A program made the position numbers and the translations under genes. From a virus (taxonomy: Duplodnaviria; Caudoviricetes): 29,052 bases of DNA. The notes beneath the pieces are model-generated. The model was not told the DNA's origin and did no database searches. It saw only the letters and a program-made list of their open reading frames with translations. Location of the stretch: positions 1-29,052 of the IMG/VR virus record IMGVR_UViG_3300012663_000143; one strand, written 5' to 3'. Below, one piece after another: positions 1 to 29,052 of the stretch (its first letter is position 1; every line of letters starts with the position of its first letter).

Positions 1-3
1 GTG

Positions 4-34
4 TAAATATAATCAAAGTTTTGTACATGACAAA
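4..34 (-). promoter_or_regulatory. Bacteroidota sigma70-type promoter for the sigma-like operon (reads across the genome junction; duplicated at 29001-29031)
   Basis: Minus strand TTTG(34-31)-N19-TATATTTA(11-4), one mismatch to TAnnTTTG, just upstream of the ATG at 28996. Confidence 0.6.
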
Positions 35-55
35 GGGGAGCTGTTACACTCCCCT
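31..55 (-). terminator. Hairpin/probable terminator closing the early arm
   Basis: AGGGGAG-TGTAACAG-CTCCCCT stem-loop followed by only a short T run. Confidence 0.5.
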
Positions 56-64
56 ATGTGGTAC

Positions 65-190
65 TCAACGCTTGCTCGGCACTTGAGTAGGTGGCTTACC
101 AGAGCCTAAGTTGTTAATCTTATCAAGTATTGATTGAGGGGTGTGGTACTGCCCTTCAATGTAGATCATTATTTGTACTAAGTAGTTCAT
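65..190 (-). CDS. Small hypothetical protein (41 aa, not in ORF track)
   Basis: MNYLVQIMIYIEGQYHTPQSILDKINNLGSGKPPTQVPSKR; ATG overlaps the upstream TGA (ATGA coupling). Confidence 0.5.
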   Translation of the reverse strand: MNYLVQIMIYIEGQYHTPQSILDKINNLGSGKPPTQVPSKR

Positions 191-411
191 TTCATCAAGT
201 AATTAAAAACCTTATCATAAAACTTACCTTTTGCCTCCCCACCATGTAGGAACCTGTGCAGGGTACCATTGACCACCCCGATGTCATCTGCCATGTGCAC
301 TGCCCTGTTTCTGCTGTTTAGCTTATCTCTGAGCTCTTTTCTCATCCAGTCGGTTAGTGTTTGACCTTCCTGGAGATAAACGGTCTTAGAACGGCAGGTC
401 ATCTTGTTCAT
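187..411 (-). CDS. Small XRE/Cro-like HTH DNA-binding protein
   Basis: HTH-like segment MADDIGVVNGTLHRFLHG; start may be 402. Confidence 0.6.
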   Translation of the reverse strand: MNKMTCRSKTVYLQEGQTLTDWMRKELRDKLNSRNRAVHMADDIGVVNGTLHRFLHGGEAKGKFYDKVFNYLMK

Positions 412-721
412 TGTTTAGGATGCTATCAAGTACACTTGGAGCAGAAGCAACAGACTCACCTTGCACCTTATAAGCATCAAGGGTGTTGTAGTACTTACCG
501 TTATACTCTCTACCTCTCACATTGAATGATACTGTTACCTGTTGCCCTTCACCATACGGCGCTATCACATCCATCCTGTCATTGACTGTCTGGAAGATTA
601 CCTCTTGAGGGTACTTGGCATCACCTGTTACGATAACAAACTCTCTCACTGAGAACTTGTCACTGATGACCTTGACTGGGTTGATGAGCTTGATAGCTCC
701 TTTGATTGTTAGTTCTGACAT
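386..721 (-). CDS. DUF3127-like single-stranded DNA-binding protein (OB fold)
   Basis: Start reassigned to MSELTIKG (721); KYPQEV, VSFNVRGREYNGKYYNTL motifs and acidic C-terminal DDLPF tail typical of SSBs. Confidence 0.85.
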   Translation of the reverse strand: MSELTIKGAIKLINPVKVISDKFSVREFVIVTGDAKYPQEVIFQTVNDRMDVIAPYGEGQQVTVSFNVRGREYNGKYYNTLDAYKVQGESVASAPSVLDSILNNEQDDLPF

Positions 722-725
722 TTGT

Positions 726-1214
726 TTAAAACTTAATATTAATAAATCCCCATCCAAAACTAAATTCTCTACGTTGCTGGGGCTGTGCAACCTTAGTACT
801 TTCAATAAATTCTTTCTCTTTGCCTTGAGGAACAACAGTGACTGTGCCTTTCATAGCATCCTTGATAATGTGTGGTGGTGGTGGTGTAAGTTCACAAGCC
901 CTACTTTCAAATGGCAGTGTTATTTGTTTAATGTCCTTATGTCCTTGACGTTTTGGATATTCAAAAGTCATGTATTTGTGAAAGTAATTTTTAGCCATTG
1001 TGTTTATATGAACATCTGATTCACCATTGAATATCTTATTACCTCTTTTTACAATAAGACTAACGTCTCCCCATCTATATAATTTATGGTTTTTAGCTGT
1101 TTCTGCAATTGACTTATTCACAACACCATTACTATCTGTAACATCAAGCAAAAAATCTCTAAATATTTGCCAAGTCATCTCATCTTTTCTATAGATATCT
1201 TTAGATACTCTCAT
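726..1214 (-). CDS. Hypothetical protein
   Basis: 162-aa ORF packed between exonuclease and SSB, start overlapping the upstream stop; no family recognised. Confidence 0.7.
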   Translation of the reverse strand: MRVSKDIYRKDEMTWQIFRDFLLDVTDSNGVVNKSIAETAKNHKLYRWGDVSLIVKRGNKIFNGESDVHINTMAKNYFHKYMTFEYPKRQGHKDIKQITLPFESRACELTPPPPHIIKDAMKGTVTVVPQGKEKEFIESTKVAQPQQRREFSFGWGFINIKF

Positions 1215-1834
1215 TACTTATTATTTAAAACATTAATATACTGTGAATAATACTCTGAGCAGTGAATCAACCGTTCCTTGATTTGTTCCTCAAGTGCCTG
1301 GTCTCTCTCATATCTCACCACTGTGATACGCTTAGCTGGGTCAATGTGGTCAACTCTATGGATGGATAGGTTATCCCACTCAGTCAGTAGCTCATCTGGT
1401 GTAGTGTACATGGTGTAGACTAACTCAAAGGCTGGTCTCTCATAGAGCCACATATATGCACGTCCTTGCCATTCATATCCACTTGCATCACCTTCTGATG
1501 GTGTTGCTGGGAAGGTCTCTAATGACCAGGATGACTTGATGTCAATGATACTGTCATCTGTTATGATGTCACAGCACCCTGTCATGTACCTATTCTCTAC
1601 CCTTATGTCATTCTTAGTGTACTGAGTGAACCTAACTGAGTTCAGTAGGTCAATGCCTTCCTGCTCCCAGTCAGTACCCTTAATCATTGGCTTAGTCTTG
1701 ATCTCTGTAGTGTACCCATAAAAGTCCTGCTTAGCTATCTTGCGTATCTCTGACTTAGTAGTCTCAGATAGTACCTCTGACTTACTCCTTGAGTTGGTCA
1801 TTAGGTTGCCTAATTGTGATGCTCTCCACTTCAT
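1214..1834 (-). CDS. YqaJ/lambda-exonuclease-like PD-(D/E)XK recombination exonuclease
   Basis: RASQLG N-terminal motif, GTDWE, D...IIDIKS catalytic motif, YEWQGRAYM; next to ERF. Confidence 0.85.
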   Translation of the reverse strand: MKWRASQLGNLMTNSRSKSEVLSETTKSEIRKIAKQDFYGYTTEIKTKPMIKGTDWEQEGIDLLNSVRFTQYTKNDIRVENRYMTGCCDIITDDSIIDIKSSWSLETFPATPSEGDASGYEWQGRAYMWLYERPAFELVYTMYTTPDELLTEWDNLSIHRVDHIDPAKRITVVRYERDQALEEQIKERLIHCSEYYSQYINVLNNK

Positions 1835-2382
1835 AGTCTTGCCTCCTGTTCTTTAGTAAGTGAAAACTGATCCTTTAACTTCTCAAGTGAGTAAGTGCCC
1901 TTCTCAATAGCAGTAATTGCATCTGTAAGTCGCTCATCACTGATAGGTGGCTTGGTTGGTGTTGACTTACTTGCAGCTGCACCATCATCATCTACTGCCT
2001 GTAGTGATAGAGTTGACTGGAGGGTGTACCTTCTGTAGTAAGTTATGGCACTACCCTGTTGCTGTGGGTTGAGTCCAGCTGGCAGTTCCATACAAGACTC
2101 AATCTTATCTGCTGAGTCAATGTCAATGATTTGAGTACAAACACTATTGCCTTGGATAGGTTGCAACAGTAGTAAGCCATTCTCAAGTAGAATAGGCTCA
2201 ACTGCCTCAATGATTGCATTCAAGTCAGCATAAGACTTCTTGAAGTGTGGGTTGTTAGCATTCTTAGTAACCTTACCAATTGCTAACTTAGCTCTGTGGA
2301 GCTTCTGGTGGAAGGACAGTGTGACCTGTACTTCATTTGCCTGTCTGATTTTCTCAGATGAGCTGATTAATTGCTTTTCCAT
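1831..2382 (-). CDS. erf: ERF-family single-strand annealing protein
   Basis: KNANNPHFKKSYADL and QQQGSAITYYRRYTL...DDDG ERF signatures; start reassigned to MEKQL (2382), downstream of the promoter. Confidence 0.92.
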   Translation of the reverse strand: MEKQLISSSEKIRQANEVQVTLSFHQKLHRAKLAIGKVTKNANNPHFKKSYADLNAIIEAVEPILLENGLLLLQPIQGNSVCTQIIDIDSADKIESCMELPAGLNPQQQGSAITYYRRYTLQSTLSLQAVDDDGAAASKSTPTKPPISDERLTDAITAIEKGTYSLEKLKDQFSLTKEQEARL

Positions 2383-2399
2383 GATTAAATTATTTTCGT

Positions 2400-2430
2400 C
2401 AAAGTTAATAAAGTTTTGCATATATACAAA
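2400..2430 (-). promoter_or_regulatory. Bacteroidota sigma70 promoter of the recombination operon
   Basis: TTTG(2430-2427)-N19-TAACTTTG(2407-2400), perfect consensus and spacing. Confidence 0.85.
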
Positions 2431-2439
2431 ATAAAGTTA

Positions 2440-2583
2440 TTAACAATTATCTGTTGATTCATTATTTACACCCTTAACTCTCTTCTCACCGTACTTCTTC
2501 ATGTAGTGCTTTAACTTGACTTTAAGTCTACGCAACACCTCTTCTTTTGTCCTACCTTTTAGGTAATTTTCCTCCCATGTCAT
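2440..2583 (-). CDS. Small basic hypothetical protein (47 aa, not in ORF track)
   Basis: MTWEENYLKGRTKEEVLRRLKVKLKHYMKKYGEKRVKGVNNESTDNC; ATGA-coupled to the upstream gene, fills the gap. Confidence 0.6.
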   Translation of the reverse strand: MTWEENYLKGRTKEEVLRRLKVKLKHYMKKYGEKRVKGVNNESTDNC

Positions 2584-2804
2584 AGTATTTGTATTTCGTG
2601 TTTGACCTCTTGCCAGTAATCATAAGATGCTTGCAAGTCAATATCTCGATAGTCCCAACATTGTTTTAATATCTCATCCACAGCTATCAATGCACATTGT
2701 TTGGCTGATGTAGAAATAATATTTCTTTCTAAAAATTTATTTGAATCAGTTTCCCAATTTAACATTTTAAGATACAATTCCTTTGCCTTATCCTTTGCAC
2801 TCAT
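2580..2804 (-). CDS. Hypothetical phage protein (KxKAxEL...AKQCALIAVDE...YWQEV type)
   Basis: ATGA-coupled at both ends; similar to 8661-8831. Confidence 0.75.
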   Translation of the reverse strand: MSAKDKAKELYLKMLNWETDSNKFLERNIISTSAKQCALIAVDEILKQCWDYRDIDLQASYDYWQEVKHEIQIL

Positions 2805-3280
2805 ATCCCTTCTGTAAATTGTTTATACCACACCACAAACTCATCAAAGGTCCTCACAATGATATACACCCCTCCTGCCCTCTCAATGGATGCTTGATAC
2901 TCCTTCTGCACCTGTGACTGTACATCCTTTCCATACTTAATCTCAATCTTAACTGACCTCCCTCTGATAGTAGATGAGATGTCAGCAGTACCCTTAGTAC
3001 TCTGTCCTGGTGTCCACTTACCAGGGAGCTGTCGATGGTGAGCAAGTTCACCTGTTCCGACTTGTATCTTTGCTCCCTCCCTGTACTGACCTTGTGAGCT
3101 GATACGTTCAGCTTGACCACCCATGTAGGTGATGTAAGCAATCACACATTGAGTCAGTGCGTTGGCTGAGTTATCATTCCATTTGGTGAGCCCTAAGTAG
3201 CTTTCATTGGTGTTAGGGTACTTTTGTTTCATTGACTCAAGCTCCAGTGCCTTGAGTAGTTGTAGGTTTGTTTTGTTCAT
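2801..3280 (-). CDS. VRR-NUC-like nuclease / Holliday junction resolvase
   Basis: KGTADI...VKIEIK...QSQVQKEYQ..IERAGGVYIIVR PD-(D/E)XK VRR-NUC pattern. Confidence 0.8.
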   Translation of the reverse strand: MNKTNLQLLKALELESMKQKYPNTNESYLGLTKWNDNSANALTQCVIAYITYMGGQAERISSQGQYREGAKIQVGTGELAHHRQLPGKWTPGQSTKGTADISSTIRGRSVKIEIKYGKDVQSQVQKEYQASIERAGGVYIIVRTFDEFVVWYKQFTEGI

Positions 3281-3290
3281 AGTTTATATA

Positions 3291-4139
3291 TTATAGTCCA
3301 CAATATCCACTATCGCAATCTGTAAAATCATTGTCAAATAATTCTAATTGCGTTTTGTAATTTTTAATCTTTTCGTAAGTAATTCCACTTTTAAATGTGC
3401 ATCCGTTTTTTTGTTCCATTTCAATAAACCAGTTAAACTGTTTTTCTGCTTTGTTACTCATGTGTTTTAACATTAATTCGTTACGGTGGAAACATCCAAC
3501 ACAATTATTTTGATACGCAAATCTAACGGGTTTATCTTTCCAAAAAGTTTCAATAGTATCTTTAAAAACAGCATCTTTAATTAATGGAAATTCTGTGATT
3601 CTATACGGTAACTCTTTCCATTTATTGCGCCCGTTTTTATTTCCTACCTTAAATTTAAAGTTTTCTATGCCGTCTATTTGTCTTTCAATCATTCTATTTG
3701 CGCGGCTTACTTCATTCGCTCTAAATCCTATTCTCATTTGTACGGGTAATTCCGTATTTTCATAGCACCATTGTGCAATGGGTTTTATTTTCATGTCTAC
3801 GGTGCAAAAACGTGTCATTTGGTTGGGTAAATAATTTTTACCGTTTGCCATTTTATAATTAGAAATAACTTCATCAAATGTTTTTTCACTTAACCAAATT
3901 ATTTCTTTTCCTAAATATTGTTCTAAATCTAACATAGTGTAAATTATAGTATCTTCTTCTAACGTTCCTATAAATTCACGTCCTATTTTATCGGATACAA
4001 TTTTCCGTATTTTAGCATCTGGAAATAGACAATTTTTGTCATCTGTTCTGACTAATGCAAATACATTATAATCAGCTGGGTAGTGTTGAGCTATATAGCT
4101 GGATGTTTTACCACCGCTTAGGGAGTTAACTGTTATCAT
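3291..4139 (-). CDS. PAPS-reductase-family (PP-loop adenine nucleotide alpha-hydrolase-like) protein
   Basis: N-terminal SLSGGKTS PP-loop, RFCT..MK, IGFRANE, NNCVGCF and C-terminal DCDSGYCG cysteine motifs. Confidence 0.78.
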   Translation of the reverse strand: MITVNSLSGGKTSSYIAQHYPADYNVFALVRTDDKNCLFPDAKIRKIVSDKIGREFIGTLEEDTIIYTMLDLEQYLGKEIIWLSEKTFDEVISNYKMANGKNYLPNQMTRFCTVDMKIKPIAQWCYENTELPVQMRIGFRANEVSRANRMIERQIDGIENFKFKVGNKNGRNKWKELPYRITEFPLIKDAVFKDTIETFWKDKPVRFAYQNNCVGCFHRNELMLKHMSNKAEKQFNWFIEMEQKNGCTFKSGITYEKIKNYKTQLELFDNDFTDCDSGYCGL

Positions 4140-6523
4140 TAGAATCCTGCTTTATGGTTTAACTCATCCCACACATCATTTGATGGTGGTGGGGGTGTAT
4201 TCTCATTCTCAAAGACTATCCATCTCCTGTTGTTAGTCTTGCCTTCAATTATCTTATGCCCATGAAACTGACCAAATATACTGAGCCATTGAGTGAATCT
4301 TTTTTTACTTAGCTTTGAGTAGTCAGTGTACTCATTGATAAAGATATCATGTAACTCATCCTTGTATAGTCTGATGTTTAATGGAAGGTTCTGGTCACTG
4401 CTCCAGTCATAGAACTCAAAGCAGGTCTCTTTAATAAACTTCCTTACATCAAGGTTAGTGAACTCATGAGATACAAGTCCATGCTTGAGGTAGAACTGAC
4501 AGCACTGTATCATAAAGTTGTCAAACATTATCCACTGGTCATTATTCCAATCATCAAATAGCATATGACCAAACTCATCCAGTGGTGACTTGTTGTGACC
4601 AAAGTAGTTGCTCATCTCTACCTCAAACTTCCTACGTTCAAAGGAACCACCAACACCTCCGATAGTGTAGTTAGTTGTGATCACTATCTTTGGTGACTTA
4701 GTCACTGGGAGCTTGATGGCATCCTGCCCTTTGTACTCAAGTGTGATACCCTCTGTGATGAGTGAAAATAGATTTTCAAAGTTAAAGTTCTTTTTAACGT
4801 CATCAAATACCAACAGCTGAGTATCTGTTGACACTGTTTGATAAGGGAAGGACTTAGTGAACTCAAAAGTCTTACCATCAATGGATGCTACTTTCTTAAG
4901 TTTAGCCAGTGCATTCCAAAACAATCCCTTACCACTACCACCGTTTGGATTCTCACTGATAGTCTCATCATTGAATATGATAGCTTTATTGTTGGCTGAT
5001 GTCTTATAAGAATGCATCAAGTAACCTATAACTGACTTGAAGCTGTTGTACTTTGCTGAGTCCTTACCACTGACCAACCAGAGAAAGGTTCTGAACTCAC
5101 TATCATGGTGATCGTTATCAGTATATTCTCTGTCTATTATCTGTCTCTTCCAAACATATCCATCAAGGTCAATATACTCATGTTTTGTAATTACTTTTTT
5201 TGTGATTTCTACAGCACAATTCTTATAATATAGATAACACTTATCAGCAGTATCCTCAAGCATATCTACTTGAGCACTGTCAAGCATAGACAGAAACTCA
5301 GATGTAAAGTACTTAGTTGCTCCTGCCATCATATCATAAGGTTGATATCCTATCTCTTCCCTGGAGAGCAAAGAGCCAAGTGTGAAGTCTTTAATTCGTT
5401 TCTCATTGGTTTCCTCAATAAGGTTCTGCTCCTTTTTTATGAAGCTGTAGGTGTTACTATCTACAGGAAAGTATTTAAAAAAGTTGTTTTGCTGTAGCCA
5501 AAACTTATATTGATGGATGCTGAGCTGTATCTTGTTGCTCTTAGTGTAGGTCCAGAAGTCCTCAATATTACCAGTCTCTTTGATGGCATCCACACATTTG
5601 TCAACCTCATCTTGATTGAACTCTGGAAGTATCTTGATTATATCTGCTGTCTTTTTACCAGCTCTGATGTGTTTCTCTATCTTTATTTTAGATGCAGAAT
5701 CCTCAAAGAACCTGGTGCCGAACTGTGAAGTCTTGGCATAGGCTGATTTTACAATTTTACGTATCTCAATCTCCTTTCCTCCCTCATCAAACTTAAGTAA
5801 CACATTCTCACATTCTGATTGGTTGATACCAAAGTCATTGAATGCAGCAGCTAACTTGAACAAGTTGTTATTCTTAGAGCCTTCTGCCATGCCGTACTTC
5901 CTCTCCCACCACTTGAGTAGATTGTCAATGATTCTATTATCTGACTTGATAGGTATCATTACATCCATTGAGCCTATCTCTTCAATCTCTGGCTCCTCAA
6001 TCTGAGTCCAGGTAGTTGAGTCCTGGTTGATGTATATCTCTGGATCGTATGACTCAAAGCAAAATCGGTCAATGTTACTGCCAGAGTTATCCCAGTAGTC
6101 TGAGTCAAAGTAAGTACAAAGTGCATTAAAGTAACCTTTGAACTCACCATCAGTAGGTATCTTTATGAGTGCCTTCACTCCCTTACCGCTTGGAGATATC
6201 CATGCACTGAACACATACTCATTAGTAATCAGTTTTTCTTTGAACTGGATGGCTTCTGCCTGGTGACTCATATTATCAAAGTCAAGGACAATGAGTCCAG
6301 ACCTTTGGTCAATACCTTTGATTGACCTATTCTTAAATGTTCCATTGAAACAAACACCAGGGAGCTGATTCTTAAGTGGTCTCTGTTCCTCTTTGTTGAG
6401 TGCTCTAATCTGCAGTACTAACTCCTTTGACTTACCGTCTCTGATACGATCAAGGCAGTAGAGTGCTGACTTATTGAATGGGTTGGTGGTATCTGTTACC
6501 TTCTTGAAAATTGATACAATCAT
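4139..6523 (-). CDS. Primase-helicase (BT4734/VirE-N-like primase domain, PriCT-like region, C-terminal SF3-like P-loop helicase)
   Basis: LKNQLP, SGLIVLDFD, WISPSGKGVK, RFCFESYDP in the N-terminus; Walker A GGSGKG, Walker B LVFDD, ITTN motif C. Confidence 0.85.
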   Translation of the reverse strand: MIVSIFKKVTDTTNPFNKSALYCLDRIRDGKSKELVLQIRALNKEEQRPLKNQLPGVCFNGTFKNRSIKGIDQRSGLIVLDFDNMSHQAEAIQFKEKLITNEYVFSAWISPSGKGVKALIKIPTDGEFKGYFNALCTYFDSDYWDNSGSNIDRFCFESYDPEIYINQDSTTWTQIEEPEIEEIGSMDVMIPIKSDNRIIDNLLKWWERKYGMAEGSKNNNLFKLAAAFNDFGINQSECENVLLKFDEGGKEIEIRKIVKSAYAKTSQFGTRFFEDSASKIKIEKHIRAGKKTADIIKILPEFNQDEVDKCVDAIKETGNIEDFWTYTKSNKIQLSIHQYKFWLQQNNFFKYFPVDSNTYSFIKKEQNLIEETNEKRIKDFTLGSLLSREEIGYQPYDMMAGATKYFTSEFLSMLDSAQVDMLEDTADKCYLYYKNCAVEITKKVITKHEYIDLDGYVWKRQIIDREYTDNDHHDSEFRTFLWLVSGKDSAKYNSFKSVIGYLMHSYKTSANNKAIIFNDETISENPNGGSGKGLFWNALAKLKKVASIDGKTFEFTKSFPYQTVSTDTQLLVFDDVKKNFNFENLFSLITEGITLEYKGQDAIKLPVTKSPKIVITTNYTIGGVGGSFERRKFEVEMSNYFGHNKSPLDEFGHMLFDDWNNDQWIMFDNFMIQCCQFYLKHGLVSHEFTNLDVRKFIKETCFEFYDWSSDQNLPLNIRLYKDELHDIFINEYTDYSKLSKKRFTQWLSIFGQFHGHKIIEGKTNNRRWIVFENENTPPPPSNDVWDELNHKAGF

Positions 6524-6607
6524 ATTACGCTAAATTAAATCACGCTAAATAAAAAATAGGGGAAAGGCAGCGTGAACCTTTTAAGTGGATGCCTCCGACA
6601 ACCCCTT
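6524..6607 (-). ncRNA. Structured 5' leader RNA of the primase-helicase gene
   Basis: Closing stem AGGGG/CCCCT, hairpin with GGCA (GNRA) tetraloop, hairpin AAAGG-TTCACGCTG-CCTTT, T run, then two ATTTAGCGT repeats complementary to the loop. Confidence 0.6.
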
Positions 6608-6609
6608 TG

Positions 6610-6617
6610 CAAATCTA
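6610..6617 (-). promoter_or_regulatory. Bacteroidota -7 promoter element for the primase operon
   Basis: TAGATTTG matches TAnnTTTG directly before the structured leader; no clear -33 TTTG. Confidence 0.6.
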
Positions 6618-6619
6618 AT

Positions 6620-6837
6620 AATAATTTCTATATATGATACTAATTTATTAAAAATAAAAAGTGTACCTAAATGTGTACCTATAAAAATATAGTGTTTACA
6701 AGGCTTTCAGTAATTTTGGTACACATTTTCACTGTTTTTTGGTAGTTTCTGAAAAAAATAAAAATATATAATATCATCAAAAAATAAATACATATAGTAT
6801 ATAGGGCGAAAAAGTGTACTTGTGTACCTAATTAACA
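6620..6837. other. Putative replication origin with GTGTAC(C) iterons
   Basis: Very AT-rich non-coding tract with AGTGTACCTA (6660), TGTGTACCTA (6672, 6821), AGTGTACT (6813) and inverted GGTACACA (6718), next to the primase-helicase. Confidence 0.7.
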
Positions 6838-6838
6838 C

Positions 6839-6870
6839 AAAAAACCCTCCAGCCAATCAAGGAGGAGGGT
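6839..6870 (-). terminator. Rho-independent terminator
   Basis: ACCCTCC...GGAGGGT stem followed by T run, downstream of the 6911 stop. Confidence 0.75.
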
Positions 6871-6910
6871 CTTTCGGATAATCAATCGGGTTAAAGCGTT
6901 GCTAAGATAC

Positions 6911-7273
6911 TTAATAATATTCATTATTAGCAATCATCTCCTTAATTATTTTCAAGTCAGTGGTATTGTTGCACTTCAAGATGTCATCATAGATGTTCCT
7001 CTTCACCTCAATCACTGGCTCAAACAGTTGAATCTCCATCTGGATGTATGATAAGTAGATCGTGTCCTTATGTTGCATGAACTGGTTGTGCACAACAATA
7101 GAGTGCATGATGGTAGCATGGTTTCTGTTGAATAGGTCTGCTATCTTTTGCAGGGTCCAGCCTTGTTTTCGTAGCAGGTAGCAAATGAATGCCCTTCTGT
7201 ACACATACTCTCTTGCTCTGCTTGGCTTATCCAGTTCATGCTCTCTAATGTGCTCAATTATTTGTTCTATCAT
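6911..7273 (-). CDS. DnaA C-terminal (domain IV)-like HTH protein
   Basis: SRAREYVYRRAFICYLLRKQGWTLQKIADLFNRNHATIMHS resembles the DnaA domain IV pattern (R..IAMYL.R....SL..IG..F..RDHTTV.HA). Confidence 0.78.
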   Translation of the reverse strand: MIEQIIEHIREHELDKPSRAREYVYRRAFICYLLRKQGWTLQKIADLFNRNHATIMHSIVVHNQFMQHKDTIYLSYIQMEIQLFEPVIEVKRNIYDDILKCNNTTDLKIIKEMIANNEYY

Positions 7274-7349
7274 TGTATATTGTTCCTATAATCATTACTA
7301 CTGCTGCTACTACACAAGTAAACAGTGCCATTTTTGCCTCTTCACTCAT
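7254..7349 (-). CDS. Single-TM micropeptide (31 aa, not in ORF track)
   Basis: MSEEAKMALFTCVVAAVVMIIGTIYNDRTNN; ATGA-coupled to the MTase stop. Confidence 0.6.
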   Translation of the reverse strand: MSEEAKMALFTCVVAAVVMIIGTIYNDRTNN

Positions 7350-8599
7350 TTTATTAAATTTTTTATTATTTTATATAGAACATTTACTACTATTGAATTA
7401 CCTGCTTGTTTATATGCTTGACTATCACTTACAGGCCAGGTGAAAGTATCTGGGAAGTCCATCAGTCGGAAGCATTCTCGAGGTGTTAATCTGCGAATTT
7501 TGTAGCTGTTATATATTAACCCCTCTTTTTGTGGATTTGGATTAGCAATTATTGTATCATAATATTCTTGCTTTTTTAATATTAAACTTTTATCCTTAAA
7601 AGAACCAGAATCTTTACCAGTTTTTTTGTAATGTTCTTTTCTTCGTTTTTTTTCTTCATCTGACCTACCAAAACCTATTACCATCACACCTTGATTACAA
7701 GATGTATCTAATGTCTGTGCTACTTCTTTACCAACTCTACCTCTTCGAGTATCTGAGGATGCAAATCCAAAATTAATAGAGTCACCTTCATTAGCTTCTT
7801 CATAACCTTTTGCTGTGCCTGATTTGATTTTCAATTTATTAGTATCAAAACATGATACATCACCTCCTACTTTTACACAAGGAGCTGCATCTTTATTTAT
7901 GTCTATTGGTTTTGCCTCTTGAAAATTAGTAGTTAATACAAAATTTAACATTTTCTCACTCAAAAAATACTTATCATCAACATCATCCTCAAGTACATCT
8001 TTCAGTCTAGTAGTCAAATACTCTTCTTTTGGAAATTGAAAGTCATTATCTGAGTCATCTCTGATACCAATTAAGAACACTCTCTCTCTGTTTTGAGGCA
8101 CTCCATGTTGTTTAGCATTCAATACCTTCCAATACAAGTGATAAGGAACTGAATCTGAATAAGGAAAAATAACAGAATTACCATTAACAGATTTTCCACC
8201 TAAATAATTTACCCACTCTGAGAATGTGTTACCATTGTCATCTGAAAGCAATCCTTTAACATTCTCAAAAATAAAATATCTGGGTTTGTTTTTTTGAATA
8301 AACTCATAAGAATTAAAAAATAATATCCCTCTTTTATCACCCTTGCCTAATCGCTTTCCAGCTAATGAGAATGCTTGACAGGGAGGTGATGTCATGTAGA
8401 TGTCAAGTGACTCTGATGGAATCTCTCTATCATATACATTTTTAGGATAATAATTAGGTTCACCATAGTTGTGTATGAATGTTTCTCTTGCATACTTATC
8501 CATGTCACAGGCAAAGATTGTTTTATATTCAATACCTAATTTAATCAGTGCTTGGTCAAACGCACCAACACCAGAGAAATCTGATCCTACTTTTATCAT
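7346..8599 (-). CDS. DNA (cytosine-5)-methyltransferase
   Basis: FSGVG motif I, SPPCQ catalytic motif IV, ENV motif VI, QNRER motif VIII, RRLTPRE motif IX, QAGNS motif X. Confidence 0.95.
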   Translation of the reverse strand: MIKVGSDFSGVGAFDQALIKLGIEYKTIFACDMDKYARETFIHNYGEPNYYPKNVYDREIPSESLDIYMTSPPCQAFSLAGKRLGKGDKRGILFFNSYEFIQKNKPRYFIFENVKGLLSDDNGNTFSEWVNYLGGKSVNGNSVIFPYSDSVPYHLYWKVLNAKQHGVPQNRERVFLIGIRDDSDNDFQFPKEEYLTTRLKDVLEDDVDDKYFLSEKMLNFVLTTNFQEAKPIDINKDAAPCVKVGGDVSCFDTNKLKIKSGTAKGYEEANEGDSINFGFASSDTRRGRVGKEVAQTLDTSCNQGVMVIGFGRSDEEKKRRKEHYKKTGKDSGSFKDKSLILKKQEYYDTIIANPNPQKEGLIYNSYKIRRLTPRECFRLMDFPDTFTWPVSDSQAYKQAGNSIVVNVLYKIIKNLIK

Positions 8600-8664
8600 G
8601 AGTACCTTGTTACGTAGAACATAGCTTTATAAGCCAACACTATTGTGGTCATTGTTGATATCAT
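8596..8664 (-). CDS. Hydrophobic minigene (22 aa)
   Basis: MISTMTTIVLAYKAMFYVTRYS; ATGA overlaps at both ends exactly bridge the neighbours. Confidence 0.5.
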   Translation of the reverse strand: MISTMTTIVLAYKAMFYVTRYS

Positions 8665-8831
8665 TTGCTCTGTAATAATGTTATAACTTCCTTCCAGTAC
8701 TTCTGTTGGTCAAATGGTGCGAGGGCAAGTGTGGCAGTTGCTGAGTTGATAGCTTCCTGCTTAGCGTGTTCCTCACCATGCAGGACAATAGCCGCTGCAT
8801 AGATTTGTTGTGCTTTGTGTTTTGGTTTCAT
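8661..8831 (-). CDS. Small hypothetical protein (56 aa), paralog-like to 2580-2804
   Basis: MKPKHKAQQIY...HAKQEAINSA...KYWKEVITLLQSK; ATGA-coupled. Confidence 0.7.
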   Translation of the reverse strand: MKPKHKAQQIYAAAIVLHGEEHAKQEAINSATATLALAPFDQQKYWKEVITLLQSK

Positions 8832-8968
8832 ATCTTACTTACTTTGATTATTAACTTCTCCCAGATGTCGGCTCTTTGCCTTGCTTGAGCAGATGAGTCT
8901 GCTTCTACGATCTTGCTGAATCTCATCCACTGTCCTTGAGTGTATGCTTTGTAGTGTACTATCCACAT
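8828..8968 (-). CDS. Small hypothetical protein (46 aa, not in ORF track)
   Basis: MWIVHYKAYTQGQWMRFSKIVEADSSAQARQRADIWEKLIIKVSKI; A-rich start context, ATGA-coupled to the next gene. Confidence 0.55.
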   Translation of the reverse strand: MWIVHYKAYTQGQWMRFSKIVEADSSAQARQRADIWEKLIIKVSKI

Positions 8969-9047
8969 TGTTTATTGCTTTAAGGTAACGGTAGTACAGG
9001 CTCTCATTGAACCTGTCCCACCCTTTAATGTATGCTAAATTAATCAT
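8835..9047 (-). CDS. Hypothetical protein (3' part overlaps 8828-8968 in another frame)
   Basis: ATGA-coupled start at 9047; only the N-terminal ~27 aa are non-overlapping. Confidence 0.45.
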   Translation of the reverse strand: MINLAYIKGWDRFNESLYYRYLKAINNVDSTLQSIHSRTVDEIQQDRRSRLICSSKAKSRHLGEVNNQSK

Positions 9048-9142
9048 CCTATTACTCCCATGATAGTTAGTACTATAGTAACTACCAGGAACATTGCACC
9101 CATGATGAGGGTGTCACGTATTGCTTTTTGATTCTCTGTCAT
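9044..9142 (-). CDS. Single-TM micropeptide (32 aa, not in ORF track)
   Basis: MTENQKAIRDTLIMGAMFLVVTIVLTIMGVIG; starts 2 nt after the upstream stop, ATGA overlap downstream. Confidence 0.65.
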   Translation of the reverse strand: MTENQKAIRDTLIMGAMFLVVTIVLTIMGVIG

Positions 9143-9144
9143 GA

Positions 9145-9492
9145 CTACAAGTTTTGAAGGTTAGCTTTGTACATCTCAAGTCTTGCAAGAGCTCTGGCTT
9201 GGATGCTAAGTGTATGTTTATATTTTGCCATAAAATCTGGTAGCATCTCAAACTTAGCAACCATCTTGATGTTATCAGAGGTCAATCTAAGTCTGGCTAT
9301 CATGCCATCAATCATCCACTGAGCATCCTCAATAGCTTCATTGATAGCCTCATTGTCTTGTACTTGACCTTCACAGTCACAATATTTACATTCATAAGAC
9401 ACATCATATTGAGGGTCTTTGTCATAGGTACTGTTTGTGTAAGTGTATCCATTTCCTTGGCACTCACCGCATTCTTTCATAAACTTTTTCAT
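9145..9492 (-). CDS. DnaJ-type zinc-finger protein, first gene of the early operon
   Basis: CGECQGNG and CKYCDCEG (CxxCxGxG-like) followed by a helical C-terminus. Confidence 0.7.
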   Translation of the reverse strand: MKKFMKECGECQGNGYTYTNSTYDKDPQYDVSYECKYCDCEGQVQDNEAINEAIEDAQWMIDGMIARLRLTSDNIKMVAKFEMLPDFMAKYKHTLSIQARALARLEMYKANLQNL

Positions 9493-9515
9493 ATTTTTCC
9501 GTATTGATTACCTTA

Positions 9516-9546
9516 CAAATGTAGTGATAATTTCCATACGTGCAAA
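9516..9546 (-). promoter_or_regulatory. Bacteroidota sigma70 early promoter
   Basis: TTTG(9546-9543)-N19-TACATTTG(9523-9516), perfect consensus. Confidence 0.85.
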
Positions 9547-9578
9547 AAATAATTAACAATTTGTTGAAAATAATTGTA

Positions 9579-9597
9579 ATTTATAATCATTCTAAAT
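9579..9597. promoter_or_regulatory. Fur/PerR-box-like 9-1-9 palindrome
   Basis: ATTTATAAT-C-ATTCTAAAT, one mismatch between arms, upstream of the early promoter. Confidence 0.55.
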
Positions 9598-9600
9598 AAG

Positions 9601-9622
9601 GAAAGCCCACCTAAGTGAGCTT
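9601..9622 (-). terminator. Terminator-like hairpin ending the late/lysis transcript
   Basis: AAGCTCAC-TTAG-GTGGGCTT with a G-U pair valid on the minus strand; weak T tail. Confidence 0.6.
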
Positions 9623-9672
9623 ATACATAGTGGAGTGACCTGCTAACTGTTCTTATGGTAAGTAGGCAGGTA

Positions 9673-9927
9673 CTATTTTTTCTTGAATCTCTTTACAATG
9701 AATTTAGATGCCAAGGTTGCAACCGCTTTAAGGAACTTATTCTCAGAAGTTACCTCTACTTTCGTACCTGTCTCATCTTTTTTGATGTGCACATCTACCT
9801 TCTTACCGTCATACTTAAGGTCATGGTTAGTGCCATCCTTGTGGTACTCAATCTCTGCCTTGTTGGTCTCAATGATGAGGTCCACTTTCTTAGGTCTGCC
9901 TACTTTCTTTGCCATATTAAAATTCAT
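9673..9927 (-). CDS. Small basic protein at the end of the lysis cassette
   Basis: KKVGRPKK AT-hook-like motif; cationic amphipathic C-terminus NKFLKAVATLASKFIVKRFKKK. Confidence 0.7.
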   Translation of the reverse strand: MNFNMAKKVGRPKKVDLIIETNKAEIEYHKDGTNHDLKYDGKKVDVHIKKDETGTKVEVTSENKFLKAVATLASKFIVKRFKKK

Positions 9928-10465
9928 TTATTAAAACCATTGATACTTTTGCTTGGTCCTTTGCCATTTTTACCATGCGTTCATAGTCTGCATTGTTGTT
10001 CAGGACCAAACATCCCTCTGACCACCCACCTATCTTAGTTGCTACTTGTTGTGAGCCCTTGTTATATGTTGCTCCATGGATGTTCATGAATATAATATCA
10101 GTTTTTATCTCTGTTGTGGGATTTGTTTTACCATCAACTGTATAGTCTCTTCTGTATGGTACACCTTTAACCTGTCTAAGTGCCTCCATTTTGCCTCTAT
10201 GCAAGCCATAGGCATAACAATCATAGTTCCATTGGTCTGCTTCCATCACAGCAGTACCTTTGTTGCCTTTGTTGGTGGTGCAAGAGGTCACAAACTGGAA
10301 GGAAGAGCCCTTGAATATGTACACCTTGTCATCAAACTGGTCATTTGCATCCTCATTGGATCGCACAAACAACAGCCACATATCAGCTGGAGTCCAAAAA
10401 TAAGATGTTAAGCCCTGGACTCTATCCAGTAGTTGCTTGTCAGTGTAGTTCTTTACGTTAGTCAT
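9917..10465 (-). CDS. Putative endolysin with L,D-transpeptidase (YkuD)-like catalytic motif
   Basis: NIHGA...WSEGC (His ... SxGC) motif; lies directly after a holin-like gene; start reassigned to MTNVKNY. Confidence 0.7.
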   Translation of the reverse strand: MTNVKNYTDKQLLDRVQGLTSYFWTPADMWLLFVRSNEDANDQFDDKVYIFKGSSFQFVTSCTTNKGNKGTAVMEADQWNYDCYAYGLHRGKMEALRQVKGVPYRRDYTVDGKTNPTTEIKTDIIFMNIHGATYNKGSQQVATKIGGWSEGCLVLNNNADYERMVKMAKDQAKVSMVLINEF

Positions 10466-10667
10466 TGGTTTCAACTGTTAATTGTGATAATGTTGCGGCT
10501 ACTGTTCCTGCCACTATGGTGTATGTTGCCACAGTTACTACCGCTGCAGGTAGTGCTATTGGTGCAGCAACTATAACGGTAGCTATAGCTCCTAATTTTA
10601 TTGCTACTCTCTGTACTTTCTTCCAGAAGTGCGGGGTCTTTGCTGACCATCTTTGTCTTATACTCAT
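10458..10667 (-). CDS. Holin-like membrane protein
   Basis: 69 aa, basic N-terminus then a long hydrophobic stretch (two TM helices), upstream of the endolysin. Confidence 0.7.
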   Translation of the reverse strand: MSIRQRWSAKTPHFWKKVQRVAIKLGAIATVIVAAPIALPAAVVTVATYTIVAGTVAATLSQLTVETND

Positions 10668-10954
10668 CTTGTTAGTTGTACTTCTATTAGTTTCTTCACT
10701 GACTGAGTTAGCTCACTGATTTGCTCTGCCAGGTGCTTGATCTCAAGCTGAGTCATTTTCTCAATGGCTTCATACTTGAACCTGGACTCATTGTCAACCA
10801 GTTCAATCTTACCTTTGAGCCTTCCTTGAGTCTCAATTATTTTCTTCTGTTCCTCTACTACAGATTTAAGGTCAGTATGCAATGCTTTAAGGAAGTATCC
10901 TATTGCTGACATTAGTACTGTGATCACTGTGAATGCTATCTCATTAAACGCCAT
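10664..10954 (-). CDS. Membrane-anchored coiled-coil lysis-region protein
   Basis: N-terminal TM (IAFTVITVLMSAIGYFL) followed by a heptad-rich helix. Confidence 0.6.
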   Translation of the reverse strand: MAFNEIAFTVITVLMSAIGYFLKALHTDLKSVVEEQKKIIETQGRLKGKIELVDNESRFKYEAIEKMTQLEIKHLAEQISELTQSVKKLIEVQLTR

Positions 10955-11520
10955 TACAATATCAGTATTGAGTTGTTATATCCGTTCTCTCTCATCCCTC
11001 CACATGGGCATCCACTGTGGCACTGACCTACACAATTACAATCACAAGCATCAATCATAGGTCTAAGGTCAGTATCTCTGTTGATAGGGTCTGTGAAGCC
11101 AGGATACAATGCCTTGTTAGCTATCAAGTATCTAATCAACCGTTGCTCAAAGAATGAAGCCTTCTGTGCAAAGTGCTCCATGCCAAATGCAACCTCTGAC
11201 CTACCCACATTTGATGAGAAGTCACCGAACTGAGTCTGCAATCCTTTGTTCTTAAGCTGGTATGTCAAGCCAAAGACAGCATCCTCTGCTGATCTCCATG
11301 CAATCACTGGCTGTATGAATAGAACAAGGTCCTCCTCATCATTTGTCAACGTCTGAGCGTTGTATGCTGCCAACAAATAGTTGTAGTAGGTAGTTCCTAA
11401 GATAGGCATAACTCTAAGCTGAGCCTGTGTAGCGATGTATGGTGTTACATCAGTCACATCCACATTAGCTGTGATAGGTGTGTTAGTCTTGAGGTAGGTT
11501 TCTGTTATAAAGTAGTTCAT
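10954..11520 (-). CDS. Putative head-tail adaptor protein with Cys-rich tail
   Basis: Directly after portal; helical N-terminus (FITETYLK, PILGTTYYNYL); C-terminal CDCNCVGQCHSGCPC. Confidence 0.6.
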   Translation of the reverse strand: MNYFITETYLKTNTPITANVDVTDVTPYIATQAQLRVMPILGTTYYNYLLAAYNAQTLTNDEEDLVLFIQPVIAWRSAEDAVFGLTYQLKNKGLQTQFGDFSSNVGRSEVAFGMEHFAQKASFFEQRLIRYLIANKALYPGFTDPINRDTDLRPMIDACDCNCVGQCHSGCPCGGMRENGYNNSILIL

Positions 11521-12827
11521 GGTGCAGGTGTTTCTGTTGGTATGATGTCACCACCCTCAATAGGAGGTAAGGATGCAAGTGCTCTGACCTCATTAGGAGT
11601 CATTGCATTAAGTACTTTTGTAGCTACAAGTGGACTCAATGAGTTGATGGCATCAGCTGTCTTAGATGCATCACCTTCTATCTCTACAATAGTCTCATTT
11701 ATTATCTGGAAGTTGTTGAGCATATACTTACCTGGTATCTTAGCCAGTGCCAACAGTTCATTTACTATCTCCTCCACCTGGTCTCTCAATGGCATCACTA
11801 CATTTTTCTCAAATACAACGTATGCCTGCTTGATATCAGCCCCACCGCCAAGTGCTCCTGTGGTCCTTACTCCCATCAAGATAGGGTCAATAGTATGTGA
11901 GAAGCATATCTGCTCAGTATTGAGTGCAGAGGCTTCATGGAAGAGCTTATCATTGTTGTTGGTAGGTAGTGACTCTATCTTTGGCAGTTGGTCAGCTGAG
12001 TTAGCAAAGAATGCCACAGCCTTACCAGCATTTTCTGCACCTTTAAGGTTATTTATGGTGCGCTTTATCATGTGTTTCTCCTCTTCTGACTGTGGTCTCT
12101 TAGGAAACATCATAGCAAAGGAAGGGAATACTGAGTTTTGGATGTTACTCTTAGCAAAAAATGACAGCTCGCCACTCAAAAATGCAAAATTAAGTGCCGA
12201 TGTGTACTGGGGCAAAGAATACCACTCCTGACCCAAGGTCATAATCTCATAAACATACAACTGCTCAAGGTCTCTGTTGGTAGGATGTGCCCTCTTGATA
12301 GGTACTACATCAATTCGAGCTGACCAGTCATCACACATAAAGTATGTTATCTTATCTCTGGCAACTCTAACCTTCTCAGGTGATACATTATCTATCCTGT
12401 ACAGCTCACCTTTCTCATTGTAGCACAACTTGAAGTACACTCTATGGTGAACAATCAACTGCTGAGCTATAGCCTTGCTGGTCTTGTTGAGCTTCATCTT
12501 TTTTTCAAAGGTGTACAGCTTTAACTTATCCTCATTTGACATCTTAGCAGTCTCAAGGGTATATCCACCACCTACTATTGCATTGGTCTTGAAGTCCACT
12601 ATTGCACCATGTAGTGGTGATGTGTAGTAAAGTTGGTTAAGTAGCTCAGGGAACATATTATCCTGCCCAAATGGTATGTATCCAGCTATCTGGTATCTAC
12701 CATTGACATAAGGCAATGATAAGTTAGCACTTCCCACATTGCCAAATGGTGTACTAAAGGATTGATATCCTTCCACTACTTCTGTTGCTTTAGGCTTAGT
12801 GCCTACGAATCTACTATACCATGCCAT
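11517..12827 (-). CDS. Portal protein
   Basis: 436 aa; FGQDNMFP, SPLHGAIV, LKGAENAGK, QICFSH.IDPILMG, MTPNEVR portal-like motifs. Confidence 0.85.
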   Translation of the reverse strand: MAWYSRFVGTKPKATEVVEGYQSFSTPFGNVGSANLSLPYVNGRYQIAGYIPFGQDNMFPELLNQLYYTSPLHGAIVDFKTNAIVGGGYTLETAKMSNEDKLKLYTFEKKMKLNKTSKAIAQQLIVHHRVYFKLCYNEKGELYRIDNVSPEKVRVARDKITYFMCDDWSARIDVVPIKRAHPTNRDLEQLYVYEIMTLGQEWYSLPQYTSALNFAFLSGELSFFAKSNIQNSVFPSFAMMFPKRPQSEEEKHMIKRTINNLKGAENAGKAVAFFANSADQLPKIESLPTNNNDKLFHEASALNTEQICFSHTIDPILMGVRTTGALGGGADIKQAYVVFEKNVVMPLRDQVEEIVNELLALAKIPGKYMLNNFQIINETIVEIEGDASKTADAINSLSPLVATKVLNAMTPNEVRALASLPPIEGGDIIPTETPAP

Positions 12828-13165
12828 TAGTCATATATTGAATTAATTTGTGCACCTGCCACTACCATCCTGCCCTCTTCTATCATGGTCAAGCCAGTAG
12901 GGTTGAGTGGTGGGGGTGTTGAGCTCTCATACACTCTGTATCTATACTGACCTTTTACAAAGTCAATATCTGTAGGCTCATCAAGTGTAAACAGATTGAA
13001 TCTTGAAGGATATGCAGAAGTATCTGTACCTACCCAATAGATAAGGCTGGCAGTAGTGTTGAACTCATCTTGAAACTCAAACAAATAGTATGGGTTTGGG
13101 ATGGTTGTCACCTCTGTCAAGGTCAGTACAAATATGTTGACTGTGTCTTTCTCAAGATATATCAT
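12827..13165 (-). CDS. Virion structural protein (hypothetical, beta-rich)
   Basis: 112 aa, heads the portal operon, late motif abuts its ATG. Confidence 0.65.
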   Translation of the reverse strand: MIYLEKDTVNIFVLTLTEVTTIPNPYYLFEFQDEFNTTASLIYWVGTDTSAYPSRFNLFTLDEPTDIDFVKGQYRYRVYESSTPPPLNPTGLTMIEEGRMVVAGAQINSIYD

Positions 13166-13177
13166 ACCTATATTGTA
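13166..13177 (-). promoter_or_regulatory. Late promoter motif, copy at portal/lysis operon
   Basis: TACAATATAGGT immediately before ATG 13165. Confidence 0.8.
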
Positions 13178-13196
13178 CTACGTGTTTAGAATAATT

Positions 13197-13221
13197 AAAA
13201 AAGCCCCACCGAAGTGAGGCT
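13197..13221 (-). terminator. Rho-independent terminator after major tail protein
   Basis: AGCCTCAC-TTCG-GTGGGGCT-TTTTT (cUUCGg tetraloop). Confidence 0.9.
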
Positions 13222-13240
13222 GTTTATAGATATGATAGGG

Positions 13241-13780
13241 TTATAATAAACCAGTCAACACAGCAGGAGTCATTGCTTGAGCTAAGTAGTCATTCTCAGC
13301 AAGCAATGTGACACTGTACTTAGAACCATCTGCCCGAGCTGTACCTGAACCTTCTCCAGATGCAGTCAACTGCAAGTATGGGAAGAACCAAAGGATACCA
13401 TTTTGGTCCTCAACTACAGCAGATAAGTACTGTTGTCCAGAGCCTAATACTTTAATAGCATTTGACTTAGCAGCCTCTCTTCTGTGGAACATTAGGTTGA
13501 TAGTTTGAGTCACAAAACTTGAGCCATTGATTAAGTCAATATTGCTCTCCTCTGTGTATCCAGATGTATTTCTTCTGAACTCAAACTCAATGAATGGGTC
13601 AGCACCAACTACTAAGTCAAGTGTACCGATAGTGTATGCATCACCAGGAGTAACAACAGGAGTAACTGTTGCCAGTGTATCCATGTCTACATTATCCTGT
13701 AGGTTTACGTAAATTCTTTTTATACCACCGCTATTGTTCTCACAAGATTTCTCGATGGTCAATAATGCTTCACAGCTCAT
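13241..13780 (-). CDS. Major tail (tube) protein
   Basis: MSC...C.NNSGGIK N-terminus, FVTQTINLMF, AVVEDQNG, SGTARADGSKYSVTL; follows MCP, bounded by terminators. Confidence 0.7.
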   Translation of the reverse strand: MSCEALLTIEKSCENNSGGIKRIYVNLQDNVDMDTLATVTPVVTPGDAYTIGTLDLVVGADPFIEFEFRRNTSGYTEESNIDLINGSSFVTQTINLMFHRREAAKSNAIKVLGSGQQYLSAVVEDQNGILWFFPYLQLTASGEGSGTARADGSKYSVTLLAENDYLAQAMTPAVLTGLL

Positions 13781-13802
13781 AATATTGTATTTTTTAAAGG
13801 TT

Positions 13803-13830
13803 AAAAATAGGGAGGCAATTAATACCTCCC
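13803..13830 (-). terminator. Terminator after major capsid gene
   Basis: GGGAGGTA-TTAAT-TGCCTCCC-TATTTTT. Confidence 0.85.
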
Positions 13831-13839
13831 ATTATGTTG

Positions 13840-14772
13840 TTAGTCAAAGCAGATATTATGCACAACGATCTCAGCAGGGTTTGTGTAATGGAAACCTACC
13901 TTCATGTTGGCACGTGTTCTCAATACAGGCTCAGCAATTGAGTCAGTTAAGTTGATTGCTTTCAATGCTTTTGAATCTCCCTCTGCATCAAAACTGTAGA
14001 TAAGGTTGTTTTTTAAAGTCAACACAAGAGTGTTATCCGGCATCCCTTCACAAGTAACTACATTGATACCTAAGAAAGTCAATCCTAATGGTAAAGTAAC
14101 ATAAGTTTGAGTGTTACCAGTTGCTGCTTTCAACTCATAAGCATTAGCTACATTTGTTGATACATAAAATCTCAAGTCAGCTTTACGTCTTACTATTGCA
14201 GCAGGAGCAGCATTAAGCATAGACTCCATGATTGTCAATACGTTTGAAGTAGTAACAGCTGCAGTGTATAAACCAACGATATCAGCATCAGCACACATCT
14301 TAACTAAGTAACCATCACACAAAGCTAATAATGGGTCAGCAGATGCAGTATCACCTTGCCATCTTAATAACTCAATGTCTTGACCGATAGTCATTGCCAT
14401 CTCATTCCAGTAGTATGCCATAAAAGATGCAACAGTGAAGTCACCATTAGATCCTTTTGTCATTTGCAAAGCTAAGAATGATTGCTCTAAGTCAAACTGA
14501 CAAAGCTCAGCCATTGCAGACAATGAACATACATCAATGTCAATAGCATCTAATTGGTCAGTACTTGGTGAAAAAGCACAGTTGTATGCTTGCAACACTT
14601 GACCAAATACTACATTAGCCAATTTAGTTTTTGACTTTACACCTGGTAAAGTTCTGAAGTTGTTTGGGATATCTGGACTAGACAAGTATGCCTTAGAATA
14701 GAACTCCTCAGGATTTGCTGCCAACAACGCGTTGGTTTCAATATCCAGGTTGAATTTTAGGTTACGATTCAT
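13840..14772 (-). CDS. Major capsid protein
   Basis: 310 aa after protease/scaffold, followed by a terminator; WQGDT, CDGY, LGINVV..GMP motifs typical of HK97-fold capsids. Confidence 0.85.
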   Translation of the reverse strand: MNRNLKFNLDIETNALLAANPEEFYSKAYLSSPDIPNNFRTLPGVKSKTKLANVVFGQVLQAYNCAFSPSTDQLDAIDIDVCSLSAMAELCQFDLEQSFLALQMTKGSNGDFTVASFMAYYWNEMAMTIGQDIELLRWQGDTASADPLLALCDGYLVKMCADADIVGLYTAAVTTSNVLTIMESMLNAAPAAIVRRKADLRFYVSTNVANAYELKAATGNTQTYVTLPLGLTFLGINVVTCEGMPDNTLVLTLKNNLIYSFDAEGDSKALKAINLTDSIAEPVLRTRANMKVGFHYTNPAEIVVHNICFD

Positions 14773-14773
14773 T

Positions 14774-15748
14774 TTATTTGGTTTTTGAAAATTTTACATA
14801 TTCTTTAAATTTCTCATGTGTAGTTAACTCCACATTCTCTGTTTCTGTTTCAGTCTCAACAGCAAGACTTTCCTCAAGTTGATTTTTCAAGTCAGCAATC
14901 ATTCTGATTACTGCATTCATGTGCTCCTCAAGCATTGGTGCTACAATAGCAAGGATAGCCTCTGTATCAACCGCTGGGTCAATAGCCATCTCCTCCTGTA
15001 CTGGTGCATCAGCCTCAGCAACTTCTGCCTCTGCTTCTGGGTTTTCTGCTGCTGCTGCAGCTTCCTCTTCTGCTACTGGATCAGCAGCCATTTCTGCTTC
15101 TGCTGGTGCAGGCATTTCCTTGATTTCAATAATTTCTCCGTCTTTAACAACGTAGATTTTATCCTCAATCATGTGTTCTCCATCTGGTAACTTCATTGTA
15201 TTTAGTTTTAATTGTTCCGATAATTTCATACCTAAGAAGCCCTCAATAGAGTAACCTACCTGACCAGACTCAACCAGTGCATCATAGTATTCTCTGTCAG
15301 TGATCTGGCTTGTCAACATCAATGTTCCCTTAGGTACTTCAATGCCGTATGTTGTGAATGCTTTGTCAGTCTCTGGACTGTCTACTATCCAAGCCTCAAG
15401 GATGTATGCAGGAACCTTCTCATCTTGATCATGCTCAAGGTTAAAGATGTCCTTATTAGTTAGGTTCTTCATGAACTTGGCGTGTATCTGCTCAATTACC
15501 TCTGCAGTAAATTGAACATCATACTCTTCACCATCCTCATCTTGTCTATAGATGTTCATAGGTATCATGGCAGGTGCAACAATACGCATCTTAACTGAGT
15601 CACTGAATGTCATAGGAATAGCAGCATTGAATGCCATACCTTTAATTTTAATGGCAGGCTTGTTTGTGAAGGCTGTCATATCCCATCCAAGGTCTTCCCC
15701 ATCAGAGTAAGCATCATCAATAGTAATTTTGTATACTGGTCTGTCCAT
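14774..15748 (-). CDS. XkdF-like prohead serine protease fused to acidic scaffold
   Basis: PAMIP, FNLEH, EAWIV, PKGT, GYSIEG motifs; Ala/Glu-rich C-terminus; start reassigned to MDRPVYK (15748) next to the late motif. Confidence 0.8.
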   Translation of the reverse strand: MDRPVYKITIDDAYSDGEDLGWDMTAFTNKPAIKIKGMAFNAAIPMTFSDSVKMRIVAPAMIPMNIYRQDEDGEEYDVQFTAEVIEQIHAKFMKNLTNKDIFNLEHDQDEKVPAYILEAWIVDSPETDKAFTTYGIEVPKGTLMLTSQITDREYYDALVESGQVGYSIEGFLGMKLSEQLKLNTMKLPDGEHMIEDKIYVVKDGEIIEIKEMPAPAEAEMAADPVAEEEAAAAAENPEAEAEVAEADAPVQEEMAIDPAVDTEAILAIVAPMLEEHMNAVIRMIADLKNQLEESLAVETETETENVELTTHEKFKEYVKFSKTK

Positions 15749-15760
15749 GCCTATATTGTA
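15749..15760 (-). promoter_or_regulatory. Late promoter motif, copy at head operon
   Basis: TACAATATAGGC immediately before ATG 15748; AACA 14 nt upstream. Confidence 0.8.
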
Positions 15761-15768
15761 AAAAGTAT

Positions 15769-15776
15769 TATATTTG
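15769..15776 (+). promoter_or_regulatory. Host-type -7 element for the plus-strand gene pair
   Basis: TATATTTG matches TAnnTTTG, 15 nt before ATG 15792; no clear -33. Confidence 0.55.
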
Positions 15777-15791
15777 TTAAAAATCAAGATT

Positions 15792-16337
15792 ATGGTAACA
15801 ATTTTAGGGAAAGAAGTACCCAATCAACTGAGTGAGTTGACGGTCCAGCAGTTTGAGGACATCACTACAATCCATGCCAATCAAGAGCTGGACACTATTG
15901 AGAAACACATTGACGTGTTCAATCTGTTAGGTGTGCCAGAGGCTGACTGGGATGATGTATCTATTGAGGAGTTCAAAGAATGTGTTAAGAACTTCAACAA
16001 TCTTAGTGGTAAGCCAGAACTCATCAACTCATTTGAGCACATGAACTACACTTATACTGCCTTTGATGAGACATTTAAGTTGTCAGTTAGGGATACTAAG
16101 CACATTGAGAAAGTGATGCAGTCAAGACATAAGGGGTACATCTCCGAGATGTTGGCCATCTTGTTTAAACGTACTGACCTCACAAAGGCTGAGCACTATG
16201 CAGATGCACACATCAAGCTCAAAGCAAAGATAATCAGAGAGCTCAAGGCTGAGTTAGCTATGCCGTACTTAGTTGAGATAGGTCAGAAGTTAGCAAAACA
16301 AATGCCAAAGGATGAACCTGCCCAAGTCGTGGAGTGA
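15792..16337 (+). CDS. Acidic helical protein, putative tail assembly chaperone (paralog 1)
   Basis: Start at MVTILGK; fills a gap with no substantial minus-strand ORF; aligns with 16312-17046. Confidence 0.65.
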   Translation: MVTILGKEVPNQLSELTVQQFEDITTIHANQELDTIEKHIDVFNLLGVPEADWDDVSIEEFKECVKNFNNLSGKPELINSFEHMNYTYTAFDETFKLSVRDTKHIEKVMQSRHKGYISEMLAILFKRTDLTKAEHYADAHIKLKAKIIRELKAELAMPYLVEIGQKLAKQMPKDEPAQVVE

Positions 16338-17046
16338 GATAGATGTAATACAGTTCAAAGAAATTAGAGAGCTGTATGCTATTGAGGAAGTGTTCACCAG
16401 GGAGATAGAGATACTTGCTGCACTGGCTGACATACCATCTGATGACTTAGAGGACCTTGACATCAGTGAGGTCAGTGATATGCTCAAAGATATCACCTTC
16501 ATAAACTCTGAGCCCTCTAAGAACTACAAGCACGTAATAGGTGAGTACCACTACAAGCCATTGAACACCTTGACCGTTGGTGAGTTCATTGACCTTGAGC
16601 ACTACTTTGCCAAAGACTACAATCAGCACCTTGGTCACATTGCATCTATCCTGTACAGGAAGGTCATGACCAATGAATGGGGAGAGACAGTGTGGGAGCC
16701 GTATAACTATAAGCCAAGTATAAGATATAGTGTGTTTGATGAGGTGTGTATCAATGATGTGTACGGCATCCTTCCAGAGTACCTTGCTTACAGAGAATCA
16801 TTCATGACTACCTATGCCAACCTGTTCATAGATGAGGATGGTGAGGATGAGGAAGAGGATGAACGTCCTGCCACATCTGATGAGGCAAAGGAGATAGCTC
16901 TAAAAAAGAGTGAGAAGAAATGGGGCTGGGAAAGGCTTATCTACAGCCTATGCAATGAGGACCTAACTAAGTTCCATGAGGTGACTAACCTGTCACTAAT
17001 CATGACCTTTAATATGTTAGGTATGAAGAAGGAATTAAACGTCTAA
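16312..17046 (+). CDS. Acidic protein, putative tail assembly chaperone (paralog 2)
   Basis: PKSWSEI..QF, LTVGEFIDLE, KWGW..LIYSL motifs; 244 aa. Confidence 0.7.
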   Translation: MNLPKSWSEIDVIQFKEIRELYAIEEVFTREIEILAALADIPSDDLEDLDISEVSDMLKDITFINSEPSKNYKHVIGEYHYKPLNTLTVGEFIDLEHYFAKDYNQHLGHIASILYRKVMTNEWGETVWEPYNYKPSIRYSVFDEVCINDVYGILPEYLAYRESFMTTYANLFIDEDGEDEEEDERPATSDEAKEIALKKSEKKWGWERLIYSLCNEDLTKFHEVTNLSLIMTFNMLGMKKELNV

Positions 17047-17487
17047 TGGGAAGCCTACCTGGAAGCCAGGAGGAGGATCTAATGCCTCAAAAGTATAAGT
17101 GATTCTCTGGTTTTTTTCAAGTATCTCTGCTACCTCTAAGATAGGAAATCTTTTTGCCAGCCACTCAGTGTACTGTGAGTATATTTCAGCTGTGATACCT
17201 GCTGCATTGAGCTCCTGTGTGAACGTTGCAACATAGTCTCTGGGTGTAATTACTCCACCGTTCCATAAGAATGCACCATTGTTGAGGAAAATGAAGTAAT
17301 ACATGGCTATGATTTGTATCTCCAGTTTCTCAAAACTTGTAATCTTAGCATTGATTCTTATAGACTCAACCAATGTACCTTGACCATCAACAACATCATT
17401 CCTTATAATACGTTTCAATATCGTTGCCATCCTTCTCCTGGTAGGATAAAGGACATTAAACTCACCAGTGTTAGCGTATCTACCCAT
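17035..17487 (-). CDS. Putative neck/tail-completion structural protein
   Basis: 150 aa at the end of a late operon; GTLVESI motif reminiscent of minor tail/neck proteins. Confidence 0.5.
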   Translation of the reverse strand: MGRYANTGEFNVLYPTRRRMATILKRIIRNDVVDGQGTLVESIRINAKITSFEKLEIQIIAMYYFIFLNNGAFLWNGGVITPRDYVATFTQELNAAGITAEIYSQYTEWLAKRFPILEVAEILEKNQRITYTFEALDPPPGFQVGFPLDV

Positions 17488-17490
17488 TGA

Positions 17491-17727
17491 TTACTTCACT
17501 TGATACTTAGGAAGCTCTACGTTGTTAACCCAATCAATAATATCTTGGTCATTCCAATCAGTTGTGTAAGTGTAACCAGTAAACTCAACACCAAAATTTG
17601 TTGATGGAGTAGCAAGTAATACATTTGTTGAACATACTCTTTCAATGATGTTATCTGTTACAGTTAATACAGTCACCGTAGGGTTAACTATTTCAACGTT
17701 GAATTGAGGAAATTTATAAGTTGCCAT
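17491..17727 (-). CDS. Small hypothetical protein, possible fibre accessory
   Basis: 78 aa directly after the DUF1566-like gene, poly-A start context. Confidence 0.6.
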   Translation of the reverse strand: MATYKFPQFNVEIVNPTVTVLTVTDNIIERVCSTNVLLATPSTNFGVEFTGYTYTTDWNDQDIIDWVNNVELPKYQVK

Positions 17728-17739
17728 TTTTTTTTTATA

Positions 17740-18504
17740 TTAAGATAATGTTGTTCCTGTTACTGTGAATGTTCTATTGAATACAGATTTAATAGCACTT
17801 GTTTTACCAGTAGTATATAAGTATATCTGTACTGAGTTTATAACATAGAATGCACTGGTTGTCAAGTTAGCATCTGTTGTGCTTGTCCAAAAATCACCAA
17901 TTAAATTAAACGGTGCGTAGTTCAATTTATTAGCAGGTGTATTAGCCCAATTGAATAAACTTGAATACTCCACAGTATTAGCTAATTTCCATCCCGTAGT
18001 AAACGTGCCTATTGAAAAAGCTAAGGCAGCATCAATAGCTTGATTCCATGTATAAACACTTACTGTTGGCATGGCTAATCTATACCATCCTAAAACAGTT
18101 GTACCGTCGTATGTACTCCAATCAATTACAATATTATTAGCATAAGCCGTACCCCCTAAAGTATCTGTAAATCTATTCGTGTTACCAAAGGGGTTGTTGC
18201 TTGGAAGGACTGTGAATGATGTTGCACGTCCAGCCTCAATGTCACCATCATCTCCAGTTCTGTAAGATGTAGTTTGACCTGTTTTTAATAACTTAGCTCC
18301 AACTGGACTTAGCTTACAGGTAACATTCTTAACAGCAGGAACAGATGAAGTTGAGCCATCTGAGTCAGTTACTGTAATGTTTGGTAAGGTTAAAGTACTT
18401 CCAGATGCAGTTGTTGTATTATAGGTATTGTCACTATTTTTTACAGTTGCATCAGCACAAGCACCACCTCCTCCACCTATCTTGAAGTTTAATGCACTTA
18501 TCAT
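17740..18504 (-). CDS. DUF1566/Lcl C-terminal (C-type lectin-like) domain protein; putative receptor-binding or decoration protein
   Basis: KTGQTTSYRTGDDGD, TWNQAI, GWKLAN..E, FWTSTT motifs; Thr/Ser-rich N-terminal stalk. Confidence 0.7.
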   Translation of the reverse strand: MISALNFKIGGGGGACADATVKNSDNTYNTTTASGSTLTLPNITVTDSDGSTSSVPAVKNVTCKLSPVGAKLLKTGQTTSYRTGDDGDIEAGRATSFTVLPSNNPFGNTNRFTDTLGGTAYANNIVIDWSTYDGTTVLGWYRLAMPTVSVYTWNQAIDAALAFSIGTFTTGWKLANTVEYSSLFNWANTPANKLNYAPFNLIGDFWTSTTDANLTTSAFYVINSVQIYLYTTGKTSAIKSVFNRTFTVTGTTLS

Positions 18505-18767
18505 AGTACTAAAATTACTGATCCACTTGTTAACTTAACTCCACTAAACTGTTGAGCATTTATAGCACGTATGATAGCACCTGCCTTAACAGCTGTTGCA
18601 GGTGCAGCAATGTAAGTTGACTTAACGTCTGAGCCAGCTATCTTGATAGCATTGAATACAGTATCCTCAAGTACCACTATAGCATTGATAGTTACAGTTT
18701 TCTCTGCTGTGTTATTAACTACAAATGTTCCTTGATTTGCAATTAGTATGTCATTATCTGTGTTCAT
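18501..18767 (-). CDS. Small beta-rich virion protein
   Basis: 88 aa ending VKLTSGSVILVL; first gene after a late motif. Confidence 0.65.
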   Translation of the reverse strand: MNTDNDILIANQGTFVVNNTAEKTVTINAIVVLEDTVFNAIKIAGSDVKSTYIAAPATAVKAGAIIRAINAQQFSGVKLTSGSVILVL

Positions 18768-18783
18768 TATAAAAGTTTTATAT

Positions 18784-18795
18784 ACCTATATTGTA
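18784..18795 (-). promoter_or_regulatory. Late promoter motif, copy at fibre/decoration operon
   Basis: TACAATATAGGT followed by ATA; ATG 16 nt downstream; AACA 15 nt upstream. Confidence 0.75.
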
Positions 18796-19248
18796 CTACC
18801 CTGGCAGATTTGTTATAAGTGGTACTTGACAGTCAGTCCAGTTACTCATCTCAACATCCAAAGTCATTAGCCATCCTGCAGCATAGTCAAGCAACTGGTT
18901 GTTCAATGGTGTCAAAGTAGGAACACCTAAGATGTCGAATGAGTAGTCAGTGCTGAATGTGAACTGATTGACCAAGTCAACAAGTATCTGATGGCAATCG
19001 GAGAGTATCACTGTGATGTTGGCTCTGTCCTTCTGGATAATGTCAAAGCAGTATATCTCCAAGCTCACTGTGTTGGTGTTGGTGGTCGGAGAGGCAAATA
19101 CTGGAGCTATGAACACTAAAGGATATTTCTCATCCTTAGTAGCGAAGTTAGGTAATTGCTCAGTGAAGTCACTCCCTACCTTCTTAACCTGTAGGTGGTT
19201 GTTGTAGAATGCCTCAATGTGGTTGATTAGTGCTTGATAACTTGTCAT
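18796..19248 (-). CDS. Putative tail terminator protein
   Basis: 150 aa; KYPLVFIAP, LSDCHQILVDL, DYAAGW pattern; follows tape measure. Confidence 0.55.
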   Translation of the reverse strand: MTSYQALINHIEAFYNNHLQVKKVGSDFTEQLPNFATKDEKYPLVFIAPVFASPTTNTNTVSLEIYCFDIIQKDRANITVILSDCHQILVDLVNQFTFSTDYSFDILGVPTLTPLNNQLLDYAAGWLMTLDVEMSNWTDCQVPLITNLPG

Positions 19249-21830
19249 AATTCTGCGTTTCTTTGTATTCTGTTTACTCTATTCTGTACATCTGTTACTT
19301 GGGTCTCACTCACTATAGCATTGACTGTGATGTTCTGCCCACCTTGACCATCCTGTGGAGCACCTACATTGTTCATGTTGTTGTTGCTACCAAACAATGA
19401 TACATTTGGTGTTGCCATACCACCTGTTGCACTAACACCTGATACATCTGGAAGACCAGGGTCATTAGGAGCTTGACCACCACCTGCAAAGGTTGTGCTT
19501 GAGATAGCACTTATACTCGCTGCTGTTGCCGCTACTGCTGCTGCTATTCTTATACCAGATGCAACACCTAAGGTGAAGTCAGGAACGGTCAAGATTGCAA
19601 GGATGGCTTGAGCTCCATTGATTGCAGCCATTGCTAACTGCATTGCCTTCTGTTGCTCAAACTGTTGCTTGAGGATTTTTTCCTCTTCCTTACTACCTTT
19701 CTCTACGTTCTTAAGTTTTCTATCTGTACTGATTTGTTGCATTGATGAGATAGCACCAAGTGCCTCCTTGGTTGACTCAAAGCCCTGTGTGATATTGGCA
19801 ACTGTTTTAGCTTTTGCCTTGTCATCTATCTCAGCCAATTTAGCAGCTGTTGTCTCTGCCGCAACTATTTTAGCTTGATCGTATTTCTGCTCAATGGCTG
19901 CAATCTCATCAACAGTAAGTTGCTTGTTAGCTAACTCATTGAGTCTTTGTTTCTCAAGGGTGCTCAGCTGTGTTGCAAGGAACGCCTCATTGGCTGCAAT
20001 TTCTTGCTCCTTAGTTCCTTTGAATCTCTCCAGTGCAAATGCCTCTGCTGCTTGCTGAGTCTCTGCTGCTAACTGTTGAGCATCAAGTATCTTTTTAGCT
20101 GCTGCAATCTTAAGGTTGGTTCTTTGAGTCTCAATCTCCTCAAGGTCATTGGTCAACTTATCCTCAATGTTCTTTGTTTGAATAGCTGATAAATCTTTAT
20201 TATCAAGTTCAATCTTTGCAGTAGCTTTAAGCATTGCCTCCTTAGCAGCAAATTTTTCCTCTTCTGTTTTGGCATTAAGCATCAAACTTTCTGCCTCAGC
20301 TTTTGCTTGCTCATTGGTTAGGTTCTTTTGCTTGGTATCAAAGTCCTCTTGTAGCTTTCTCTTCTTTTTATCATAGTCAGCTGCAATATTGAACAACTGG
20401 TCATTGCTTAATTTTAACGTCTTTTGGTTTTTCTCCATGTACTTAATCTCATCATTAAGTGCTTTCACTTCAGCATCAACTCGAGCCTGTGTACCTTCCT
20501 TAGTTAAGTTAATTTCCTTTTGATTAGCATCTCTAAGTTTTTTTAACTTACCCTCAATCAATTTCTCATAATCAGCCTGTTGCTCCTTAGCTCTACTTTG
20601 TGCCTCCTTGTTGGCAGCAACTGCTGCATCAGTTTGTTGTTTAGCCACACGATCATCAACCTTTTTAGCCTCACCAGCATAGAAGGTTTTAATCTCTTGT
20701 CTTATCTGCTCAAACTTAGAAGTATCTTGACCTAATTGCTTAGCTCTTGTTATGTTTTTTTCAAGCTCAGCAATAGCCTGTTGCTCATCAAGTTTAAACT
20801 GCTCCTTAGCTCTGACATTGTCATCTTTAATATTCTTTAACTTCCAAGCTGTCAACTGATCGTTCTGCTTTCTGTTGATGTCTATGATTGCCTTTGCTCT
20901 GTTGGCTTCATTGCTCTCAATAGCTTTGTTTGAGTCAAGCCATGCCTGTCTTAATTTCTCTCTGTCCTTAACTTGTTCCTCTGTTAGCTCACCACCAGCA
21001 TCCTCAATATCTTGATAGGTCTGTTGTTGTCTCTCAATAGATGCCTGTAGCTCCTCTTGTTTCTGTCTCTCAATGTCAAACTCTGACTCAGCAGTGTTGA
21101 TGCGTACTCCAAGTTGGTCCTCCATCATACGAATCTCCTCCGCACTCATGTCCTTTGTAAGGTTGAACAACTGCTGCCTGTTGCCGTAGCTCTCCTGAAT
21201 GGCTGCCCTCTTCTCTTCCTCTGCTTTCTTAGTGGTTTCTGCTGCCTCTTCCTCCGCCTTAGAGGTCAAGCCAAGTGCATCAGTGATGGCATAGAAGCCC
21301 TCAATAAGTGCATTGATAGGTGCCATTAACACCTTGAGTACAGCATCAAGTACTCCCATCTTTTTTAGTAGGAATCCTATAGCTACCACAATGGCAACAA
21401 TGGCAGTAACAAGTAAGAATATAGGGTTGGCAAGTATCTGCATCCCTAACTTCACGAATGCACCACCTACAGTCTTCATTGTACCCATCAAGCCACTGAA
21501 TCCTTTTGCTAAGTCAGCAGGGTTCAGCTTGCCCATCACCTGAGCAAAGACTTGAGCCTTCTGTTGTGCCTCTTCAAAGTCAAGACTCATTAATGAATCC
21601 TTGATGCCTCCGATAGAGTTGCTGACCTGCTCAAACTTTGAACCAGATGCAAAGACATTCACAGCTGCATTAGCATCACCTATCCTGTCCTTGAGCTCCC
21701 CTGCTCTGGCACTTAGTGCTGCCATTTGTGCTGGGTCAGTAGCATCGGCAATGGCTCCCTTGAGTTCTCTCAACTCAGCCTTCATGGCACCTATGCCAGT
21801 TATCTTTAAGGGTATCTCAACTTCATTCAT
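19245..21830 (-). CDS. Tape measure protein
   Basis: 861 aa, Ala/Glu/Lys-rich coiled coil, ANPIFLLVTAIVAIV hydrophobic segment, second hydrophobic block near the C-terminus. Confidence 0.9.
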   Translation of the reverse strand: MNEVEIPLKITGIGAMKAELRELKGAIADATDPAQMAALSARAGELKDRIGDANAAVNVFASGSKFEQVSNSIGGIKDSLMSLDFEEAQQKAQVFAQVMGKLNPADLAKGFSGLMGTMKTVGGAFVKLGMQILANPIFLLVTAIVAIVVAIGFLLKKMGVLDAVLKVLMAPINALIEGFYAITDALGLTSKAEEEAAETTKKAEEEKRAAIQESYGNRQQLFNLTKDMSAEEIRMMEDQLGVRINTAESEFDIERQKQEELQASIERQQQTYQDIEDAGGELTEEQVKDREKLRQAWLDSNKAIESNEANRAKAIIDINRKQNDQLTAWKLKNIKDDNVRAKEQFKLDEQQAIAELEKNITRAKQLGQDTSKFEQIRQEIKTFYAGEAKKVDDRVAKQQTDAAVAANKEAQSRAKEQQADYEKLIEGKLKKLRDANQKEINLTKEGTQARVDAEVKALNDEIKYMEKNQKTLKLSNDQLFNIAADYDKKKRKLQEDFDTKQKNLTNEQAKAEAESLMLNAKTEEEKFAAKEAMLKATAKIELDNKDLSAIQTKNIEDKLTNDLEEIETQRTNLKIAAAKKILDAQQLAAETQQAAEAFALERFKGTKEQEIAANEAFLATQLSTLEKQRLNELANKQLTVDEIAAIEQKYDQAKIVAAETTAAKLAEIDDKAKAKTVANITQGFESTKEALGAISSMQQISTDRKLKNVEKGSKEEEKILKQQFEQQKAMQLAMAAINGAQAILAILTVPDFTLGVASGIRIAAAVAATAASISAISSTTFAGGGQAPNDPGLPDVSGVSATGGMATPNVSLFGSNNNMNNVGAPQDGQGGQNITVNAIVSETQVTDVQNRVNRIQRNAEL

Positions 21831-24570
21831 ATACTCTAATTTCTATTGTGTTATTTAATAAGTGATTGTCATGATATGCAGCAGTTGGATTGTGCAGGTT
21901 AGTAGTAGCTACTCTTATGGTGTCATTTGAAAATCTATATACATTCACTATGCCATCCGTTAAGGTTACACTCATCATGCTATAGGTCTTATTCAAAGGG
22001 AAGGCTCCTATTAGTGTGCCTCTATATAAGCCTGTACTGGCTCTGGTCCATACTATGTTACCTATGCTATTCTCAAGGACCACAACTGTTGGTGCTGATG
22101 TTCCTGACTGACTCATCAAGGCTACGTACTTCTTATATCTCACCACCGCCTCACCATTGATACTGCCAGTCACAGTCAAGTTACTCACCACCATGCCATC
22201 ATCCTCAAGTACTTGACCGTCACCTACAATAATACCCTTAGTGCCAGCAGTCACAGTGTTGCCCCTACCAAACACCATAGCATCTGCACCAGGCATGATC
22301 ACGTTGTTGTTCATACTCATGGTACGTAGCATAGAGTCAGTACCTACAGCAGTGATCGTGTCACCTATTGGGTTGCCGTTGCCAGTCTGGAAGGATACAA
22401 GGTCAATCTCTGTATCTATGCTTATCAGCTCCACCTTAGTCAGCTGGTTGTTGTTGGCATTGTAGTCAGCTATCTTGTTAATGTTCCACCATGAGTTATC
22501 AATGTATATCTTATCATTGAGCTTGAGTGACTGGATGTCCACCTCATCAAGGTCAAACATAGCTACCAACATCTTACCTACATTTATCTGGTTGACTGTG
22601 CGCCTCCAGTATAGGTTGTACAGGTTGTTGGCTGTCAGTGATACAGGCTCATAGAAGTAGTAGTCATTGGTGCCAAAGTTAATGTCAAAGGTCGGAGTCA
22701 AGGCGTTGTTGAAGTGCCCTAACATTGGATAGGTAGTCACACCATACTGACCTGTTGTGCCAAAGTCCACAATGTCAAACGGTCCACACACCTGCTCACC
22801 ACCATCATACAAGATGCGGATGTTAGTGTTGGGTGCAGAACCTATTACGGCTGGCACATAAGCACCAAATGGTGTATAGTAGACTGGAGTAGGGGAGAAC
22901 AGTAGAGCCTGAGTCTCAACATCCTTAACATATTCATTATCAAATGTGTATTCTATCTGACCATATATCTCACCAGTCAGCTGTGTGTATATCTTGTTGT
23001 AGTCATCCTCATCAGCCTCATAGGTTAGCTTGAGTTTCTTCTTAGTCAAGTCTGGAAGGAATATCAAGTCCTGCCCTCTGTCCTTTGCCAGCTTCTCACT
23101 CCAGTCCTTCTCAGCACCTGAGTCATAGTACTCATCCCTATGCCTCAACACAAGGTTGTAAGGATTGTCAATGTCCTGCTCCACATAAAGGTTGTACATC
23201 TGTAGGATGCTCTTCACGAAGTCTGACTGCTTGATCTCTACAGGCACATATTGGTTCATGGTCAATGTTCCTCCTGTCACCTGGATGTTGTTGCTTGGCA
23301 GTATGACCATGTTGATGGATGTCAAGTCAAGGATGACGTTGACGGCTGCAGGTGTAGGAAATGTGTTATACCATATCGGGTTGTTGTTGTTTGAAAATGG
23401 AACAGTTATCTGAACACCTACCTCAAGCACTTGTATGTCAGCAGATGCTACACCCGCTATCAAGCCATTAGTTGCTGCAGGAATGTTGAAGGTATTTGCA
23501 AAGGTTAGGATGGTTGTGTTGCCTGTTGGTATAGTTGGGAAGTTGAATGCAGTTACTGCTATAGAGTCACCATACACTATTGCTTGACCAAAGCCTGCCA
23601 CTTGCACCCTAACAAATACCTTGTAGATAGCTGAGCTTGGGTTGAAGTTAGCCACAGCTCCACTGTTGTTGTCAAGTGTGATGTTGCCTCCGACAGTCAA
23701 TGTGTAAATATAGTGTTCACCTGCCAAGGCATTGGTGTTGATAGGTGATGAGTACTCTCCAAGTGTAGGGTCAAAGATACCCTGTGTATCTATCAGCTCA
23801 GTCCATCCAGAGTCAACTATCTCACTGAATGTATTGTTGAAGCCTGTTGCCTGTACATTGGTTGTGGTCCAGGTGTTGGTTGCCTCAACTCTGTAGTCTT
23901 CATAGTCCTGGTTGTTGGTGTCACCGTTGTAAGGTATCAGCAACTTATCAAAGTGTGCAGAGGCTATGTCTGCCCATGTGTATGTGAAGCCTGCCACAGC
24001 GAATATCCTATCCCAGTAAGTCTTGGCATAGATGGCTGGCTTGAAGTCATTAGCATTGTACTGGTTAGTGTTGTTGTACGGCATCAAGTACTTATACCCA
24101 TCTGCCACAGTGTTGTTGAACGTTGCAACTATAGCACCCGAGTCAAAGGCATGGTCAAGGTCACTAAAATCTAAATCAGTCAAGTTAGCATTCGTGATGG
24201 CTGTAAAGAACTCAGCCCTGCTATCCTTAATCAATACGCTGTAAGTTACCTCATCCTCATAGCTGTTGTTGGTCTGCACCTTGTTCACACTCACCAACTG
24301 CAGAAGAGCCTCATCTAAGATAGGTACACCGTTCTGAATGACCTGGCACTTAGTCAAGGTGTTGATGTTAAATGTGCCGGCTTGGATGTTCACATCATAG
24401 TAGTGACCTAACAACTCATTGTTGTTCTTAGTTCCTTCCAGAGTCACAGTCTTAGAGAATGTCCCCTTCCTTGAGGATAGATCTCTAATGTCTCCGATGT
24501 TAAATGTTATGGGTAGGGATAGAGACTCAGCAACATCCAGCACCCCTGTTGATAGTACTATCTTAACCAT
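21823..24570 (-). CDS. Large tail tip/hub protein
   Basis: 915 aa, beta-rich; DIRDLSSRKGTFSKTVTL N-terminus, KQSDFVKSILQMYNL; adjacent to tape measure. Confidence 0.75.
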   Translation of the reverse strand: MVKIVLSTGVLDVAESLSLPITFNIGDIRDLSSRKGTFSKTVTLEGTKNNNELLGHYYDVNIQAGTFNINTLTKCQVIQNGVPILDEALLQLVSVNKVQTNNSYEDEVTYSVLIKDSRAEFFTAITNANLTDLDFSDLDHAFDSGAIVATFNNTVADGYKYLMPYNNTNQYNANDFKPAIYAKTYWDRIFAVAGFTYTWADIASAHFDKLLIPYNGDTNNQDYEDYRVEATNTWTTTNVQATGFNNTFSEIVDSGWTELIDTQGIFDPTLGEYSSPINTNALAGEHYIYTLTVGGNITLDNNSGAVANFNPSSAIYKVFVRVQVAGFGQAIVYGDSIAVTAFNFPTIPTGNTTILTFANTFNIPAATNGLIAGVASADIQVLEVGVQITVPFSNNNNPIWYNTFPTPAAVNVILDLTSINMVILPSNNIQVTGGTLTMNQYVPVEIKQSDFVKSILQMYNLYVEQDIDNPYNLVLRHRDEYYDSGAEKDWSEKLAKDRGQDLIFLPDLTKKKLKLTYEADEDDYNKIYTQLTGEIYGQIEYTFDNEYVKDVETQALLFSPTPVYYTPFGAYVPAVIGSAPNTNIRILYDGGEQVCGPFDIVDFGTTGQYGVTTYPMLGHFNNALTPTFDINFGTNDYYFYEPVSLTANNLYNLYWRRTVNQINVGKMLVAMFDLDEVDIQSLKLNDKIYIDNSWWNINKIADYNANNNQLTKVELISIDTEIDLVSFQTGNGNPIGDTITAVGTDSMLRTMSMNNNVIMPGADAMVFGRGNTVTAGTKGIIVGDGQVLEDDGMVVSNLTVTGSINGEAVVRYKKYVALMSQSGTSAPTVVVLENSIGNIVWTRASTGLYRGTLIGAFPLNKTYSMMSVTLTDGIVNVYRFSNDTIRVATTNLHNPTAAYHDNHLLNNTIEIRVYE

Positions 24571-26011
24571 TGATCATGTCGTTGTTGCTTAACCTAACTT
24601 GAAGCTGTTGTCTGATGAGGTGCTTGTTCCTCTCTCTCTGTATGTCAAAGCTGTTGTTCATGACATTACAGCTGATATAGTCACCTAACACATACTCACA
24701 GTTCACAAAGGTAACTGGAGCAATGTAAGTCTGTGGTGAGGTCACCAACTCTTGGAAGTAGTATGCCTGTGCCTCTGTCATCCAGTTGGTGTTGAGGTCA
24801 ATGGTCTTAGCTACTTGAGTGTTGAAATTAACAGTACCTTGTTCATAACTTTTGTACTGCCACTCAGCACCACTCACAAAGCCAGGCACATCCTTGTTGT
24901 ATGTCTCTCTCTTGATGTTCAGCTTCTCATAGCTTCTCAGCTGGAAGGCAAAGCTGCTCCATGAACCCATACGGTCAAGGAACAAGATGTTGTACTGTGT
25001 GATGGCTGGTCTCCTGTCTATTGTTATCTCATAAGATAATGACTGTACAGGGTTGAACGCTCCATCACTATACCACACTTGATATATCTTAGTGCTATCC
25101 TTAATCAAGGGAGCTGTGCCACTCACTAAGGTAAGTGAGCCAAAGTTGTTAGGACCAACTGCCACACCCTTGATGTAGTCACCTCCTGCAATATCCTTGT
25201 AGAATAGGTCACCGTTGTCATTCTCAAAGTACACTCTCTTGTTGATGCCTATACCGTCACCTCTAAGGTTGAGCCATAAGTCTTGACTTGGGGTGCAGTT
25301 GAATGTCTTAGGCTGGTTGGTTAGCCATGCCTTATTCACACCGTCAAGCTCATAGTCAGTCTCATCCCAGTTAGGCATCTCAAGCCATGGTTGCACACCG
25401 TTGAACACATACTTGTCAAGTGTGCTCACTATGTTTAGGTTGACCGTCTTCCTATTGTCAGCATACTTCACTACACCGTTGATGGTTGCATCTGTTACAT
25501 CTGCCCATAGTGCATTGATTGTGAAGTTAGTCGTGCCTGTGATTGCTATCACTGTATGCAGTCCTTCCACTCCAGGATTAGCAACACCACCATCTGCTTG
25601 TGTGATGTTCACCTGATCACCTACTTGGAAGGGATGAGTCGCTGTGATGCGTACACTCCCACCATTGTCAACCAGTGATGCTGTATAGCTTAGGTCAAAG
25701 ATGTACTCCTCACCTATCTTGATGTCATAGTTATAGTAGCTGTTCACAGCATCATAAAAGGTCAACACTGTAGGGTCAAAGTCAAAGCTAACCATGTTGC
25801 TCAGTAACTTACTTAAGTCCTGCTCACCATAGCCAGTGCCAAATGTTGGCAGTGCCTTGTAGTATCCTATCCTGTTTGAAGTGCCTGCCTCAAACACCTC
25901 AAAGATGTACCTGAATCCTGCCTTGTTCAAATTGGTCGAGTCCACTATGAACTTGCACTCATTGTATGCAGGAGTGAAGTCTTGAGGCTGTGCTATGAAT
26001 GTTGTTGCCAT
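24563..26011 (-). CDS. Tail structural (distal tail-like) protein with inserted beta domain
   Basis: 482 aa; FLDRMGSWSSFAF, LNTNWM, ELVTSP motifs; HPFQVGDQVNIT insert. Confidence 0.7.
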   Translation of the reverse strand: MATTFIAQPQDFTPAYNECKFIVDSTNLNKAGFRYIFEVFEAGTSNRIGYYKALPTFGTGYGEQDLSKLLSNMVSFDFDPTVLTFYDAVNSYYNYDIKIGEEYIFDLSYTASLVDNGGSVRITATHPFQVGDQVNITQADGGVANPGVEGLHTVIAITGTTNFTINALWADVTDATINGVVKYADNRKTVNLNIVSTLDKYVFNGVQPWLEMPNWDETDYELDGVNKAWLTNQPKTFNCTPSQDLWLNLRGDGIGINKRVYFENDNGDLFYKDIAGGDYIKGVAVGPNNFGSLTLVSGTAPLIKDSTKIYQVWYSDGAFNPVQSLSYEITIDRRPAITQYNILFLDRMGSWSSFAFQLRSYEKLNIKRETYNKDVPGFVSGAEWQYKSYEQGTVNFNTQVAKTIDLNTNWMTEAQAYYFQELVTSPQTYIAPVTFVNCEYVLGDYISCNVMNNSFDIQRERNKHLIRQQLQVRLSNNDMING

Positions 26012-26023
26012 ACCTATATTGTA
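26012..26023 (-). promoter_or_regulatory. Late promoter motif, copy at tail operon
   Basis: TACAATATAGGT immediately before ATG 26011; AACA 15 nt upstream. Confidence 0.8.
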
Positions 26024-26040
26024 TCTTAGAATGAATCCTG

Positions 26041-27192
26041 TTAGAAGGCAAGGTATGAGTCATCAGTGTAGTACTCCTGCTTGATGTATGTCGCTGCATA
26101 TCGGATGGCATCCATGGCATCATCCCACAGCTTGACTGGTTCATCTGTGATGGTGTCACCTATTTTCTTCCACTTGTAGTTCTCATACTCCTTCTTAAGT
26201 GCGGGGTGGTCCTCACATATCACTCCAAAAGTCTTGATGTTATCTATACCTTTCTTCACTACCTTGTTGGCATTCTCAATGTAGTACCCTGCCCTATCTA
26301 TCTCAGCAATGGTCTCTGGTCTTGAGTAGTCAGCCAGTATGTTCACACTCTTGTCAATGCCTAACTGGTCCATGCGAGCGATGAGGTCAGTGGTGGTCAA
26401 GTAGCTCTCATAGATCACTGGCTCAATGTAGATGTCCTTGTCTCTCCAGTACACTCTGATGAGTGCAGTGGGGTGGTTGTACCCGAAGTCAAGCCCATAG
26501 ACAAAGGATGTGAACTTAGCAGGTCTATGCTTGACAAAGGACCAGTTGCTGTAGATGTTGCTCTTGCTAATAGCTTTCTCTCCAAGTGCGTATATTTGGT
26601 ATTGTGCCTCATCTGTCCTCTTCAAGTCCTCTATCTGTCTCTTGATGCTATCTGGTAGGAACGGGTTGTCCTTGTAGGTTGACTTGATTAGGATGCTTTC
26701 CTCAACTGGTAGTTCATACAGCCATGAGTTGCTTTCACTTGGGTTGTAGTCAAAGATTAGCTTTCCCTCTGTCCTCATGTTCAGCTGAGTGAAGTCATCA
26801 TAGTACAGCTCATTGGCTTCATTGCACCATGCAAGGTCTCTCTTCCTACCTCTTATCTTTTGCTCATCATCCACTGAGAAGAACTCCACTATGGACCCAT
26901 TGTCAAAGGTGTAGATGTGCTCACTCTTATTGTGCTTGCTTACCTCATAGATATCTAAGTCCTTCATGATCTCAAGGAAGTCCCTCATCACTGTTGCTCT
27001 GAGTGCAGGGAAGGTCTTGCGTATGATGCTGACCACCTTGCCTCTGTTCTGCAGGCAGTAGACAATTATCAGCTGGCATAGGCTGTAGGTCTTGGATGAC
27101 CTTGAGCCACCCTCATTGATAATGAATCTGTAGTCTGGACTGTTGAGGGCTTCGTAGTTCCTCTCGAATATCACTGTGCTCTTTATCTCCAT
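26041..27192 (-). CDS. terL: Terminase large subunit (PBSX/SPP1-like)
   Basis: GGSRSSKT Walker A, WCNEANE Walker B, DYNP, GLDFG and DDAMDAIRY nuclease motifs; ATG start at 27192. Confidence 0.95.
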   Translation of the reverse strand: MEIKSTVIFERNYEALNSPDYRFIINEGGSRSSKTYSLCQLIIVYCLQNRGKVVSIIRKTFPALRATVMRDFLEIMKDLDIYEVSKHNKSEHIYTFDNGSIVEFFSVDDEQKIRGRKRDLAWCNEANELYYDDFTQLNMRTEGKLIFDYNPSESNSWLYELPVEESILIKSTYKDNPFLPDSIKRQIEDLKRTDEAQYQIYALGEKAISKSNIYSNWSFVKHRPAKFTSFVYGLDFGYNHPTALIRVYWRDKDIYIEPVIYESYLTTTDLIARMDQLGIDKSVNILADYSRPETIAEIDRAGYYIENANKVVKKGIDNIKTFGVICEDHPALKKEYENYKWKKIGDTITDEPVKLWDDAMDAIRYAATYIKQEYYTDDSYLAF

Positions 27193-27256
27193 TGTGTGCA
27201 ATAGTTGACCTATACCACTTAATTAGTAGTATAGTAAGATTTATGTCAAAGATACA

Positions 27257-27670
27257 CTATTTAATAATAGTAACCTTAATATCATTTATTGCCTGACCTT
27301 GGGTGGTTGTATCCACTCGCTCAGTTAGGTTGTTTAGTCTCTGAGTTATGGAGGCATTGTACTGCCCTGTCATCCCTCCCTCAATTTGGTCTTGTCTGAT
27401 TGCTTCCTCTATGCGCGTGCAGATTGTCGTATACGCTGAATATCTCCCATCCGTATTAGCAAAGTAATCCTGCACTGAACTATTCATATCAGCAGCAAAG
27501 CATCTAAAACCTACTTGAGTCATTGGTCTCTCCAAAGGTACAGCAGTAGCCTCACCTGTCTTATTAGAAAGTGAGTATTGATATCGTGGGTTGTTCTTGG
27601 TCCATTCTTTGTACCTTTCAAACAATTCCCACATTGCCTCTGGAGTCTCTATGTGTTTATGCTTGGGCAT
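27257..27670 (-). CDS. terS: Terminase small subunit (P22 gp3-like)
   Basis: ETPEAMWELFERY, ERPMTQVGF, DQIEGGMTGQYNASITQRLNNL; directly upstream of terL; start reassigned to MPKHK. Confidence 0.85.
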   Translation of the reverse strand: MPKHKHIETPEAMWELFERYKEWTKNNPRYQYSLSNKTGEATAVPLERPMTQVGFRCFAADMNSSVQDYFANTDGRYSAYTTICTRIEEAIRQDQIEGGMTGQYNASITQRLNNLTERVDTTTQGQAINDIKVTIIK

Positions 27671-27929
27671 CACCTTTAGGTTTGCGTTTCTTTTTAGGCT
27701 TAGCAGTTGACTCTGGTATTGGTCCATCTATAGCTTTGTACTCTATGACAGTCACCTCTGGTGCAGTGGTAGTCACCACCTCTTCAAAGATATGCTTGAG
27801 TCCTATGCTGAAATAGTACTCTATCTTTGTCATGTCAATCTTAGCTGTTGACATTGCTCTTGTTCCTGTGTGCTTACTATAGACTTTAATAGTCTTATTC
27901 ATCCACTCATCCTTAATTTTGTAGTTCAT
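27657..27929 (-). CDS. Hypothetical protein with basic C-terminus
   Basis: 90 aa, overlapping neighbours in the packaging operon. Confidence 0.65.
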   Translation of the reverse strand: MNYKIKDEWMNKTIKVYSKHTGTRAMSTAKIDMTKIEYYFSIGLKHIFEEVVTTTAPEVTVIEYKAIDGPIPESTAKPKKKRKPKGDAQA

Positions 27930-28077
27930 TTTGTTGTATTATTATGAATATTAGATATGCTCCTAATGTTGCACCTGCAAATTTGTACAGCAGGTACATA
28001 TTCTCATTGAACAGTGCCAGCACCACACCCCATGCCAGGATGTAAGTAATTAGTCCTACTATGTCAACACTCTTCAT
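27913..28077 (-). CDS. Small two-TM membrane protein (54 aa, not in ORF track)
   Basis: MKSVDIVGLITYILAWGVVLALFNENMYLLYKFAGATLGAYLIFIIIQQNELQN; late motif abuts its ATG. Confidence 0.7.
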   Translation of the reverse strand: MKSVDIVGLITYILAWGVVLALFNENMYLLYKFAGATLGAYLIFIIIQQNELQN

Positions 28078-28606
28078 ACCTATATTGTATTTGTTTTATA
28101 TTTTGTTTTATTTCACGTATCAGGAAGTATGCAGATGTACTGTTGATGTCAAAGTACTGAGCAAGTGCAGTCTGAGTTGAGTGACCTTTGTCATAGTATG
28201 CTTCAAAGATAATCTTTTTTATCCTGTCATCCAATGTGTTCCTGTATATCTCAACCATTGCCTTCTTGAAGTTGTGGTCATTCTCAAGTTTTATCTTGTG
28301 CTCCATCTCTGTAGGGTCATCCAGGCAATCTGTTAAGTACTCCTGTGACCTGTAGATGTCATCCTTTTTAGTCCTGGAGCCTTGAGTCCAGATTAACTCA
28401 TACTTGATCGTGTTCAGTAGATAGCTCTTAGCCTTGTCTTGAGTCATGTCTGGTATGTTGACCTTCACACAGTGTAGATAAGCATTGTTGATGACTGCAT
28501 CTGCATCTATTGAGCTCGGTATGTTGAGTCGCTTGAGGAAGTGCTTTGTGTATTTGAGCACCTCATCATAGTTCCTGCTGATATATTGGTCAAGTATTAG
28601 CTTCAT
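28064..28606 (-). CDS. Sigma-70/ECF-like RNA polymerase sigma factor (putative late regulator)
   Basis: 180 aa; region-2-like YDEVLKYT...DADAVINNAYL...SYLLNTIK and region-4 HTH-like IIFEAYYDKGHSTQTALAQYFDINSTSAYFLIR. Confidence 0.65.
   Translation of the reverse strand: MKLILDQYISRNYDEVLKYTKHFLKRLNIPSSIDADAVINNAYLHCVKVNIPDMTQDKAKSYLLNTIKYELIWTQGSRTKKDDIYRSQEYLTDCLDDPTEMEHKIKLENDHNFKKAMVEIYRNTLDDRIKKIIFEAYYDKGHSTQTALAQYFDINSTSAYFLIREIKQNIKQIQYRYEEC
28078..28089 (-). promoter_or_regulatory. Late promoter motif, copy at packaging operon (inside the sigma gene 3' end)
   Basis: TACAATATAGGT immediately before ATG 28077; AACA 14 nt upstream. Confidence 0.8.
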
Positions 28607-28793
28607 ACCAGATTAGGAAGTCTTTGTACCACACCTTCCTCCGTACTCCAGAGCAAAAGCATTCTTTGTCACGTATGCCTGTTGCCTTCTGTTTGACTGC
28701 TCTGAGTTGCACCAGTGAGCTCTTCTTCATTGTCTCTACCTCTGGCAGGTTGAGAATGGTCTCTATGAGTTGTATATCAGTTTGTTCAAGCAT
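28590..28793 (-). CDS. Small CxC-motif protein (67 aa)
   Basis: Start reassigned to MLEQTDIQ; KECFCSG motif. Confidence 0.6.
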   Translation of the reverse strand: MLEQTDIQLIETILNLPEVETMKKSSLVQLRAVKQKATGIRDKECFCSGVRRKVWYKDFLIWYEANT

Positions 28794-28996
28794 ACGGCTG
28801 TGAGTGATGTGGCACAGGCCACAGTGAATGATTGTGAGTATATCCATGTGGACCAGAATGAGAGACACTTCCAGCATCCAAGTGCTGTATGTAGCCAGTC
28901 TGGTAGTATGAGTTTGGTGTCTATGTAGTCCTGGATGGGCTCGAAGTGAGTGAACCACCATGAGACTACTAATGGAGTGATGTAATTGATTATCAT
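28763..28996 (-). CDS. DUF1360-like small membrane protein with CxxC
   Basis: LGCWKCLSFW motif between hydrophobic segments. Confidence 0.65.
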   Translation of the reverse strand: MIINYITPLVVSWWFTHFEPIQDYIDTKLILPDWLHTALGCWKCLSFWSTWIYSQSFTVACATSLTAVCLNKLIYNS

Positions 28997-28997
28997 G

Positions 28998-29052
28998 GTG
29001 TAAATATAATCAAAGTTTTGTACATGACAAAGGGGAGCTGTTACACTCCCCT
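28998..29052. repeat. Terminal direct repeat, right copy
   Basis: Identical to 1-55. Confidence 0.95.

Follow-up and report, generated by a model that had tools for sequence, protein, structure and literature searches.

A covarying leader RNA with a hypervariable loop and two matching sites ahead of replication genes in phages of inferred Bacteroidota hosts

The stretch of DNA analyzed here (the window) is a complete virus record of 29,052 bases with direct terminal repeats. It encodes a terminase, a portal protein, an Erf-like protein, an exonuclease, a C5 methylase, and a primase-helicase. The last of these (4139-6523, minus strand; 794 aa, with BT4734-like_N and PriCT_1 domains) is presumed to be the gene regulated by the leader discussed below. 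A PAPS-reductase-like gene (3291-4139) lies directly behind it, and in one related locus (L273) a protein with an N-terminus resembling that of the PAPS-reductase-like product comes after the helicase. The recognized genes of the window are on the minus strand; two adjacent plus-strand ORFs (15774-16337 and 16312-17046) have similar N-termini, and the second of them has no Pfam or PHROG match. CpG is strongly depleted (observed/expected = 0.23), which bears out the description of the genome as CG-poor in the first-pass annotation, and this depletion coexists with the phage-encoded C5 cytosine methylase gene (7346-8599).

We infer a Bacteroidota host from the TAnnTTTG promoter type and from a tblastn search with the primase, in which phages of Flavobacterium or Cellulophaga account for 43 of the 54 matches. 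In the account given in PMC6847099, TAnnTTTG is the Bacteroidota -7 promoter consensus, found 4-5 nt from the start site, and Shine-Dalgarno pairing is not used in this group. Searches for a tyrosine integrase, a serine resolvase, and a ParA-type ATPase, which were positive in 12-14 of 14 control genomes, found none in 27 records of the phage group (19 of which are at least 90% complete); there is thus no evident lysogenic or plasmid state needing copy control.

Upstream of the leader promoter, AT-rich DNA carries GGTACAC/GTACAC repeats (6661-6828) that are separate from the RNA and are likely to be origin iterons. Beyond these lie a terminator-like hairpin with a U-run (6839-6870, minus strand; z = -2.0), and a DnaA_C-like helix-turn-helix (HTH) gene (6911-7273, minus strand), from which the hairpin would insulate the leader and which shows no covariation with the leader loop. 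The HTH gene is swapped among otherwise near-identical phages, its identity ranging from 41 to 91% among the five closest.

The leader cassette itself spans 82 nt of the minus strand (6524-6605), from the predicted start site to the AUG of the primase-helicase. The first-pass annotation had read a -7 box, three stems (P1, P2, and P3), a U-tract, and direct repeats from this strand, and all of them are present. The TAnnTTTG box (TAGATTTG, 6610-6617) is of the Bacteroidota type and is kept in 86 of the 86 distinct elements described below; with its G in the nn positions, shared by 6 of the 86, it deviates from the refined TAHHTTTG consensus. Given the 4-5 nt spacing from the -7 box (PMC6847099), transcription probably starts at 6605 or 6604. 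The closing stem proposed earlier (AGGGG/CCCCT, 6606-6602/6562-6558) does pair, although its A6606-U pair would then probably be absent from the RNA. P1 is accordingly given as GGGG (6605-6602) with CCCC (6562-6559), and it closes a three-way junction (6559-6605) to which both compensatory variants and the minimum free energy fold point.

Within the junction, hairpin P2 (6585-6599) consists of GU, a bulged C, GGA, the loop GGCA, UCC, and AC. Its loop had been called a GNRA loop, which is wrong: the third base of GGCA is a C, and UAGCU takes its place in 26 of 86 elements. P2 loops mostly have a self-complementary central GC (GGCA, UAGCU, UAGCG; seen at 6590-6593 of the window and at L029, L285, L308, L315, and L329), through which, speculatively, two RNA copies could pair with each other. 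Hairpin P3 (6563-6581) pairs AAAGG (6581-6577) with CCTTT (6567-6563), and its 3' strand is contiguous with that of P1. The P3 loop (TTCACGCTG / UUCACGCUG, 6568-6576) is the variable “address” of the element, with 35 distinct loops among the 86 elements. It is followed by the U-tract (6551-6558, with the U run at 6556-6551), a predicted leaky intrinsic terminator tail that would serve as a pseudoknot linker if read through, and by the two direct repeats ATTTAGCGT (6550-6542 and 6535-6527), after which the ATG begins at 6523. Two stretches here are complementary to the P3 loop, namely site 1 (UAGCGUGA, 6540-6547, or -24 to -17 from the AUG), which forms 8 bp, and the shorter site 2 (UAGCGU, 6527-6532, or -9 to -4), which lies in the translation-initiation region. 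As to the earlier statement that loop CACGCT is the exact complement of AGCGTG, the full AGCGTG is found in the first repeat only; the second reads AGCGTA (five Watson-Crick pairs plus a U.G).

Taken singly, the window sequence folds no better than its shuffles (z = +0.48; z = -0.58 for the 58-nt core), so the case for the fold rests on relatives. Its centroid structure favors an alternative pairing of P2 with the 3' strand of P3. The two leader repeats account for two of the seven minus-strand copies of AGCGT in the 29 kb, and the 7-nt complement of the loop has one copy on the coding strand of the window. A second minus-strand CACGCT, at 8768, lies inside a small ORF and was taken as chance.

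Relatives were collected in two ways. A protein-driven scan gave 76 loci with 47 distinct leaders. Where the primase is at least 77% identical to that of the window, 20 of 23 leaders show the same architecture by eye; the other three (L014, L017, and L020, with primases at 86%) have coding-like sequence before the ATG, possibly a gene inserted between leader and primase. Pattern scans, on the other hand, fixed only P2 and the P3 5' arm in three cases and also the P3 3' arm in two; all of them left the P3 loop and everything 3' of P3 free, and the -7 box was not part of any pattern. They yielded 110 distinct elements after removal of seven chance matches (L198, L199, L201, L202, L206, L242, and L259), which have no P1, promoter, or U-tract and one of which (L199) sits in an ordinary chromosomal region. 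A start codon is within reach in 108 of the 110, giving the 86 distinct loop-plus-3' versions and 35 distinct loops used here. Pairs were counted by script and not from the MAFFT alignment, where the variable parts are out of register. One element with a mis-set start codon (L276) was excluded from the tallies of site-2 helix ends and loop coverage and from the table of AUG positions, and it still counts as one of the 86 (and one of the 35 loops) in the main covariation count.

Each of 11 genomes checked carries a single element. An allele of the L207 type is present in DNA contigs from three public runs. A GTDB scan gave five matches, of which one is genuine; it sits on a binned phage-like contig of 3.9 kb and so yields no host. 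Cultured phages gave just short chance matches to the leader, and no leader of this kind appears in the 270 nt read at the best cultured-phage relative of the primase (44% identity).

All three stems vary in a compensatory manner. P1 occurs as GGCAG/CTGCC, GGGAG/CTCCC, GGAGG/CCTCC, and GAGAGG/CCTCTC; P2 has outer pairs GU/AC, UG/CA, and GA/UC and inner pairs GGA/UCC, GGU/GCC, and GAU/AUC; P3 is either AAAGG/CCUUU or AAAAG/CUUUU. The conservation of P2 is overstated because P2 was in the search patterns, and other P2 forms exist in the protein-driven set.

The covariation of loop and repeats in homologous leaders, whose absence the first-pass annotation had named as a refutation of its reading, turns out strongly in its favor. 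Site 1 pairs with its own loop in all 86 distinct elements, over 6-11 bp, and site 2 does so with 5-9 Watson-Crick pairs in 79 of 86 (four or fewer in the other seven). Mean duplex energies are -10.3 kcal/mol for site 1 with its own loop versus -3.4 with other loops, and -6.3 versus -2.4 for site 2; in the window, the site 2 duplex amounts to -7.0 kcal/mol at 37 C and -9.3 at 20 C. A permutation over the 35 loops gives p<=1e-5 for each site, a value that is not an exact probability since related loops are not independent. When one representative per loop is taken, 243 of 245 cells are paired in the first seven loop-site 1 pairs, compared with 62-108 of 245 after a shift of the site by 1-3 bases (a comparison that favors the unshifted count, as the sequences themselves supplied the register). 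All four Watson-Crick pair types occur at most positions of this helix. Site 2 follows the loop and not just site 1, because in 14 of 64 combinations, spread over 10 loops, its helix covers loop bases that have no Watson-Crick partner in site 1. Enrichment of YUNR in the loops is modest (30 of 35 versus 23.8 expected, p = 0.011), and our conclusions do not lean on it. We conclude that the leader element is real, and its strong covariation points to a regulatory RNA.

The signals around the junction predict a discrete short RNA. The distance from promoter box to the first G of P1 is 4-5 nt in 60 elements, 1-2 nt in 25, and 12 nt in one, and at least six T are found in the 8 nt after the last C of P1 in 76 of 86 elements (five or fewer in 10). 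As promoter and U-tract bracket the RNA directly, the processed antisense RNA suggested earlier is unneeded. A pseudoknot had been offered as well, and this option fares better. In the usual H-type pseudoknot, L1 measures 1-3 nt and L2 0-1 nt, and L3 has the length needed to span the stem. In the helix of loop and site 1, L1 is 1-3 nt in 68 of 86 elements, L2 is 0 in 69 and 0-1 in 78, and the linker to site 1 (L3) is 7-16 nt, a predicted geometry that fits the H-type.

In most elements the end of site 1 falls at about -14 to -22; site 2 usually lies between an A-rich stretch (-12 to -8) and A-3. In Flavobacterium, A-3, A-12, and A-13 promote translation initiation, and structure in the zone from -20 to +20 lowers translation, as reported in PMC6847099. 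In the 11 genomes, an element's own loop word is not enriched at other start codons, so that a role of the loop as regulator of other genes is unsupported.

The leader is also portable. The proteins encoded downstream fall into 15 clusters, and ten loops recur in more than one cluster. The downstream genes checked mostly encode replication proteins of unrelated families: primase-helicases of the BT4734/PriCT_1, BT4734/PriCT_2/VapE, Prim-Pol, and DUF3987 kinds, and also DUF6291 or O-like initiators of 190-240 aa, most of them followed by a helicase gene. The L211 protein matched just a family of unknown function and the L279 protein matched nothing; each of these genes is followed by a primase/helicase gene. 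The proposal of C4/CI-like control of the primase-helicase thus survives insofar as a structured leader pairs its loop with start-proximal repeats, but the element is not primase-specific, because DUF6291 and O-like initiators are preceded by it too.

Address variation is best seen in the window and four relatives with primases that are 96.9-99.6% identical, as these five phages carry five different loops. Identity is 94% over the 300 nt upstream and 93-96% over the coding sequences, compared with 59% for the loop and 50% for the site region; the variation is confined to the stretch between start site and AUG. Two further groups show the same dip of loop and sites relative to the coding sequence, though here the upstream DNA also differs.

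In our reading, the leader is likely a dose-sensing, phage-specific brake on translation of the replication protein. As to how it would work, the model to which we lend about as much belief as doubt is that a terminated copy of about 55 nt acts in trans on the read-through mRNA. Transcription would start at P1, and part of it would stop at the U-tract, giving an RNA of about 55 nt with paired ends and a free loop, while the remaining transcripts would read through into the replication gene. On the read-through mRNA the loop would fold back on site 1 as an H-type pseudoknot, leaving the A-rich -13 to -3 region open, and the replication protein would be made. The short RNA would accumulate with genome copy number until a second loop takes one of the sites in trans; site 2 would then be paired, whether with the loop acting in trans or with the cis loop that it displaced, ribosome loading would be blocked, and translation would fall. 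Silencing would extend to any co-infecting phage that shares the address, and under this proposal new addresses would be favored and the swapping of cassettes explained.

The layout speaks for this trans model in that two sites and one loop call for a second loop, which the arrangement of promoter, P1, and U-tract would supply as terminated RNA. Cis pairing cannot decide termination, as both sites lie beyond the U-tract; from their position, they would not yet be transcribed when termination is decided, which makes the plain attenuator by cis loop-repeat pairing, also proposed in the first-pass annotation, unlikely. Several points weigh against the trans model. The leader fold is weak (-13 to -14 kcal/mol), the short site 2 is marginal for trans binding with no second antisense seed as in C4, and site 2 is missing or degenerate in 7 of 86 elements. 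The IsrK precedent (see below) activates and does not repress. Moreover, cassette swapping need not mean selection for new addresses, because these phages are mosaic in general (the HTH gene is swapped as well). The absence of any lysogeny marker in the 27 records, and the 10 of 86 elements with five or fewer T after P1, also count against the trans model.

The alternative that survives best, which we consider possible but unlikely, has the loop work in cis only, either toggling between site 1 (a decoy, ON) and site 2 (the start region, OFF) or forming with site 1 a pseudoknot that is a landing site for a protein. The H-type geometry fits this equally well, short helices are far more stable in cis, and site 1 is always there while site 2 can lapse; the autoregulation of T4 gene 32 (gp32), as cited in PMC10690425, offers a precedent. 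What such a scheme lacks is a trigger that would free the loop from the stronger and nearer site 1 across 35 sequences. It also leaves unexplained why most variation falls in a helix where every change must be matched in three places, with the stems staying as they are, and why there should be a promoter and a U-tract, and the occurrence of the same loop before unrelated proteins argues against specific autoregulation.

An improbable variant reverses the sign of the trans effect: the pseudoknot at site 1 (-24 to -17) would hinder ribosome loading and the short RNA would relieve it in trans, making the leader an IsrK-like activator that serves as replication timer or threshold. IsrK itself is the precedent (PMC4825925), site 1 extends into the structure-sensitive zone of -20 to +20 (PMC6847099), and a lytic phage might well benefit from a late start of replication. 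Against activation stands the second site, which at -9 to -4 would capture any freed loop and block initiation.

Slightly less credible still, in our judgment, is a separate antisense RNA directed at the loop or at P2, in the way that Inc RNA acts on the repZ pseudoknot in plasmids of the IncI complex. The repZ design does place a pseudoknot in the leader of a replication initiator (PMC8383071), and the UAGCU/UAGCG loop of P2 resembles loops in the c4-a1b1 target rows of PMC2864571. Yet an opposite-strand -7 box, in a search that covered the TAnnTTTG type only, occurs within 350 nt in 11 of 84 cases versus 8 of 83 in the next 350 nt, and in 11 genomes no intergenic anti-P2 word tracks the P2 type.

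It is very improbable that a protein uses the three copies of the word (one inverted and two direct) as operators or iterons in the DNA, with the hairpin just a terminator. Short direct and inverted repeats beside a promoter and an origin would suit such sites, and an HTH homologue lies upstream in 64 of 86 loci. The loop sequence, however, tracks neither the primase nor the upstream HTH protein (33 of 50 HTH pairs that are at least 95% identical carry different loops), whereas the repeat word upstream of the promoter does track the primase family: the GGTACAC type goes with the MIVSIF and MKVDF proteins, and other words accompany four other primase families. Because only the upstream repeats follow the primase family, they act like protein sites and the loop and its sites do not. 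In their own right, the upstream repeats and primase families form a natural set of initiator-site pairs. Further against DNA sites, the spacing of the copies varies by several bases and the inverted copy is always in the loop. As a comparison of site-1 variants with a common loop shows, G.U is tolerated where pairing departs from Watson-Crick (7 cases, versus 0 for A.C, with 17 others, mostly at the U-rich 5' edge). At helix ends, site 1 shows 13 G.U versus 4 A.C, partly a composition effect of U-rich loop ends, and site 2 shows 7 versus 13, a lack of G.U bias that gives RNA pairing no support there. We find it just as implausible that the element is a single-stranded DNA structure or primer RNA for origin firing: it does adjoin the likely iterons and the primase gene, but its boundaries are exactly the start site and the AUG, non-primase initiators are also preceded by it, and its sites are at a fixed distance from the AUG.

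The leader has company. Among 45 distinct leaders from 58 loci of DUF6291 initiators, an unbiased set, five that are outside the 86 (L285, L308, L315, L316, and L329) have by eye the same design with other P2 hairpins. In a second design, the leader carries, close to its 5' end, a word of 6-10 nt complementary to the loop region of a terminator-like hairpin. The two protein-driven sets hold 29 leaders that have a promoter but not the first design, and 25 of these show the second, with 18 words; among non-cognate pairs, such complementarity occurs in 12%. What sets the first design apart is its three-way junction, the lack of a target upstream, and the doubling of the one downstream. Loci of the second design include L047, L048, L051-L053, L056, L057, L060, and L063, as well as loci in L284-L333, where it lies about 110 nt before the ATG.

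Extending the trans-acting brake from one phage to its competitors, we tentatively picture a portable RNA cassette of about 80 nt for immunity or incompatibility among non-integrating Bacteroidota phages, in which the 55-nt RNA would silence its own replication gene and that of any co-infecting phage with the same address (7-9 nt), and in which addresses would be swapped between near-identical phages under frequency-dependent selection; we regard this as a possibility that is somewhat doubtful. If it is true, self-pairing of P2 via its central GC could add a grip that does not depend on the address, and the leaders described here would form, along with those that have a 5' target, a large undescribed family of replication switches. 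Plasmids and temperate enterobacterial phages are known to control replication by sequence-addressed RNA. The version described here is minimal, has at least 35 natural addresses, is found in phages without a detected integrase, resolvase, or ParA, and travels between unrelated replication genes. Should it act in trans, it would be a mechanism of phage-phage competition and also a ready library of orthogonal translational regulators for Bacteroidota.

How does the leader compare with known systems? Rfam gives no match at gathering score in the window, and the earlier suggestion of a C4-type family found no relevant match either (none up to E = 10 in 6400-6950, or up to E = 1 at 20 relative loci). 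One locus of the collection (L307:484-516) does exceed the gathering score, for Rfam DUF805b, at a point some 1 kb upstream of a DUF6291 initiator. In the full-text literature, in which subscription journals are largely outside coverage, no description of loop-site pairing was found. The leader may correspond to an uninterpreted catalogue entry, DNAVirus_4940 of Fremin et al. 2023 (PMC10690425), whose length and gene context it fits. That entry is 85 nt long, comprises 19 sequences mostly from freshwater tailed phages, lies within 25 bp of PriCT_1, VirE_N, COG3378, and DUF3987 genes, and is listed with two covarying bases and no terminator call; the main-text passages of that paper on primase, helicase, replication, and pseudoknot do not mention it.

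Among functional analogs, the C4 RNA of P1/P7 (RF01695) shares much of the layout. By eye, the rows in PMC2864571 show a closing stem, a short hairpin, a hairpin with a loop starting in U, and the closing strand, and C4 is encoded in the leader of the operon that it represses (PMC8198154). Both are three-way junctions with an antisense hairpin loop, short loop seeds, and repeated targets. The differences are considerable as well: the closing stem here is just 3-8 bp, there is no P3-P1 junction, and a second seed and an upstream target are lacking, since the 3' strands of P3 and P1 are contiguous and the RNA starts at P1. C4 RNA is processed by RNase P, whereas the leader RNA here is apparently made by termination. 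Finally, C4 serves the icd-ant anti-repressor operon of a temperate phage, and our element a replication gene in phages without detected integrase, resolvase, or ParA (27 records).

The repZ/Inc RNA system of IncI-complex plasmids likewise places a leader pseudoknot before a replication initiator (PMC8383071). It differs in its need for antisense RNA from the opposite strand; the search here, which covered the TAnnTTTG type, found no conserved promoter that would make one. The repZ system also includes a leader peptide, and none was seen in the 82-nt window leader. The CI RNA of P4 (seqA, seqC) comes closer in its setting, as a leader RNA of a replication-gene operon pairs with two complements in the same leader (PMC4825925). 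CI is processed, and its targets flank it and cause termination, whereas here the U-tract precedes both targets and translation is the step predicted to be affected.

The nearest parallel in mode of action is IsrK of the Salmonella prophage Gifsy-1, where a terminated short form acts in trans on its own read-through mRNA and the trans form competes with the cis copy (PMC4825925). IsrK activates, through a long helix and with an anti-repressor as target, whereas the leader described here has a loop seed of 6-11 nt, two sites, predicted repression, and a hypervariable address. By analogy, the mode of action would thus resemble that of C4, CI, and above all IsrK, with no Rfam family matched. From its sequence pattern, we propose that the leader is a novel variety of the leader-encoded antisense switches of phages, the mechanism being the proposed part of this assignment.
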